64,000 bases of DNA from an uncultured Pseudomonadota bacterium (lineage in GTDB: Bacteria; Pseudomonadota; Alphaproteobacteria; Rs-D84): assembly GCA_902801125.1 (NCBI GenBank), contig CADCGT010000001.1, positions 16,637 through 80,636 on the forward strand, given 5' to 3'. Each line of letters opens with the position of its first letter. Within the stretch, counting starts at the first letter, position 1. Of this stretch, positions 1 to 64,000 are shown piece by piece. Under the pieces are notes generated by a model. The model ran no database searches. It was given only the letters and a program-made list of their open reading frames with translations, and had not been told where the DNA came from. Position numbers and translations under genes: made by a program.

Positions 1-507
1 ACCATTGTCCATTATTCGGCCCGATGGCGTTTTTTCCCCACCCATCGTGACCAGGCCGCGCAAAAATGTCCCCGTTGTGAACACCAGGGATTTCGCCGTA
101 TAGACGCCATTTATAACTTTATTTTCTAAATCAATCGATTCAACCGTTTCAAACAGAATTGTTAAATTTTCATATTCATGCAAAATTTTTACCGTGGCAT
201 TATGGTAAAGTTCACGGTCAATTTGCGCCCGCAATGCGCGCGTTGCCGGCCCGTGCGACGCATTCAATGTTCGAAAATGTATGCCCGCACAATCCGCCGC
301 GCGGGGCATTACACCGCCAAAGGCATCCATTTCCGCAACCATTTGTGATTTGCCCGGCCCACCAATGGACGGGTTGCACGACATTGCGCCCAAATCAGAT
401 TCACGCATTGTTAGAAGCAGTGTTTTTGCACCACGGCGTGCCGCGGCCGCGGCGGCCTCGACCCCGGCATGTCCACCACCAATAACAATGACATCAAAGT
501 TTTTCAT
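1..507 (-). CDS. mnmG: tRNA modification enzyme MnmG/GidA, 5' part (runs off window)
   Basis: Manual translation, not in ORF track: MKNFDVIVIGGGHAGVEAA...MSCNPSIGGPGK...RAQIDR...TTGTFLRG; ATG overlaps fabG stop (TAATG). Confidence 0.95.
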   Translation of the reverse strand, partial: MKNFDVIVIGGGHAGVEAAAAAARRGAKTLLLTMRESDLGAMSCNPSIGGPGKSQMVAEMDAFGGVMPRAADCAGIHFRTLNASHGPATRALRAQIDRELYHNATVKILHEYENLTILFETVESIDLENKVINGVYTAKSLVFTTGTFLRGLVTMGGEKTPSGRIMDNG

Positions 508-1247
508 TAAAAACGTCCCAATCCACCGTTGACATGTAATGTTTGACCGTTGATATATGATGCCTCGTCACTTGCCAAGAACACGCACGCGTTCGCAATG
601 TCGGTGGGTTCGCCAAAACGGCCCGCCGGGATTTGCGACAGATACGACTTTTTCAAATCTTCACTTAACACATCGGTCATTGGGGTTTTGATAAATCCCG
701 GCGCGATTGCGTTCGCGGTAATGCCACGGGATGCAACCTCGGCCGCGATGGATTTTGTCATCGCAATCATTCCGCCTTTGCTTGCCGCATAGTTTGCCTG
801 GCCTGGGCCGCCAATAACACCAATAATCGACGCCATGTTTATAATGCGACCGAAACGCTGTTTCATCATTGGCATAATGGCGGCACGGCACATTTTAAAA
901 CAAGACCGCAGGTTCGTATTTATAACATTATCAAATTGTTCGTCCGTCATACGCATAAGCAATGTGTCCGCCGTGATGCCCGCATTGTTTATTAAAACAT
1001 CCAATCGGCCACATTTTTCGATTGCATCCATAACCAATTCAACCGCCGCGCCTTCAGCCGATAAATCCGCCGGAATTTTAATATAAGAATCGTCAAATTC
1101 CGCGTTCATTTTCGCAATATTGCGGCCCGACACAACAACCGTTGCACCGGCTTCCTGCATCTTGTGTGCGATTGCACCACCAATTCCACCGGTTGCCCCG
1201 GTAATTAAAACAACTTTATCTTTCAAATCGAACATTTTTGCCCCCAT
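507..1247 (-). CDS. fabG: 3-oxoacyl-ACP reductase
   Basis: TGATGGIG, NNAGIT, YAASK SDR motifs; start may be 1235. Confidence 0.95.
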   Translation of the reverse strand: MGAKMFDLKDKVVLITGATGGIGGAIAHKMQEAGATVVVSGRNIAKMNAEFDDSYIKIPADLSAEGAAVELVMDAIEKCGRLDVLINNAGITADTLLMRMTDEQFDNVINTNLRSCFKMCRAAIMPMMKQRFGRIINMASIIGVIGGPGQANYAASKGGMIAMTKSIAAEVASRGITANAIAPGFIKTPMTDVLSEDLKKSYLSQIPAGRFGEPTDIANACVFLASDEASYINGQTLHVNGGLGRF

Positions 1248-1250
1248 ATT

Positions 1251-1523
1251 TTATTTGTTCCACCCCAACATTTTGTTACGATATATACTTTGGTTTGCTT
1301 TCATTGGACGCATTCCCAAATTTGCTTGCGACATAGACTTTGAAAAGAATAAATTCACACCATATTCTACCGTTGTTGTTGGCGTCACAGTCATTTTGAA
1401 CCAGTTATTATAAACCATTTCATAATTCTTTTGTGTCGATTTTGCCAATTCTATAACAGATTGAATGGCGATCTTTATATCTGTCCCCCAATCAAATTTA
1501 ATAACAGTATTTTCAGTAGCCAT
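1251..1523 (-). CDS. Orphan hypothetical protein between fabD and fabG
   Basis: 90-aa AT-rich ORF tightly packed in the operon, GAGG upstream. Confidence 0.7.
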   Translation of the reverse strand: MATENTVIKFDWGTDIKIAIQSVIELAKSTQKNYEMVYNNWFKMTVTPTTTVEYGVNLFFSKSMSQANLGMRPMKANQSIYRNKMLGWNK

Positions 1524-1525
1524 TT

Positions 1526-2401
1526 TTATACCTCTAATTTTTTTCCTTCCATGTCGGCACAGATACGTTTAGTAAGACCGGTTAAAACCGCACCTGGGCC
1601 AACCTCGATTGTTTCCGTAATCCCCATATCGTGCATAGCCAAAACACTTTCGCGCCAACGCACACCATGGGTTATTTGATAAACCAATGCGTCACGGATT
1701 TCATCCGGGTCATCTATCGGCGCACAGGTTTTGTTTGATACAAGTTTTGCCGCCGGCTTTTTGATTTCTATTTTTGATAACGCTTCGCGCATCTCAATCG
1801 CCGCGGGGGCCTGGATACGGCAATGAACCGGCACCGACAGCGCAAGTGGCATCGCGCGCCGCGCACCCGCAGATTTTGCGTCTTCTAATGTTTTTTCAAC
1901 AATCTCGCGTGCCCCAGAAATTACAACCTGGCCCGGGGAATTATCGTTTGCAACATCGCAATCGTTTTTTGCACATATTTCACGAACCGTGTCGATATCC
2001 AGTCCCAATATAACCGCGGTCAGGCCCGCACCAATTGGCACCGCGCGTTGCATTGCGTCACCGCGCAGGCGCAAAAGGCGCGCCGTGTCCGCCAACGATA
2101 TTGCACCCGCCGCACACAGTGCCGTATATTCGCCCAACGAATGGCCCGCAACATATTCCGTCAACGGCGCACCGGATGCACGCAACATCGCAATAGATGT
2201 CGCCATAATCGCCGGTTGCACATTTGTCGTCAATGTTAAATCTTCCATTGGACCGTTAAAGATAATGTCGGACAATTTCTGGTTCAACGCATCGTCCACT
2301 TCGTCAAAGACCGCGCGTGCGGCCGCATTATTTTCATACAAATCGCGCCCCATACCAACGCTTTGGGAACCCTGGCCGGGGAATACAAGTATCGATGACA
2401 T
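1526..2401 (-). CDS. fabD: Malonyl-CoA:ACP transacylase
   Basis: FPGQGSQ, GHSLGEY, EVGPG motifs; AGGAG upstream of ATG 2401. Confidence 0.95.
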   Translation of the reverse strand: MSSILVFPGQGSQSVGMGRDLYENNAAARAVFDEVDDALNQKLSDIIFNGPMEDLTLTTNVQPAIMATSIAMLRASGAPLTEYVAGHSLGEYTALCAAGAISLADTARLLRLRGDAMQRAVPIGAGLTAVILGLDIDTVREICAKNDCDVANDNSPGQVVISGAREIVEKTLEDAKSAGARRAMPLALSVPVHCRIQAPAAIEMREALSKIEIKKPAAKLVSNKTCAPIDDPDEIRDALVYQITHGVRWRESVLAMHDMGITETIEVGPGAVLTGLTKRICADMEGKKLEV

Positions 2402-2452
2402 AATCGCCACTCCTTTTTTATGATTATAGCAAGGAAAATCGTGTATGCAAGC

Positions 2453-2558
2453 GTTAGTGGTTAGTGTTAGTGTTAGTGGTTAGTGGCCTCTGGAATTAGT
2501 TCGTAATTAAAAAATTATTCCAGGGTCTACTAACCACTTACACTAATCACTAACCACT
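2453..2558 (+). repeat. Heptamer-armed palindromic element, copy 1 (core 2489-2524)
   Basis: TAGTGGT/TAGTGT arm + TCTGGAATTAGTTCGTAATTAAAAAATTATTCCAGG + CACTAAC arm; contains queH stop. Confidence 0.95.
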
Positions 2559-3091
2559 CTGATACTGAATTCGCAACCGCAATAATTTTGGCGATAAAAA
2601 TCACTTTCACGGTTGATTTGTACGCGTAAATTCTCGTCCCATTTTATGGGCAAATATTCTGTATCGCCGGGCGCAGATTCACCGGCCGCGTCAACCTGAG
2701 CCTGGTCTTTGTGGCGCGACACGCCCAAGACAGATGCCACCGCGTTATACCCGTTTTCACGCGCAAATTTTTTTGCATATTCAAACCGATACGCAAAGCA
2801 AACACTGCACCGCGCACCGCGTTCTGGCTCGGCCTCTAGCCCGCGTACCGCCGCACGCCACGCGTCGTGGTCATATTCGCCGATTTTATATTTCACACCC
2901 AATTTTTCACAATATTTTACTTGTTCTTGCATGCGGCGCATATATTCATCGGCGGGATAAATATTCGGATTAAAAAACAAAACAATAAAATCATCAACAC
3001 CGGGAATTTCCCCGCATGCCAGTTGTTTTATCGCGCCCGCGCTGCACGGCGCACAACAAGATACTAAAACAAGTTTTATTTTATCTAACAT
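2543..3091 (-). CDS. queH: Epoxyqueuosine reductase QueH
   Basis: CCAPC, EPERGARCSVC, FYRQNYCGC motifs. Confidence 0.9.
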   Translation of the reverse strand: MLDKIKLVLVSCCAPCSAGAIKQLACGEIPGVDDFIVLFFNPNIYPADEYMRRMQEQVKYCEKLGVKYKIGEYDHDAWRAAVRGLEAEPERGARCSVCFAYRFEYAKKFARENGYNAVASVLGVSRHKDQAQVDAAGESAPGDTEYLPIKWDENLRVQINRESDFYRQNYCGCEFSIRVVSD

Positions 3092-3525
3092 TATTGTTCT
3101 TTACCGTATATATTGTTAAAAAATTCATAAAGTTTGTTAGGTAATACACCAGCATATTTTGGAAAAACTTGATATCCTTGTCTATTTAGCACCAAAATAT
3201 CTTTATACGGTTTTTGTTCCCTTTTCAAATTTTTCTGTATTTGTGTGATGGTTTCTTTTGCGATTGTCAAATCATTCGGAACAACATAAAATGTTATTTC
3301 CCGTTTTACACTGTGAATAACGGGGTACACATGCGGAACAAACCTGTCATAAAACTCTAATTTATATGATGCAATAACTTGACATGGGTTATTTATTTCC
3401 CGTATGTATCTGTATGGTGCCTCTCCGTTGCCATTCCAACAAAATTCGTTTATATATCTATGACCGGTTATGTCATATGCGGTCAAAGAAAAACCACTAA
3501 ACGAAGTGCCTATTCTATAATTCAT
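3091..3525 (-). CDS. Hypothetical protein, distant paralog of 3972-4562
   Basis: 144-aa ORF; C-terminal QVFPKYAGVLPNKLYEFFN motif; SD supplied by the metG-tail copy. Confidence 0.75.
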   Translation of the reverse strand: MNYRIGTSFSGFSLTAYDITGHRYINEFCWNGNGEAPYRYIREINNPCQVIASYKLEFYDRFVPHVYPVIHSVKREITFYVVPNDLTIAKETITQIQKNLKREQKPYKDILVLNRQGYQVFPKYAGVLPNKLYEFFNNIYGKEQ

Positions 3526-3532
3526 TTTTATT

Positions 3533-3609
3533 TACTCCTTGGTTGTTTCTAATTCAATACGTGTGAACAGATTTTCTGGCACGGTGAATTTTTCGCCTGA
3601 TTCGATTCT
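3533..3609 (-). repeat. Duplicated 3' end of metG (direct repeat of 4568-4644)
   Basis: 73/77 identical by manual alignment. Confidence 0.95.
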
Positions 3610-3622
3610 TTGTCATTTTTAT

Positions 3623-3934
3623 TTATCGACCATTAGATTTACAGGGATAATTTAACCAACCAGACAGACCACGATTATATTCATCCCAAACCACTATCCT
3701 GCGCAACCGGGTCCCGGTTTGTTTTTTGAATCCGTCGTGAAGATTTTTAGTCGTTGTTTCACGCGTTATAATTACTGGACCTAAACATCTTGTATAACAC
3801 AAATAAAGTTCAGATTGTATATAATCCAACATAATATCTTTTTCGATATCTTTAAACACCGCAACACGTTTTTTATTAGGAATATTTGTGTTTGATATAA
3901 TGGTGTATTCGGTATATTTTACATTTTGCGACAT
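3623..3934 (-). CDS. Hypothetical protein
   Basis: 103-aa ORF with AAAGGA SD. Confidence 0.7.
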   Translation of the reverse strand: MSQNVKYTEYTIISNTNIPNKKRVAVFKDIEKDIMLDYIQSELYLCYTRCLGPVIITRETTTKNLHDGFKKQTGTRLRRIVVWDEYNRGLSGWLNYPCKSNGR

Positions 3935-3971
3935 GGTTTATCCTTTGTTTATAAACCTACATCTCTCTCGT

Positions 3972-4562
3972 TTAATGTACTTTTTCTGTGCCACGGTTAA
4001 ACAATTCCAACAAACCGACCGGCAAACTTCCCGTTTTTTCCGGCCAAATTTGATTTAGATGTTCATCCGTCACCGTATCTTTGTCTGACAACGGACGGTA
4101 CGATACCGTTTTCCATTTGATAATTGATGGCGCGCCAGTGGCGAAACTGCGCAAACCGATACTACCTGCGTTATGTACAGAAAATGTCATTGGCGTATTC
4201 ACCGTGCTTTCATCAGGTTTGAAATTTAATATTGAACCGTAATGTTCTAACAGATATTTTTTAATATCGTTTGGATATAATATTTTCGGCATAATAAATT
4301 CAAATGTTTCATCTGTCTCGGTCGCAATAATTGGATGACCATCGATATATTTATGTTGGTCACGCAAAGGAATTTTTTCAAATGTTTTATCCATATCAAC
4401 AACACAATTTTCGCAGCGAACAGTGACACGATATTGAACATCATTTGGCTTTCGTTCGGCAATAATCTTTTGTAAATCATCGACACCCGAAATATAATAT
4501 TCCAGGCTTAAAATCGGATTTTGTACGGATGCCTTAAATCTTGCAAATACATCTGGTTTCAT
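3972..4562 (-). CDS. Hypothetical protein (start MKPDVF)
   Basis: ATG 4562 follows metG stop with AAGGAG SD; C-terminal QIWPEKTGSLPVGLLELFN. Confidence 0.75.
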   Translation of the reverse strand: MKPDVFARFKASVQNPILSLEYYISGVDDLQKIIAERKPNDVQYRVTVRCENCVVDMDKTFEKIPLRDQHKYIDGHPIIATETDETFEFIMPKILYPNDIKKYLLEHYGSILNFKPDESTVNTPMTFSVHNAGSIGLRSFATGAPSIIKWKTVSYRPLSDKDTVTDEHLNQIWPEKTGSLPVGLLELFNRGTEKVH

Positions 4563-4566
4563 CTTG

Positions 4567-6192
4567 CTACTCCTTGGTTGATTCCAATTCAATACGTGTA
4601 AACAGATTTTCCGGCACGGTGAATTTTTCGCCTGATTCGATTCTGTGTTCGTACATTGTCGGCCAAGATAAATCGTGCGCACCGGCAAATATGTTTTGAA
4701 TTTTTTCCGCCGCATCCGGAATAATCGGTGCAGACACGCGCGCGAACAAATCTATCAATTGGAAACATTCGTTCAACACCGCCGCCGCGCCCGCCGTATC
4801 GCCGTTTTTAACCAATGTCCACGGTTCGCGTGCGGTCATATATTCATTTGCAATTCCATAAATATCACGCAGCGCAACAATCGATTTCCGGAATTCGCAC
4901 GCGTCCAGGCAACCGGTCAATTCCGCCAATTTTTCATTTATGCGGTGCGCCAAATCTTCATCCATCGCGCGGCCGGCCGGTACAGTGTCCCCAAAGTTTT
5001 TGTTCGACAGTTTACACACGCGCGACACAAAGTTGCCAAGCAATCCATTCAAATCTTTGTTCACAATTTCGGCAAATCGCGTCATTGTAAAATCTGTATC
5101 GTCCGTTTCCGGTGCCGAAGCGAGCAGGGCATACCGCCAACAATCCGATGGTGCAATATTTAATGCTTCGTCCAAGAATATTCCGTTGCCGGTTGATTTT
5201 GAAATTTTTGCACCATTAAAGTTCAAGAAATTTTGCCCCTTTAATACATCAACGGTTTTCCAATTATCATCCATTGCCAATTCTTGGGCCGGGAAAAATA
5301 CAGAATGAAAAGACACATTGTCCTTTGCCATAAATTCTGTGTAATGACAATCCGGATTCTTCCACCATGACGCCCAATCCGGGGTCGCAATTTGCGAAAT
5401 AGAAACATAGCCCCACGGCGCATCAAACCATACATAAAATACTTTATTTTCATATCCAGGTTTATTTACCGGAATACCCCATTTCAAATCGCGCGTAATC
5501 GGGTTATCACGCAGGCCTTCGTCCAACCATTTATTTGCGATTTTAATCGCGGTTTTTGGCCAACCAACGCGCGAATTTATCCACGCGCGCAATTTGTCTT
5601 GCATTTTACTCAATTTAAAATACAGGTGTTTTGTTTCGCGCATTTCAACCGGGGAAGATGGGTCAATCGCACTGTGCGGGTTTATCAAATCCGCCGGGTC
5701 AAGGGACGCACCACATTTTTCACATTCGTTGCCATAGGCCCGTTCATAACCACAATGTGGACATGTGCCAACAACATAACGGTCGGCCAAGAATTTTTCT
5801 TCGGCAACGGAATAGGGTTGCATAGATGATTTTTCTTCTATCATGCCCAACGAATCAAGGCGATTAAACAATTCATGTATAAGTTTTTCATGCTGGGCGG
5901 TGTGCGTGCGACCATATAAATCAAAAGACAATTTAAAATCGCGCACCGCATCAAGGTGTTTCGCACGATATTTTTCAACATATTCTTCAACGGGCATATT
6001 TTCGCGGGCGGCCCCAATTTCAGATGTCGTTCCATGTTCATCCGAACCACCAATATACAGGACATCGCGACCACGCGCACGACAGAAACGCGCATAAACA
6101 TCACTTGGCAACAGGCAACCAATCAAATGCCCGATATGCAGTTGGTTATTCACATACGGTAATGCCGAAGTTATAAGATATTTTTCACTCAT
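4567..6192 (-). CDS. metG: Methionyl-tRNA synthetase
   Basis: ITSALPYVN, HIGH, Zn knuckles CPHC/CEKC, YVWFDA, KISKS. Confidence 0.97.
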   Translation of the reverse strand: MSEKYLITSALPYVNNQLHIGHLIGCLLPSDVYARFCRARGRDVLYIGGSDEHGTTSEIGAARENMPVEEYVEKYRAKHLDAVRDFKLSFDLYGRTHTAQHEKLIHELFNRLDSLGMIEEKSSMQPYSVAEEKFLADRYVVGTCPHCGYERAYGNECEKCGASLDPADLINPHSAIDPSSPVEMRETKHLYFKLSKMQDKLRAWINSRVGWPKTAIKIANKWLDEGLRDNPITRDLKWGIPVNKPGYENKVFYVWFDAPWGYVSISQIATPDWASWWKNPDCHYTEFMAKDNVSFHSVFFPAQELAMDDNWKTVDVLKGQNFLNFNGAKISKSTGNGIFLDEALNIAPSDCWRYALLASAPETDDTDFTMTRFAEIVNKDLNGLLGNFVSRVCKLSNKNFGDTVPAGRAMDEDLAHRINEKLAELTGCLDACEFRKSIVALRDIYGIANEYMTAREPWTLVKNGDTAGAAAVLNECFQLIDLFARVSAPIIPDAAEKIQNIFAGAHDLSWPTMYEHRIESGEKFTVPENLFTRIELESTKE

Positions 6193-6218
6193 TTATGCGC
6201 CCCTTTGATTTTTTTATG

Positions 6219-6294
6219 AAAATGGGACGCAAACGGGGCGTCCCATGGAATCCCGTTTAATATTTTATAAAGATTATATTTGCATTCGTTTCAT
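6219..6294 (-). promoter_or_regulatory. Putative metG attenuator (leader MKRMQI, terminator/antiterminator)
   Basis: uORF 6294-6274; hairpin ATGGGACGC-CCCGTTT-GCGTCCCAT-TTT; upstream AAACGGG complementary to the loop. Confidence 0.6.
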
Positions 6295-6348
6295 TTTTTT
6301 ATTCTCTGGAACTTCGTCCGCCACACGAAGCATCACAAATGCGAAGTG

Positions 6349-6425
6349 TGGTGGGTGGTATTGGACTCGAACCAACGACCTTTACGATGTCAACGTAACG
6401 CTCTAACCAACTGAGCTAACCACCC
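6349..6425 (-). tRNA. tRNA-Val(GAC)
   Basis: GGGTGGTTAGCTCAG...TTACG-TTGACAT-CGTAA...GGTTCGAGTCC...ACCACCCACCA. Confidence 0.97.
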
Positions 6426-6451
6426 ATGTTCTTCAAGTGTTCTCGGACCGG

Positions 6452-6508
6452 GAACCAACGACCTTTACGATGTCAACGTACGCGGCTTCCCAACCGAACT
6501 AACCACCC
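6452..6508 (-). pseudogene. Degenerate upstream copy of tRNA-Val(GAC)
   Basis: 29-nt perfect match over anticodon arm to T-stem, decayed D-arm, no 3' acceptor strand. Confidence 0.8.
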
Positions 6509-6576
6509 AAACTCTTAGGCACCATTACACCCAAGGCAACGCGAATTATAACAAAGAATTTTTCAATTGCAAGTGT

Positions 6577-7224
6577 TTAGTGGTTATTGTATTCACACAA
6601 TTCCCGCAATGGGCAATTCGCACATTTTGGGCGCAGCGCCGTACATGTGTATCGCCCAAACAAGACCATTACGTGATTTACTATGTCGTGATATTTTTTT
6701 GGAATTTTTTTTAATAATTCGGCTTCGACTTTTTCGGGCGTATTCGCCGACGCGTCAACCCAACCATACCGATGGGCCAGGCGGAATACATGCGTATCAA
6801 CCCCGATATTCGGCGCCCCCCATAAAACATTTGTTATAACATTTGCGGTCTTTTGCCCAACGCCCGGCAATTTCATAAGTTCGGCGCGATTATGATATTT
6901 TGCCGGAAATGCCCATTTGTCGGAACTTTCATATTTCGAAAGTTCACCGGCCAGGGCGATTATATTCTTGGCCTTGTTATTAAAGAAAGATATTACGCGT
7001 ATGTGTTGTTTTAACCCGTCAAGACCCAATTCCAGCATTTTTTGCGGCGTTCCGGCCACACGGAACAGGGCGGGGGTCACCTCGTTGACTTTCTTGTCGG
7101 TGGCTTGGGCCGATAAAATTACCGCCACGGCAAATGTGAAATCGTTTGTGGAATAAAGTTCCGACCGAATATCCATATTAAGGTTATTTGGCACGATTTC
7201 AAAAAATTGCCGTGGTGTTATCAT
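6577..7224 (-). CDS. nth: Endonuclease III
   Basis: LSAQATD, LPGVGQKTA, VDTHVFR, C-x6-C-x2-C-x5-C. Confidence 0.95.
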   Translation of the reverse strand: MITPRQFFEIVPNNLNMDIRSELYSTNDFTFAVAVILSAQATDKKVNEVTPALFRVAGTPQKMLELGLDGLKQHIRVISFFNNKAKNIIALAGELSKYESSDKWAFPAKYHNRAELMKLPGVGQKTANVITNVLWGAPNIGVDTHVFRLAHRYGWVDASANTPEKVEAELLKKIPKKYHDIVNHVMVLFGRYTCTALRPKCANCPLRELCEYNNH

Positions 7225-10200
7225 TTACTGTTTCACCCGTTCGATTGATATACCAAAATTATACCCTTCGATGTCGGTAAAATTACCATCCGATTCAACC
7301 GGACCCGCCGACATTTCACGAACAAGGGCATCCGCCATTATGCGTTTGCGATGTTGTTCAATCGCGCCCGATAGCGCCAAATCCGCCGTATAGGTCAATT
7401 TGATTCGGTCCGATACATCCAGACCCAATGCCTTACGCGTGTCTTGGATAAAGCGCAATGCGTCATTTGCCAAACCTTCGGCAATCAATTCGGAATTTAA
7501 TTCTGTATCCAAAATGATGACCGCGGTGTTATCTGGCAATGCCATGCCGGTCACGCCATCACGTATGGTAAGGCGTTTTTCAAATTCATCGGAATTTAAT
7601 GTGTATTCGCCAACCAACAATTTATCGCCATCCAATTCATAATCACCACGTTTTACCATTGGGATGATTTCACGCAACGCGGCCCCAAGGCGCGCACCAA
7701 TCTTTGGTGTGACCAGGTATATGAAACCGTCGGCGACCTTGGATGCGCTGTCCATCCATTCAACCGATTTCACATTTAATTCATCACGGATGATATTCGT
7801 GTATGCGTCCATTGGCACACCACCCGCCACCGTCAATTTAGACAGCGGCAAACGATTACGCAATTTATATTGTTCGCGCAATTGTTTTCCCGTGGACACT
7901 ATTTCTTGGACACGGCGCATATCGGCGACGATTTTTTCATCCGTGTCAACCGCGGTCGGCCAATCTGTCAAATGCACAGATTCCGCCCCAGTCAGGTTTT
8001 TATAAATGTATTCCGATACAAATGGCGCAAACGGCGCAAGGACGCGGCACACCATAACCAATACGGTATAAAGTGTATTAAACGCATCGGTGTCTTCGTC
8101 CCAGAAACGCGCACGCGAACGGCGCACATACCAATTGTTCAATACATCCAAGAATCGAACAAATTCTTTGACGGCCACATCAGGTTTGTATTCCGCCAGT
8201 GCGGCATCAACCGTTTTTACCAACATATTTGTTTCCGCCAAGATATATTCATCCAATCTGTTGCGGGTGGACGCACCCCATACATCGCGCGCGGTGATGT
8301 TTCCGGCATTCGCATACAATGTAAAGAAATGATATGCGTTCCAAAGTGGCGTAAGGATTGTTTTTATCGGTTCATTAAATACTTTGCCCGCTTTGTCAAC
8401 GGGTACCGGTTCGGCCTTTAAGAAATTACTGCCCAAAATAAACAGACGAACCGCATCCGCACCGTATGCATCAAGTTGTTGTTCCGGATTTTCGAAATTG
8501 CCCAAAGATTTTGAAAACTTGCGTTTATTTTCATCAACAATCATTCCGTTCGCAGACACAACACGAAATGCCGGTTTATCAAATAATATCGCCGCCACAA
8601 CCATCAGTGAATAAAACCATCCACGTGTTTGGTCTTGACCTTCGATAATATAATCCGCCGGGAAAGTTTTTTCGAACAAATCTTTGTTTTCAAACGGATA
8701 GTGCAGGGACGCAAACGGCATAGACCCCGATTCAAACCAACAATCCAAAACATCGGGTATGCGTTTCCAACCGTCACGCGTCAACGCGTCCAATGTCGGG
8801 CGATGCAAATCGTCAACCTTGGTGCCAAAGAATTCTTCCATTTCGGCAATTGAACCAAAGATTTTATATTCGCCGTTCCGTTCCCAAATAGGTAATGGCA
8901 CGCCCCAGAAACGATTACGCGATATACCCCATGGGCGCGCGTTTTCAATCCAGGACAAGAATCGGTTGCCCGCCGATGTCCATGTCGTTTCATTCTTGGT
9001 TATTTCAACAAGGCGTTCGCGGATTTTTGGAACATCGATATACCACGCGTCCGTCGCACGATATATCAGTTTTTCTTTACTGCGCGGGCCGAACGGATAA
9101 CTGTGTTTGTGCTGGTCTTTTTTAACAAGGCGGCCATTGGCACGCAACCAATCGATTATCTTTGGATTCGCAACAAATATATTTTCACCCGCCCAATCGG
9201 CAACGGTTGAATCAAAATTACCATAATCATCGACATTCAATATTACCGGGAACATCGGGTCGATTGCCTTGGCCGCGATATAGTCGTCTTCACCGTACGC
9301 GGGCGCAATATGAACGATACCCGTACCGTCACCATCCGACACATAGTCCGCGGAAATCACCGTATACAGCCCATGACCACCCTTTGCCAAATCGGCGTAA
9401 TACGGGAAAATCGGCGTATAGCACATTCCAACCAAGTCGGCACCCATTACCGTGCCAAGGTTTTCAGAATTCGCAAATATTTTTTCGTATGCGGATACGC
9501 GTGATTCCGCCAAAACATATACATGGCCATCATCGTGACGCATACGAACATATTTCATATTTGGATTTACCGCCAATGCAGAATTCGCCGGCAGCGTCCA
9601 CGGCGTTGTTGTCCATGCAATCGCGCGGTCGCCGTTCGAAAGTTCAAACCAAACCGTCACGGTGTCATCAACAATATCTTGGTATTCGGATGAAGCCTCG
9701 GAATTAGAAAGGACGGTACCCAATTTCCAATCGTATGGATTGACCTTGAAATCTTTATACAACAACCCGCGATTGTGCATTTCTTTGATTGCCCAAATCA
9801 CAGATTCCATAAAGTTTTTATCCATTGTGCGGTAACCATATTCATCGCCACCATCAACCCAACGACCAACGCGTTCAATAAACTTTAACCATTCATTGGA
9901 ATATGTCATAACATCCGCCCGACACATATCACAGAACGCCGCCATACCATCGGTTGCAACAATATCTTTGGCGATGCGTTTTTGTTTCTTTTCAACCGAT
10001 GCCTCTGCCGGAAGGCCGTGACAATCCCACCCAAGGGCGCGTTCCACATAACGCCCCTTCATTGTTTGATAGCGGGATACCATATCTTTGACCGCAGATA
10101 CCCCAAGGTGTCCCCAATGTGGCAAACCGTTTGCAAAGGGCGGTCCATCATAAAACGAAAACGGGTGTCCCAATTTTGTTTTGTTCAAAGATTTATGAAA

Positions 10201-10284
10201 TGTGTCGTCACCGCGCCAGAATTCCATTATACCGTGTTCCAACGATACAAAATCTGCCTTGGGTTCTGTTTTTGGGTATGCCAT
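7225..10284 (-). CDS. ileS: Isoleucyl-tRNA synthetase, type 2-like
   Basis: DGPPFANGLPHWGH, GWDCHGLP, WTTTPWTLP, ISRNRFWG, EGQDQTRGWF, KFSKS; no C-terminal Zn finger. Confidence 0.97.
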   Translation of the reverse strand: MAYPKTEPKADFVSLEHGIMEFWRGDDTFHKSLNKTKLGHPFSFYDGPPFANGLPHWGHLGVSAVKDMVSRYQTMKGRYVERALGWDCHGLPAEASVEKKQKRIAKDIVATDGMAAFCDMCRADVMTYSNEWLKFIERVGRWVDGGDEYGYRTMDKNFMESVIWAIKEMHNRGLLYKDFKVNPYDWKLGTVLSNSEASSEYQDIVDDTVTVWFELSNGDRAIAWTTTPWTLPANSALAVNPNMKYVRMRHDDGHVYVLAESRVSAYEKIFANSENLGTVMGADLVGMCYTPIFPYYADLAKGGHGLYTVISADYVSDGDGTGIVHIAPAYGEDDYIAAKAIDPMFPVILNVDDYGNFDSTVADWAGENIFVANPKIIDWLRANGRLVKKDQHKHSYPFGPRSKEKLIYRATDAWYIDVPKIRERLVEITKNETTWTSAGNRFLSWIENARPWGISRNRFWGVPLPIWERNGEYKIFGSIAEMEEFFGTKVDDLHRPTLDALTRDGWKRIPDVLDCWFESGSMPFASLHYPFENKDLFEKTFPADYIIEGQDQTRGWFYSLMVVAAILFDKPAFRVVSANGMIVDENKRKFSKSLGNFENPEQQLDAYGADAVRLFILGSNFLKAEPVPVDKAGKVFNEPIKTILTPLWNAYHFFTLYANAGNITARDVWGASTRNRLDEYILAETNMLVKTVDAALAEYKPDVAVKEFVRFLDVLNNWYVRRSRARFWDEDTDAFNTLYTVLVMVCRVLAPFAPFVSEYIYKNLTGAESVHLTDWPTAVDTDEKIVADMRRVQEIVSTGKQLREQYKLRNRLPLSKLTVAGGVPMDAYTNIIRDELNVKSVEWMDSASKVADGFIYLVTPKIGARLGAALREIIPMVKRGDYELDGDKLLVGEYTLNSDEFEKRLTIRDGVTGMALPDNTAVIILDTELNSELIAEGLANDALRFIQDTRKALGLDVSDRIKLTYTADLALSGAIEQHRKRIMADALVREMSAGPVESDGNFTDIEGYNFGISIERVKQ

Positions 10285-10309
10285 ATTTTTTACTCCGTGT
10301 TTTTATTAT

Positions 10310-10392
10310 AAAAAACGGGCGCATTCGCGCCCCAGCCAACGCCAAAGCGCGTCGCCGGTTTATCTTATAATAATGATAGTTTTTTTGTTCAT
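10310..10392 (-). promoter_or_regulatory. ileS leader-peptide attenuator (MNKKTIIIIR)
   Basis: uORF 10392-10360 with four consecutive Ile codons, then GGGCGC-GAAT-GCGCCC-GTTTTTT terminator. Confidence 0.88.
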
Positions 10393-10507
10393 GTCGAACA
10401 CTTTAATATATAAATTTTCAAATTTCCAGTATTTTATTACCATATTATAAAATTATTGACTGATGCGGTTTTTATGGAATAGTAAAGAAGAATAAAGGAA
10501 TATAAAA

Positions 10508-11059
10508 ATGAAAAAAATATTAAATACAAGACTTGGTTATGCCGCGTGGTTTGGTGATTATGCCATTGCGGCTGCAACGGGTATTTTTGTGGCGGGACAC
10601 AAACTTCGTGACGATATGACAGATTTAGATAATCTGAATAAATGGGTTCCCGTATTCAAAACATATAAAAAACACTTTATTGAACATGTAAAAAAACACA
10701 ATAATGACCGACTGTCTTGCCGGGCATTTGCACGATATATCACAAAAAGGGGTTATTATCCAACTTCGGAAATTGAAGCGAAAAAACTTGGTGATGTTGT
10801 TGAAAAAATAAAAACTGCCGATTGGATATCTGTGGTGTTTTTTGAAGAAACAGAACACCAACGTCGTATGCCACAGTTTTGCCGTGTTGGCGATTATACA
10901 ATAAACTTTGCATCCGATGGAACGATTTGGTGTGGCGGAATACGCGGAAAAGGGTACATCAACATAACTGATGTCCACGGCAAAAACAGACCTATTGCCA
11001 CAATTTCACCAGAACTGTCCGATTATTTAGCAAAAACAATTATGCAAAAACAAAAATAA
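10508..11059 (+). CDS. Hypothetical protein
   Basis: 183-aa ORF, AAAGGA SD, terminator downstream. Confidence 0.8.
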   Translation: MKKILNTRLGYAAWFGDYAIAAATGIFVAGHKLRDDMTDLDNLNKWVPVFKTYKKHFIEHVKKHNNDRLSCRAFARYITKRGYYPTSEIEAKKLGDVVEKIKTADWISVVFFEETEHQRRMPQFCRVGDYTINFASDGTIWCGGIRGKGYINITDVHGKNRPIATISPELSDYLAKTIMQKQK

Positions 11060-11084
11060 AAAACCGCCAAATGGCGGTTTTTTA
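11057..11084. terminator. Bidirectional intrinsic terminator
   Basis: AAAAAACCGCCA-AA-TGGCGGTTTTTT between convergent ORF and tRNA. Confidence 0.85.
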
Positions 11085-11097
11085 TTAACTAAATACA

Positions 11098-11173
11098 TGG
11101 TGCCGGTGATAAGACTCGAACTTACGACCTCCTCATTACGAATGAGATGCTCTACCAACTGAGCTACACCGGC
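11098..11173 (-). tRNA. tRNA-Thr(CGT)
   Basis: GCCGGTGTAGCTCAG...TCTCA-TTCGTAA-TGAGG...CACCGGCACCA. Confidence 0.97.
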
Positions 11174-11188
11174 ATTGTGACACATACT

Positions 11189-11602
11189 TTACATAACAAT
11201 ATTTCCTTTTTCAAGTGTTTTGATGTTCGTTTTGCGAATTTTTTCCCACACATCACCAATTTTACCAACACGCACCCCCAGGTATACCGGCGTTTCATCG
11301 GTGACATCAAACACACGACGAAAATCAGGCACGGTTTTTATAACCGTGGCCATTTGTTCCGCCCTTATTTCCCATACCGCACCCGGTGTCATATTGTGAC
11401 CGGTATATATGCATAATTCCCCGTTCATAAAGTATCCACGCGGAAAATTATCCATTGCATACCTTATACGCGGATAATGCAAATTTATTAGCATTTCCAT
11501 ATGTCCGCCGGGAAACCCGTTTGGTGCAACGGTAAGCCCCGTGCCCGGCATTATTATAAATGCGCGACGCGTTGTATGAAAATCTGTGGCGGAATTTGGC
11601 AC
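11189..11602 (-). CDS. Hypothetical protein
   Basis: 137-aa ORF, GTG overlapping thyX stop. Confidence 0.65.
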   Translation of the reverse strand: MPNSATDFHTTRRAFIIMPGTGLTVAPNGFPGGHMEMLINLHYPRIRYAMDNFPRGYFMNGELCIYTGHNMTPGAVWEIRAEQMATVIKTVPDFRRVFDVTDETPVYLGVRVGKIGDVWEKIRKTNIKTLEKGNIVM

Positions 11603-12987
11603 TATATCTGTCTTTGTTTGAAATATCCGTTGATTTTGTCATTGATAATATCACGGCCACAGCAACGCGGGCCTTCGGGACATTTACCCATAGACAAACA
11701 GGGCGGTGTCAGATATTTCATAAGTTTCGCATTTTCGCCAATGCATTGCGCCAAATCACGACGCAGGTCGCAAGAAATATGATATATCGCCTCTTGCGCA
11801 CACCAACATGTGCGTTTACCTTGTTCGTGCATAAGTGCGTTCAGGTTTGCGTGTTTATTGTATTCAACCATCGCACCGTACGGCGCAACCGCCAATATCA
11901 TACCGCGTGAAAATGTATCCGCCATTAACGAGTAATACATATTCATAAATTTATCAGCGTCTTTCTCTAATCCCGCCGCGTTCAATAACGGGGGCAGGTA
12001 AAAATAACCGGTAAATTGCGGTTCTGAACGCTGTATACTGCGGTGGCGTTGGTCTTGACCCATTGTTGCACCGGCATCGATGTGGATTTTACTGTCCACA
12101 TACATCAAAGAATTATTCATATATCGCGGATGAAACTGCAAGGTATCCGCCATATCAGGCGATTTGTTTTCTACAAACATTTTATCATCATATTTATAGT
12201 CCAGTAATGTAAATTCTGGACGTGTTTTTATTCCACGATAATTTTCAGCAGATGCAAAAAATTTCGATACATAGTTATGTACAGGTGCCTGTTTGGCCGA
12301 ATCAAACATATATTTAATTTTTGGGTCATCCCGCATTGCCAATTCGGCCATTTGATTCACCGCGTCACGCATTTCCGTTGTCCATGCCGTCCGGTATAAT
12401 GTAAACAGCGTGGCAAGGTCAATCGTGTAATCCAACGCCGTTGGCGCAATCATTGACACAAACATACGCAATTGTTCCTGGGCAAATTTTGGGGCATTTT
12501 GTTCAACATATTTTTCAGATGCGTACGGCCGTTCACGGTGAATTGCATCACGCGCAAGTTCGGTCACACGATTTTTGTTTTTTGCATAAACATCCAAACC
12601 GTGTTCAATAAAATCGCATGCCGCATTTATATTATAATCAGATACTTCCGGGTGATATGTTTTTAATGTATTCTTGATTGCGGCCATATCGGGGTTATCG
12701 TACATTTTTGAAAAACGACCTGAACGTTGGTCTGTATTGTAAAATGGCGCGGTTAGGTGCAAACCAAAAACAACACTGGACACCGGGATACCGTCAATAT
12801 TGAATGTGTAATAATTATGTTCCAATGTGGTGTGATGACCGGTCTTAAACAGGCGGTTTTCAACATCAATTGTTTCACCCAATTCCGGAACATCCGCCGC
12901 ATAACATGTGCGTGCCGCGTGTGATGCCAGAATAGTTGGTTCAACATCTGTGCCGGCGATTTTTTTAACTTTGATAATGTCTGACAT
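11602..12987 (-). CDS. thyX: FAD-dependent thymidylate synthase, tandem-domain type
   Basis: GHHTTLEH, QRSGRF and QDQRHRS motifs in 461 aa. Confidence 0.8.
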   Translation of the reverse strand: MSDIIKVKKIAGTDVEPTILASHAARTCYAADVPELGETIDVENRLFKTGHHTTLEHNYYTFNIDGIPVSSVVFGLHLTAPFYNTDQRSGRFSKMYDNPDMAAIKNTLKTYHPEVSDYNINAACDFIEHGLDVYAKNKNRVTELARDAIHRERPYASEKYVEQNAPKFAQEQLRMFVSMIAPTALDYTIDLATLFTLYRTAWTTEMRDAVNQMAELAMRDDPKIKYMFDSAKQAPVHNYVSKFFASAENYRGIKTRPEFTLLDYKYDDKMFVENKSPDMADTLQFHPRYMNNSLMYVDSKIHIDAGATMGQDQRHRSIQRSEPQFTGYFYLPPLLNAAGLEKDADKFMNMYYSLMADTFSRGMILAVAPYGAMVEYNKHANLNALMHEQGKRTCWCAQEAIYHISCDLRRDLAQCIGENAKLMKYLTPPCLSMGKCPEGPRCCGRDIINDKINGYFKQRQI

Positions 12988-13105
12988 ATTTAAACCCTTT
13001 CTTTAATTTCAGTTTATTTTTTCATTTTATATTTCAAATTCAACCAAAAAAAACAATTCAGGCAAAATAAATGTCTGTTTTCCGGTCTTTTCGTAAAAAA
13101 GTATC

Positions 13106-13128
13106 AAAAAGGCCGGCAATGCCGGCCG
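13106..13128 (-). terminator. Intrinsic terminator after pheT
   Basis: GGCCGGC-ATT-GCCGGCC-TTTTT on minus strand. Confidence 0.8.
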
Positions 13129-13158
13129 AAATGATAAAACCGTTCAAAAATGCCGGTA

Positions 13159-15465
13159 TTATTTATCACGCACATGTGCGGGACACTTTTTCTCCACCGC
13201 CGCGATTATATCGGCATGTAATTTTCCAAGGTCTTGTTCCGACATTTTTTCACGCGGTGTAAATGTAATTGTGAATGCGACGGATTTTTTACCGTCCGGC
13301 ATTTCAAACGAATCAAATACAACCGCGCTTGATATCGGGTTTGTGGCATAGCGCGCCGCCGCAACAAGATTCTCTGCCGGATAATCATTTGGAACAATAA
13401 AGGCAAAGTCGCGTGTTATTGGTTGAAATTCACTCATCACAATCGGACCACGCGGTAAAACCCTGTGCGGCAGGTTTTCTATGTTTTCAACAATTCCAAT
13501 GCATACATTTGTTTTTATCTTTAATTTTTTCGCAACCGATGGATGCAATTCGCCGAATTCCGCCAAAACCTTTTTACCCTGCATTATTCGACCATAACGG
13601 TACGGATGCGCCCAAAGTGGCGGGTTTTCCGTATCGATTGTAAAGTTTCGACCATTTAATAGTGATACTATGTCCGCCTTGACATCATATATGTCCACCG
13701 GACGATTGCGTTTTTGCCAATGTTTCGGGGCCGTCACGCCGGTGCGAACAATACAAATTTCGGTATGTTGTTCATTCGGCATATCGCCATCAAACACGGT
13801 TCCCACCTCGAACAGATTCAAATCTGGGTACCCGCGTTTTTCATTATTTGCAACCGCATTCAGCAATATACCAAGCAATGAATTTCGCGCCGTATCAAAA
13901 TCAGATATAATTGGATTTGCCACGCGAATAATCGGTTTATCTGATAATATTTCTTCTGTACGCGAATTACCAAATCCGTACGAACGACATTCGTTTAATC
14001 CGCGTGCCGCCAAAGATTTCTTTACTATCAAATCAAAATCATCACTGTGACGCGCATCACCCGTTGTATGCGCATCGTTTTGGGCAATTCTGTCATATCC
14101 ATATATGCGAATCAAATCTGCCACAACTGTTTCAGGTATCACAACATCGACACGCGCGGACGGCGCCGTTATTTCCCATATTTTACCGGTGAATTTTCCG
14201 GTGTACCCCAAACGCGTCAAGATATCACGCATATCATCATCAGACATTTCAAGGCCCGTCCGTTTAACAAACGCATTCGGCGAATATTTAATTACTGGGT
14301 TTATTGGTTTATCTGTTCCCGCGGCCGAAAATCCAACGATTTTTCCACCACATGCATCGGTTATAATTTTTACCGCGCACATCAACGCCGGACCCGTTAT
14401 TGTTGGGTCTATACCGCGTTCATATCGGTATGACGCATCGGTTGATATCGACAGGCGTTTAGATGTTTTACGAACACACACCGGGTCAAAATATGCGCTT
14501 TCCAAAATAATGTTTTTTGTTTTATCACCGGTCATACCGCGCGCACCACCAATCACACCCGCCAGCGCAAGGATTCCACCATCGTCCGCAATAACAATAT
14601 CGGTATTTTTTAATTCGTGTTTATTTCCAAATAAATCCGTAAATTCTTCGCCATCGTTTGCCGTACGCACAGTTATATCGCCATGGATTTCATCAGCATC
14701 AAAGCAATGCATCGGTTGTGCCATATCAAAGCAAATATAATTTGTTGCGTCAATTGGTGCGTTCTTGGGGTTTATACCAATTGCACGCAACCGATTTGCG
14801 ATTTTTGAATTACTGGGGCCTATTTTTATATCGTGAATTTCCGCCAATTTATATGCACGACATTTGTCGGTTTTTATATTGACGCCGCGCGCAGCCCCAC
14901 GCACCACAAATTTTTCATCCGTCGCCACAATATATTCGCCCGCACCGGCCGCGGCCAGGTCGCGCGCCACACCGCGCACCGCCAAATAATCCGGACGGTT
15001 TGGCGTAATACCCGCATCAAATACGGTGGGACAATCAACAACCGGCGTTCCAATTTTTGTGTTTTCGGGTAATTCTATAATACCACTGTGGTCATCATTT
15101 ATGCCAAGTTCGCGGCCACTGCACATCATACCATTGGATACAACACCACGCAGTTTTCCGCTTTCGATTTTGTGTCCTTCGATAACACAACCGGGGGTGG
15201 CCAACGCAGATATTAAACCCACGCGCGCGTTTGGGGCGCCACATACAACCTGGCGCAATGTTCCTGTCCCATCATCAACCATTAACACGTGCAGATGGTC
15301 ACTGTTTTCATGGGGACGACATTCCACAATCCGCGCCGCAATCGGTGGCACCGGCACGGTCAGTTCTTCAACCTCTAGCCCCGTCCGCGTAAGCGTATCC
15401 GCAATTTGTTCCGCGGATAAATCTGTTTTCAAATAATCACGCAACCAATCAAATGTCCATTTCAT
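13159..15465 (-). CDS. pheT: Phenylalanyl-tRNA synthetase beta subunit
   Basis: VVCGAPN, SNGMMCS, ITPNRPD, QPMHCFDAD, RYERGID, RDFAF. Confidence 0.97.
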   Translation of the reverse strand: MKWTFDWLRDYLKTDLSAEQIADTLTRTGLEVEELTVPVPPIAARIVECRPHENSDHLHVLMVDDGTGTLRQVVCGAPNARVGLISALATPGCVIEGHKIESGKLRGVVSNGMMCSGRELGINDDHSGIIELPENTKIGTPVVDCPTVFDAGITPNRPDYLAVRGVARDLAAAGAGEYIVATDEKFVVRGAARGVNIKTDKCRAYKLAEIHDIKIGPSNSKIANRLRAIGINPKNAPIDATNYICFDMAQPMHCFDADEIHGDITVRTANDGEEFTDLFGNKHELKNTDIVIADDGGILALAGVIGGARGMTGDKTKNIILESAYFDPVCVRKTSKRLSISTDASYRYERGIDPTITGPALMCAVKIITDACGGKIVGFSAAGTDKPINPVIKYSPNAFVKRTGLEMSDDDMRDILTRLGYTGKFTGKIWEITAPSARVDVVIPETVVADLIRIYGYDRIAQNDAHTTGDARHSDDFDLIVKKSLAARGLNECRSYGFGNSRTEEILSDKPIIRVANPIISDFDTARNSLLGILLNAVANNEKRGYPDLNLFEVGTVFDGDMPNEQHTEICIVRTGVTAPKHWQKRNRPVDIYDVKADIVSLLNGRNFTIDTENPPLWAHPYRYGRIMQGKKVLAEFGELHPSVAKKLKIKTNVCIGIVENIENLPHRVLPRGPIVMSEFQPITRDFAFIVPNDYPAENLVAAARYATNPISSAVVFDSFEMPDGKKSVAFTITFTPREKMSEQDLGKLHADIIAAVEKKCPAHVRDK

Positions 15466-15480
15466 ATCAACACCCCTGTA

Positions 15481-16431
15481 TTAAAAGCCACACGATTTTA
15501 ACCACCGAACATCATTGCCATATAAATCACGCAAATCCGGCAGGTTATATTTTAACATTGCAAGTCTGTCCCAACCAAACCCAAATGCAAAACCCTGGTA
15601 TTTATCTGGGTCAATACCACAATTACGCAGAACATTTGGATGAACCATACCCGCACCCATCATTTCCAACCATCTGTCGCCGTTCCATTTCATATCAACC
15701 TCGATAGACGGGTCTGTGAACGGAAAGTACGATGGACGGATACGCAATTCAACATTATCCAATTCAAAGAATCGTTTAAAAAACGCGCGTATATCGCCAA
15801 TCAAATCGGCCAATGTCACATTTTTATCTATATACAAACCTTCTATTTGCCCGAACATAGGACCATGTGTCGCATCCATTTCTTTACGATATGTCGAACC
15901 AATGGCGAACATCTTAATCGGTACACCGTCGGATTCCATCGCACGAATTTGCACCGCCGATGTCTGGGTGCGCATAACATTGCCATTTGGCAAAAAGAAT
16001 GTATCCTGCATATCACGCGCCGGATGATATGCTGGGGTATTCAATGCGGTAAAATTATGCCAATCGTCTTCGATTTCCGGCCCGGTATGACGCGTGTACC
16101 CGAATGATTCCAATATTTTTGATATTTCGTCCAGGCTTTGCGTCAACGGATGAATTGTTCCGCGGTTTTCCGGTTCGGCGTTTAATGATACATCCAATTT
16201 TTCACCCGCCAAGGCCGCGTTCAACGCCGCATTTTCTAATTCGGCCTGGCGATTTTTGAACAATTCACGCAGTTCCGCGTTTTCGCGATTTAATTCTGCA
16301 CGGGCATCGTTATCAAGTTCCTTCATCTGTTTCAATCGCGCCGTCATTGTGCCGTTTTTACCGAACACCGATGTATATAATTCCTGTAATTCGGTCAATG
16401 ATTGTGTCTGTATTATTTTTTCATTTAACAT
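15481..16431 (-). CDS. pheS: Phenylalanyl-tRNA synthetase alpha subunit
   Basis: HPARDMQDTF, RTQTS, RPSYFPFTDPS, GFAFGFGWDRL. Confidence 0.97.
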   Translation of the reverse strand: MLNEKIIQTQSLTELQELYTSVFGKNGTMTARLKQMKELDNDARAELNRENAELRELFKNRQAELENAALNAALAGEKLDVSLNAEPENRGTIHPLTQSLDEISKILESFGYTRHTGPEIEDDWHNFTALNTPAYHPARDMQDTFFLPNGNVMRTQTSAVQIRAMESDGVPIKMFAIGSTYRKEMDATHGPMFGQIEGLYIDKNVTLADLIGDIRAFFKRFFELDNVELRIRPSYFPFTDPSIEVDMKWNGDRWLEMMGAGMVHPNVLRNCGIDPDKYQGFAFGFGWDRLAMLKYNLPDLRDLYGNDVRWLKSCGF

Positions 16432-16510
16432 AACTTTACCTTCTTTAATAGATATGGGGTCGCATTCGCGGCCCCATAATCATAAACAAAAAACAATTTG
16501 CCGCCAAGGG

Positions 16511-16876
16511 TTATTTTTCACCCTTGATAAATCGTTTTGCCGTTTCAACCAATGTGGCGAAGTTTTTATCGCCGACATAGGCCATTTCCGCCAAAACCTT
16601 GCGGTCTAATTCAACACCCGCCTTGCGCAGGCCATTCATGAATTGGCTGTATGTGATACCAGATGGGCGCACCGCCGCATTGATACGAACAATCCACAAA
16701 GACCGAAAATCACGTTTTTTGGCGCGACGGTCGCGATATGCATACTGACCCGCCTTTTCAGATTTTTCGCGCGCGGCACGATATGTGCTGCTGTGGCGGC
16801 CAAGATAACCCTTGGCGCGTTCCAGAATTTTATTGTGTTTTTGACGAACCGTTGTTCCACGTTTTACCCTTGCCAT
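16511..16876 (-). CDS. rplT: 50S ribosomal protein L20
   Basis: MARVKRG...[24 protein letters not shown]. Confidence 0.98.
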
Positions 16877-16888
16877 TTTGCGCCCCCT

Positions 16889-17092
16889 TTATTTCAAACC
16901 ATACGGTGCCAAGATTTTAGCCTGGGCCACCATGTTTTCATTCAGATATTGCGGTTTCGAACCGGCGTTATTTGCACGCGCGGATTTTTTACGCAACAGT
17001 TTCTTGTGGGCGTTTCTGCGAACGTTGATTTTCCCGGTCGCAGTCATTCTTGCACGCTTTTTCAAGTATGACTTTGTTTTTAATTTTGGCAT
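16889..17092 (-). CDS. rpmI: 50S ribosomal protein L35
   Basis: MPKLKTKS..KKR..TATGK; directly upstream of rplT. Confidence 0.95.
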   Translation of the reverse strand: MPKLKTKSYLKKRARMTATGKINVRRNAHKKLLRKKSARANNAGSKPQYLNENMVAQAKILAPYGLK

Positions 17093-17233
17093 TTTTAACC
17101 TCTTGTTTTTACTGTATCCTTATGGCAATGCCTTTGCCATTTCGGATGTTTAACGCCAATATTCTGACACAAATAAAAGAAAAATCAAGTTTTTATTGAA
17201 TAATGATTTTTTTATGTTTAAAGTAAATCACAA

Positions 17234-18058
17234 ATGAATCCGAAAAAAGTATCTTCCAGATTGCATACAATTATAAAATCCGCCATTGTCGCGGCCATTT
17301 TGCCTTTTATTTTTGTATATATCGTTGTTGCAAAACCGGACTATCGTGTTATAAATGCCGTGGCACATATTGCTATGCCGGTGGTGGACGGAATTGGCGA
17401 TTTAATAACCTGGCCGGTGCGGGCGGGTGGAAATATTGTTAAACGCGTGCATGATATTTCAAATTTGGAACAAGAAAACGAAGAATTGCGCGCCCGCCTT
17501 GATATGGCGTTGGCCGACAAAAATAATTGCGATATTGCGTTGTTGGAAAACCAAAAATTGGAACGCGAATTAGATATAGTTAAAAATACCCCGTATGCCG
17601 CGGTTGTCGCAGATGTTATTTTCGATAATTCCGCGTTGCACCATGGAACATTTATGATAAATCGTGGGTCGCGTGATGGCGTTGCGCCGGGTATGGTCGT
17701 TGTGTCTTTTGATAACACATTGGCGGGAATTGTCATAGATACGGCCGCACATTTTGCGCGCGTTCGGTCATTGATTGATTCGAATACAAATATCGCGGTT
17801 CGTATTGCCGGGTCCGAAGTTTATGGATTTTTGGCCGGAAACGGTTCAAATACACCAAGCATTGGGTTCCTTAGTGACCATAAATTTCAAACCGCGCGCG
17901 GTGTTAAATTGGTAACCAGTGGTATAAGTGGCGTTTTGCCGCCCGATATTTTCGTCGGAACAATGAAAGATGATTCAGATGTTGATGTGTTGACACCACG
18001 CGAACTGTCACGCGTTATGGTGTTAAAATTTAATTCAGACCAAGATAATTATAAATGA
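17234..18058 (+). CDS. mreC: Rod shape-determining protein MreC
   Basis: TM helix, coiled coil, INRGSRDGV, VTSGISGVLP. Confidence 0.9.
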   Translation: MNPKKVSSRLHTIIKSAIVAAILPFIFVYIVVAKPDYRVINAVAHIAMPVVDGIGDLITWPVRAGGNIVKRVHDISNLEQENEELRARLDMALADKNNCDIALLENQKLERELDIVKNTPYAAVVADVIFDNSALHHGTFMINRGSRDGVAPGMVVVSFDNTLAGIVIDTAAHFARVRSLIDSNTNIAVRIAGSEVYGFLAGNGSNTPSIGFLSDHKFQTARGVKLVTSGISGVLPPDIFVGTMKDDSDVDVLTPRELSRVMVLKFNSDQDNYK

Positions 18059-18510
18059 AAGAACTGGTTGTAAAATATTTAAGATTGCTTTTTCCATTTA
18101 TCATAACAATCGCGTTATGGCGGATTTCTGTGCCATGGATAAATCCGGCGGGAATTTTGGCAATTATACCGATATTTTATTGTTCTTTTATACGGCCGGT
18201 ATCGTATTTTACGCCGTTTGCGATACTGATTTGTTTTTTAATAGATTACAAGTTTAATACCGTTTTAATGTGGACAACATGTTATTGCGCGTTCTATGCG
18301 GTGATGAATATTCAAACATTCATAGATTTAACGCATACGAATAAATCCGGTGTATACGCATTTATGGGATTTGTCGGCGCGGTCATATTTTTGATGACCG
18401 CCACGAATTTAAGTCTTATGAATTTTTTATCGGGCGCGATTATGTTCGCCGTTTTAACAATAATGTATATTCCGGTAATAACAACTGTCCAGGTGGTGCA
18501 AAATGATTGA
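18055..18510 (+). CDS. mreD: Membrane protein, probable MreD
   Basis: Hydrophobic 151-aa ORF between mreC and mrdA. Confidence 0.7.
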   Translation: MKELVVKYLRLLFPFIITIALWRISVPWINPAGILAIIPIFYCSFIRPVSYFTPFAILICFLIDYKFNTVLMWTTCYCAFYAVMNIQTFIDLTHTNKSGVYAFMGFVGAVIFLMTATNLSLMNFLSGAIMFAVLTIMYIPVITTVQVVQND

Positions 18511-20275
18511 TACAGAAATATCAAAACAATTTGACCGCCGAAGCGCACTGTTTTTAACAATGGGGGCGATTCTTACATCCGGCCTTATTATGCGAATGTT
18601 GCAAATGCAATTATTCGGATATCATGATTATAAAAAGAAAAGCGAAAATAATTCATTTCGTATCCAGGTTGATATGCCTGAACGCGGTAAAATACTGGCG
18701 CGGGGTGGGGCGGCAATATCACATGATGCGCCTATATATCGCATATATATTATTCCCGAAGAAACCGATGATTTGGAAAATTTGGTAAATATTGTCGCAA
18801 ATGATTTAAACATTGCGAAAAAACGCGTCGACAGAATTTGGCGACACATAAAAAAACAACAAAAATTTCAACCAGTATTGGTTAGTGAAAATACCGATTG
18901 GAATACATTGGCAAAAATCCAGGCAAAAAATCTGCCTGGGTTGCATGTCCAGGGTGGATATGGTCGCGTATATGAACTGGGGCCGGCGGGCGCACAATTT
19001 TTTGGTTATGTTGGCGCACCGGAAAAACCGGTTGCGAACGCGCCTTTCTTTACCAACGGTATAACCGGAATTGAAAAGACATTTAATAAAACACTGGCCG
19101 GGATTCCGGGGCAAACCGTTATGATAACAAACGCCGTTGGACGCATTACCGGCGAAGATAAAACACAATTTCGCCAACCAATTACCGGAAATGATATTAG
19201 AACAACCATAAATGATTCTGCCCAGCGCGTTTTGTATGATTCACTTACCCTGTACAAGGCCGGATGTGGTGTCGCACTGGATATAGAAACAGGCGATATT
19301 TTGGCAATGGCATCCACGCCCAGTTTTGACCCAAATAATTTTTCGGGTGATGATGCAGAAGAATATATAGAAGACCTGCGCCAGAATTTTGCAAAACCGT
19401 TTATGAATAAAGTCTTTGAAGGGTTGTATCCGCCGGGTTCAACATTCAAAATTATTGTTGCCTTGGCCGCATTAGAGGCCGGCGCCGTCACATTAAAAGA
19501 AACCGTATATTGCCCGGGACATTGGGATTATGGTGACCGGCGATATCATTGCTGGGAACACAAGGGGCATGGTAAAGTAAACCTTGTCGGGGCATTGAAA
19601 CATTCGTGCGATATTTATTTCTATCAATTGGCGTTACGCATTGGAATCGATGCAATTAAACGCATGGCAATAAGACTTGGGATGACCGAAAAATTTATCG
19701 AAGATATTATTTCTAAACAAATGCCCGGGATTATCCCAGACAGAAAATGGAAAGAAAAAAATGTCGGTTCAAAATGGGTGCATGGTGACACGGTTATTTC
19801 CGGCATAGGCCAGGGATTTATACTGGTCAACTGTATGCAATTGGCGGTTATGATGGCGCGTGTTGCGTCAAACCGACGCGTTGTGCCGCGGTTGATTTAC
19901 GATGAAAAAAAACCAGAATTTCCATCTATGGGATTACAGGAAAAAAATATTCGCCATGTGTTGGATGGATTGGAAGAAGTCCTTAAAAAGGGTGGGACCG
20001 CATTCGGCAGTGCAATAAATGTAAATGGTGCGAAAATGGGCGGAAAAACCGGCACTTCCCAGGTGCGCAGTATTTCACGCGCCGAACGAATAAGTGGCGT
20101 TTTGACAAACGAACAATTAAAATGGAATATGCGTAATCACGGGTTGTTTGTTGGATACGCGCCGACAAATGCCCCAAAATACGCCGTATGCGTCATTACC
20201 GAACATTCCGGCGGCAGTGGCAGTGCCGCAAGAACCGCCGCCGCAACAATGAAAAAACTGTTAGAAAAAGAATAA
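18503..20275 (+). CDS. mrdA: Penicillin-binding protein 2
   Basis: PGSTFK (SxxK), SCD, KTGT motifs. Confidence 0.95.
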   Translation: MIDTEISKQFDRRSALFLTMGAILTSGLIMRMLQMQLFGYHDYKKKSENNSFRIQVDMPERGKILARGGAAISHDAPIYRIYIIPEETDDLENLVNIVANDLNIAKKRVDRIWRHIKKQQKFQPVLVSENTDWNTLAKIQAKNLPGLHVQGGYGRVYELGPAGAQFFGYVGAPEKPVANAPFFTNGITGIEKTFNKTLAGIPGQTVMITNAVGRITGEDKTQFRQPITGNDIRTTINDSAQRVLYDSLTLYKAGCGVALDIETGDILAMASTPSFDPNNFSGDDAEEYIEDLRQNFAKPFMNKVFEGLYPPGSTFKIIVALAALEAGAVTLKETVYCPGHWDYGDRRYHCWEHKGHGKVNLVGALKHSCDIYFYQLALRIGIDAIKRMAIRLGMTEKFIEDIISKQMPGIIPDRKWKEKNVGSKWVHGDTVISGIGQGFILVNCMQLAVMMARVASNRRVVPRLIYDEKKPEFPSMGLQEKNIRHVLDGLEEVLKKGGTAFGSAINVNGAKMGGKTGTSQVRSISRAERISGVLTNEQLKWNMRNHGLFVGYAPTNAPKYAVCVITEHSGGSGSAARTAAATMKKLLEKE

Positions 20276-20281
20276 AAAACT

Positions 20282-21427
20282 ATGAGCAAACAAACACGTG
20301 TTTCTAATGCAAATATGATGAGTTTTTCCGAAAGACTGTCGCGTTTTTCGTGGGGATTGTTTGTGCCAATGTGTTTGGTTTTGATTATATCAGAAGTAAT
20401 GCTTTATTCTGCGGGTGGTGGGTCATGGAACCCATTTGCATTGTCACAGTTGTTAAAGATTATTGTTGGGTTTGGTGTATTTTTTGTTGCCGCGTTTACA
20501 AATATAAAACTTTGGATTAAATCGGCAAATGTGATTTATGTTATCGCGCTGATTTTAATTATTTTGGTGACATTTGTTGGACATACCGGCATGGGCGCAC
20601 AACGATGGTTAAACCTTGGGTTTATACACATTCAACCATCAGAAATGTTCAAAATGGCGTTGGTTTTGGCATTGGCGCGATATTTCGCATGGATGAATTC
20701 GGTGGATTTAAATAAATTCAAAAACTATATTGTGCCGGCAATGATGATGTTGGTGCCATTCGGACTTATTGTATTACAGCCAGACCTTGGTACGGCATTA
20801 TCTATTGCGATGATTACAATTGGAATGTTCTATATTGTTGGTGCAAATAAAAAGTGGTTTATTATTGGTGCGATACTTGCGGTTATGGCTGCGCCTGTGG
20901 TGTGGTATGGTGGAATGCACCAATATCAACGCGAAAGAATTATTACTTTTTTGGACCCAGACCATGATGCGCGCGGTGCCGGGTACCAGATAAACCAGGC
21001 AAAAATCGCATTCGGCAGTGGTGGCGTCTTTGGCAAAGGATATATGAATGGGTCACAATCGCAACAATCGTTCTTGCCCGAAAAACAGACCGATTTTATA
21101 TTCACTATGCTTGGCGAAGAATTCGGATTTTTTGGTGCATTTTTATTATTGGCACTGTATACATTCATTGTTGCGGTGTTGTTCTGGGCCGCAAAAACAT
21201 GCCGAAACAGGTTTGGACAATTGGTGTGTTTTGGTTTTATGTTGAACTTTTTCATTTATTATTTTATAAATATATCTATGGTTTTGGGTCTTGTCCCAAC
21301 CGTGGGTGTTCCATTACCACTTATGTCCTTTGGCGGCAGCAGTCTTTTATCACTGATGTTCGGATTTGGACTTTGTGAAAATGCGCACATACATAAAGAC
21401 CAACAATTATCTGCCAAAGGAAGTTAG
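20282..21427 (+). CDS. rodA: SEDS peptidoglycan glycosyltransferase RodA
   Basis: GAQRWL, QPSE, QPDLGT, LPEKQTDFIF, GVPLPLMSFGGS. Confidence 0.95.
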   Translation: MSKQTRVSNANMMSFSERLSRFSWGLFVPMCLVLIISEVMLYSAGGGSWNPFALSQLLKIIVGFGVFFVAAFTNIKLWIKSANVIYVIALILIILVTFVGHTGMGAQRWLNLGFIHIQPSEMFKMALVLALARYFAWMNSVDLNKFKNYIVPAMMMLVPFGLIVLQPDLGTALSIAMITIGMFYIVGANKKWFIIGAILAVMAAPVVWYGGMHQYQRERIITFLDPDHDARGAGYQINQAKIAFGSGGVFGKGYMNGSQSQQSFLPEKQTDFIFTMLGEEFGFFGAFLLLALYTFIVAVLFWAAKTCRNRFGQLVCFGFMLNFFIYYFINISMVLGLVPTVGVPLPLMSFGGSSLLSLMFGFGLCENAHIHKDQQLSAKGS

Positions 21428-21429
21428 AA

Positions 21430-23664
21430 ATGAATTTACTTATCGTAGAATCTCCGTCAAAGGCCAAGACAATTGAAAAATACCTTGGTGCCGGGTGGCA
21501 TGTTATCGCATCGGTCGGACATGTGCGGGATTTAGTTCCAGAAAATGGCAGTGTTGATACCGAACATGATTTTGCAATGCGTTGGCAAATTATGCCCGGT
21601 AAAGAAAAACAAATAAAATTGATTACTGATAATGTTAAACGGGCCGATGCAGTATACCTTGCGTCCGATCCGGACCGCGAAGGTGAAGCCATTGCATGGC
21701 ATATTCTTGATATATTAAATTCAAAAAAATTACTTGGTAAAACACCGGTTTATCGTGTCGCGTTCCATGAAATTACAAAGCGCGCGGTTATGGACGCAAT
21801 TGCGCACCCGCGTGAAATAGATTCTGATTTGGTCGATGCATATTTGGTACGGCGCGCGTTGGATTACCTTATTGGATTTGAAATATCGCCACTGCTTTGG
21901 CGGCGGAACCTTGGGAAATCGGCGGGACGCGTGCAATCGGTTGCGGTTAAATTGGTGGTTGACCGTGAACGCGAAATCGAAGATTTTACGGCGGTTGAAT
22001 ATTGGTCTGTGACGGCAAAATGCGATGCAAATAAAAAATATTTTGATGCAAATTTAATATCGTTTGATGGCGAAAAAATCGACAAGATGACATTGAAAAA
22101 CCGTGCCGATGTCGATAATGTTTTATCAAAGTTAAAAACGCCTGTATGCGCCGCGGTTTCCCGTATAGAACGGAAAAAGGTTTCAAACAAACCGTATGCA
22201 CCATTCACGACAAGTACATTACAACAAGAAGCCGCACGCAAATTATATTTTTCATCAAAACGCACTATGTCCGTTGCCCAGAAATTATACGAAAACGGGT
22301 TTATCACATATATGCGAACCGATGCAACAAACCTGTCCATGGATGCGGTAAACGAAATTCGCGGATTTATTGCAAAAAACTATGGCGATAAATTCTTGCC
22401 CGCGTCGCCAAATGTGTATGTCACAAAATCAAAAAATGCCCAGGAAGCACACGAAGCAATTCGTCCAACACACTTTGATTCCGCGGAAAACAACCTTGCG
22501 GGGGATGAAAAGAAACTTTATGATTTGATATGGAAACGAACAATTGCATGTCAAATGACGAATGCAGAATTTGATTCGGTGGCGGCGGATATTTTAACCG
22601 ATGATAAAATCGCAACATTTCATACCGTCGGACGAACACGCACATTTGACGGGTTTATGAAGGTTTATATCGAAGACCGTGACGACGACGAAGAAGAATC
22701 TGATAAAAAATTACCGGCAATGAATGTTGGTGATAAAATTGAAATATCTGAAATAAAACCAGAACAACATTTTACCCAGCCGCCCGCACGATATACCGAG
22801 GCATCATTGGTTAAAAAATTGGAAGAATTGGGAATAGGGCGTCCGTCAACATACGCAACAATTATGTCTACGATTGTTGACCGGCAATATGTTGAACAGG
22901 ATAAACAACGCCGTTTTCATCCAACGCCCGGTGGATGGGTGATTGCCGCATATTTGTCTAAATATTTTACAGATTTGGTCGATGTGAACTTTACCGCAAA
23001 AACCGAAGATACATTGGATGATGTTTCAAATGGCAAGACGGCAAAATTGAACGCGCTGAATGAATTTTGGGGTGATACAAAAAATATGATTGCCGGTGCG
23101 CGTGATATTAAAACAGCCGATATTATCGATAATATAAATAAATTTATGAATAAACATTTGTTCCCGGCGGGTGAAAATAAATGTCCAAAATGTGGTGGCG
23201 CATTGGGAATAAAACTTTCAAAATTTGGACCGTTTATTGGTTGCGAAAATTACCCAACATGTGATTATACAAAACGGCTGTATACGGCGGAAACCACGAC
23301 AGGCGAACAAAATAAAAATGACACCAAAGAATTGGGTGATGGTATTATTTTCCGCGTTGGAAAATTCGGCCCGTATGTGACCGATGGGGTAAAAAATGTG
23401 TCTGCGAAAAAATATAATGCCGATACAATTACACTGGATATCGCGCGCGAATTGTTGGCCGGCGAAAAAAAGAAAGTCGAACCGATTGAAATTGGAAAAA
23501 ATCCGGCAACCGATAAAATGATTTATTTCTATCCAACCGGTCGATATGGCGCGTATATTTCAAGCAACAAGGTAAATGTCAGTGTCAAAGAACAACCCGA
23601 TTTAGACACCGCAATAGATTTGATAAATAATAAAAAACCAAATAAAAGATTTTCGAAAAAATAA
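21430..23664 (+). CDS. topA: DNA topoisomerase I
   Basis: IVESPSKAKTI, DPDREGEAI, SAGRVQS, ITYMRTD, GIGRPSTY. Confidence 0.97.
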   Translation: MNLLIVESPSKAKTIEKYLGAGWHVIASVGHVRDLVPENGSVDTEHDFAMRWQIMPGKEKQIKLITDNVKRADAVYLASDPDREGEAIAWHILDILNSKKLLGKTPVYRVAFHEITKRAVMDAIAHPREIDSDLVDAYLVRRALDYLIGFEISPLLWRRNLGKSAGRVQSVAVKLVVDREREIEDFTAVEYWSVTAKCDANKKYFDANLISFDGEKIDKMTLKNRADVDNVLSKLKTPVCAAVSRIERKKVSNKPYAPFTTSTLQQEAARKLYFSSKRTMSVAQKLYENGFITYMRTDATNLSMDAVNEIRGFIAKNYGDKFLPASPNVYVTKSKNAQEAHEAIRPTHFDSAENNLAGDEKKLYDLIWKRTIACQMTNAEFDSVAADILTDDKIATFHTVGRTRTFDGFMKVYIEDRDDDEEESDKKLPAMNVGDKIEISEIKPEQHFTQPPARYTEASLVKKLEELGIGRPSTYATIMSTIVDRQYVEQDKQRRFHPTPGGWVIAAYLSKYFTDLVDVNFTAKTEDTLDDVSNGKTAKLNALNEFWGDTKNMIAGARDIKTADIIDNINKFMNKHLFPAGENKCPKCGGALGIKLSKFGPFIGCENYPTCDYTKRLYTAETTTGEQNKNDTKELGDGIIFRVGKFGPYVTDGVKNVSAKKYNADTITLDIARELLAGEKKKVEPIEIGKNPATDKMIYFYPTGRYGAYISSNKVNVSVKEQPDLDTAIDLINNKKPNKRFSKK

Positions 23665-25277
23665 TGGCAAAATACGACAATAATTTTACAGACCAATTAC
23701 GCCAAAGGTTATCTGTGGTTGATGTTGTGTCGCGGCGTGTGCCATTGGTTAAACGCGGTCAAAATTATTGGGGATGTTGTCCGTTTCATAATGAAAAAAC
23801 ACCGTCTTTTTCGGTCAGTGAAGATAAAGGTTTTTATCACTGTTTCGGGTGCGGAAAACATGGCGACATTATTTCTTTTACAATGGAATCTGAACATGTT
23901 GATTTTAAAACCGCAATTGCCGAATTGGCCGATATGGCGGGATTAAAATTGCCGACATATAAACCAAAAACAAAACAACAAATTGAATCCGAAGAATCGT
24001 ATATAACCATAACGGCGGCCGCGGCCAAGATTTACGCCGAAAAATTATTTTCACCCGATGGTGCGCATGCGTTGGAATACGTGCGTCGCCGCGGTTTTAG
24101 TGATGAAATGATAAAAAAATATGGCATCGGGTATGCACCAAAAAATAATATTATTTCAAATAAATTTGCGAATATTAAACAAGAAAAAGTTATTGCGACG
24201 GGACTTGTCCGGCGCGGTGATTACGGGTTGTATGATTTCTTTCGTGATAAATTGATGTTTCCTATTTTTAATGCACACGGTCAAATTGTTGCATTTTCCG
24301 GGCGTTCATTGGATGGGTCCGAACCAAAATATATAAATACAACCGATACAGAAATGTTTCATAAACGGCAAACTCTGTTCGGGTTTAATTTTGCACGCGA
24401 ATCTATTCATCGTGCAAACCGCGCAATTATTGTCGAAGGTCAAATTGACGCAATTCAAATGCAATGTCATGGTTTTGGTGAAACGGTTGCGCCACTTGGC
24501 ACCGCATTGACCGAAGACCACATTGCAATTCTGTGCAAGGCAAACAGAAATATTATTTTCTGTTTTGATGGTGATGGGGCGGGGCAAAAGGCCGCCGCGC
24601 GTGCATGTGGTATTATTTTACCATTCTTGCGTGATAATTCTGATGTGCGTTTTGCGTTTGTGACGGGCGGCAAAGACCCAGATGAAGTATTGAAAAATGG
24701 TGGCCCGGGCGAGATGAAAAAAATTATAGATTCGGCGACGCCATTGGTTGATTTTTTATGGAATATTACAAATAAAAACTATTTAATAAATACACCGGCC
24801 GGTCGGGTCCAGGCGGAAAAATTTATCAAAACAAATACCGATAAAATAACCGATAAAATGTTGCGCGCAGAATATGAACGCGAATATAATAATCGTAAAT
24901 TTAATGAATGGCATAAATGGAAAAAAAATTCGGATACGGTAAATATTGATGTCCCGGAAATAGATAACATTATTAAAAACACACTTGTTTATATTGTAAA
25001 TAAATTTCCATCGGTTGCCGAACGATACGGTGATTTTATATCAAAATTTAATCTTGATTTAGATTCAGATGTCAAAGTTGATTTTGATATGGATTTAAAA
25101 TCTGCGGAAAAATATATAATCACTTTAAAGATACAAAAATATATGGAAAGTTTAGAAAAACAAAAACATGATTTAATGGTGCGCGGACTTTCGGGCGAAA
25201 GTGATGTAAGCCAAGAAATCCGCCGTATAGACGATGAAATAAACCGCATGAGAGAGAAGTTCGATTTGTTAGTGTAA
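23664..25277 (+). CDS. dnaG: DNA primase
   Basis: CPFHNEKTPSF Zn finger, PKYIN, VEGQID, FDGDGAG. Confidence 0.97.
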   Translation: MAKYDNNFTDQLRQRLSVVDVVSRRVPLVKRGQNYWGCCPFHNEKTPSFSVSEDKGFYHCFGCGKHGDIISFTMESEHVDFKTAIAELADMAGLKLPTYKPKTKQQIESEESYITITAAAAKIYAEKLFSPDGAHALEYVRRRGFSDEMIKKYGIGYAPKNNIISNKFANIKQEKVIATGLVRRGDYGLYDFFRDKLMFPIFNAHGQIVAFSGRSLDGSEPKYINTTDTEMFHKRQTLFGFNFARESIHRANRAIIVEGQIDAIQMQCHGFGETVAPLGTALTEDHIAILCKANRNIIFCFDGDGAGQKAAARACGIILPFLRDNSDVRFAFVTGGKDPDEVLKNGGPGEMKKIIDSATPLVDFLWNITNKNYLINTPAGRVQAEKFIKTNTDKITDKMLRAEYEREYNNRKFNEWHKWKKNSDTVNIDVPEIDNIIKNTLVYIVNKFPSVAERYGDFISKFNLDLDSDVKVDFDMDLKSAEKYIITLKIQKYMESLEKQKHDLMVRGLSGESDVSQEIRRIDDEINRMREKFDLLV

Positions 25278-25397
25278 GTGGTTATAGTGTTAGTGGTTAG
25301 TGGATAGTGGTTAGTGATTGGTGGCCTCTGGAATAAATTCAGAATTGCAAAATTATTCCAGATTCTACTAACCACTTACACTAGCCACTAACCACTA
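25268..25397 (+). repeat. Heptamer-armed palindromic element, copy 2 (core 25327-25362)
   Basis: Same architecture; holds stops of both convergent genes. Confidence 0.95.
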
Positions 25398-26000
25398 TAA
25401 ACACAATTTTAATTCGTGGTTGTCTTCGTTTTGGTCGATGCGTTTGTTACGAATTTCCATTGCCGCATTTATTTTTTGCTTCATTAAAATACTTTCAGAA
25501 TGTTCAGACATTTTTTGATTTATATCGCCAATCGCAAATTCTATTTCATCGCGCGAAGATACAAATATTGGCATTACAGAATTTGCAGAATTAAATACAG
25601 AATTCTTTATATCGGTTTCTAAATCGTCTATGACCGATAAATATGCATCTATGTGTTTTTTTTCGTGATTTAATATCGCATTATATTCACATGAATTTGG
25701 TTGATGCGAACCATCTATCTTTATCGAAAAATCATTATAACCAATCAATGCGTCCACAGATTTTAATACAACACAAAATCCGCCGTCGGATGAAAATATA
25801 TCAACGGCAATATCATAATCTTCGACCAATGTTGCGACAACATTTGCATGAAATTTATCCATTGGTTCGTTTGATGACGCAACCGATGTTTTATACACCG
25901 GTTTTAATATATTTATTTCCGGTATTTTTTTATATTCAACGCAATTATTTGCATATGCGCAAAATGGAATAAATAAAAAACAGATTATTTTTTTTAACAT
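25395..26000 (-). CDS. Secreted protein with HExxH motif, possible Zn peptidase
   Basis: Signal peptide MLKKIICFLFIPFCAYA; ILNHEKKH; directly follows virB4. Confidence 0.7.
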   Translation of the reverse strand: MLKKIICFLFIPFCAYANNCVEYKKIPEINILKPVYKTSVASSNEPMDKFHANVVATLVEDYDIAVDIFSSDGGFCVVLKSVDALIGYNDFSIKIDGSHQPNSCEYNAILNHEKKHIDAYLSVIDDLETDIKNSVFNSANSVMPIFVSSRDEIEFAIGDINQKMSEHSESILMKQKINAAMEIRNKRIDQNEDNHELKLCL

Positions 26001-26001
26001 G

Positions 26002-28419
26002 TTAAAAATCACCTGCACCTTGCTTTCTAAGGTATTCCGCAACAAACGCCGAACCAAATTGGTTATATAATTCTTCGGCCAATAATACCGATGAACGGCC
26101 TGATTCAAATAAACGCAATAAATTCCCAAGTCCACCAAGTTCAGTATTCAAAATTACCGATTCATTATTTACAGGTCGCGACAATAACACCGCGCGTTTA
26201 AGGTTCGGATAGGCCTTGCCCTGGATAAATGCCATTTCCAATGGATTCAAATTCCAATGTTCATAATCCGACGCGTCCGCCGCCGGGTTACGGAAAAACA
26301 TAATTGTTTGCGCCTGGCCACGGACAACATCACCGATGCCAAGTTTATCAAGAACATTCGCGCGTTGAAACGCAACCATATATGCCTGGCGATTTTTTCT
26401 TCCTTCTTGCAGGCCGGTTATAAAATTATCACGGAACATTTTGTTTTCCAACATTGGCGCGGTTTCGTCAATCATAATCAATGACGGATTTCCACCCGAC
26501 ACCGTCGTATTATTTATTCGATGTAAAATATATGAAATGACCGCCGGCGCAAGGACCGCATCAGCCAATATATCGGTAAAATCAAATGTGGTAAGGCGTG
26601 ATTGTAAATCCAATGTATCGGTTTCTTCATTAAATATATCGCCATATTGTAATGGGTCAATCCACTTTTTAAGTGCAGGGCGCATTTTCCCACTGGAAGA
26701 AAAACAACTTTCATACAAATTTTTCAACATACGGTCTTTATCAGACAGATAATCAAAATTCACCGATACCGCACGCGCAATTTCGTCGGCAGACATTGCA
26801 TCGTTTTGTTCCGATATCATTGCAAACCAACGCCGCAAAAATGCCCGGTTTGCCGCCGTATCCGGCATTTTTAATGGGTTCAAGTGTGTTAAAAACGTAT
26901 CGTTATTTTTTTCTTTGCCGTTCATGGTTATATATTTTCCACCGGTCGCAAGTGTGAATATTTCAGCACCTTTGTTGCGGTCAAAGAAAAACGCCTTTAA
27001 TTTTTTATGACGCAAAGATTGTGCGATTAAAAACGAAAATAATGTTGTTTTACCACCACCCGTCGGACCGATTGTCAATGTATGACCCACCGCCGCCGGT
27101 TTATCGGACACATGAAATTGAAATTGATACGGGGTTCCCTGGGCCGTGGGGAATACAACCAATGGCCCCGGACCCCAATCAGAATTTGTAATACCGCGCG
27201 GAACACTTGACATAGGAATCGATATTGCCGCCGCACGCGATAACATTTTAAATGTGCGCGGGAATGTATCAAAACCCGGAATAATTGAAAAAAGTGATAC
27301 CTTGGACGCAAAGTTTTCTTGGATTGGCGAAACACCGAACGATGCGGATATTTTTTTAAATTCATCAACATATTCTTTTAATTCTTCGGTCGTTTTCGCA
27401 AATATTATAAACAACGGATAATAATTCACCATTGTTTGATTTCCGGATACATTTTCATCCATAACCGATTCCGCACTTGCGATTTGCTCTTCGGTTGAAC
27501 CGTTTTCTTTTTCGGCGGTATTGCGCCGTTGGCGAATTGTTGCTTCGACCGCGGCGGCGTCCATTATCTTGAAACCATTCATACAAATCATTTCTGTTTG
27601 AATTGTATTCACAGAATCATAAAAATCTTCGTCCAAATAATCCGGTGCCGCGCGGAAAGATAATAACGCCGCGTAATATTCACGATTACCACTTATATAT
27701 TTAACAAGTCCGTTGCGCATAAATTCAACATCATCAACAGTGGTAAGTTCGGTTATCTTTTCATCACATGTGGCCGGCGCAGGCTTTGTTATCGGTGAAA
27801 ATATTCGCCCAAAGAAACGCGCCATATTATCACGGGAATTATTTTTCAACATACGCGGTTTGTATGCCGCAAGTATAGATTCAATATAATTTCCATACTG
27901 GTTTAATTTATCACGCGCACCGGTTCCACGAACAGACAACACTATATAATAATTATTAAGGAATATGCGCAAACCCTGGGACCGCCATTTATCATATATA
28001 CGTTGTAAAACCGGTTGGTCAAATTCATAATCTGTGTTTTCACCCGCCGCATCGCGCACAGTAAAAAACCGCATAATAACATTTGGGTCATGAATCTGGT
28101 TAAACAATTGCGCACGCAATTCCAAGAATTTTGCACGATTTTCTTCGGTCTGCATACCCGTTTGCACCCCCGACACCGAATACACACGGACAAGGCATCC
28201 ATCGTTTAATTCCAATGAATCGTCCGTATAGACCGTTTTGAATGGTATATATTCAGAATAATGTTTATAACCAAATTTTGGGAAAATATTCTTGATAATT
28301 GTCGGTATAAACATCATTAAAATAATAAATACCAATATAACCGCAACAACCATAACCGTCAAAGTCATGGTTTCTGAAAGTCCACCACCGGCAAAAAATC
28401 TAAAAAAATCTTGTATCAT
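26002..28419 (-). CDS. virB4: VirB4-family type IV secretion ATPase
   Basis: YQFQFH, GHTLTIGPTGGGKTT, FFDRNKGAE, IMIDE, RKNR; extra N-terminal TM segment. Confidence 0.88.
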   Translation of the reverse strand: MIQDFFRFFAGGGLSETMTLTVMVVAVILVFIILMMFIPTIIKNIFPKFGYKHYSEYIPFKTVYTDDSLELNDGCLVRVYSVSGVQTGMQTEENRAKFLELRAQLFNQIHDPNVIMRFFTVRDAAGENTDYEFDQPVLQRIYDKWRSQGLRIFLNNYYIVLSVRGTGARDKLNQYGNYIESILAAYKPRMLKNNSRDNMARFFGRIFSPITKPAPATCDEKITELTTVDDVEFMRNGLVKYISGNREYYAALLSFRAAPDYLDEDFYDSVNTIQTEMICMNGFKIMDAAAVEATIRQRRNTAEKENGSTEEQIASAESVMDENVSGNQTMVNYYPLFIIFAKTTEELKEYVDEFKKISASFGVSPIQENFASKVSLFSIIPGFDTFPRTFKMLSRAAAISIPMSSVPRGITNSDWGPGPLVVFPTAQGTPYQFQFHVSDKPAAVGHTLTIGPTGGGKTTLFSFLIAQSLRHKKLKAFFFDRNKGAEIFTLATGGKYITMNGKEKNNDTFLTHLNPLKMPDTAANRAFLRRWFAMISEQNDAMSADEIARAVSVNFDYLSDKDRMLKNLYESCFSSSGKMRPALKKWIDPLQYGDIFNEETDTLDLQSRLTTFDFTDILADAVLAPAVISYILHRINNTTVSGGNPSLIMIDETAPMLENKMFRDNFITGLQEGRKNRQAYMVAFQRANVLDKLGIGDVVRGQAQTIMFFRNPAADASDYEHWNLNPLEMAFIQGKAYPNLKRAVLLSRPVNNESVILNTELGGLGNLLRLFESGRSSVLLAEELYNQFGSAFVAEYLRKQGAGDF

Positions 28420-28721
28420 GCCGGTATCCTTTTTGGAATTTTTTCTTTAAACAGTTTTATTTTCGCAACCAAAATTTGCCCCAATTGCGCATCGCGCTTT
28501 GAAAAAGACGCCAAAAACAAATGAACAACAATTACCGAACCCAAAAAATATAATGGGTTAAGGTAAGTATTTACTTTGTCGGTCCCCAAAACAAATATAC
28601 CGATAATATAAAGGGTAGTAAAAATACCAAACTGAACCATAAAATTCAGAATCGCCAAAGTATATGGCACATAGAACAAATGCGACGGATTCGCCAAAGC
28701 TTTCAAGACTTGTTGTCTCAT
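28416..28721 (-). CDS. virB3: VirB3-like membrane protein
   Basis: KALANPSHLFYVP, two TM helices, overlaps virB4 start. Confidence 0.75.
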   Translation of the reverse strand: MRQQVLKALANPSHLFYVPYTLAILNFMVQFGIFTTLYIIGIFVLGTDKVNTYLNPLYFLGSVIVVHLFLASFSKRDAQLGQILVAKIKLFKEKIPKRIPA

Positions 28722-28759
28722 TTTACCGGTATGTCCCCCCTTTACATATTTTTATTATA

Positions 28760-29000
28760 ACAATTTCAACAATTTTCAACAAGCATAAAAAACAAAAACT
28801 TAAAATTGTTGAAATTGTTGAAAACTTGGATTTTTTTCAACCGGTTTTCAACATACCCACTTTTTCAACAGAAACCGCCAAAAACGCATAAAATATGGAA
28901 AAAATTGTTAAAAACTTTGTTAAAAACCAATTTTCAACAATTTCAACAGCCCCAACAACAACAAAATAAATATAATATATTATTTGATTTTTGTTAAAAA
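28760..29000. other. Probable replication origin oriC
   Basis: About 12 WTTTYAACA-type 9-mers on both strands, then GCCCC-(AAC)n-AT-rich tract. Confidence 0.75.
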
Positions 29001-29034
29001 GTGTTTATAATGCCATGGCAAAAAGGATTTTGAT

Positions 29035-29169
29035 ATGAAATTTTTGAGTTCTTTAAAGGCATGGAAAAAACGCGGGAATATTAAACAGGTTCGTCGTGGT
29101 AAACAAATTGTCCTGATTGACCCAGATAACCCAAAGTTCAAGGCTAAACAGGGTTTTAAAAGAAAATAA
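29035..29169 (+). CDS. rpmJ: 50S ribosomal protein L36, type B (Zn-free)
   Basis: Manual translation MKFLSSLKAWKKRGNIKQVRRGKQIVLIDPDNPKFKAKQGFKRK; AAGGA SD. Confidence 0.9.
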   Translation: MKFLSSLKAWKKRGNIKQVRRGKQIVLIDPDNPKFKAKQGFKRK

Positions 29170-29192
29170 CCCTGGGCGGTTGTGCCAATTCT

Positions 29193-29226
29193 TTACGGTA
29201 TTCATTACTGGATGCCGTATTTTTTA
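29193..29226 (+). terminator. Intrinsic terminator after rpmJ
   Basis: TACGGTATTCA-TTAC-TGGATGCCGTA-TTTTTT. Confidence 0.75.
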
Positions 29227-29242
29227 TACTGTTTTTTCCATG

Positions 29243-29929
29243 TTAAAACAGGTTAAAATCGTTTTTAAATGATTCTTGCATAATTTCATGAACCTCGGCC
29301 CCGGACAGACCAGATTCACGCAAATATAATTCCACCGTTGGTTTTGGTTGAAATATATATGCACCATGTTCGGCGTATTCAGGAACAGATTTTATACCCT
29401 GGACCGGTGTAAGGCGAAATTTTGCACTTTTGTCGGTGGCAAGTGCGCCGATGCGAATATCAGACTTTGCATTTTTTACATTTTGACCGATTTTTGCCAA
29501 GGCGTGTATTTTTGAAAAACTGGCCTTGGTACCAATGATTTTTGTTTGTAATAAAATACCTGTGTCGTCGGCACCGTGTTCGGCCAAAATTTTTACATCC
29601 AAATCAGACGAATTTTTTAACATAATATGACCACGAATTTCAGAATTTTTCCCGGTGTTTTTGATAAAAATGTTCAAAAAAGCCGGGAAATTATTTTCTG
29701 AATTTATTGTCAAAAATACCGGTTGGTTATGCGATGATAAATTTATATTTAATGTATTTTCGCCACGTAATTTTCCGACATATATAATATGTACCGGTAA
29801 ATCAAAACGGCGTGATATTATTTCCATATTGTCCAATGTTGATAATTCTGGGCAATATACCCCATCGCGGTAGACAATTGTTTCCGCGGGAAAAGTTTTT
29901 ATATTGAATTCGTTCCACATGTATGACAT
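29243..29929 (-). CDS. SufD/SufB-like beta-helix protein
   Basis: C-terminal AEHGA...ELYLRESGLSGAEV; start MSYMW inferred. Confidence 0.65.
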   Translation of the reverse strand: MSYMWNEFNIKTFPAETIVYRDGVYCPELSTLDNMEIISRRFDLPVHIIYVGKLRGENTLNINLSSHNQPVFLTINSENNFPAFLNIFIKNTGKNSEIRGHIMLKNSSDLDVKILAEHGADDTGILLQTKIIGTKASFSKIHALAKIGQNVKNAKSDIRIGALATDKSAKFRLTPVQGIKSVPEYAEHGAYIFQPKPTVELYLRESGLSGAEVHEIMQESFKNDFNLF

Positions 29930-29956
29930 ATTACATATATTATAAAGGATTTTATT

Positions 29957-31036
29957 ATGGGTTTCAATTGTGGAATTGTTGGTTTGCCAAATGTAGGAAA
30001 ATCGACACTGTTTAATGCCTTGACGCAAAGTGCCGCGGCGGATGCGCAAAATTATCCGTTTTGTACCATTGAACCGAATACCGGGCGTGTGGTTGTACCG
30101 GATGAAACACTGCATAAATTGGCGGCGGTTGACAATTCGGCCAAGATTATACCGACACAATTGGAAATTGTTGATATTGCGGGACTTGTGCGCGGGGCAT
30201 CGACCGGTGAAGGTTTGGGTAATAAATTTTTGGGTAATATTTTGGAAACCGACGCAATTATTCATGTGGTAAGGTGTTTTGAAAACGATGATATTGTCCA
30301 TGTTGACGGCCGTATAGACCCAATTAGTGATATCGAAACAATCGAAACAGAACTTATGTTGGCGGATTTGGAAAGTTTAGCAAAACAGATTAAAAACCTT
30401 GAAAAAAAAGCACATGGTTTGGACAAAGTTGCTATAAAATTATTGGCCGATGCAAATGTAATCAAAGAAAACCTTGAAAAATCGGTGCCGGCACGGGATT
30501 CGGGTGTTGATACAAAACCGTTTAATTTATTGACCGCAAAACCGGTTATATATGTATGTAATGTGGACGAGGCCGCGGCCGCCAACGGAAACAAATTTTC
30601 ACAAATGGTTGTTGATAAATTTGCTGGTAAAAGTCCGGTTTTAATTATATCCGGAAAAATAGAGATGGAAATTGCGCAAATTATTGACCCGGCGGAACGC
30701 AAAATGTTCTTGGATGATTTAGGGTTGAAACAATCGGGGTTAGAGCAGGTTATCAAGACCGGGTATGAAACATTGGGACTGCAAACATTTTATACTGTTG
30801 GCCCGAAAGAGGCGCACGCCTGGACAATTTTGCGCGGTATGACCGCACCCCAGGCGGCCGGTAAAATTCATACAGATTTTGAACGTGGTTTTATTCGTGC
30901 AGAAGTTATTTCCCCAGATGATTATATAAAATATGGTGGCGAAGTTGCGGTAAAAGAGGCGGGTAAAATGCGCCTTGTTGGACGCGATTATGTTATGCAG
31001 GAAGGCGACATTTGCCATTTCTTGTTTAATAATTAG
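29957..31036 (+). CDS. ychF: Ribosome-binding ATPase YchF
   Basis: GIVGLPNVGKSTLFNALT, NYPFCTIEPN, IHTDFERGFIRAE. Confidence 0.98.
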   Translation: MGFNCGIVGLPNVGKSTLFNALTQSAAADAQNYPFCTIEPNTGRVVVPDETLHKLAAVDNSAKIIPTQLEIVDIAGLVRGASTGEGLGNKFLGNILETDAIIHVVRCFENDDIVHVDGRIDPISDIETIETELMLADLESLAKQIKNLEKKAHGLDKVAIKLLADANVIKENLEKSVPARDSGVDTKPFNLLTAKPVIYVCNVDEAAAANGNKFSQMVVDKFAGKSPVLIISGKIEMEIAQIIDPAERKMFLDDLGLKQSGLEQVIKTGYETLGLQTFYTVGPKEAHAWTILRGMTAPQAAGKIHTDFERGFIRAEVISPDDYIKYGGEVAVKEAGKMRLVGRDYVMQEGDICHFLFNN

Positions 31037-31153
31037 TGGTTAGTGTTAGTGGATAGTGGTTAGTGATTGGTGGCCTCTGGAATAAATTCAGAATTGCAAA
31101 ATTATTCCAGAATCTACTAACCACTAACACTAACCACTAACACTCGTCACTAA
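31033..31153 (+). repeat. Heptamer-armed palindromic element, copy 3 (core 31076-31111)
   Basis: Starts at ychF TAG; nearly identical to copy 2. Confidence 0.95.
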
Positions 31154-31195
31154 TTTGTGATATAATATATACAACAAAATAAAAGAGAATGTAAA

Positions 31196-32671
31196 ATGGC
31201 ACGCAAAAAAGTATTTTGTTGTTCGTATATTCCTGTGACAAAAGATGATGGTGAATGGTTGCCGATTGGCGAATATGATATATTGGATTTGCCATACGAT
31301 ATAATAACCGATAAAACGCCATTACTTATAATCGAAGATGTTGATTTGCGTAAATATCGGCCCAATGTTGGCGATAAAATTCCGTCTTTGGAAAATATTT
31401 TTGTGCGTGGAAATTTTTATTGCTCGAAACATGTCAAGGTTTTTCCAAGTATGGTTGCGGGTGGTGTTTTTGATTGCAGTCATTGTGGCAAAGATTATAT
31501 AGACCAAGATACAAAATTGCCACGGGCAATGAGTAAAATGGATTGTTCTTTTAGTATCATGGGTCTTGATGTTTTAATCGGAAAATTACCAAAACAATTA
31601 AAAATTTTATATGTTGAAAAAAATCTTGTTGATAAAAAAAGTTTATTAAAAGACCCAAAAAAACTGGATGCGGCGCGCCGGTTTGTTTTGCAATATCAGG
31701 ATGTTAGTGTTTTTGATACCGCCGGGCGCGTGAATTTGTGGGATGTTTTATATGATATTGATATGGGGCTTGATGATAAAAAACAAAAAGAATCCGGTGT
31801 AAATATTCCACAACCCAAGGATGTAAATAAATATCCACAAAAAACAGATATAGATATTGATATAAATACACTGGTATCTATGGTTCGTAATAATATTGAT
31901 TTTAATAAATATGAACTTACCGATGATGAAATAAAACGATATATCAAGGCTGTGTTATCAGACCTGCGATTGAATGGTATTACAAAATATTATCGTATGC
32001 GTGGAAATGATATTGTCACATGTATAAATGTTTCTGTATTGGATACGGTTTATCAAGATTTAATAAGTGTCATAGAAGATTCGCAACGCGTCAAAGAGAT
32101 TAAGAAAAATTCAGATACAAAAACAACCAGTGGCGCACAACAACAAATTGTTGTGGCGGAAAAGCCAAAACCAATAAAGATAAAAAAATATATATCTTAT
32201 TCAGATTATAAGAAAATTTGTACTTTTTCAAACGAAGCCGCCGCGATTTCTGTATTTGAAAATATAGATAAAATCAATCTTGACCCGACGGTTGATATAA
32301 ATTATCAAGGTTCAGTCCAGATATTAAAAAACGATAAAGTTGTAATGTTATCATCTGTGAAAAAAGAGGCCGGATGTACCCTTGTTCAACCAATAGACGG
32401 TAATTTTAATAATGACAGAAAACGCGTTGTTTGGACCGTTGGATATGACGCGGATGGTTCGGTGGTAATTGTATGTGTTGGGGTACTTGATAAACATTTT
32501 GAAACCAAAAAAGAATACAATGCATATAAACAATTACTTGATGCCGCAAAAGACAGACGCAAATTTTCAAAACAAGATTTAGAAAAATATCTTGATATAT
32601 CCAGTGTATTAGAGGCAAATAAAAAATTTGTAAAACCCTTTGGCAATCCGGGCGACGCGTATGGAATATAA
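31196..32671 (+). CDS. Hypothetical 491-aa protein
   Basis: Long AT-rich ORF; LRR-like VRGNFYCS/VAGGVFDCS near N terminus. Confidence 0.85.
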   Translation: MARKKVFCCSYIPVTKDDGEWLPIGEYDILDLPYDIITDKTPLLIIEDVDLRKYRPNVGDKIPSLENIFVRGNFYCSKHVKVFPSMVAGGVFDCSHCGKDYIDQDTKLPRAMSKMDCSFSIMGLDVLIGKLPKQLKILYVEKNLVDKKSLLKDPKKLDAARRFVLQYQDVSVFDTAGRVNLWDVLYDIDMGLDDKKQKESGVNIPQPKDVNKYPQKTDIDIDINTLVSMVRNNIDFNKYELTDDEIKRYIKAVLSDLRLNGITKYYRMRGNDIVTCINVSVLDTVYQDLISVIEDSQRVKEIKKNSDTKTTSGAQQQIVVAEKPKPIKIKKYISYSDYKKICTFSNEAAAISVFENIDKINLDPTVDINYQGSVQILKNDKVVMLSSVKKEAGCTLVQPIDGNFNNDRKRVVWTVGYDADGSVVIVCVGVLDKHFETKKEYNAYKQLLDAAKDRRKFSKQDLEKYLDISSVLEANKKFVKPFGNPGDAYGI

Positions 32672-32718
32672 ATAAATTTTTTTATAAAACGGTTGTTATA
32701 TTAAATAAGATTTTTATT

Positions 32719-33888
32719 TTAATCTGCACCAACAAGGTGATATGTTCGCCCGTCGGTATGTTTAAAATTAAACCCACTTGATGCCCCGGGTTTCGAAAAC
32801 ACATAGCATTCTGTGTTGCCAAGTTTTATGTGCATAGATGGATTTCCCGATGGTTCCGGTTCACCAAATACATCATAACTAAGCCCCGTTGAAACCATAA
32901 ACTTTTTACCAAACGAGCAAAGTCGATAACATTGTGCATTGTATGCCGCATAACCCGTAGAGCACGATACATCCGGTTCACAGGAAACACGATTGTTAAA
33001 ATAACTTTCGAACCCGGTTGTATATTTTTTGTAATTTGTTGGGCATGATGTTAGCATGTTTGTTGTATTAGAAAAAATATCGGACATCATATTTGATGCG
33101 GTTGGTGTTGTGTTTATACCAGCAAATAATTCTGGGGGGATAAATCCAGTTAGACCTGAACATCCGGAAAATGTATATCTAAACATTGCTGTTGCTGGAT
33201 TTCCTTTAATTCCTGCAAAAAGTCCACCTGGTATAGAACCTGTAAGTCCACTGCAACCATTAAATGTTGAATAAAACATATCTGTGATAGGTGTTCCTTC
33301 AAGGCCAGAAAATAAATCTTCTGGGATGGAACCAGTTAATTTACTGCATTCATAAAATAAAGACCTGAACATTTCTGCACGTGGTTGTCCAGTTATACCA
33401 TCAAATAATTCCGCCGGAATTTCTCCCCCAAGATTAGAATTTGCGGCAAATGTCGCACGAAAAAGTGGTTGTGAACCATTGGCAAGTGTTGGAAATATTC
33501 GGCCCAATGACCCGGAAATACTATATATAGTTGTCATATCAGCAAAACTTATAGATGCGTTCGTTTCTGCTGTTCCAGTATTGTATCCGGTGGCAAGTCC
33601 ACCAAGTTTTACGGTTTTTCTCCCTGTTGAAGTATAACGATGTGAAATTGTTTGTTGATTTGTTGATGTTGAGTTTATTGTTCCGGTTGACCCATCACCA
33701 TAGTCAATATAAAAGGTTCCAGTTGACGCTAATTTGAATAATGTTGTGTTGTTTCGTGTACTTGTGACATTTACGGTAAATGTGAATTTTGCTTCGAAAT
33801 TATTTTCATCTTCGGCCACAGCGGGCAGGCGGAATAAAATTCCGACGGCAAAAACAACGGCAAAAATTATCCGTTTTAATACCTGCAT
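32719..33888 (-). CDS. Secreted/surface protein with LRR-like repeats
   Basis: Signal peptide; IDYGDG; about four TF.GCSGLTG.IP..LF.GI repeats; Cys-containing C-terminal domain. Confidence 0.85.
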   Translation of the reverse strand: MQVLKRIIFAVVFAVGILFRLPAVAEDENNFEAKFTFTVNVTSTRNNTTLFKLASTGTFYIDYGDGSTGTINSTSTNQQTISHRYTSTGRKTVKLGGLATGYNTGTAETNASISFADMTTIYSISGSLGRIFPTLANGSQPLFRATFAANSNLGGEIPAELFDGITGQPRAEMFRSLFYECSKLTGSIPEDLFSGLEGTPITDMFYSTFNGCSGLTGSIPGGLFAGIKGNPATAMFRYTFSGCSGLTGFIPPELFAGINTTPTASNMMSDIFSNTTNMLTSCPTNYKKYTTGFESYFNNRVSCEPDVSCSTGYAAYNAQCYRLCSFGKKFMVSTGLSYDVFGEPEPSGNPSMHIKLGNTECYVFSKPGASSGFNFKHTDGRTYHLVGAD

Positions 33889-34459
33889 AGACCCCCAATT
33901 TATATAATTTTTATATGAACCAGAAATAAAAAATAACATATTGAAATAACAGTAAAAAATATAATTTTTTTATGTTAAATATTTTATATTCTGTGATACC
34001 TAGCATTCATATATGAAAAAGTCTAGCAAAATAGAAAAAATCAACGCAAGCGTAAAATATATTTATATATAAATATATTTGATTTTTTTGTTTCGGCGGG
34101 GTGGGGGATGGATTTATTTCGCTTTGCTTCATTGGCTGCGGATTTTTGCGCAACGCGCAAACCGGCGCTTTCCAATCGCCTAATCCTTGCACTGAACCAC
34201 CTTTATTCGGTGGTTCAAGAAAATATTGTTTTTAAGGATGGATTTCCCTTGTATGGCGTGATACCGTGCCGATACTGCGGGGAAACCGTGACGATTTGAT
34301 TGCGTTTCACTTATCAAATCTACTTGTTTTCGCTCGACACCTGTTGGTGTCTGCGCGCAAATTTGTAGTTATTCGAACTTCGCGTTGCTTGTTCTCATAT
34401 ACAAATTTTGAACCGGCAACTGCGTTGCGGGTCACAAACCACAGACCACAACAAGATTT

Positions 34460-34493
34460 AAACAAAAAATACACCATGTTGGTGTATTTTTTA
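34460..34493 (-). terminator. Terminator after tRNA-fMet
   Basis: AAAAAATACACCA-ACA-TGGTGTATTTTTT (minus strand). Confidence 0.85.
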
Positions 34494-34500
34494 TTTAAAC

Positions 34501-34577
<77 letters not shown>

Positions 34578-34840
34578 ATGACGGGCGTATTATAGATTAT
34601 AAATTTCATATGTCAAATAAAAATCAATTTTTTTGCGTTTTTTTACATGTTTTTTTTATTAAATTTTTTTATATTTTTTATTTGATTTATACAAATTTTT
34701 ATACTGAAACCCCAATATTTCCGCCGTATAAAGCCATTTTTTATAATTTATATTTTTTATTTATTTTACCCTTGTTTTAATAGTCGATTTTTGGTAAAAT
34801 ATCACAACGAAGGGACATAGTTAGAAGGGACAAACAAATA

Positions 34841-35221
34841 ATGAAATACAAATTTATAGCATTTGCTTTGATGTTTATGCCGATGTGTGCGTTTGCGGTG
34901 GGCGATAATACCGTTACATCAAAGTCTTATGTTGATGCGGAACTTGCAAAAAAACAGAATTTGATTGGTGGTGGAACCGCGGATACGGTGATTACAAATA
35001 CCGGGACGGCCGGGACGGTTGGGTCCAAAGGGGTCTATAAAACAACCACCGCGTACAGTTCGCAAACCGGTTCGTTGATAGAGGCAAACCATGCAAACAG
35101 CGCGATTCAAAATGGCCTTAACGCGCATGTGACATGTGCGGAACCCGTTGGCGGTTCGGCAAGTGAATGTATTTTATGGAGTATAAATCAATTGTCGGGA
35201 ACATATTTACCACAACCGTAA
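34841..35221 (+). CDS. Secreted protein, TSKSYVD family
   Basis: Signal peptide; TSKSYVD..L..KQ..I, TNTGTAG. Confidence 0.85.
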   Translation: MKYKFIAFALMFMPMCAFAVGDNTVTSKSYVDAELAKKQNLIGGGTADTVITNTGTAGTVGSKGVYKTTTAYSSQTGSLIEANHANSAIQNGLNAHVTCAEPVGGSASECILWSINQLSGTYLPQP

Positions 35222-35239
35222 TATAATAGGGCCGGGCGC

Positions 35240-35962
35240 ATGAAAAAGTTTATGGCTTTTTTATTTTTTGTTTTGTTTGTCGGGGGCGCGTTTGCCGCCG
35301 GTGAAAATGTTCCAACCAGTAAATCCTATGTCGATTCAAAATTAGGCGAAAAACAAGATATTATTCCGGCAAATGACGGCGCGGCGCGGGTTTTAACAAA
35401 CACCGGCACCGCGGGCGAATATGGAACCCGGGGGATTTATGATGCAAATGGCGCGTATGCGACGCAACAAAATAACCTTGTTGATGCGGCGAGTATGAAT
35501 GCCGCGGTTCAAAACGCAATAGACAGTGAATTTGAATGCGTGGATGATAATTGTACTTTATTTAGTGTTGATACAAATGCATCAAATGGTGTTTTTTCTG
35601 GGGAAAAATTTACAACAAATAATCAACAAGAAGGTCGTATTTTGTCTGTGGCAAATGCGATAAGTGATAATGTAAATTATAATGTGACAGATTATATATT
35701 TTTAAAGGCCGGTGATTATACAATTACATTTCAAGATACAGCTTCATCTACAGGTCGCATATTTAGAATTTTGCGTTATGATTTAGATAAAAATTTTATA
35801 GATGCGTGGTTGGTTGCATCATCAAAGACCAGTTTGCAAACATTTAATAAGATTCTTGATAGGGATTCTTATGTAAGGGTGGCATACAGAAAAACAGATT
35901 TTAATATTTCTTTGGCGCCAACAGAACCGATTAAAAACAACTATATGCCCGTTGGACAATAA
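35240..35962 (+). CDS. Secreted protein, paralog of upstream gene with inserted domain
   Basis: Same TSKSYVD/TNTGTAG/AVQNA stalk; similar C-terminal YMP motif. Confidence 0.85.
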   Translation: MKKFMAFLFFVLFVGGAFAAGENVPTSKSYVDSKLGEKQDIIPANDGAARVLTNTGTAGEYGTRGIYDANGAYATQQNNLVDAASMNAAVQNAIDSEFECVDDNCTLFSVDTNASNGVFSGEKFTTNNQQEGRILSVANAISDNVNYNVTDYIFLKAGDYTITFQDTASSTGRIFRILRYDLDKNFIDAWLVASSKTSLQTFNKILDRDSYVRVAYRKTDFNISLAPTEPIKNNYMPVGQ

Positions 35963-36013
35963 TCCCATTACATACTTGAAATATGCGAATTTTGTTGTTA
36001 GAATTTAATCACT

Positions 36014-36793
36014 ATGTTTAGAAAATTGTGGAAAAAATTTTGGGAACCGATTTTGGGTTTTTCGGGGTTTCAATGGATAATTGCCGGCATTATGGCCGCA
36101 ATCATTTGGTTTATATACTTTACATGTCGCAAGAAGATTATAAATTACCAAACATTCAAGAAATTTCATAATAAGCCCGCGATTTTTGTGTTCTGGCACG
36201 GGCGCAGTTTGATGCTGTCGCCGATTGTGTGTTTGGGTGGAATGAAATCATATGCCATTGCGTCGCGTCACAAAGATGGTAAAATGATGGCAAAATTACA
36301 ACACTTGTTCGGCCTGCGCGCCATTTACGGCAGTTCGCATAACGGTGGCCTGTCGGTGTTGCGCGAAGGTGTGCGCGTTCTGCGTCGGGGGGATCATTCG
36401 TTGTGCATTTCACCCGATGGGCCGGGGGGACCGTCACTGCGTGTCCAAGAAGGTGCGCTGTATTTCGCAAAAATGACCGGCGCGCCGATTATTCCGGTGT
36501 GCTTTTCCGCGCGACATGTGTGGTTGCAAAATCGGTGGGACCGATATATGTTGGTTTATCCCTTTACCAAAATAAAGTGCGTCGTCGGGGAACCAATGTA
36601 TATAGATTCAAAAATATCGGATGAAGATTTCGAATCAAAACGCGCAAAATTAGAAGATATTATGGTCGGACAACTGCGCGATTTGGATGCGGAATTTAAT
36701 CACTTTGTCGTTGAACAAGACCTTAAGACCGCAGAATTTAAAAAGGCAAAGCGCGAAGGAAACGAACCAAAATTGACCAAAAGGTACAGATAG
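36014..36793 (+). CDS. DUF374/lysophospholipid acyltransferase-family protein
   Basis: FWHGR, SRHKDG, SPDGPGGP, WDR motifs; next to lpxK. Confidence 0.85.
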   Translation: MFRKLWKKFWEPILGFSGFQWIIAGIMAAIIWFIYFTCRKKIINYQTFKKFHNKPAIFVFWHGRSLMLSPIVCLGGMKSYAIASRHKDGKMMAKLQHLFGLRAIYGSSHNGGLSVLREGVRVLRRGDHSLCISPDGPGGPSLRVQEGALYFAKMTGAPIIPVCFSARHVWLQNRWDRYMLVYPFTKIKCVVGEPMYIDSKISDEDFESKRAKLEDIMVGQLRDLDAEFNHFVVEQDLKTAEFKKAKREGNEPKLTKRYR

Positions 36794-36795
36794 AT

Positions 36796-37716
36796 ATGAA
36801 AACACCGTGGTGGTTTTTACATAAAACGCCGTTGGCATTTATCTTGTTGCCGATTGCCGGTGTTTACTATATTTTTTCGCGTATGGTTTATGGTTGGCGT
36901 AAAATGTTCGCGTATCGGTCGCGTCGGAAAATTATCTGTATCGGTGGAATGTTGGCGGGCGGTGTTGGCAAAACGCCAATTGTGCGCGAAATTGCAAATC
37001 GGTTTGATTTGCCCGTCGTTATGCGCGGTTATCGGCGCAGTGCCAAGACCGGAAACATAGGGGACGAGGCCACAATGATGATGAACGACGGTATCGCCGT
37101 GCATGTGGGACACCGGAAAAGCAATATAATGCTGTTAAATCGGCAAAGTGATAATGGGCCGATTTTAATGGATGATGGTTTGCAAAATCCATCAATCAAG
37201 AAAGATATTTCAATTGTTGTAATGGATGAATCTTTGGGGTTTGGAAATGGTTTCTTGTTGCCGGCGGGCCCATTGCGCGAACCGGCAAAACACATTGCCC
37301 GGGCGGACGCGATAATTGTTATTAAAAAAGATAAAAAACGAAAAATGAAGTTGCCAGAAAATGTGCCGGTCTTTTATGCAACAAATAAGAATATTATGCC
37401 GGCCGGACGATACAATCGCGTTGTTGCGTTTGCCGGGATTGGGTATCCGAAAAAATTCTTTCGTGCGGTGCCTAATGTTGTTGCACGGCGCGCGTTTGGT
37501 GACCATTACCAATACACCGATAAAGATATAGAAAGTTTATTCAAATTGGCAACGAAAAAAAACGCAAAGTTGTTGACCACCGAAAAAGACTGGGTTCGGT
37601 TGCCGGAAAATGTGCGCGATAATATTAAATTTGTAAAATTGGAAACGGTTATAGAAGAAAAATTCTTTGATTGGTTAAAGGAGAAATTAAATGTCGACAT
37701 TAAAAAAGACAGTTAA
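36796..37716 (+). CDS. lpxK: Tetraacyldisaccharide 4'-kinase
   Basis: GGVGKTP, RGY, GDEA, DDGLQ, LPAGPLRE, TTEKDWVR. Confidence 0.95.
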   Translation: MKTPWWFLHKTPLAFILLPIAGVYYIFSRMVYGWRKMFAYRSRRKIICIGGMLAGGVGKTPIVREIANRFDLPVVMRGYRRSAKTGNIGDEATMMMNDGIAVHVGHRKSNIMLLNRQSDNGPILMDDGLQNPSIKKDISIVVMDESLGFGNGFLLPAGPLREPAKHIARADAIIVIKKDKKRKMKLPENVPVFYATNKNIMPAGRYNRVVAFAGIGYPKKFFRAVPNVVARRAFGDHYQYTDKDIESLFKLATKKNAKLLTTEKDWVRLPENVRDNIKFVKLETVIEEKFFDWLKEKLNVDIKKDS

Positions 37717-38626
37717 ATTTTCTGGGGTGGGAATTCATTCGGGTGCGCCGGTGCATATGGTTGTGCGGCCGTCTAAAAACCCGGGTATATTTTTTCGGCG
37801 GACCGATTTGGGGTCTGGTTTAATTCCGGCGCGGTTTGATAATGTTGGTGATACAACAATGCGGAATACAACCGTTGGTGATATAAATGCGGCACATGTT
37901 AAAACAATTGAACACTTTATGGCGGCAATGTTTATGAATGGCGTGGACAGCGCCGTTGTTGAAATAGACGGCCCGGAAACACCAATCTTGGACGGCAGTG
38001 CGATTGAATTTTTTAACGCGATTGCAAACGCCGGGGCACATGGCGAAAAACTTAAACGCATTATTGTGCGGCGGCCCGTATATGTCGGGGCACGCGAAGT
38101 TTTGCGGACTTTGCCGTTTATGACGCGGGTAAAGATTTGGTTTATGAATTTGTTGTCCGGCCGGCGGGTTGATGGGTTTGTAAAATTGGCACCATCAGAT
38201 GATGATTCTTTGGAAATAAATGCAACATTGGTGTATCGCGAAAAAATTATTGGGTATCAAAGTTTTTCTTATAAATATAATGGCACAAAAAAATCGGTGA
38301 ACGAATTTGTTAAAAATATTGCGCGCGCGCGGACATTTGGAAAATATTCTGAATGGGAATACCTTAAGAAACACAATATGGCGCGGGGGGCAAACGAAAA
38401 AAATGTTATCGCATTAAATGACGCGGGCGATGGAACATTGAATAAAACTTTTTGGCCCGATGAATTTGTGCGACATAAAATCATAGACGCAATTGGTGAT
38501 ATGTTCACATCTGGGGGATTTGTTGTCGGAAAATTAGAGTCTTATAAGGGAAGTCATGCCATGAATAATATGGTTATTAAAAAACTGTTTAGTAATCCTG
38601 ATAATTATGATATAATAGACGCGTAA
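37691..38626 (+). CDS. lpxC: UDP-3-O-acyl-GlcNAc deacetylase
   Basis: GVGIHSG, TIEHFMAA, PILDGSA, ARARTFG, EFVRHKIIDAIGD. Confidence 0.95.
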   Translation: MSTLKKTVKFSGVGIHSGAPVHMVVRPSKNPGIFFRRTDLGSGLIPARFDNVGDTTMRNTTVGDINAAHVKTIEHFMAAMFMNGVDSAVVEIDGPETPILDGSAIEFFNAIANAGAHGEKLKRIIVRRPVYVGAREVLRTLPFMTRVKIWFMNLLSGRRVDGFVKLAPSDDDSLEINATLVYREKIIGYQSFSYKYNGTKKSVNEFVKNIARARTFGKYSEWEYLKKHNMARGANEKNVIALNDAGDGTLNKTFWPDEFVRHKIIDAIGDMFTSGGFVVGKLESYKGSHAMNNMVIKKLFSNPDNYDIIDA

Positions 38627-38649
38627 ATAAACAAACAAAGGAAAGGAAT

Positions 38650-39081
38650 ATGAAAAAATATTTGGTTATGATTTTGTCGGCGGTCACACTTTGGGGTTGT
38701 GGCGGGTATATCCAGAATGAAAACGGCAGTGAATATATTAAACAATTGGATGGTGAACCAATCGGTTGCACATTTTTGTATAAATTAGAATCCGAGGTTT
38801 CAGTATATGACCAAGATGATGCGCGCCGGTACCTTGAAAATCGTATCGCAGACCAAGCCCGGCCCGGAAATGCGTATTGGATTGTTAGTGAACGCACCCG
38901 TCCAAATGAATGGGTGATATTCGGGCCGGAGCGCGCATTTGTTTTGGCGGCAAATGTGTATGATTGTCCAAATGTTCGGACTGTGCGGACCGCGCGTTCG
39001 GATAAACCGATGCCGGAATATGATATAAAACCATGTCGCGGTGTGTTTAATGGTGTCGATGATGGACGATGCTTTCAATAA
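38650..39081 (+). CDS. Lipoprotein of unknown function
   Basis: Lipobox LWGC. Confidence 0.8.
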   Translation: MKKYLVMILSAVTLWGCGGYIQNENGSEYIKQLDGEPIGCTFLYKLESEVSVYDQDDARRYLENRIADQARPGNAYWIVSERTRPNEWVIFGPERAFVLAANVYDCPNVRTVRTARSDKPMPEYDIKPCRGVFNGVDDGRCFQ

Positions 39082-39107
39082 AAAAACAGGTATAAAATAA
39101 AAAAAAT

Positions 39108-39136
39108 TAAACCGTTATGAAAATAACGGTTTTTTA
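39108..39136 (+). terminator. Intrinsic terminator
   Basis: AAACCGTTAT-GAAA-ATAACGGTTTTTT. Confidence 0.8.
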
Positions 39137-39198
39137 CACTGGAATTGAATGGGCGATTTGTGTTATAATCTGGACACAGGCAGAACGGAAGAGAGAAT

Positions 39199-40461
39199 TT
39201 GTCGGGACAATACATACAAATTAAACGGAAAAAATATGCGGCGGGTTTGCTTTGGCAACCGTTGGTTGCGGGGTTTACACCGCGCGCGTATGCGTATAAA
39301 TTGGCGCGTGGAATTGACCACCGTTTGAATCGATATATTTCTTATCATGGTATGGTTGGTTTGGGTGCGCGTGTGAATGGACACCGGTCGGGTATGCCGT
39401 CAATCGCGGTTGAAATTGTTGATGCGTTGCCTGGATATACTTCTATGCTGTGCGCGTTTGAAATTGGCGGCAAATTTGTAATCGTTGTTGTTCGAAATGG
39501 TGTTATTTTGGACGATTTGATTTTTGATAATGAATCGGATGCGCGCGCGAAATATTCTGAATTTGCCGAAATACCGGATTGGAATGCCGTGTTTGCACCC
39601 GCCGCGTGGGGTATGCCACGTGCGGTTGAACGCGATTTGACCGAATTGTTGTCGGGGAATACACATGGGGTTCTGCGCCCGATAAGTCGTTTTGGTGCCG
39701 GTGTCATGTCTTTGATATTGTTGGCATTGTTTGGATTTTTATTCCTTTATATTTTTCGCGAACCAATAAACGAAATTTTTGCCCCAAAGCCCCAGGTGGC
39801 AAAACAAAACCCAGAATTGGCCGCGGAATATCATCGTCAAATAGAAGAAAAAAATAAAGAATTAGATAAAGAATTTAATATGCGACAACCGGCGCCGATT
39901 GAACCATTGGTTATGCCGTATGAATTATTGCCAGATAAAATGGAACGCGCGTCTTTGTGTTATCGCGGAATTGGATTTTTAATGCAACCGGTTACCGGGT
40001 GGAATCAAACCGTTGCAGAATGTGGCGAAACACATGTGTTTGCAACATTCCGGCGTGCGTTTGGAACACTGGACGATTTTTATAATGTTGCGGCAACAAC
40101 TATGCCGGGCGTGTTCGTCCAAGAAATAAATGATAATGAAATACTGGTGCGGGCAAAATTGCCGGAACGCGTTGCGGTGCCATCGCAAGATACGCGTGAT
40201 GCCGATACAATCGTTCGCGAATTGACAAGTCGTTTCCAGGCAATAAATACAGATGTAAATATGACGATTGTTGTTGATGCGGTTTCAAATCAAACACAAT
40301 CTGCGGAATTATATGTTGTCGAAGTGGCGGCGGAATCAAAACTGGTGCCGGAACAATTTATGTTGATATTTGAAGACTTTGGCGGCGTATATATGACCAA
40401 GGCGGCCTGGAACGTGGCCAGAAGAACATGGAACTATGAGGTGATAATCTATGCAAAATAA
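39199..40461 (+). CDS. Type IVb pilus PilO-like accessory protein
   Basis: YAAGLLWQ N-terminal motif, central TM helix, PVTGW; heads the pilus operon. Confidence 0.65.
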   Translation: MSGQYIQIKRKKYAAGLLWQPLVAGFTPRAYAYKLARGIDHRLNRYISYHGMVGLGARVNGHRSGMPSIAVEIVDALPGYTSMLCAFEIGGKFVIVVVRNGVILDDLIFDNESDARAKYSEFAEIPDWNAVFAPAAWGMPRAVERDLTELLSGNTHGVLRPISRFGAGVMSLILLALFGFLFLYIFREPINEIFAPKPQVAKQNPELAAEYHRQIEEKNKELDKEFNMRQPAPIEPLVMPYELLPDKMERASLCYRGIGFLMQPVTGWNQTVAECGETHVFATFRRAFGTLDDFYNVAATTMPGVFVQEINDNEILVRAKLPERVAVPSQDTRDADTIVRELTSRFQAINTDVNMTIVVDAVSNQTQSAELYVVEVAAESKLVPEQFMLIFEDFGGVYMTKAAWNVARRTWNYEVIIYAK

Positions 40462-41164
40462 AATTAAAACATTTTTTATGTCTTTGTGTGTTATGTTTGG
40501 TGTCGTTGCGGTGTGCCATGCCGATGATACTGTGTTCGAAAATACGGTTGATATTATCGAAGAAGTAAATGCAGATAACAGTATCGCCGCAAATGAAGAA
40601 TTTTCCGCAGATGCAATCGAAGACTATAATGTCGAAGGTTCACTGTTTCAACAGATTACAGATTTGGAGCAGGAAAAAGTCCTTATGCAATTGGAAAAAG
40701 AACGCGCGCAATTGAATTTGGACCTTGACCGATTGGCCGCAGAAAAAATTAAACTGCATATGGAAATAGATACTCTGTCGGGGCGCGCAGAACAGCAACA
40801 GCAAGAATTTGAAACCGAACGCGCACGGTTAGAGGCCGAGGCAAAACGTATCGAGATGGAAAAAGAAGCCATGGCAAATAAACAATTTGATGACGCGCAA
40901 AAACCGGCACAGAAACAACAATCTTTTGTTGCCGAACAACCAAAAGATGTTGATATAGAAAAAAATTATAAATTGTTAAATGTGTTTGGTGCCGGCGCAC
41001 AATTACAGGCAACCGTGCAAGATTTATCAAACGGACAAAATAAACGTTTAAGTGTTGGTAAAGATTTAGATGGTTGGAATGTTAAATCTATATCTTTGGA
41101 TGATGGCGTTGTTTTCATCAAAGACGGTAATGTGCAAACATTGAATGTTGGAAATAAAAGTTAG
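40451..41164 (+). CDS. Type IVb pilus PilP-like protein
   Basis: Signal peptide, coiled coil, C-terminal VFGAGAQLQA...VGKDLDGWNVKSI. Confidence 0.6.
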   Translation: MQNKIKTFFMSLCVMFGVVAVCHADDTVFENTVDIIEEVNADNSIAANEEFSADAIEDYNVEGSLFQQITDLEQEKVLMQLEKERAQLNLDLDRLAAEKIKLHMEIDTLSGRAEQQQQEFETERARLEAEAKRIEMEKEAMANKQFDDAQKPAQKQQSFVAEQPKDVDIEKNYKLLNVFGAGAQLQATVQDLSNGQNKRLSVGKDLDGWNVKSISLDDGVVFIKDGNVQTLNVGNKS

Positions 41165-41166
41165 TT

Positions 41167-42816
41167 GTGGCGCAAAAAATGAAAAGTGCAAGTAAAAAAA
41201 TCTTGGACGAAGTGGTGTATTCTAAACAACCGTCTGTGCCGGCGGGATTGGAACATGCCGATAACAAAGAAATTGTTGAATATTTGTTTTCGGAAAACAA
41301 TCATTTGTTGACAGCGGTCGGTGGTGAATTTGAATTACCAAAAGAAACGCAAGGCCTGTTGGCGTATTTTTCGGGTGGATGTTTGATTGTTTCGCGCACA
41401 CATCGATATGATGGACGCGTGTTGGCGTTTATGGATTTGCTGCGTAAAAAAAATCGGCCTATGCGGATTCCGTTTTATTCAGATTTGGGTTTGGTGTCGG
41501 CGATATATAAATACTATGAAAATAATTTGGGTGATGGAAATCGGTCGCGTCTTGATTACAACAACCAAATGCAGAAAGATTTTGTCGATATTGTCGCGCG
41601 TGCCGCCGCACAAAAAGTGTCGGATATTCATATCGAAGTTGCAGATCAAACAACAATATATTTCCGTATAGACGGCAGTATGCAACCAGTATTGGAATTT
41701 AATTCGGGTTGGGGTGAATCTTTTGTTCGTGCCGCGTTCGCGTCCGCCGATATCTCAAATGCAAACTATGCGCAAAACGAATACCAATCGGCCCAGAAAG
41801 ATGGGCGAACGCCACTGCGTGGAACCAAAGATTTATACTTGCCCCAGGGTGTGTTGAGTATTCGTATGCAATTTAATCCAATTGCGTTCGGGTCGCGATA
41901 TGTGGTTATGCGATTGCTTTATGATAACCCGTCGGAAAGTATTACAACCGAACAAGAATTTGGAAAATATGAACAAATATTGCTGCGCCGGTTGCGTTCG
42001 TTTCCAACGGGATTGGTTGTGGTCGCCGGTCCAACAAGTTCGGGTAAATCAACAACATTGGTTCGTAATATGGTGTTGATGTTAAAAGAACATAATTATG
42101 AAATAAACCTTATTACGGTGGAAGACCCGGTCGAACAAAAAATATTTGGTGCACACCAGATTCCAGTTATAAATACCACAAACGAAGAACAACGCGAAAA
42201 TGAATATACCGAGGCATTGGCCGCCGCATTGCGCAGTGACCCCGACACACTTATGGTTGGGGAAATTCGAACATTGGCCGCCGCCCAATTGACCGTCAAA
42301 GGTGCGTTGTCGGGGCATAATGTTTGGACGACATTGCACGCAAATTCTGCGATGGCGGCACTGGTGCGATTGTTGGATATGGGGGTCGAAGCATTCAAGT
42401 TAAAAGAAGAAACAATGATGCGTGGTTTGGTGTCTATGCGTTTGTTTAAAAGGCTTTGTCCACATTGCCGGGAAAAATTGTCGGCGCACCCGGAATACCC
42501 GGAATATGCGCGTGTGATGGACGCGTTTGGGGAATTGGGATTAAATCAGGTTTATGTTCGTGGACATGGGTGTGAACACTGTAATGAAACCGGAACATTT
42601 GGTCGTATCAAGGCCGGTGAAATTATTATAACTAACAGTGAATTTTTAAATCTGGCGTTGGCGGGAAATACCGATGCCGCCGTTAAATACTGGTTGGAAG
42701 AAATGGATGGGCGCACATTAAAAGAATCTGCGTGTGAATTGATGTTGCGCGGTATAATCGGTGTTGATGAATTGGAACGTTGGGTTGGACTTTTGGACCG
42801 GCCGGGGGTGTATTGA
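41167..42816 (+). CDS. Type IV pilus/T2SS assembly ATPase (PilQ/GspE family)
   Basis: SDIHIE, GPTSSGKSTT, TVEDPVE, LRSDPD..VGEIR, TTLHANSA, CxxC pairs. Confidence 0.92.
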   Translation: MAQKMKSASKKILDEVVYSKQPSVPAGLEHADNKEIVEYLFSENNHLLTAVGGEFELPKETQGLLAYFSGGCLIVSRTHRYDGRVLAFMDLLRKKNRPMRIPFYSDLGLVSAIYKYYENNLGDGNRSRLDYNNQMQKDFVDIVARAAAQKVSDIHIEVADQTTIYFRIDGSMQPVLEFNSGWGESFVRAAFASADISNANYAQNEYQSAQKDGRTPLRGTKDLYLPQGVLSIRMQFNPIAFGSRYVVMRLLYDNPSESITTEQEFGKYEQILLRRLRSFPTGLVVVAGPTSSGKSTTLVRNMVLMLKEHNYEINLITVEDPVEQKIFGAHQIPVINTTNEEQRENEYTEALAAALRSDPDTLMVGEIRTLAAAQLTVKGALSGHNVWTTLHANSAMAALVRLLDMGVEAFKLKEETMMRGLVSMRLFKRLCPHCREKLSAHPEYPEYARVMDAFGELGLNQVYVRGHGCEHCNETGTFGRIKAGEIIITNSEFLNLALAGNTDAAVKYWLEEMDGRTLKESACELMLRGIIGVDELERWVGLLDRPGVY

Positions 42817-42817
42817 T

Positions 42818-43888
42818 ATGACACGTTTGGAAATTTTTTATGCCAAAATGGTTTGCAGGTTTAGCAACGACAAACGTATTGCGATTTGGCGTAAATTGGT
42901 GTCTTTGTTGAAAAATGATTTTACATTGGTAAATGCACTAAATCGATTACAGATGATTGAATCGCACGGTGGTGCAAAACCAAATGAACCATTTGCAATT
43001 TGCCTGCGCGAATGGGAAAAAAACCTTGAACGCGGGATGAGTTTTTCCGAAGCCACACGCGGTTGGGTCCCCGCCGAAGAAACATTACTGTTGACAAGTG
43101 GAAATATGTCCAGTTTGATTGTAGCGTTGGAAAATGTTGGACGAATAATCGTCGCAAATAAAAGAATAGGGGGCGCGGTATTCAGTGCAATTGCATATCC
43201 GACATTGTTGTTGGTATTGGTGTTCGCAATTATAATTATGGTTGGACTTTATTTGGTGCCACCGCTTTCCGCCGTTGCCGGTGAAAATATGGTTTGGTCG
43301 GGTGGGGCATCATCATTGATATGGTTGTCAAATTTGGCGGGAAATTATTGGAAACCATTTATGGTTGCACTTGTGATTTTTGGTGTTTTTGTGTGGTGGT
43401 CTTTGCCGCGCCTGGCGGGGCGGGTGCGCGCGGTTATTGATAAATTGCCACCATGGAATATATATAAAATTCGTATGTCGGTTGGTTGGATGATGTCGTT
43501 GTCCGCCATGGTTGCGTCGGGTGTTGCGATACCGGATGCGATGCGTATGTTGGCCGATAATTCAAATCGGTATTTGCGACGGATATTAGAAGAAACATTG
43601 CATTATATCGCGAATGGTGATAATTTGGGTGACGCGTTGCAAAATACAGGTATGGATTTTCCAAACCAAGAATTGATAGGCGATTTAACAATCTATGCCG
43701 ATATGAATGATTTCGATACGAACCTGGGGCAGATTTCAAATGACTATTTGGAAAATTCCGTCAAGAAAATAGAGGCACTTGCCGAAACATTGAATACTGT
43801 TGGAATATTACTTATATCCGCGGTGATTGCGTGGATTGTCCTTGGCACATTCCAGATGCAAGACCAGATAACGGCGTTTTTGAGTTAG
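42818..43888 (+). CDS. Pilus inner-membrane platform protein (PilR/GspF family)
   Basis: AIAYP, three TM regions, LPPWNIYK; follows the ATPase. Confidence 0.85.
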   Translation: MTRLEIFYAKMVCRFSNDKRIAIWRKLVSLLKNDFTLVNALNRLQMIESHGGAKPNEPFAICLREWEKNLERGMSFSEATRGWVPAEETLLLTSGNMSSLIVALENVGRIIVANKRIGGAVFSAIAYPTLLLVLVFAIIIMVGLYLVPPLSAVAGENMVWSGGASSLIWLSNLAGNYWKPFMVALVIFGVFVWWSLPRLAGRVRAVIDKLPPWNIYKIRMSVGWMMSLSAMVASGVAIPDAMRMLADNSNRYLRRILEETLHYIANGDNLGDALQNTGMDFPNQELIGDLTIYADMNDFDTNLGQISNDYLENSVKKIEALAETLNTVGILLISAVIAWIVLGTFQMQDQITAFLS

Positions 43889-43986
43889 TGGTGAGTGTTA
43901 GTGGTTAGTAGATTCTGGAATAATTTTTTAATTACGAAATAATTCCAGACACCACTATCCACTAACCACTTGCACTAACCACTCTA
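43884..43986 (-). repeat. Heptamer-armed palindromic element, copy 4 (core 43914-43949, reverse orientation)
   Basis: Reverse complement matches copies 1 and 7; TAG stops of both convergent genes at its ends. Confidence 0.95.
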
Positions 43987-44556
43987 TACCATAAACGGCA
44001 GGTTTTCCAATGTGCCTTCGGCGACACGGACATTTACATCTATCATCATAAATACACAATCCGGACTTGCCGTCGCCAATTCTTGGTCAAATATGTGATT
44101 TGATAACAAGTGACTTGTATTCACGGAAATTTTTGTTATTAAATGGTCGTCGTCCAACAGAGTATAAATTGGCCCGATGTCGCGTGGAACATTTTGACCG
44201 ATTTCATGTTCGTTTTGTGGACAACGCAGGCCGTCAAATAATGTCTTGATGCGATTGTCAATGTCGGAACGCGGAACACCAATAATTTCTGGGTGCAACA
44301 TTTGGATGTCCAATTCTGCAATCAATTTAAGTTTTGGTGTAATAATCGGATTCCAATCTATACCGCCGATATGGCGTGTGGTAATCGGACTTTTGTTCGC
44401 ATTCGGTGCCATATACTGGGTAAGGTTATTCCACGGTTGATGTTCAACCAGTTTCTTTAATTGTGGGTGAAATTGCATACGGATGTCTGATATATGCTGG
44501 GCCCGCTTTTTGGGGTTGATTAAAATTTCACCAAAATACAGCAATTTGAATTTCAT
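43984..44556 (-). CDS. Hypothetical protein with RusA-like nuclease motif
   Basis: SDIDNRIKTLFDGL...LLDDDHLI. Confidence 0.7.
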   Translation of the reverse strand: MKFKLLYFGEILINPKKRAQHISDIRMQFHPQLKKLVEHQPWNNLTQYMAPNANKSPITTRHIGGIDWNPIITPKLKLIAELDIQMLHPEIIGVPRSDIDNRIKTLFDGLRCPQNEHEIGQNVPRDIGPIYTLLDDDHLITKISVNTSHLLSNHIFDQELATASPDCVFMMIDVNVRVAEGTLENLPFMV

Positions 44557-44558
44557 TT

Positions 44559-44828
44559 TTATTTCCCTTGGCTTTTTAATGATTCAACTTTGGCAAGAAC
44601 AATTTCGTCGGCACCAAAGTTTACTTTTGGGTTACCATTTTTTTTACCGGTCGTGACGATAACTGGAACCTTGGTGTGGCGGCGTGAATCTTTTGGTGGG
44701 TCCATCATTACGCCGCGCAATTTTTCGATTGCCAATTTAACATTTTCAAGATCTTCTTTGTTTAATCCGTGTTTTTTTGCAAACTGGGTTGCCGTCAACA
44801 GGTCTTCTTTGGTGTATGCTTCTGCCAT
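44559..44828 (-). CDS. Small hypothetical protein, possibly DNA-binding
   Basis: AAGGA SD; LLTATQFAKKHGL HTH-like start. Confidence 0.7.
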   Translation of the reverse strand: MAEAYTKEDLLTATQFAKKHGLNKEDLENVKLAIEKLRGVMMDPPKDSRRHTKVPVIVTTGKKNGNPKVNFGADEIVLAKVESLKSQGK

Positions 44829-44858
44829 AATTTTTTCCTTTATTTTTTGCCTTTTTCT

Positions 44859-44887
44859 TTGACAATTATATCATAATTTGCTATGTT
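44859..44887 (+). promoter_or_regulatory. Sigma70-type promoter for gyrB
   Basis: TTGACA-17 bp-TATGTT. Confidence 0.55.
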
Positions 44888-44916
44888 TTTGATACAAAAA
44901 AAGAAAGGATTTTTAA

Positions 44917-47315
<2,399 letters not shown>

Positions 47316-47316
<1 letters not shown>

Positions 47317-47969
47317 TGTTTGATGCAAAATGGTTTTTTGATTTAGAACGCAAAATAAAAGATTTGGGCGCGGACAGTGACGCCCAATCTTTTGATGAAA
47401 TTCGTGAAATGTTGGCACATCCGCGCAGACTTGCACCAGACGCGTTCGCAGAAATGTGCGCCTATGTAATCTTGGCGGGTGGGTTTTCACAAAAAACCGC
47501 AAAGCGGATTCATAAAAATATTATGGATTACATTTATAAAAATGGTGCGGATTTTGATGCGATTTTTCAAATGTTTCATAATAAAAATAAAGTATCTGCA
47601 ATTTGTAAAATATGGAACGAACGGTGCGCGTTGTGCGATGGGTTCTATAAATGTGAAAACGATGATGACCGGGTTGCGTACCTTGCAACATTGCCACATA
47701 TTGGAAAAATAACCGCGAATCATTTGGCGCGAAATTTGGGTGTAAATATCGTTAAATATGATGTTTGGATTCGGCGTTTGGGCGCGCAATACGCCGGAAT
47801 CCGCCGTATAGACGAAAATGGTAAATTGACGCCGGATGTAAAACGGGCGTGTGATGATATGTTCGCGCATATGGTTGCGGCGACCGGGCTTCCGCGGGGC
47901 TATATTGATGTTGTGTTATGGAAAGCATTACAAATTGGTTTGATAAAAGTGGATAGTGTTAGTGGTTAG
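47316..47969 (+). CDS. Helix-hairpin-helix glycosylase-like protein
   Basis: LATLPHIGKITANHLARNLG...KYDVWIRR; coupled to gyrB by TAATG. Confidence 0.75.
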
Positions 47970-48066
47970 TGCAAGTGGTTAGTGGTATCTGGAATTATTT
48001 TGTAATTATGAAATTATGCCAGATTCTACTAACCACTATCCACTAACACTACCCACTTACCACTAA
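47948..48066 (+). repeat. Heptamer-armed palindromic element, copy 5 (core 47988-48023)
   Basis: Encodes the last residues VDSVSG and stop of the upstream gene. Confidence 0.95.
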
Positions 48067-48084
48067 TTGAACGGAGTGAACGAT

Positions 48085-48750
48085 ATGGATGTGAAAATAG
48101 AAGAATCTTGGAAATCTGTTTTGGCGGATGAATTTGATAAAGATTATTTTATTAAATTGACCGATTTTGTGCGCGGCCAATATTTGGCGGGCAAAAAAAT
48201 TTACCCGGCGGCAAAAAATATCTTTAATGCGTTTAACCTGTGTCCGTTTGATTCTGTGCGTGTTGTGATTATCGGTCAAGACCCGTACCATGAACCAGGC
48301 CAGGCGATGGGCCTGTGCTTTTCGGTGCCTGACGGAATCACGCCACCGCCGTCGTTGGTAAATATTTATAAAGAAATTGAAAATGATTTGGGGCGCGCAT
48401 CGCAAACGCATGGTGATTTAACCAATTGGGCACGTCAGGGCGTTTTATTATTAAATTCTACGCTTACGGTTGCGGCGCATTTGGCGGCATCGCACGCGGG
48501 GCGCGGTTGGGAACAATTTACCGACGCGGTAATTCGGGCGTTGGCAACCCGGCGCGATGGTGTGGTTTATATGCTCTGGGGCAGTTATGCCCAGCGCAAG
48601 GCGGAATTTGTGGACGCGTCGCGTAATTTGATTTTGAAAAGCGTACACCCGTCACCACTGTCGGCACACCGCGGTTTTTTTGGTAATCATCATTTTAGTC
48701 GCGCTAATGAATACATAATCGCCCACGGCGGAAAACCAATAGAATGGTAG
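48085..48750 (+). CDS. ung: Uracil-DNA glycosylase
   Basis: GQDPYH, GVLLLN, HPSPLS. Confidence 0.97.
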   Translation: MDVKIEESWKSVLADEFDKDYFIKLTDFVRGQYLAGKKIYPAAKNIFNAFNLCPFDSVRVVIIGQDPYHEPGQAMGLCFSVPDGITPPPSLVNIYKEIENDLGRASQTHGDLTNWARQGVLLLNSTLTVAAHLAASHAGRGWEQFTDAVIRALATRRDGVVYMLWGSYAQRKAEFVDASRNLILKSVHPSPLSAHRGFFGNHHFSRANEYIIAHGGKPIEW

Positions 48751-48870
48751 ATAGTGGGAAGTGTTAGTGGATAGTGTTAGTGGTTAGTGGTTTCTGGAAT
48801 TATTTCACAATTACAAAATTATTCCAGAATCTACTAACCACTATCCACTTACACTAACCACTAACACTAA
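48748..48870 (+). repeat. Heptamer-armed palindromic element, copy 6 (core 48793-48828)
   Basis: Between convergent TAG stops. Confidence 0.95.
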
Positions 48871-49961
48871 ATCACACAATTTTTATAATCTGATTTATCG
48901 GTTTTCATCCAACAATCAACGCCCGAATATCGTTCCATTCGTGATTTGTTTATTTCCATGGCTGGGCTGCAAAAATCGGATGCGTTTTTATTGTAATATT
49001 CGCCTTTTTCGCATGTCACACATGTGCCGCCCGATGTTATGCCAGACCGAATATCAGACCCGCATGATATACATTTTGTTGAATCATCTGGGTCGACACC
49101 AAGCCCATCGCGACATTCAAAATATGTGCATGTTTCGGACCCATGACATATGTTGATAAATCCTGTATTGGTGCAATTTATCCCTTGTTTCTTGGTTTTA
49201 AGTACGTGAATTGTCGCATCATACTTATTCATATCATACCCGTCACACGCATTATAGTTTGTGGTATTTTGTGATTGGGTTGAACAATTTCCTGATTTTA
49301 CACATTTGTTGTCATTGACAATGTATCCGGTGGCGCACAGAATTATTGGATTTGACGATGCGCGTGCGCTTGCACCAAGGTTTGATACAGAAAACCGAAT
49401 CGGGGCAACGACAACACCATTTTCAACAAAATCTATGATACCAAGGGTGTCGGTATAATATGTTTGACCGTTTTGAATCGATGTACCGTATGTTGACCCA
49501 GAACCAAAAATATTTATACTGTATGTGATTGTTCGATTGAATCCAGTGAGTGTTTTAATGTTGCTTTGAAAAAATGATGTATAATCTGTGTCGTCACACG
49601 TGGTGTTGGTTGTTGTGGGGGTGTTGCAATCTGTGCCCTGATAGCCCGGTTTGCATATTGTTTTGCAATCGGATGTATCGCGTGCGTAATATACAAAATT
49701 GTCGTTTCCAAAAGAATAAGAATTTGTGTCATGTGATATGCGTATTGGGCAAAAATATCCACCGTTTTTATAAATGTTGATTGCAACAACGCCATTTATA
49801 TAACCACCAGTCGTGAAAAAAATAACATTGCTGTTTATTTGGCTGGAATACAGACCAGATACGTTCCATTCGGATTTATAGTCACTTCGTATCACACATA
49901 ATGCCTGTGATATAAATGAAAATGATACAAAAACACCAACAAAAAATTTTTTCAACAACAT
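48867..49961 (-). CDS. Cysteine-rich secreted protein
   Basis: Signal peptide; many Cys in C..GY motifs. Confidence 0.85.
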   Translation of the reverse strand: MLLKKFFVGVFVSFSFISQALCVIRSDYKSEWNVSGLYSSQINSNVIFFTTGGYINGVVAINIYKNGGYFCPIRISHDTNSYSFGNDNFVYYARDTSDCKTICKPGYQGTDCNTPTTTNTTCDDTDYTSFFQSNIKTLTGFNRTITYSINIFGSGSTYGTSIQNGQTYYTDTLGIIDFVENGVVVAPIRFSVSNLGASARASSNPIILCATGYIVNDNKCVKSGNCSTQSQNTTNYNACDGYDMNKYDATIHVLKTKKQGINCTNTGFINICHGSETCTYFECRDGLGVDPDDSTKCISCGSDIRSGITSGGTCVTCEKGEYYNKNASDFCSPAMEINKSRMERYSGVDCWMKTDKSDYKNCVI

Positions 49962-50016
49962 TCCCTTTTGATGTTATGATTATATCATTTTTACAACTGT
50001 GTGGCAAAGGGCATTT

Positions 50017-50583
50017 TTAAAAATTATATGTCACGCCCAGGCCGTAAAACGCATACGAATAATTTTCATCTGCGGTGTTTGCGTTTGAAAAATGATGCAT
50101 AAATACTTCCAGTCCCCATTTATCGTTTATGTGCCATCCCGCAATAATCTTGAATTGGAACAATAATTTCGCACCCAATCGTTCGTTCTGTTGCGCCTGG
50201 AGGCCGATTCCCGCACCCGATGCAACATATATATTTTTATATTCTGATAATCGCACATCGCCCGATAACATAACCATCGGTATTGTATAGTCCCGCCAAT
50301 GCCAACCGTATTTGTTCCCATAACCAATGGTCTGGTTCACATTTATAGATTGCCGCGCCGGCAGACCAAAAAAGGTTGTCGGTTGTGAATATTGAATGTT
50401 TAACAGGTTAAATGGAACAAACTGGTCCGGTGGGGGAATGATAAAACCACTGTTTATACCCTGGCCAACATGAAGGGCGATTTGGTTTTTATAGTGACCC
50501 GTGAATGTGTTTCGACCGTCCGCCGCCAAAGCATTGGACGCAATTAAAAATGTTGTCGATAAAATGAAAAAGACATTCCTCAT
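50017..50583 (-). CDS. Outer-membrane acyloxyacyl hydrolase/PagL-like lipid A deacylase
   Basis: Signal peptide, HHFSNA motif, terminal YNF. Confidence 0.75.
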   Translation of the reverse strand: MRNVFFILSTTFLIASNALAADGRNTFTGHYKNQIALHVGQGINSGFIIPPPDQFVPFNLLNIQYSQPTTFFGLPARQSINVNQTIGYGNKYGWHWRDYTIPMVMLSGDVRLSEYKNIYVASGAGIGLQAQQNERLGAKLLFQFKIIAGWHINDKWGLEVFMHHFSNANTADENYSYAFYGLGVTYNF

Positions 50584-50738
50584 CGGGGATATATTATACA
50601 CCATTTTTGGCAAATATTCAAATTATTATATTATGAAAAATAATCATTAAAAATCAGAATGAAATCAAAGGATATTTTATATGCGATAAATTCTTGCATT
50701 TAGAAAATTGTCTGTTATAATCGGTTCAGTTTTCGTAT

Positions 50739-50813
50739 GGCGGCGTAGCTCAGTGGTAGAGCAGAGGAATCATAATCCTTTGGTCAGGGGTCCGAATCCC
50801 TTCGCCGCTACCA
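50739..50813 (+). tRNA. tRNA-Met(CAT), elongator
   Basis: GGCGGCGTAGCTCAG...GAGGA-ATCATAA-TCCTT...CGCCGCTACCA. Confidence 0.93.
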
Positions 50814-50994
50814 AAATAACAAACGACCCTTGTGGTCGTTTTTTATTTTGGTATATGGGATTTGGACCCCGGCACAGGGGTCCGAACCGCGGCAAAAAGG
50901 CGGAATAACGCCGGTCCACCGTAGCCCTTGGCGAAGGTGGATTTTGCAAGGTGGCGAAGCAATCCCGAGCCGTATAGTCGCGAGTGGATAAATG

Positions 50995-51786
50995 TTATTC
51001 CCTGACTTTGCTAGGGATTATATGTTGTTGGTTTTGTGGCAATAGTTTATATATTTTTGCACCGGGTTTTGATATGATTTCTGACAGTGTTTGCACATTG
51101 TTATCATCCGTTTGAACCATAATTGCCGCGCCTTCGTCAACACCGTAACCAAACTTTGATTCCCGGGCCAACATGCGTTGCACGGCATTTTTGGATACAG
51201 ATTCTTTGTCAATGCCATCTTGGGATTTGGTGTTCCAGTGCGGTTCAAAATATCCACGCAATAACCCCAATGCCTTTTTGGTTTTTAGGGTATCGATTGT
51301 GCCATCAAAATCTTCGTCTTCATCGTTGCCATAATATTCAAACCACACGCAACCGCCGGCACTGTTTCCCGCCATTATAATCCCGCGATTGTATGCCTGA
51401 ATTAGCAGGTTATCGACACCGGTTTTTTTCAGTGTGTTCATAAGTTGTGTGACATTTCCACCACCAACATAAACAATATCGGCACCAAAAATAATTTTTT
51501 TGATTTTATCGGCATCGGGTCTTTTTGAATCGTCAACCAAATGCAAGTTTTCAACTTCGCAACCAAAATCTTCGCTAAAATATTTCTGGATTACCAAAAA
51601 TCGGCTTTCGTCATCACCGTGCGCGGCACCAATAAACACAATTTTTGGATGTTCTTTGCCGGTAAGTTTTATCATTTTTTTGTCTATTTCTATCGAATCT
51701 TTGGTTTTTTGAACACGCCGACCATCCGGATAGGTTTTTATTTGACCGTATGAACCACCACCAATTGCTATTATTGTTTTTGTCAT
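50995..51786 (-). CDS. Peptidase E (S51) family protein
   Basis: IIAIGGG, YVGGGN, GNSAGG, EPHW, GVDE. Confidence 0.85.
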   Translation of the reverse strand: MTKTIIAIGGGSYGQIKTYPDGRRVQKTKDSIEIDKKMIKLTGKEHPKIVFIGAAHGDDESRFLVIQKYFSEDFGCEVENLHLVDDSKRPDADKIKKIIFGADIVYVGGGNVTQLMNTLKKTGVDNLLIQAYNRGIIMAGNSAGGCVWFEYYGNDEDEDFDGTIDTLKTKKALGLLRGYFEPHWNTKSQDGIDKESVSKNAVQRMLARESKFGYGVDEGAAIMVQTDDNNVQTLSEIISKPGAKIYKLLPQNQQHIIPSKVRE

Positions 51787-51934
51787 TCATAACCCTTTTA
51801 ATTTAAAAATATTCTTATGAATTCACCACTATGTTAGTATGATGAATTAAAAAAATCTATAATTTTTTATTGGCCGTGGGTCAACGAAATGTTATACTGT
51901 GTTCAGTTTTTTGTATACAAGCAAGGAGAGAAAA

Positions 51935-52483
51935 ATGAAACATTTATTTTTAACTTGTGCGGTTGTGGGTGCAGTTTGCCTTGGGGGTGTGGCGGACGCG
52001 AAAAATTTAACAGTATATTTTTCTGTGTCTGGAAATACCGAACGCGTGGCAAATGCGATTCATGATGTGGCGGGTGGCGATATTGTGAAAATAAATCCGG
52101 TAAACGCGTATCCGGTGGATGACTATCATAATCAAGAATTTACCGATTTGGCACAACGCGAAAAAAATGAAAACGCGCGCCCGGAAATTCAAGATATGAA
52201 TATAAATATGGATGAATATGATACTGTGTTTGTTGGGTATCCGATTTGGTGGGGGTCTATGCCGATGGCGGTTTATACTTTTTTTGATAAATATGATTTA
52301 TCGGGAAAAACGGTTGCGCCGTTTAATACGCACGAAGGTTCGGGTGCCGGTGATTCACATTCGGAAATTGCGCGGTTGGAACCAGATGCAAATGTGGTTG
52401 ATGGATTGACTGTGCGTGGCGGTGATACAACAAACGATTTAAATGATACGGTAAAATCGTGGCTAAACAGAGAAAGTAAATAA
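51935..52483 (+). CDS. Flavodoxin with signal peptide
   Basis: YFSVSGNT, GYPIWWG, FNTHEGSG; N-terminal signal. Confidence 0.9.
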   Translation: MKHLFLTCAVVGAVCLGGVADAKNLTVYFSVSGNTERVANAIHDVAGGDIVKINPVNAYPVDDYHNQEFTDLAQREKNENARPEIQDMNINMDEYDTVFVGYPIWWGSMPMAVYTFFDKYDLSGKTVAPFNTHEGSGAGDSHSEIARLEPDANVVDGLTVRGGDTTNDLNDTVKSWLNRESK

Positions 52484-52484
52484 A

Positions 52485-53027
52485 ATGACAATTTATGATT
52501 ATAATATTCCGATGCCAAATGGTGGTGAATTAAAACTTTCGGATTATCGCGGGCGGGTGTTGTTGATTGTAAATACTGCGACGGGTTGCGGGTTCACACC
52601 ACAATATGAACAATTAGAACAAATTTATGAAAAATATCACGATTCTGGGTTGGAAATAATTGATATTCCGTGTGACCAATTCGGACACCAGGCCCCAGGT
52701 ACAGACGATGAAATCCACGAATTTTGCCAATTGAATTACGATACAAAATTTCCGCAAATGAAAAAGTCTGATGTGAATGGGGAACATGAATTGCCGGTTT
52801 ATACTTTTTTGAAATCAAGGCGCGGTTTCGCCGGTTTTGGTGACCATAAATTGGGTGCGGTGTTGGCGGAAATGTTGAAAAAATCTGATAAAGATTGGGA
52901 TAAAAATCCGGATATAAAATGGAATTTTACAAAATTCTTGGTAAACAGAAATGGTGATGTGGTCGCGCGTTTTGAACCAACCGACGACATGAAAAAACTT
53001 GAAGCAAAAATATCAGAATTGATTTAA
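52485..53027 (+). CDS. Glutathione peroxidase family protein
   Basis: VNTATGCGFTPQY, PCDQFG.Q, IKWNFTKFL. Confidence 0.95.
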   Translation: MTIYDYNIPMPNGGELKLSDYRGRVLLIVNTATGCGFTPQYEQLEQIYEKYHDSGLEIIDIPCDQFGHQAPGTDDEIHEFCQLNYDTKFPQMKKSDVNGEHELPVYTFLKSRRGFAGFGDHKLGAVLAEMLKKSDKDWDKNPDIKWNFTKFLVNRNGDVVARFEPTDDMKKLEAKISELI

Positions 53028-53055
53028 TATAATGGAACGAACAAAAGGGGAAAAA

Positions 53056-53574
53056 ATGAAAGCGTTGGTTGTTTATTTTTCACATACTGGGGAAAACTGG
53101 GTCGGGGGCGGAATTGCAAACCTGGTTCGGGGTAATACCGCCGTTGTCGCAGAATATGTTCGCGATATTGTCGGGGCGGATTTGTTTGAAATTAAAACAG
53201 AAAAATCCTATCCGACAAAATACGATGAATGTACAAATGTCGCCAAAGATGAAATGAAACAAGATGTGCGCCCGCGGTTAAAGTCTTGGCCAAAAGGCGA
53301 TTTGACCGAATATGATGTCATATTTGTTGGTGGACCGGTTTGGTGGGGAACATACCCAATGGCGGTCTTTACATTTTTGGAACGTTTCGATTTGGCGGGT
53401 CGGACAATTATGCCGTTTACAACACATGAAGGTTCCGGCCTTGGTGAATGCGTGCGTGATGTTAAACGCGCGGCGCGCGGGGCAAATGTTAAACCGGGAT
53501 TGGCAATATATGGTTCAAATGCCGCCGATTCGCGTGACGCGGTTGAAAAATGGATAAAAGAAAACCTGGAATAA
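53056..53574 (+). CDS. Flavodoxin
   Basis: VVYFSHTGEN, GNT, PVWWG, FTTHEGSG. Confidence 0.9.
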   Translation: MKALVVYFSHTGENWVGGGIANLVRGNTAVVAEYVRDIVGADLFEIKTEKSYPTKYDECTNVAKDEMKQDVRPRLKSWPKGDLTEYDVIFVGGPVWWGTYPMAVFTFLERFDLAGRTIMPFTTHEGSGLGECVRDVKRAARGANVKPGLAIYGSNAADSRDAVEKWIKENLE

Positions 53575-53591
53575 AAAAGGGGGAAAATAAT

Positions 53592-54548
53592 ATGGACAAG
53601 AAAAAAATAATTGCCGCCGCCGCAATCGGCGCGGTTGTCGGGGCGGGTGGTGCGATTGTTCACAATGTGGTTGCGGAAAGTGAACCGATTGTTTATTTTA
53701 CGCGTGATATTTCGCCGGCGGGGTTGCAACGCGCATATAAAGCCTTGGATTGGACGCCAAAAGGCAAGGTTGGTGTTAAAATGAGTACCGGCGAATCATC
53801 AAAAAGTAATTATCTGCGCCCGGAACTTATCAAAGATTTAATTGGCGAAATTGATGGAACAATCGTCGAATGTAATACCGCATACGGCGGAAATCGGTCG
53901 GACAGTGAATCGCACTGGGCCGCAATACGCGAACGCGGTTTTTTAGATGTCGCGCCGGTTGATATTATGGACGAAGAAGGTTCGATGACATTGCCGGTTG
54001 ATGGCGGAAATGTTTTGAATGAAAACTATGTGGGGACACATTTTGCAAATTATCCGTCGTATGTGGTGCTGTCCCATTTCAAGGGGCATGCGATGGCGGG
54101 ATTCGGTGGCGCAATTAAAAATATATCAATCGGATTTGCAAGTTCCATGGGTAAAAAATGGATTCACAGTGGTGGAAAATCCAAAGAATCTATGTGGGGT
54201 GGCGAACAAAACGCGTTCTTGGAATCTATGGCGGACGCCGCCAAGGCCGTGACAAATTATGTCGGCCGGGACAATATGGTTTATATAAATGTATTGAATC
54301 GCATAAGTATCGATTGTGATTGCGATGGTGACCCCGCCGAACCAGATATTCATGATATTGGTATCTTGGTTTCGCGTGACCCGGTTGCCATTGACCAGGC
54401 CGGTATAGATATGGTATCCAAGGCCGATGGTAATGAAAGCCTTATGCAAAGAATCGCCGAAAAAAACGGCCTGCACACGTTAGAGGCCGCAGAAAAAATC
54501 GGCGTTGGTTCGCGTAAATATAAATTGGTTGATTTAGACAAGGAGTAA
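53592..54548 (+). CDS. DUF362 domain protein
   Basis: VKMSTGE, ECNTAYGG, SHFKGH..GFGGAIKN, CDC, DPVAID. Confidence 0.85.
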   Translation: MDKKKIIAAAAIGAVVGAGGAIVHNVVAESEPIVYFTRDISPAGLQRAYKALDWTPKGKVGVKMSTGESSKSNYLRPELIKDLIGEIDGTIVECNTAYGGNRSDSESHWAAIRERGFLDVAPVDIMDEEGSMTLPVDGGNVLNENYVGTHFANYPSYVVLSHFKGHAMAGFGGAIKNISIGFASSMGKKWIHSGGKSKESMWGGEQNAFLESMADAAKAVTNYVGRDNMVYINVLNRISIDCDCDGDPAEPDIHDIGILVSRDPVAIDQAGIDMVSKADGNESLMQRIAEKNGLHTLEAAEKIGVGSRKYKLVDLDKE

Positions 54549-54552
54549 AATT

Positions 54553-55572
54553 ATGAAGTGGTTGGTTTTGATAATATGTGCGTGTGTTTTGGTGGGGGTG
54601 GTGATTTGGCGTCAATCCAATTCATGGGATAAAGTTTTCCCGCGTGATGAAAATGTCACCGTCCAGAAAGTGCATTTCAAAAATCGCTATGGCATAGATT
54701 TAACCGGCGATTTATATATGCCAAAAAATAAACCGGATGCAAAATTGCCGGCAATCGCGGTGGCGGGGCCGTTCGGCGCGGTCAAAGAACAATCAAGTGG
54801 CCTGTATGCCACCGAGATGGCGCGTCGCGGTTTTATCGCGTTGGCGTTTGACCCGTCCTTTACCGGGGAAAGCGGGGGCGCCGTGCGATATGTGGCGTCG
54901 CCCGATATAAACACCGAAGATTTTTCCGCCGCGGTGGATTATTTGGCAAATCGGGTGGATGTTGATGCCGACAAAATCGGAATTATCGGAATCTGTGGTT
55001 GGGGTGGTATGGCAATAAATGCCGCCGCAATGGATACACGCATTCGGGCGACCGTTGCGTCAACTATGTATGATATGACGCGTGTGACCGCAAATGGATA
55101 CTTTGACGCCGATGATAATGCCGATGCACGGTTTGCCACAAAATCGGCACTGAATGCGCAAAGAACACAAGATTATAAAAACGGTCGGTATGAATTGGCG
55201 GGCGGGGTGGTTGACCCATTGCCAGACGATGCACCAAACTTTGTCAAAGATTACTATGCGTATTATAAAACCCCGCGCGGATATCATAAACGTTCGTTGA
55301 ATTCTAATGGCGGATGGAATAAAACCAGTGCTTTGTCGTTTATGAATATGCCGTTGTTGCAATATGCCGATGAAATTCGCAGCGCGGTATTGCTTGTTCA
55401 CGGTGAAAACGCGCACAGCCGGTATTTTAGTGAAGACGCGTTCAAAAAATTAAAAGGCGATAATAAAGAATTACTGATTGTGCCGAATGCGTCGCATGTT
55501 GACCTGTATGACAATATGGAAAAAATACCGTTTGATAAAATAGAATCTTTTATGCGGGAAAATATGAAATAA
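54553..55572 (+). CDS. Alpha/beta hydrolase
   Basis: GPFGAVKEQ, FDPSFTGESGG, GICGWGG, HVDLYD. Confidence 0.9.
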   Translation: MKWLVLIICACVLVGVVIWRQSNSWDKVFPRDENVTVQKVHFKNRYGIDLTGDLYMPKNKPDAKLPAIAVAGPFGAVKEQSSGLYATEMARRGFIALAFDPSFTGESGGAVRYVASPDINTEDFSAAVDYLANRVDVDADKIGIIGICGWGGMAINAAAMDTRIRATVASTMYDMTRVTANGYFDADDNADARFATKSALNAQRTQDYKNGRYELAGGVVDPLPDDAPNFVKDYYAYYKTPRGYHKRSLNSNGGWNKTSALSFMNMPLLQYADEIRSAVLLVHGENAHSRYFSEDAFKKLKGDNKELLIVPNASHVDLYDNMEKIPFDKIESFMRENMK

Positions 55573-56258
55573 TGTATGATGAAAATGAAATTAGAAATTC
55601 TCTGTATGCGGCGGCGGACGCCGTATACAGGGATTTTAATTCGTCTTTGATTACAACGGTTGATAAAAATTGTGTCATTGGTGTGCGGACACCGCGGTTG
55701 CGCGCAATGGCGAAAAATATGATAAAATCAGAAACAGACAAAGATTTTATTCAAAATTTGCCACATAAATTTTTTGAAGAAAATCAATTGCACGCCTTTG
55801 TTATATCGGAATACCGCGATTTTGATGCGGCGGTGCGGGCGGTTGATAATTTTTTGCCGTATATTGATAACTGGGCAACATGTGACCAAACATCGCCAAA
55901 GGTGTTTGTGAAAAACGCCGAAAAATTATTGCCGTATATCAAAAGATGGATTAAATCAAAACATGCCTATACGGTGCGTTTTGCGGTATTATGCCTTATG
56001 CGATATTTTTTAGACAATGATTTTGATACAAAATATGCCGATATGGTTTTAAATATAAATTCAGATGAATACTATGTAAATATGATGCGGGCATGGTATT
56101 TTGCAACCGCATGCGCAAAGCAATTCGATAAAATTGAACCATATTTTTCAAAACTGGACGGTTGGACGCGTGCGCGTGCGATTCAAAAATCGATTGAATC
56201 ACGGCGCGTGTCGGCGGAACACAAAGAAAAATTAAAAAATTTAAAAAAACTATTCTAG
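55572..56258 (+). CDS. DNA alkylation repair protein (AlkD-like)
   Basis: GVRTP.LR, IDNWATCD, YYVNMMRAW. Confidence 0.85.
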   Translation: MYDENEIRNSLYAAADAVYRDFNSSLITTVDKNCVIGVRTPRLRAMAKNMIKSETDKDFIQNLPHKFFEENQLHAFVISEYRDFDAAVRAVDNFLPYIDNWATCDQTSPKVFVKNAEKLLPYIKRWIKSKHAYTVRFAVLCLMRYFLDNDFDTKYADMVLNINSDEYYVNMMRAWYFATACAKQFDKIEPYFSKLDGWTRARAIQKSIESRRVSAEHKEKLKNLKKLF

Positions 56259-56612
56259 AAATATAATGCCAATCCAAAGTGCGCATACGCAAATTATGGT
56301 TATCATAACAATTGCACTGCCTATATCTTTGGCCTTTTTTGACAAGGGGTGTATTTCCGGACCGATTCTGTCTATTATGGTTTCGATTGCGGTGTTAATC
56401 ATTTCCGCAATAATTATGAACACCAAAGAAAACAACATTATTATGCGCGACAACCCCGATACATCAAGAAAACACAATAACACAGTGGCCAAAACACATA
56501 AAAATATATCTTGGCGAAATGCAGATTCTGATTTATATGTGGCAATTATGCCATCGATTGAATGCATAAATGCATGAAATATTCTGCGCAGCCCCGTTTC
56601 GTTCGATTTCAT
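56250..56612 (-). CDS. dgkA: Diacylglycerol kinase
   Basis: ESAFR, EMINTAIE..ID, KKAKDIGSA. Confidence 0.93.
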   Translation of the reverse strand: MKSNETGLRRIFHAFMHSIDGIIATYKSESAFRQDIFLCVLATVLLCFLDVSGLSRIIMLFSLVFIIIAEMINTAIETIIDRIGPEIHPLSKKAKDIGSAIVMITIICVCALWIGIIFLE

Positions 56613-58009
56613 TTTTTATCCTTTCCCGTGGCAAGTTGATAATACAGGTCGTTTTTTTGTTCCATCATGGATTGTAATTCTTGGTCGGAAAATCGTTCGC
56701 GTAAAGTTTTTGTTCCTTGGCAAGCGGTATCCAATGACACCCCAAGGGCCATTTTGCATCCATCAATCTTGGCACCGGCGGCCGACAACATCGTTGGGAA
56801 AAAATCCATTGCGGATACGGGTCGATGTAAATCTGCGCCTTGGAAAATAGGGGTGTTTATAAATACATTGGCCAATGGTCTGTTTGATATGGTATTTAAT
56901 TTTTTCATCAACGGCCCAGAATGTTGTTTGTGGTCATTCAACAGGATTATAACCGCGGTCGGGTCCGCCGCGCGAAACCATTTTACAAAATCATAGATAA
57001 TTTTATCATCGCATTTTGTGATGTCTTGCGTGGTTTCTTGTTTGAAACCCATATTACGACAGTAATCTGTAAAGAACCCTTCCAAATGGGTGTTGATTGT
57101 TTCCATGAATATAAAATACGGTTGTTTGGATTTAATTATATCTGATAATACGGGTTTGGACCATTCAAATAAAACCCCATCATCGACACCATGAAATGGT
57201 TTTTGTTTTGGTGGGTTTTTTAATTGGGCGTATATTTTTTCGCCGTCAATTACATGGTCAAAACCCATGTGATACATAAAGGATTCTTTTTTGGAAAAAT
57301 TGCCACTTGCCGGGAAAATAGACCATGTTTGATACCCGGCGCGATTTAATATTTTGCCAATGCCGTATGCACCTGTCATTTTATCGGTGTTGCGATAACT
57401 GGTATAGAATAATGGTAATCCGGACACGAACCCGGTAATTGCCGCAATGGTGTGCGACAGGCCGGGTATAGAGTGATAATTTTCAAATGATATATTTTTT
57501 TGCTCCAATTCGGTTATGTATGGGGTCAAGACTTCGCCAAATTTTTCTTGGTCGCCATATACTTTTTCGATGCTTTCAAGTGCGATGATTAAAACATTTC
57601 TTTTTTGTGGCCATTGTATATTCACACTTTGGGGGTCGACATATTCCGTTTCATAAAAGTTTGATTTGGTAAAGTTAAAAAAACTGCCAAATTGGACATT
57701 GCGTATGGCAATCTGGATAATCATAAACGCCGTATAGCACCCAAATACAAGTAATAAAACATTGCGTCTGTATTTGAACCAATGACAAATAAACGCGCCC
57801 AATCCCGCATAAAACAGGGAACGCAAAAGAACCTTGCGAACAAAGGCCCATAAAATTTGGGAATCTGTACCACCAATGCCAGAATTTAATACTATAGCGA
57901 TTTCATCAAAATTTATTCGTCCAAATTGGCCGTATATCCATTTAACCAACCATGCAAAAAATACGATTATAAATAAAGAGATAAAAATTTTGATGAATTT
58001 TTTGTTCAT
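56609..58009 (-). CDS. Phosphoglycerol transferase/LTA-synthase family sulfatase
   Basis: N-terminal TM helices, ALESIE, HTIAA, ETINTH, LNDH, MDFFPT. Confidence 0.85.
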   Translation of the reverse strand: MNKKFIKIFISLFIIVFFAWLVKWIYGQFGRINFDEIAIVLNSGIGGTDSQILWAFVRKVLLRSLFYAGLGAFICHWFKYRRNVLLLVFGCYTAFMIIQIAIRNVQFGSFFNFTKSNFYETEYVDPQSVNIQWPQKRNVLIIALESIEKVYGDQEKFGEVLTPYITELEQKNISFENYHSIPGLSHTIAAITGFVSGLPLFYTSYRNTDKMTGAYGIGKILNRAGYQTWSIFPASGNFSKKESFMYHMGFDHVIDGEKIYAQLKNPPKQKPFHGVDDGVLFEWSKPVLSDIIKSKQPYFIFMETINTHLEGFFTDYCRNMGFKQETTQDITKCDDKIIYDFVKWFRAADPTAVIILLNDHKQHSGPLMKKLNTISNRPLANVFINTPIFQGADLHRPVSAMDFFPTMLSAAGAKIDGCKMALGVSLDTACQGTKTLRERFSDQELQSMMEQKNDLYYQLATGKDKK

Positions 58010-58173
58010 GGTGATTCCTTGGTAAATACAATAGGATTTTAATCGTAATATACTATATATTCAATAAATTTATGTCAATTATCGTTAAAAGTAAGTCCTA
58101 AAACAGGTCAGGGCGGTTTTTTACTTGATTTTTTTCCATATGTTCGTATAATTCGCCCGTGATTTTACGAATT

Positions 58174-58247
58174 GCCCTAATAGTCTAGTGGTAAAACACG
58201 TCCTTGGTAAGGACGAGTCGCAAGTCCGATTCTTGCTTAGGGCACCA
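58174..58247 (+). tRNA. tRNA-Thr(GGT)
   Basis: GCCCTAA...CGTCC-TTGGTAA-GGACG...TTAGGGCACCA. Confidence 0.95.
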
Positions 58248-58472
58248 GAAATATCCCATCTGATTTGCGTTTGTTGATTTTTGTTCGGGTCGTGTATGTC
58301 TAATACACTCCCGTCACAAGAATTGCACAATACGCATCATCTGGAACATTTCTGGCGCCCTGCGGGCACCACCCTTCGCGTCTTTGAGGCTTCATAAATG
58401 GTGTATATCGTGATACAGTTTTGTTTTCTAAATTGAAATCAGAATATGGGGCGAAATAAAAAATTATAGTGC

Positions 58473-58501
58473 TTGAAAATAATAAAATCTTGGTCTAGAA
58501 T
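58473..58501 (+). promoter_or_regulatory. Sigma70-type promoter for the aspS leader
   Basis: TTGAAA-17 bp-TAGAAT. Confidence 0.7.
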
Positions 58502-58509
58502 ACCGGAAA

Positions 58510-58684
58510 GTTTTGGCGGTTATGATGATGTGCCCAACAACCACGGAGTAATCGGCAAAACATTAAAAAAGTGATAAATTCGGGTGGCACCGCGCATAGC
58601 CAATATGCGCCCCGAAAGAGCATTAAAATAACATGGGTGCCAAAATTTCCTGGTTTTGTCGCCCAAAAAGTAAAAGGCGAAAAA
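58510..58684 (+). promoter_or_regulatory. T-box riboswitch, ultrashort stem I, translational type
   Basis: Antiterminator TTCGGG-TGGCACC-GCGCATA/TATGCGC-CCCGAA; K-turn stem I; alternative SD-sequestering helices. Confidence 0.85.
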
Positions 58685-60454
58685 ATGTTATCACTGAAAT
58701 CAAAATACAGAACACATACATGTGGTGAACTGTCGGCCAAAAATGTTGGTGAAACCGTGACACTTTCGGGCTGGGTCCATCGTAAACGCGACCATGGGTC
58801 GTTGCTGTTTATCGACCTGCGCGATAATTATGGAATTACACAGATTGTTATTGATGGCGGAAACGAGGATTTAGAACGCGTGCGCCCGGAATCTGTATTA
58901 CAGGTTGTCGGCAAGGTTGTCGCGCGTGACGCGTCCCAGGTAAATGATAAAATCCCAACCGGGGAAATTGAAATCCAGGTTGAATCTTGGAATGTTTTGA
59001 CATCAGCCGAGGTTTTGCCTTTCCAGGTTTTCGGCGATGAAGATACCAGTGAAGAATTACGGTACAAATATCGGTTCTTGGATTTGCGCCGTGAAAAATT
59101 GCATCACAATATTTTGATGCGCAACAAAATGATAAAATGGTTGCGCGATAAAATGTGGGATTTGGGATTTTCGGAATTTCAGACGCCGTTGCTTACCGCC
59201 GATTCACCCGAAGGTGCGCGCAGTTTCTTGGTTCCATCGCGTTTGCATCATGGTAAATTCTATGCGTTGCCCCAGGCCCCCCAGATGTTCAAACAATTAT
59301 TACAGGTGTCGGGTTTCGACCGGTATTTCCAAATTGCACCGTGTTTTCGTGATGAAGATTTGCGTGCAGACCGTTTGTTAGAATTCTATCAATTAGATTT
59401 AGAAATGTCTTTTGTTGATTTGCCGGATATTCAGGCCGTAGGCGAGGCGGTAATGCCGGAATTTGTGCGGACTTTTTTGCCGACGGCAAATGTATATCCG
59501 GAAATTCCACATATTTCTTTTGATGACGCGATGTTAAAATATGGGTCCGATAAGCCAGATTTGCGTAACCCGATTTTGATTTCTGATGTGACGGAAATTT
59601 TCCGTGGTTCGGATTTTGGAATCTTTGCGAACGCAATTGAAAATGGCGCCGTTGTGCGTGCAATTCCGGCCCCGAACAGCGCGGACAAACCACGTTCGTG
59701 GTTTGATAAACTTGGCGAATATGCCGTGAAAGAATTGGGGCTTGGGGGACTTGCCTATATCGTGTTTGGCGAAGAAGCCAAAGGTCCGGTTGCCAAGAAA
59801 TTGGACGAGGCAAGAATTGCGAAACTGCGCAATGTGGCCGGTGATAATTCTTCGTTGTTCTTTGTGTGCGACGCACAAGAATCGGCGGCCAAGGCGGCGG
59901 GCAGGCTGCGCAACAAATTGGGGGCAGATTTGGGTTTAATCAATGAAAACGATTTTGCGTTTTGTTGGGTTGATAATTTCCCGTTCTTTGAACCCGATGA
60001 AGAACGCGGTGGCGCACCGGCCTTTACACATAACCCATTTTCATACCCGATGGCAACATTGGAAGAATTGTCCACGCGTGACCCGTTCACGATTAAGGCG
60101 GCACAATTTGATATGGTGTTGAATGGTATGGAAATTTGCAGTGGGGGATTGCGCAACTATAACCCGGATGTTATGAAAAAATGTTTCGAAATCGCCGGTT
60201 ATCCAATAGAGGCGGTCGAAAAGAACTTTTCGGGCCTGTATACATCGTTCCAATATGGTGCGCCACCACACGGCGGGTGCGCGTTTGGTATCGAAAGACT
60301 TATTTCAGAAATTTTGGGTAATGGTGACAGTTTGCGTGAAATTGTCGCGTTCCCGGCGAACCAACGCGGACAAGATTTGCTTATGGGGTCACCAAACGAA
60401 GTTACCGAACAGCAACTGCGCGATGTGCATATTCAGGTAAGAAAGAAGAATTAG
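58685..60454 (+). CDS. aspS: Aspartyl-tRNA synthetase, probably non-discriminating
   Basis: YRTHTCG, RDHG, YALPQAPQ, FRDEDLRADR, GAPPHGG.AFG; true start MLSLK. Confidence 0.97.
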   Translation: MLSLKSKYRTHTCGELSAKNVGETVTLSGWVHRKRDHGSLLFIDLRDNYGITQIVIDGGNEDLERVRPESVLQVVGKVVARDASQVNDKIPTGEIEIQVESWNVLTSAEVLPFQVFGDEDTSEELRYKYRFLDLRREKLHHNILMRNKMIKWLRDKMWDLGFSEFQTPLLTADSPEGARSFLVPSRLHHGKFYALPQAPQMFKQLLQVSGFDRYFQIAPCFRDEDLRADRLLEFYQLDLEMSFVDLPDIQAVGEAVMPEFVRTFLPTANVYPEIPHISFDDAMLKYGSDKPDLRNPILISDVTEIFRGSDFGIFANAIENGAVVRAIPAPNSADKPRSWFDKLGEYAVKELGLGGLAYIVFGEEAKGPVAKKLDEARIAKLRNVAGDNSSLFFVCDAQESAAKAAGRLRNKLGADLGLINENDFAFCWVDNFPFFEPDEERGGAPAFTHNPFSYPMATLEELSTRDPFTIKAAQFDMVLNGMEICSGGLRNYNPDVMKKCFEIAGYPIEAVEKNFSGLYTSFQYGAPPHGGCAFGIERLISEILGNGDSLREIVAFPANQRGQDLLMGSPNEVTEQQLRDVHIQVRKKN

Positions 60455-60564
60455 GGTAGAGTGGTTAGTGTAAGTGGTTAGTGGCTAGTGGTGTCTGGAA
60501 TTATTTCGTAATTATGAAATTATGCCAGATTCTACTAACCACTAACACTCGCCACTAACACTAA
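60452..60564 (+). repeat. Heptamer-armed palindromic element, copy 7 (core 60494-60529)
   Basis: Between convergent TAG stops of aspS and the asmA-like gene. Confidence 0.95.
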
Positions 60565-63038
60565 AATTTATCATGTGTTTTTATAAATTCGCGCATAAAT
60601 GCCGGGTCAAAATATCGAAGCAATTCCGATAATGAATATTTCCGTTGGCCATTTGGCAATACGTGCAATGATACCGTCACCGGGTCAGGCGAAACCGCAC
60701 GCATGGTTATGTCAAATTTTGCATTCATCATATTGTTTGTAATATCCATAGTGCCAGTTGCGTTTGTGTGATGCATGCTAATTTCAATCGGTGATGTTGT
60801 CGTAAAATTGTTGTTTTCATATTTTCCGATAACACGCATATTCTTTAATCGGGTTGTGCCGGATTCAAGTGCGGTTATAATATTGTCTTCTAGATTGGCG
60901 CGCGTTAAATCTTGGACATTTGCGTAAAATCTATCTAGGCCAAGGCCGGTGATATACCCGCCATCAAATGTGAAATCAAGTTCGCCAATCATATTATATC
61001 GTATGTCGTGTGCGATATGACCGTGGGTCTTTAATTTTATTTCCGCCGTCATTGTTGTGTCGGATACATTTAGTGGCCAATCGCCAGATAACAATTTGCC
61101 ATTTATAACAAATTTATTTAATTGGACAAATATTTCGTATTTGGATTGTTCTTTGATAATTGTTGCCAATAAATTTCCGCGGTCATTGTCCGCAATTGAA
61201 AATGTCTGGGTACCGGATTTAAGTGAATATACAAAATTCCGGTATGCGTTTTCACCATATATCAATGTGCCCGCCGTAAGATAAATGCTGCGTGAAAAAT
61301 CAAATGGTATAAATATTGGCGAATTTGCCAAAAATTCCATTTCTTCGTATCGTTCAAAAAATTCGGGGGTGATAAATTCATCAAGGTAAAATACATCTGT
61401 CTTTAATGTGATGGAATGTGTATTCGCGGTGCCGGTAAAGGTTTGACCCGCAATTTTTATTGTTAAATCGGATATATCGCCACGGTCGTTGTAAAAACCG
61501 GTTATTATATATTCCATTTCGTTTATTGCGCGCAGGTCAATGTTCGGAAACCATTTCTTGATGTTTTTGCCGGTTATGTAAAAGAAATTATCCCGCAATG
61601 TCAAAGACCAATCGTTTGAATTTGGAATAAATGAAAATGTTTCCCCAGACCATATCATGTTCCCAACAGAATCAAGCATAAATTTGGGTAATAGTTTGCT
61701 GTGCGGTTTTATCCAAGACAATTTTTCACCGTATACATAATCGTATGTAATAGATGAATCGTTTGCGGTCTTTTTAAATACACCGCCCATGTTCGCAAAT
61801 TTAAATCTGATGGTCGCGCGCCGCGCCCCAAGGCGGGAAATGTATGATTCAAGTTCAGCCAGGTCCAAATTGCGATTCGATGAAATTGTTGCATCAAGTG
61901 TTTTTTTGTGCATTTTCAAATTTCCGGATATATCGCCGTATGTAAATTCTTGACATTCCCAATTTGAACCGCTCATGCTAAACAAACATTCGGCATTTTT
62001 ATTGTCAATTGTCGTTTTGAACATGACTTCGTGTATGCCGTCGTGGTCAATTGTGCCACCGGTGAATATCATGTTATCAGCGATGGCCTTGGTAATTTGG
62101 ATATAGTCTTTTGTTGATACCGCGTCTATCATTACATGTTCAAATCTGTGATTATTGAATGTTAAATCGCCATAGAAATCAATTTTTAATGTTGTGTCTT
62201 GCATAATTTGGTTTGGATGCGATAAAAACGAAAAATCAAACGATATATTGTCCGAAGAAAGGTTTATTGTGTGCCAACCGTTTGATTCAAGTGTAACAAA
62301 TCCCCGGACACTGTTTGCGACAATGTTTGTAAATTTGAATCCGTATCCACCATCCCAATAAAAATCTGTGGTTAGATTTACATTGTGCGTTATGCGTGGT
62401 TCAGAAAACCCAAACCAATCGTTTATTTTGTTTGTGTTTATTTCTAAAACACCCGCCGCACCGCCGGATGGAAAATATTCGCCGGTAATGTTTAATTTAA
62501 GGTTTTTGTTTTTGACGGTAAAATCGTTACCCTGGAACGCGATATCGTATTTATGTTCACTGGTTCGAACCTGGCCATCAAATGTGCCATGACTAAACAG
62601 ACCACGAATTATTCTATAATCTTTACCCATAAAGGTCATGATTGCATTTTTTACATATAATTGATATTTCACATGCAACAAGGATAGAGAATCCACATTT
62701 ATGTGTGGTTCGTATGCGGTTATAATATCGGTTATTTCGGTGTTTTCCAAATCAAACAGACCCGAAAAAGGCACTTTTATGGCCAACATTTTTGTAAATC
62801 CGTGTTCGGTTTCTACACCGTGGGCGATTAAATGTGGCGAACCCAAAATACCAAAATTTACATCGCCGTGAATCTTGGTAAGAACGCCGGTTTGGGTGAA
62901 CACCACGGATTCAAAGTGGGGACGCAATTTATTCAATGTTATAAAATTTGGCGCAAGCAACAGCCCGATGATAATAACACCCACGGTCATAATGATAATC
63001 CAAAGTGTCCGATGTGTGCGACGCGGTTTTATAATCAT
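60561..63038 (-). CDS. AsmA-like envelope protein
   Basis: N-terminal TM helix, long beta-rich body, DGGYITGLGLD near C terminus. Confidence 0.65.
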   Translation of the reverse strand: MIIKPRRTHRTLWIIIMTVGVIIIGLLLAPNFITLNKLRPHFESVVFTQTGVLTKIHGDVNFGILGSPHLIAHGVETEHGFTKMLAIKVPFSGLFDLENTEITDIITAYEPHINVDSLSLLHVKYQLYVKNAIMTFMGKDYRIIRGLFSHGTFDGQVRTSEHKYDIAFQGNDFTVKNKNLKLNITGEYFPSGGAAGVLEINTNKINDWFGFSEPRITHNVNLTTDFYWDGGYGFKFTNIVANSVRGFVTLESNGWHTINLSSDNISFDFSFLSHPNQIMQDTTLKIDFYGDLTFNNHRFEHVMIDAVSTKDYIQITKAIADNMIFTGGTIDHDGIHEVMFKTTIDNKNAECLFSMSGSNWECQEFTYGDISGNLKMHKKTLDATISSNRNLDLAELESYISRLGARRATIRFKFANMGGVFKKTANDSSITYDYVYGEKLSWIKPHSKLLPKFMLDSVGNMIWSGETFSFIPNSNDWSLTLRDNFFYITGKNIKKWFPNIDLRAINEMEYIITGFYNDRGDISDLTIKIAGQTFTGTANTHSITLKTDVFYLDEFITPEFFERYEEMEFLANSPIFIPFDFSRSIYLTAGTLIYGENAYRNFVYSLKSGTQTFSIADNDRGNLLATIIKEQSKYEIFVQLNKFVINGKLLSGDWPLNVSDTTMTAEIKLKTHGHIAHDIRYNMIGELDFTFDGGYITGLGLDRFYANVQDLTRANLEDNIITALESGTTRLKNMRVIGKYENNNFTTTSPIEISMHHTNATGTMDITNNMMNAKFDITMRAVSPDPVTVSLHVLPNGQRKYSLSELLRYFDPAFMREFIKTHDKF

Positions 63039-63090
63039 ATTATTTTGTTCCCCCCTTGTTTTTGTATTATAATAGATTATACTGGCAAAT

Positions 63091-64000
63091 GTGAATAAAA
63101 AAATTTTTAATCTTGAAAGTAATTACAAACCAATGGGCGATCAACCGACCGCCATTGCCGATTTAACCCGCGGAATTATAGATGGCCGCCGGTCCCAAGT
63201 GTTATTGGGGGTGACGGGGTCGGGGAAAACATTCACAATGGCGAATGTTATCGCGGAATTGGGGCGGCCGGCCTTGATTATGGCACCGAACAAGATTTTG
63301 GCGGCGCAACTGTATACGGAAATGAAGTCTTTTTTTCCACACAATCATGTGGAATATTTCGTTTCGTATTATGATTATTACCAACCCGAAGCATACGTTC
63401 CGACAACCGATACATATATTGATAAAGATGCGTCTATAAATGAACAATTGGACCGTATGCGGCACAGCGCAACGCGCGCAATGTTGGAAGAACGCGATGT
63501 TATTGTTGTGTCTTCGGTGTCGTCGATATATGGGCTTGGGACGCCGGAACAATATTCGGAAATGAAATTGGTGTTGCGCGTTGGTGATATGATTGGTGTC
63601 CAAGATATTATGCGCGAATTGGTAAATATTCAATATAAACGAAACGATGTCGCGCCAACCCGTGGTGATTTTCGTGTGCGTGGCGATACATTGGATATAT
63701 TCCCGTCGCACAGTCAGGACCGTGGTTGGAAGATTTCTTTCTGGGGGGACGAAATAGAAGAGATTTGGGAATTTGATACATTGACGGGTGCAAAACTTGC
63801 AAAATTGGACCGGGTGGCGGTGTATCCAAATACACACTATGCGACGCCGATGCCGTCGATTATGGGGGCAATTGGACAAATACGGCGCGATTTGAATGAA
63901 CGGTTGGCATACTTTCACGAAAATATGAAGTATGTCGAAGAACAGCGCCTTCGTGAACGCGTGAATATGGATATCGAAATGATGGAATCAACCGGGACAT
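63091..64000 (+). CDS. uvrB: Excinuclease ABC subunit B, 5' part
   Basis: Manual translation PMGDQPTAI...LLGVTGSGKTFT...APNKILAAQL...FVSYYDYYQPEAY; GTG start inferred. Confidence 0.97.
   Translation, partial: MNKKIFNLESNYKPMGDQPTAIADLTRGIIDGRRSQVLLGVTGSGKTFTMANVIAELGRPALIMAPNKILAAQLYTEMKSFFPHNHVEYFVSYYDYYQPEAYVPTTDTYIDKDASINEQLDRMRHSATRAMLEERDVIVVSSVSSIYGLGTPEQYSEMKLVLRVGDMIGVQDIMRELVNIQYKRNDVAPTRGDFRVRGDTLDIFPSHSQDRGWKISFWGDEIEEIWEFDTLTGAKLAKLDRVAVYPNTHYATPMPSIMGAIGQIRRDLNERLAYFHENMKYVEEQRLRERVNMDIEMMESTGT

Follow-up and report, generated by a model that had tools for sequence, protein, structure and literature searches.

A highly reduced T-box-type leader upstream of aspS in gut Alphaproteobacteria of the order Rs-D84

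By sequence and structure, positions 58510-58616 of the DNA analyzed here (the window, a 64,000-nucleotide stretch of contig CADCGT010000001.1) are a T-box-type tRNA sensor. The element, which lies in front of the aspS gene, belongs to the T-box lineage in a much reduced form, retaining just two base-pairing contacts with tRNA and a K-turn. An earlier, sequence-only reading had proposed a T-box-type aspS leader here, and that reading largely holds: every sequence feature that it listed is present, including the K-turn, the specifier with its following purine, and a UGGC matching G73 of tRNA-Asn (Table 1). The T-box family in question is fixed throughout one family of the order Rs-D84, a group of gut Alphaproteobacteria, where it sits on an aspS of native alphaproteobacterial type, and both the host group and the architecture are unexpected for such switches. 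As for its action, we favor, with a probability of roughly 0.6, the view that this reduced T-box makes aspS translation depend on uncharged tRNA, through competition for the T-box bulge and a relay to the ribosome site.

Table 1. Features of the aspS leader and their positions in the window
Feature	Position	Strand	Basis or remark
Sigma-70-like promoter, TTGAAA-17-TAGAAT	58473-58501	+	Consensus scan, 10/12 matches; predicted only
Stem I, 52 nt	58510-58561	+	MFE folds; covariation in 40 leaders
Stem I lower helices	58510-15/58556-61 and 58517-23/58548-54		The latter is the K-turn C-stem
K-turn	G58524-A-U58526; G58527-A58528/G58546-A58547		Bulge; tandem G-A opposite G-A
Stem I upper helix	58529-32/58542-45		4 bp
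Apical loop CCCAACAAC	58533-58541		9 nt
Specifier AAC (Asn)	58536-58538	+	Loop positions 4-6; purine A58539 next; tRNA-Asn GUU in the genome
Second AAC triplet	58539-58541		Directly after the specifier
Single-stranded purine-rich linker	58562-58578	+	AAG..A.AA conserved; unpaired in the fold
Antiterminator/antisequestrator	58579-58616	+	Rfam alignment, MFE, covariation in 40 leaders
Helix A1	58579-84/58611-16
T-box bulge UGGCACC	58585-58591		7 nt
Helix A2, GCGCAUA/UAUGCGC	58592-98/58604-10		Loop 58599-603
C:D hairpin	58634-58665	+	58634-39/58660-65 and 58641-47/58652-58; MFE, pairing in 54 leaders
C box GGGUGCCA	58635-58642	+	58636-42 (GGUGCCA) complements the T-box bulge exactly
D box GUUUUGUCGCC, putative anti-SD	58653-58663	+	Complementary to GGCGAAAAAAU, 58676-86
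Ribosome-binding site AAGGCG and ATG	58674-58687	+	SD GGCG 58676-79; ATG 58685-87
aspS, bacterial-type aspartate-tRNA ligase, 589 aa	58685-60454	+	NF001750, 723 bits (cut-off, 443)

The Rfam model RF00230 matched positions 58460-58617 with 30.3 bits, and this was its sole match in the genome. The match is significant by E-value only (5.4e-5 in a search of 516 nt, 2.3e-5 in the whole genome). Its score, which falls short of the gathering threshold (93 bits), was contributed nearly entirely by the T-box/antiterminator part. The helices of stem I, the antiterminator, and the hairpin listed in Table 1 were reproduced exactly by RNAfold. The fold z-score was -2.83 for positions 58500-58700, and for 58508-58620 it was -2.77; in each case, a single shuffle out of 200 was equally stable. 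In an alignment of 40 distinct orthologous aspS leaders, 90.4% of the cells were paired, compared with 37 to 52% when the structure was slid along, and the covariation score of 0.48 (0.04 to 0.14 when slid) was reached by none of 500 shuffles; 15 of the 24 pairs changed on both sides. The structure is far beyond chance, and it is conserved and covarying in the 40 leaders.

The antiterminator has the A1-bulge-A2 organization of a T-box, with an invariant core and outer pairs that covary. GGGUGGCACCGCGC and GCGCCCC showed no variation in any of the 40 leaders, while three outer pairs of A1 and three distal pairs of A2 changed on both sides. The UGGC of the bulge complements G73-C-C-A of tRNA-Asn and of tRNA-Asp alike, with C58588 opposite G73. 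The antiterminator is located about 35 nt 3' of the K-turn hairpin's specifier, and the element lies 69 nt 5' of aspS.

Stem I is short and carries its specifier in the terminal loop, as class II T-boxes do, and the GA-motif K-turn sits near its base. Both-side changes were found in all seven pairs of the C-stem and in two of the four pairs of the upper helix. Invariance in stem I (U58526, G58527, A58528, G58532, C58542, and A58547 in the 40 leaders, plus G58546 at 90% or more) was confined to the G·A bases of the K-turn, the loop-closing G-C pair, and specifier positions 2 and 3. Loop positions 5 and 6 (A and C) did not vary and position 4 was either G or A, the specifier being GAC in 58 of 74 leaders, AAC in 16, and no other codon in any. 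The Asn specifier proposed earlier stands for the window, where the first AAC is read, but not as a rule of the family: given 58 GAC and 16 AAC, it is a lineage variant, and by its specifier the family looks mostly like an Asp (GAC) sensor. All 70 parsed leaders had a purine directly after the specifier, and tandem Asp and Asn codons were present in 53 of the 70. Their order is GAC-AAC or, in other genera, AAC-GAC. The repeated GAC/AAC switching represents a natural experiment in specifier evolution, with one enzyme serving two tRNAs.

The genomic context agrees with such a double role. In both tRNA-Asn (anticodon GUU) and tRNA-Asp (GUC), the CCA is encoded and base 73 is G. No asnS, asnA, or asnB was found in the 94.9%-complete genome, while gatA and gatB are present, so the AspRS must serve both tRNAs. 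On this context, aspS, the sole AspRS gene, probably encodes a non-discriminating AspRS, as had been supposed beforehand; a histidine in the RDHG motif marks enzymes of this type. The NF001750 match starts at residue 7 of the ATG-started protein, and the AAGG-type SD in front of it is typical of this genome.

The host, a gut bacterium with a 0.97-Mb genome, belongs to Candidatus Enterousia (Alphaproteobacteria, order Rs-D84). The closest AspRS loci belong to Candidatus Enterousia and Alphaproteobacteria MAGs, in line with the proteobacterial-type genome suspected from the window. A CPR/Patescibacteria affiliation, which the small genome might suggest, is refuted by these relatives. A custom model of the element, R1, gave a single full-length match per genome in 106 of the 107 genomes of the genus and in 117 of the 121 genomes of the family; the only R1 match in the window's own genome is the aspS leader element. 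Outside the genus, 1 of 149 genomes of a class sample had any T-box match. In every case the element sits 5' of an AspRS-type gene, in one copy per genome, the gene 3' of it being aspS in 25 of 25 and in 19 of 19 loci. The RF00230 census under strict filters recovered 59 of the 107 genus genomes at E ≤ 0.001, against 106 with R1; under such filters RF00230 is insensitive to the Enterousia variant.

The element turned out to be more reduced than the sequence-only reading had seen. That reading had noted the missing Stem II, and in 70 of 70 parsed leaders GGUGG indeed followed the 3' K-turn G·A after only 30 to 37 nt (median, 33), part of which is stem I's own 3' strand; by contrast, relatives in sister families of the same order (L003 and L004) and in another alphaproteobacterial lineage (L161), which are of class II type and likewise lie on aspS, retain a Stem II-like insert. 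Stem III is also absent, being deleted in the Rfam alignment with the linker unpaired in the fold, as is the G·U sensor pair at the base of A2, where there is G58592-C58610 instead (G-C in 40 of 40 leaders, the consensus U of RF00230 aligning to C). The distal platform of stem I (AG bulge and distal loop) is missing as well, the stem terminating in the 9-nt specifier loop. Lower-stem lengths from constrained folds ranged from 7 to 26 pairs, values inflated by A/U-rich flanks. The linker occupies the place of Stem II, IIA/B, and the Stem III region; A58574, A58576, and A58577 are invariant in it, A58569, A58570, and G58571 are conserved at 90% or more, and the purines flanking the lost Stem III are thus retained. 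In a review (PMC7583486), Stem III is flanked by a purine string (5'-RRRxG-Stem III-AA-3') and called "indispensable," a truncated stem I is said to need Stem II, and the G·U pair at the A2 base is said to reject 3'-aminoacyl tRNA. Because these features are missing, the element may bind tRNA weakly, may fail to sense charging, or may need a helper. If functional, it would call for a revision of the current structural view, in which a truncated stem I cannot do without Stem II and the discriminator depends on both Stem III and the G·U pair; such an element would, moreover, be the smallest natural tRNA-sensing RNA and a useful scaffold for engineering.

The same losses, of Stem II and Stem III, of the G·U sensor, and of the distal platform, all regarded in that review (PMC7583486) as needed for binding tRNA and sensing its charge, together with the very low Rfam score, would fit a decayed T-box that is deaf to tRNA and whose hairpins serve, e.g., as an operator bound by protein in AspRS autoregulation or as a constitutive stabilizing leader. 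We regard this as very improbable. Although the helices have turned over completely within the genus, the invariant bases are the tRNA-contacting ones, namely, specifier positions 2 and 3, the following purine, the bulge UGGC, and the flanking purine string, and the specifier toggles only between the codons of tRNAs that this AspRS charges (58 GAC and 16 AAC). Moreover, the loop carries codons rather than anticodons, so it offers no anticodon-arm mimic for the synthetase.

The predicted promoter ends 9 nt 5' of stem I, so that a transcript from it would begin just before the element. Contigs from RNA libraries of two studies in Logan, which do not by themselves show transcription, ends, or strand and weigh neither for nor against the predicted start site or attenuation, bridge the leader and the coding sequence: one 644-nt contig (X1) spans 58407-59049, starting about 100 nt 5' of the predicted promoter, and others cover 58566-59019 (X2) and 58604-58903 (X3). 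The absence of a U-tailed terminator, claimed from the outset, was borne out, no site resembling an intrinsic terminator being found on the + strand between 58000 and 58800. This bears on the idea that the T-box state sets transcription or mRNA stability, with C:D acting as an unconventional or factor-dependent terminator or as an RNase entry site. Transcription attenuation is the mode of most known T-boxes, and sister families of the same order have canonical U-tailed T-box terminators (L002, L005, and L006). In the present leader, however, an A-rich rather than a U-rich tract follows C:D, the D box complements the SD region, and shuffling D abolished the predicted effect on the SD (see below), while in the leaders devoid of C and D the T-box is 59 to 72 nt from the ATG and no hairpin with a U tail lies between them. 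Nor can C:D be the direct alternative of the antiterminator, since it does not overlap the antiterminator strands. Of all the explanations considered, this one strikes us as the least probable, and remotely so.

GGUGCC of the C box was exact in 34 of 37 leaders, the remaining three variants still being able to pair with the bulge through G·U, and its GGUG was invariant in 54 of 54; the bulge:C duplex amounts to about -12 kcal/mol. As both the bulge and the C box are invariant, their pairing lies beyond the reach of a covariation test. For the C:D hairpin, 88.8% of the cells were paired in 54 leaders, compared with 36 to 64% when slid, and five of seven pairs varied on the D side alone. When the C box was blocked in a constrained fold, 58659-63 paired with 58676-80 and 58653-57 with 58682-86. 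With A:B enforced, the SD G's had a mean probability of 0.37 of being unpaired over 37 species, which fell to 0.19 on blocking C; it dropped by more than 0.2 in 15 of the 37 species and rose by that much in none, in a type of modeling that cannot represent a pseudoknot. Blocking the neighboring 7 nt left SD exposure unaffected (0.38), and shuffling D removed the effect (0.009 versus 0.179, 37 species). In many species the SD was mostly paired in both modeled states, and in the many whose SD is GGGACC its complementarity to D comes down to only about three G-C pairs. The leader has several alternative pairings available to it, C:bulge, C:3'-strand, C:D, and D:SD.

Eight leaders of sister genera have neither C nor D, and there the SD itself is GGUGCCA (three leaders), GGUGUC or GGUGUU, both G·U-compatible (four), or GGUGCA (one). 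With the relay absent and the SD itself of the GGUGCC type, the bulge would sequester the SD directly. In all eight of these direct-type leaders, the SD:bulge duplex was stronger than that between the SD and the 3' strand of the antiterminator. Two leaders lacking C and D (L028 and L049) showed weak pairing, at -5.2 to -6.7 kcal/mol, with the bulge and the 3' strand alike. GGUGCC occurs within 25 nt 5' of just 1 of 877 long ORFs in the window's genome. From these sequences, the C box of the genus seems to be a copy, kept to this day, of an ancestral GGUGCC SD.

In the mechanism that we favor, the K-turn hairpin would display AAC, uncharged tRNA-Asn would dock through anticodon-specifier pairing, and the 3' end of the docked tRNA would fill the T-box bulge. 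Without uncharged tRNA, the GGUGCCA of the C box, as a cis-acting mimic of the acceptor end, would pair with the full 7-nt bulge; the D box, thereby freed, would cover 58676-86, which comprises the SD and the start of the AUG, switching translation off. With tRNA on the bulge, the C:D hairpin would form, the ribosome site would be open, and translation would be on. Across lineages, the specifier would drift between GAC and AAC. Such a relay had been suggested from the window alone, and the support for it is indirect: pairing of C with D, a C box that hardly varies, the modeled exposure of the SD with its controls, and the GGUGCC SD of the sister genera. The relay from the bulge to the ribosome site, and with it tRNA binding, the sensing of charge, and translational control, is what we infer. 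If it holds, either the SD itself or a cis-acting acceptor-end mimic would compete for the T-box bulge, and tRNA sensing would be linked to expression by a new route.

A classical sequestrator needs no such pseudoknot. The GGUGC of the C box also complements GCGCC of the antiterminator 3' strand, so that, without tRNA, GCGCCC of that strand (58607-12) could pair with GGGUGC (58635-40), leaving D to cover the SD; uncharged tRNA would then steady A1 and A2, C:D would form, and the bulge would bind tRNA only. This is the design given for translational T-boxes in the review (PMC7583486). The GGGUGC:GCGCCC duplex, at -8 to -12 kcal/mol, comes near the C:bulge values; the G that precedes GGUGCC in most leaders has a partner in the 3' strand and in D but none in the bulge; and in the Stem II-bearing leader L003 of the same order, the SD:3'-strand duplex (-10.0 kcal/mol) exceeds that of SD:bulge (-4.0 kcal/mol). 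In the window itself, the SD:3'-strand duplex is worth -7.3 kcal/mol. Against this, the 13 pairs of A1 plus A2, eight of them G-C, far outweigh a 6-bp helix of C with the 3' strand that closes a loop of some 20 nt; A:B is also retained in the MFE structure. Positions 6 and 7 of the C box (C and then a purine in 37 of 37 leaders) have no partner in the 3' strand and pair with U-G of the bulge. In G060 and G154, the 3' strand of A2 is altered while the SD base that would pair with the altered position is unchanged, and the preference of the SD for the bulge in all eight direct-type leaders runs the same way. We consider the classical design unlikely.

A broader proposal is that a sensor of about 110 nt suffices, that the bulge doubles as an anti-SD, contested by the tRNA 3' end and the SD or a decoy, and that the tandem codons may read both substrates of the enzyme; we offer it tentatively and would sooner doubt than accept it. 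Such a sensor would consist of the K-turn hairpin with its apical specifier, the purine linker, and the antiterminator alone, and the competitor of the tRNA 3' end for the bulge would be the SD in sister genera or a relay-wired decoy in Enterousia.

Among known systems, the element is close in layout to the actinobacterial translational (class II) T-boxes with an ultrashort stem I, such as those of Mycobacterium and Nocardia ileS, with which it shares the short stem I, the basal K-turn, the terminal-loop specifier, the UGGN-bulge antisequestrator, an aminoacyl-tRNA synthetase gene as the target and, putatively, control of SD access rather than termination. In contrast to them, it lacks the Stem II S-turn, the IIA/B pseudoknot, and Stem III, it has a K-turn C-stem lengthened to 13 pairs and a G-C rather than a G·U pair at the base of A2, the proposed partner of the anti-SD is the bulge, via decoy and relay, rather than the antisequestrator 3' strand, and its host is an alphaproteobacterium. 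Clostridium acetobutylicum, a firmicute, reportedly has a full-size transcriptional Asn T-box on genes of tRNA-dependent amidation, said to come from work by Saad et al. (2012 in JBC, 2013 in PNAS) and to be termed a "two-codon T-box." The tie to the indirect Asn-tRNA(Asn) pathway is common to both, and the two codons for two tRNAs that the title implies resemble the tandem Asp/Asn codons found here, where reading of the second triplet is putative; the present element differs in being minimal, putatively translational, and alphaproteobacterial. The glyQS T-boxes, according to the review (PMC7583486), likewise have no Stem II and join stem I to the discriminator by a single-stranded linker, but they keep a long stem I with its elbow platform, Stem III, and the G·U sensor, none of which the element has, and they act via transcription termination, unlike the putatively translational element.

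The known range of T-boxes, as described in PMC3766115, is limited to Firmicutes, Actinobacteria, Chloroflexi, Deinococcus-Thermus, and Geobacter, and the class II model of TBDB (PMC7778990) was applied to Actinobacteria only. In a literature search that covered few subscription journals, neither T-boxes of Alphaproteobacteria or CPR nor T-box bulge-SD pairing turned up; the terms riboswitch, T-box, and tRNA were not found by a term search of an Enterousia paper (PMC12306168).

The MFE structure also contained a pairing of the linker with the coding sequence just past the ATG (AGUGAUAA:UUAUCACU). It showed no compensation across the leaders and was set aside as incidental; it comprises 8 bp only in L001, L010, and L017 and 4 to 7 bp in the others.

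Every feature listed by the sequence-only reading at 58510-58687 was found in the sequence. RNAfold returned the ultrashort stem I and the canonical antiterminator it had described, as the same two hairpins, both from 58500-58700 and from 58508-58620, with fold z-scores of -2.83 and -2.77, respectively, and as-good shuffles in 1 of 200 in each case. When checked for T-box membership with the Rfam model RF00230, the leader aligned over 58460-58617 at 30.3 bits in a permissive search, which is below the cut-off of 93, and no T-box was found in the window at the Rfam gathering threshold. Nearly all of this score came from AAUUCGGGUGGCACCGCGC...GCGCCCCGAAA, and the match at the aspS leader was the sole such match in the 969,765-bp genome (E = 2.3e-5).

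Features of the aspS leader and its surroundings (window positions)
Feature	Position	Strand	Remarks
ORF, 466 aa	56609-58009	-	weak likeness to phosphoglycerol transferase / LtaS-type sulfatase-fold enzymes, 82-84 bits, far under cut-offs
tRNA-Thr (GGU)	58174-58247	+	about 260 nt before stem I
Promoter-like site	end at 58501	+	TTGAAA-17-TAGAAT; predicted, signal scan
Stem I	58510-58561		RNAfold
Antiterminator	58579-58616		RNAfold; helices A1 and A2
GTG-started ORF, 627 aa	58571-60454	+	in frame; crosses the antiterminator into aspS
Bulge UGGCACC	58585-58591		within the antiterminator
C box GGUGCCA	58636-58642		bulge complement
D box	58653-58663		putative anti-SD
aspS ORF	ATG 58685	+	bacterial-type aspartate-tRNA ligase; NF001750, 723 bits vs cut-off 443
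ORF, 825 aa	60561-63038	-	convergent with aspS; no NCBIfam match at E <= 0.001

A signal scan of the + strand gave no terminator-like site, in agreement with the claim that a U-tailed terminator is missing. Contigs in RNA libraries spanned the leader and aspS; contigs alone establish neither transcription nor ends. Control of transcription or stability by the element, set beside the missing terminator, seems highly improbable. In one RNA-library run (X2), a contig matched the window from 58566 on, but its upstream part held another stem I, with a loop of the GAC-AAC type, which indicates that a relative with an Asp specifier co-occurred in that sample. The linker AGUGAUAA (58570-58577) is complementary over 8 bp to UUAUCACU (58688-58695), directly after the start codon; since this pairing was conserved only in the leaders L001, L010, and L017, it is probably incidental.

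The window element is reduced in several respects. Its stem I has no distal platform, and Stem II was indeed absent, as the spacing from the K-turn to GGUGG was only 30-37 nt (median, 33) in 70 of 70 leaders, part of it occupied by the 3' strand of stem I. Stem III was deleted in the Rfam alignment. A passage of PMC7583486 calls Stem III indispensable to the discriminator, places the purine string 5'-RRRxG...AA-3' at its flanks, and attributes the rejection of 3'-aminoacyl tRNA mainly to the G·U pair conserved at the A2 base. The flanking purines were retained here (A58569, A58570, G58571, A58574, A58576, and A58577), and the A2 basal pair was G58592-C58610, not G·U, in 40 of 40 leaders. A Stem II-like insert was kept on aspS-type genes by L003, L004, L011, and L161, from other families of the order Rs-D84 and one other reduced alphaproteobacterial lineage; because these relatives retain it, the minimal form looks derived by loss.

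The Asn specifier proposed for the apical loop was borne out: the conserved triplet, at loop positions 4-6, was the first AAC (58536-38), followed by A58539. We take this first triplet as the specifier because loop positions 8-9 were less conserved than 5-6. Among 70 leaders parsed by pattern, the triplet was GAC in 55 and AAC in 15, with a purine next in all (A in 61, G in 9). The pattern left out eleven leaders (four minimal-type, six Stem II-bearing or other relatives, and one chance motif); the four minimal-type ones carried GAC (three) or AAC (one), giving GAC in 58, AAC in 16, and other codons in none of 74. For 62 leaders the coding sequence sufficed for an AspRS tree, on which at least 6 G/A changes of the specifier were required, at least 4 of them forced by well-supported branches, and the window leader fell in a three-member AAC-AAC clade. 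The triplet after the specifier was mostly Asx (AAC in 53, GAC in 8, and AAU in 2 of 70), and 53 of 70 loops held tandem Asp and Asn codons, ordered GAC-AAC in the genus (Candidatus Enterousia) and AAC-GAC in sister genera.

At E <= 1, RF00230 matched in every one of the 24 genomes sampled from the genus. With a strict core motif, aspS lay 60-139 nt downstream at 25 of 25 loci, and the motif was present at 19 of 19 named-genome aspS loci with an AspRS identity of >= 75%, versus 0 of 61 more distant ones (n = 80). Covariation across orthologous aspS leaders, named as a check on the sequence-only reading, was determined by aligning 40 distinct sensor domains with MAFFT and scoring them against the window structure. 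Pairing was kept in 90.4% of 960 cells, versus 36.8-51.5% after the partners were slid; 15 of 24 pairs changed on both sides (7 of 7 within the K-turn C-stem); and the covariation score of 0.482, versus 0.061-0.136 slid, was reached by 0 of 500 column shuffles. Invariant in stem I were U58526, G58527, A58528, and A58547 of the K-turn, the closing pair G58532-C58542, and A58537-C58538, while G58546 was >= 90% conserved. A decayed element with another role, as the missing stems might suggest, is quite unlikely.

A covariance model built from the same alignment (R1) matched at full length exactly once in each of 106 of the 107 genus genomes, the aspS leader being the sole match in the window's own genome. 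It did so too in five sister genera (117 of 121 genomes family-wide) and gave only weak partial matches in other families of the order. In a sample of the class, RF00230 at E <= 0.001 matched a single genome among 149 from outside the genus. This match (L116/L161; 55.9 bits), from a 1.1-Mb genome of another alphaproteobacterial family (G267), has a short stem I, a Stem II, and an AAC-containing loop and lies upstream of aspS.

In the genome (0.97 Mb, 94.9% complete), tRNA-Asn (GUU) and tRNA-Asp (GUC) are each encoded once, and each gene specifies G73 and the CCA end. Profile searches found gatB (476 bits) and gatA (529 bits) and did not find asnS, asnB, or asnA in this 94.9%-complete genome, in keeping with the nondiscriminating AspRS claimed earlier. 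Clostridium acetobutylicum is reported to have an Asn T-box on its indirect pathway. By the logic of the indirect pathway to Asn-tRNA, as a passage of PMC4206432 gives it, the AspRS here must, judging from gene content, charge both tRNA-Asn and tRNA-Asp and be the sole route to Asn-tRNA(Asn). The closest AspRS loci (75-89% identity) were from rumen/gut MAGs whose labels read Candidatus Enterousia, Alphaproteobacteria, or Rickettsiales; the remaining listed loci, mostly alphaproteobacterial (e.g., Rhodospirillaceae), were 53-59% identical. These relatives spoke against a CPR host, which the small genome had initially suggested.

The GTG at 58571 was rejected as the true start of aspS, as the NF001750 match, counted from the ATG, begins at residue 7 and the T-box-to-ATG distance differs between species by non-multiples of 3 (101, 103, 104, 105, 109, 110...), so the region upstream of the ATG is non-coding. 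Since the GTG-started ORF covers the antiterminator, automatic annotation could mislabel the riboswitch as coding. The 3' end of the same tRNA-Thr precedes the leader in L026, L027, L029, L047, L150, and L151, so this synteny with aspS is conserved; transcriptional read-through from the tRNA gene into the leader is possible.

The C box was present downstream of the antiterminator in 37 of 39 full leaders. GGUGCC was exact in 34 of the 37, and the variants GGUGCU (two) and GGUGUC (one) still pair with the bulge via G·U; the base after it was a purine in 37 of 37, with one exception, L131, in a later 54-leader set. Across 54 leaders, C paired with D in 88.8% of cells, versus 36-64% slid, and the variation was confined to the D side in 5 of 7 pairs. 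Because C is constant while D drifts, this pattern requires a second partner for C that is itself invariant. The bulge has its exact complement in GGUGCCA (duplex, about -12 kcal/mol), and GGGUGC is complementary also to the antiterminator 3' strand GCGCCC (-8 to -12 kcal/mol).

We then determined SD exposure in pseudoknot-free folds with A1/A2 enforced, the bulge blocked, and C additionally blocked or not. Blocking C lowered the unpaired probability of the window SD G's from 0.66 to 0.25, and 58653-63 then paired with 58676-86. The mean over 37 species fell from 0.37 to 0.19, with a drop of > 0.2 in 15 of 37 and a rise of > 0.2 in 0 of 37. Blocking seven neighbouring bases instead had no effect (0.38), and shuffling D abolished the effect of blocking C (0.009 versus 0.179). 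Because the species are related and not independent, the p-values exaggerate the strength of this result.

The whole analysis was computational and the genomes were MAGs; what it showed was the sensor structure, how this matches its ligands, the C:D helix, and the pattern of conservation. The reading that we favour, at a probability of about 0.62, is that tRNA and the C box compete for the bulge and the outcome is relayed via D to the SD. Uncharged tRNA-Asn would bind the element, its charge state being discriminated, and would turn translation on; otherwise the C box would pair with the bulge as a pseudoknot and D with the SD. The alternative of a classical antiterminator opening, in which the 3' strand pairs with the C box, draws on the second complementarity and is unlikely in the light of the sister genera.

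In eight leaders from four sister genera, the C/D module was absent, and the SD itself was GGUGCCA in three (G060, G099, and G141), GGUGUC/GGUGUU in four (genus g14), and GGUGCA in one (G154); two other sister-genus leaders (G077 and G148) had C/D too. In the window's genome, common SDs were AAAGG, AAGGA, and AGGAG, and a single one of the 877 long ORFs was preceded within 25 nt by GGUGCC (GGUG[CU][CU], 10 of 877). The SD:bulge duplex (-7.8 to -12.8) was stronger than the SD:3'-strand duplex (-6.0 to -11.8) in 8 of 8 C/D-less leaders, while the Stem II-bearing L003 showed the classical pattern (-4.0 versus -10.0). In G060 and G154, the A2 3' strand was altered and the SD base opposite it unchanged. 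On account of these SD sequences, duplex energies, and uncompensated changes, we favour the bulge as the pairing partner; by the same points, the C box of Enterousia (GGGUGCCAAAAU) looks like a copy kept from an ancestral SD (GGGUGCCAAAAUG in G141).

The element clearly descends from a class II translational T-box; its putative working mode is alike, whereas several structural features of that class are absent from the window element. A passage of PMC3766115 gives Firmicutes, Actinobacteria, Chloroflexi, Deinococcus-Thermus, and Geobacter as the hosts of T-boxes. TBDB restricted its class II model to Actinobacteria and to class I hits that were truncated (PMC7778990). The literature searched, whose coverage excluded most subscription journals and supplements, yielded no report of a T-box in Alphaproteobacteria or of a bulge-SD mechanism.

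Canonical T-boxes with UGGU bulges, a CGUCC (G·U) 3' strand, and U-tailed terminators preceded an archaeal-type tyrosine-tRNA ligase in L002, L005, and L006 of the sister families f5 and f6 (for L002, RF00230 90.4 bits and NF006330 391 bits), so Rs-D84 has at least two T-box types. A T-box with a short stem I also lay on an archaeal-type aspartate-tRNA(Asn) ligase, not the bacterial-type aspS, in L011 (G036; 452 bits to NF003483), L157 (G148), and L158 (G154), the last two assigned from N-terminal sequence only; their specifiers were GAC, GAC, and AAC, respectively.
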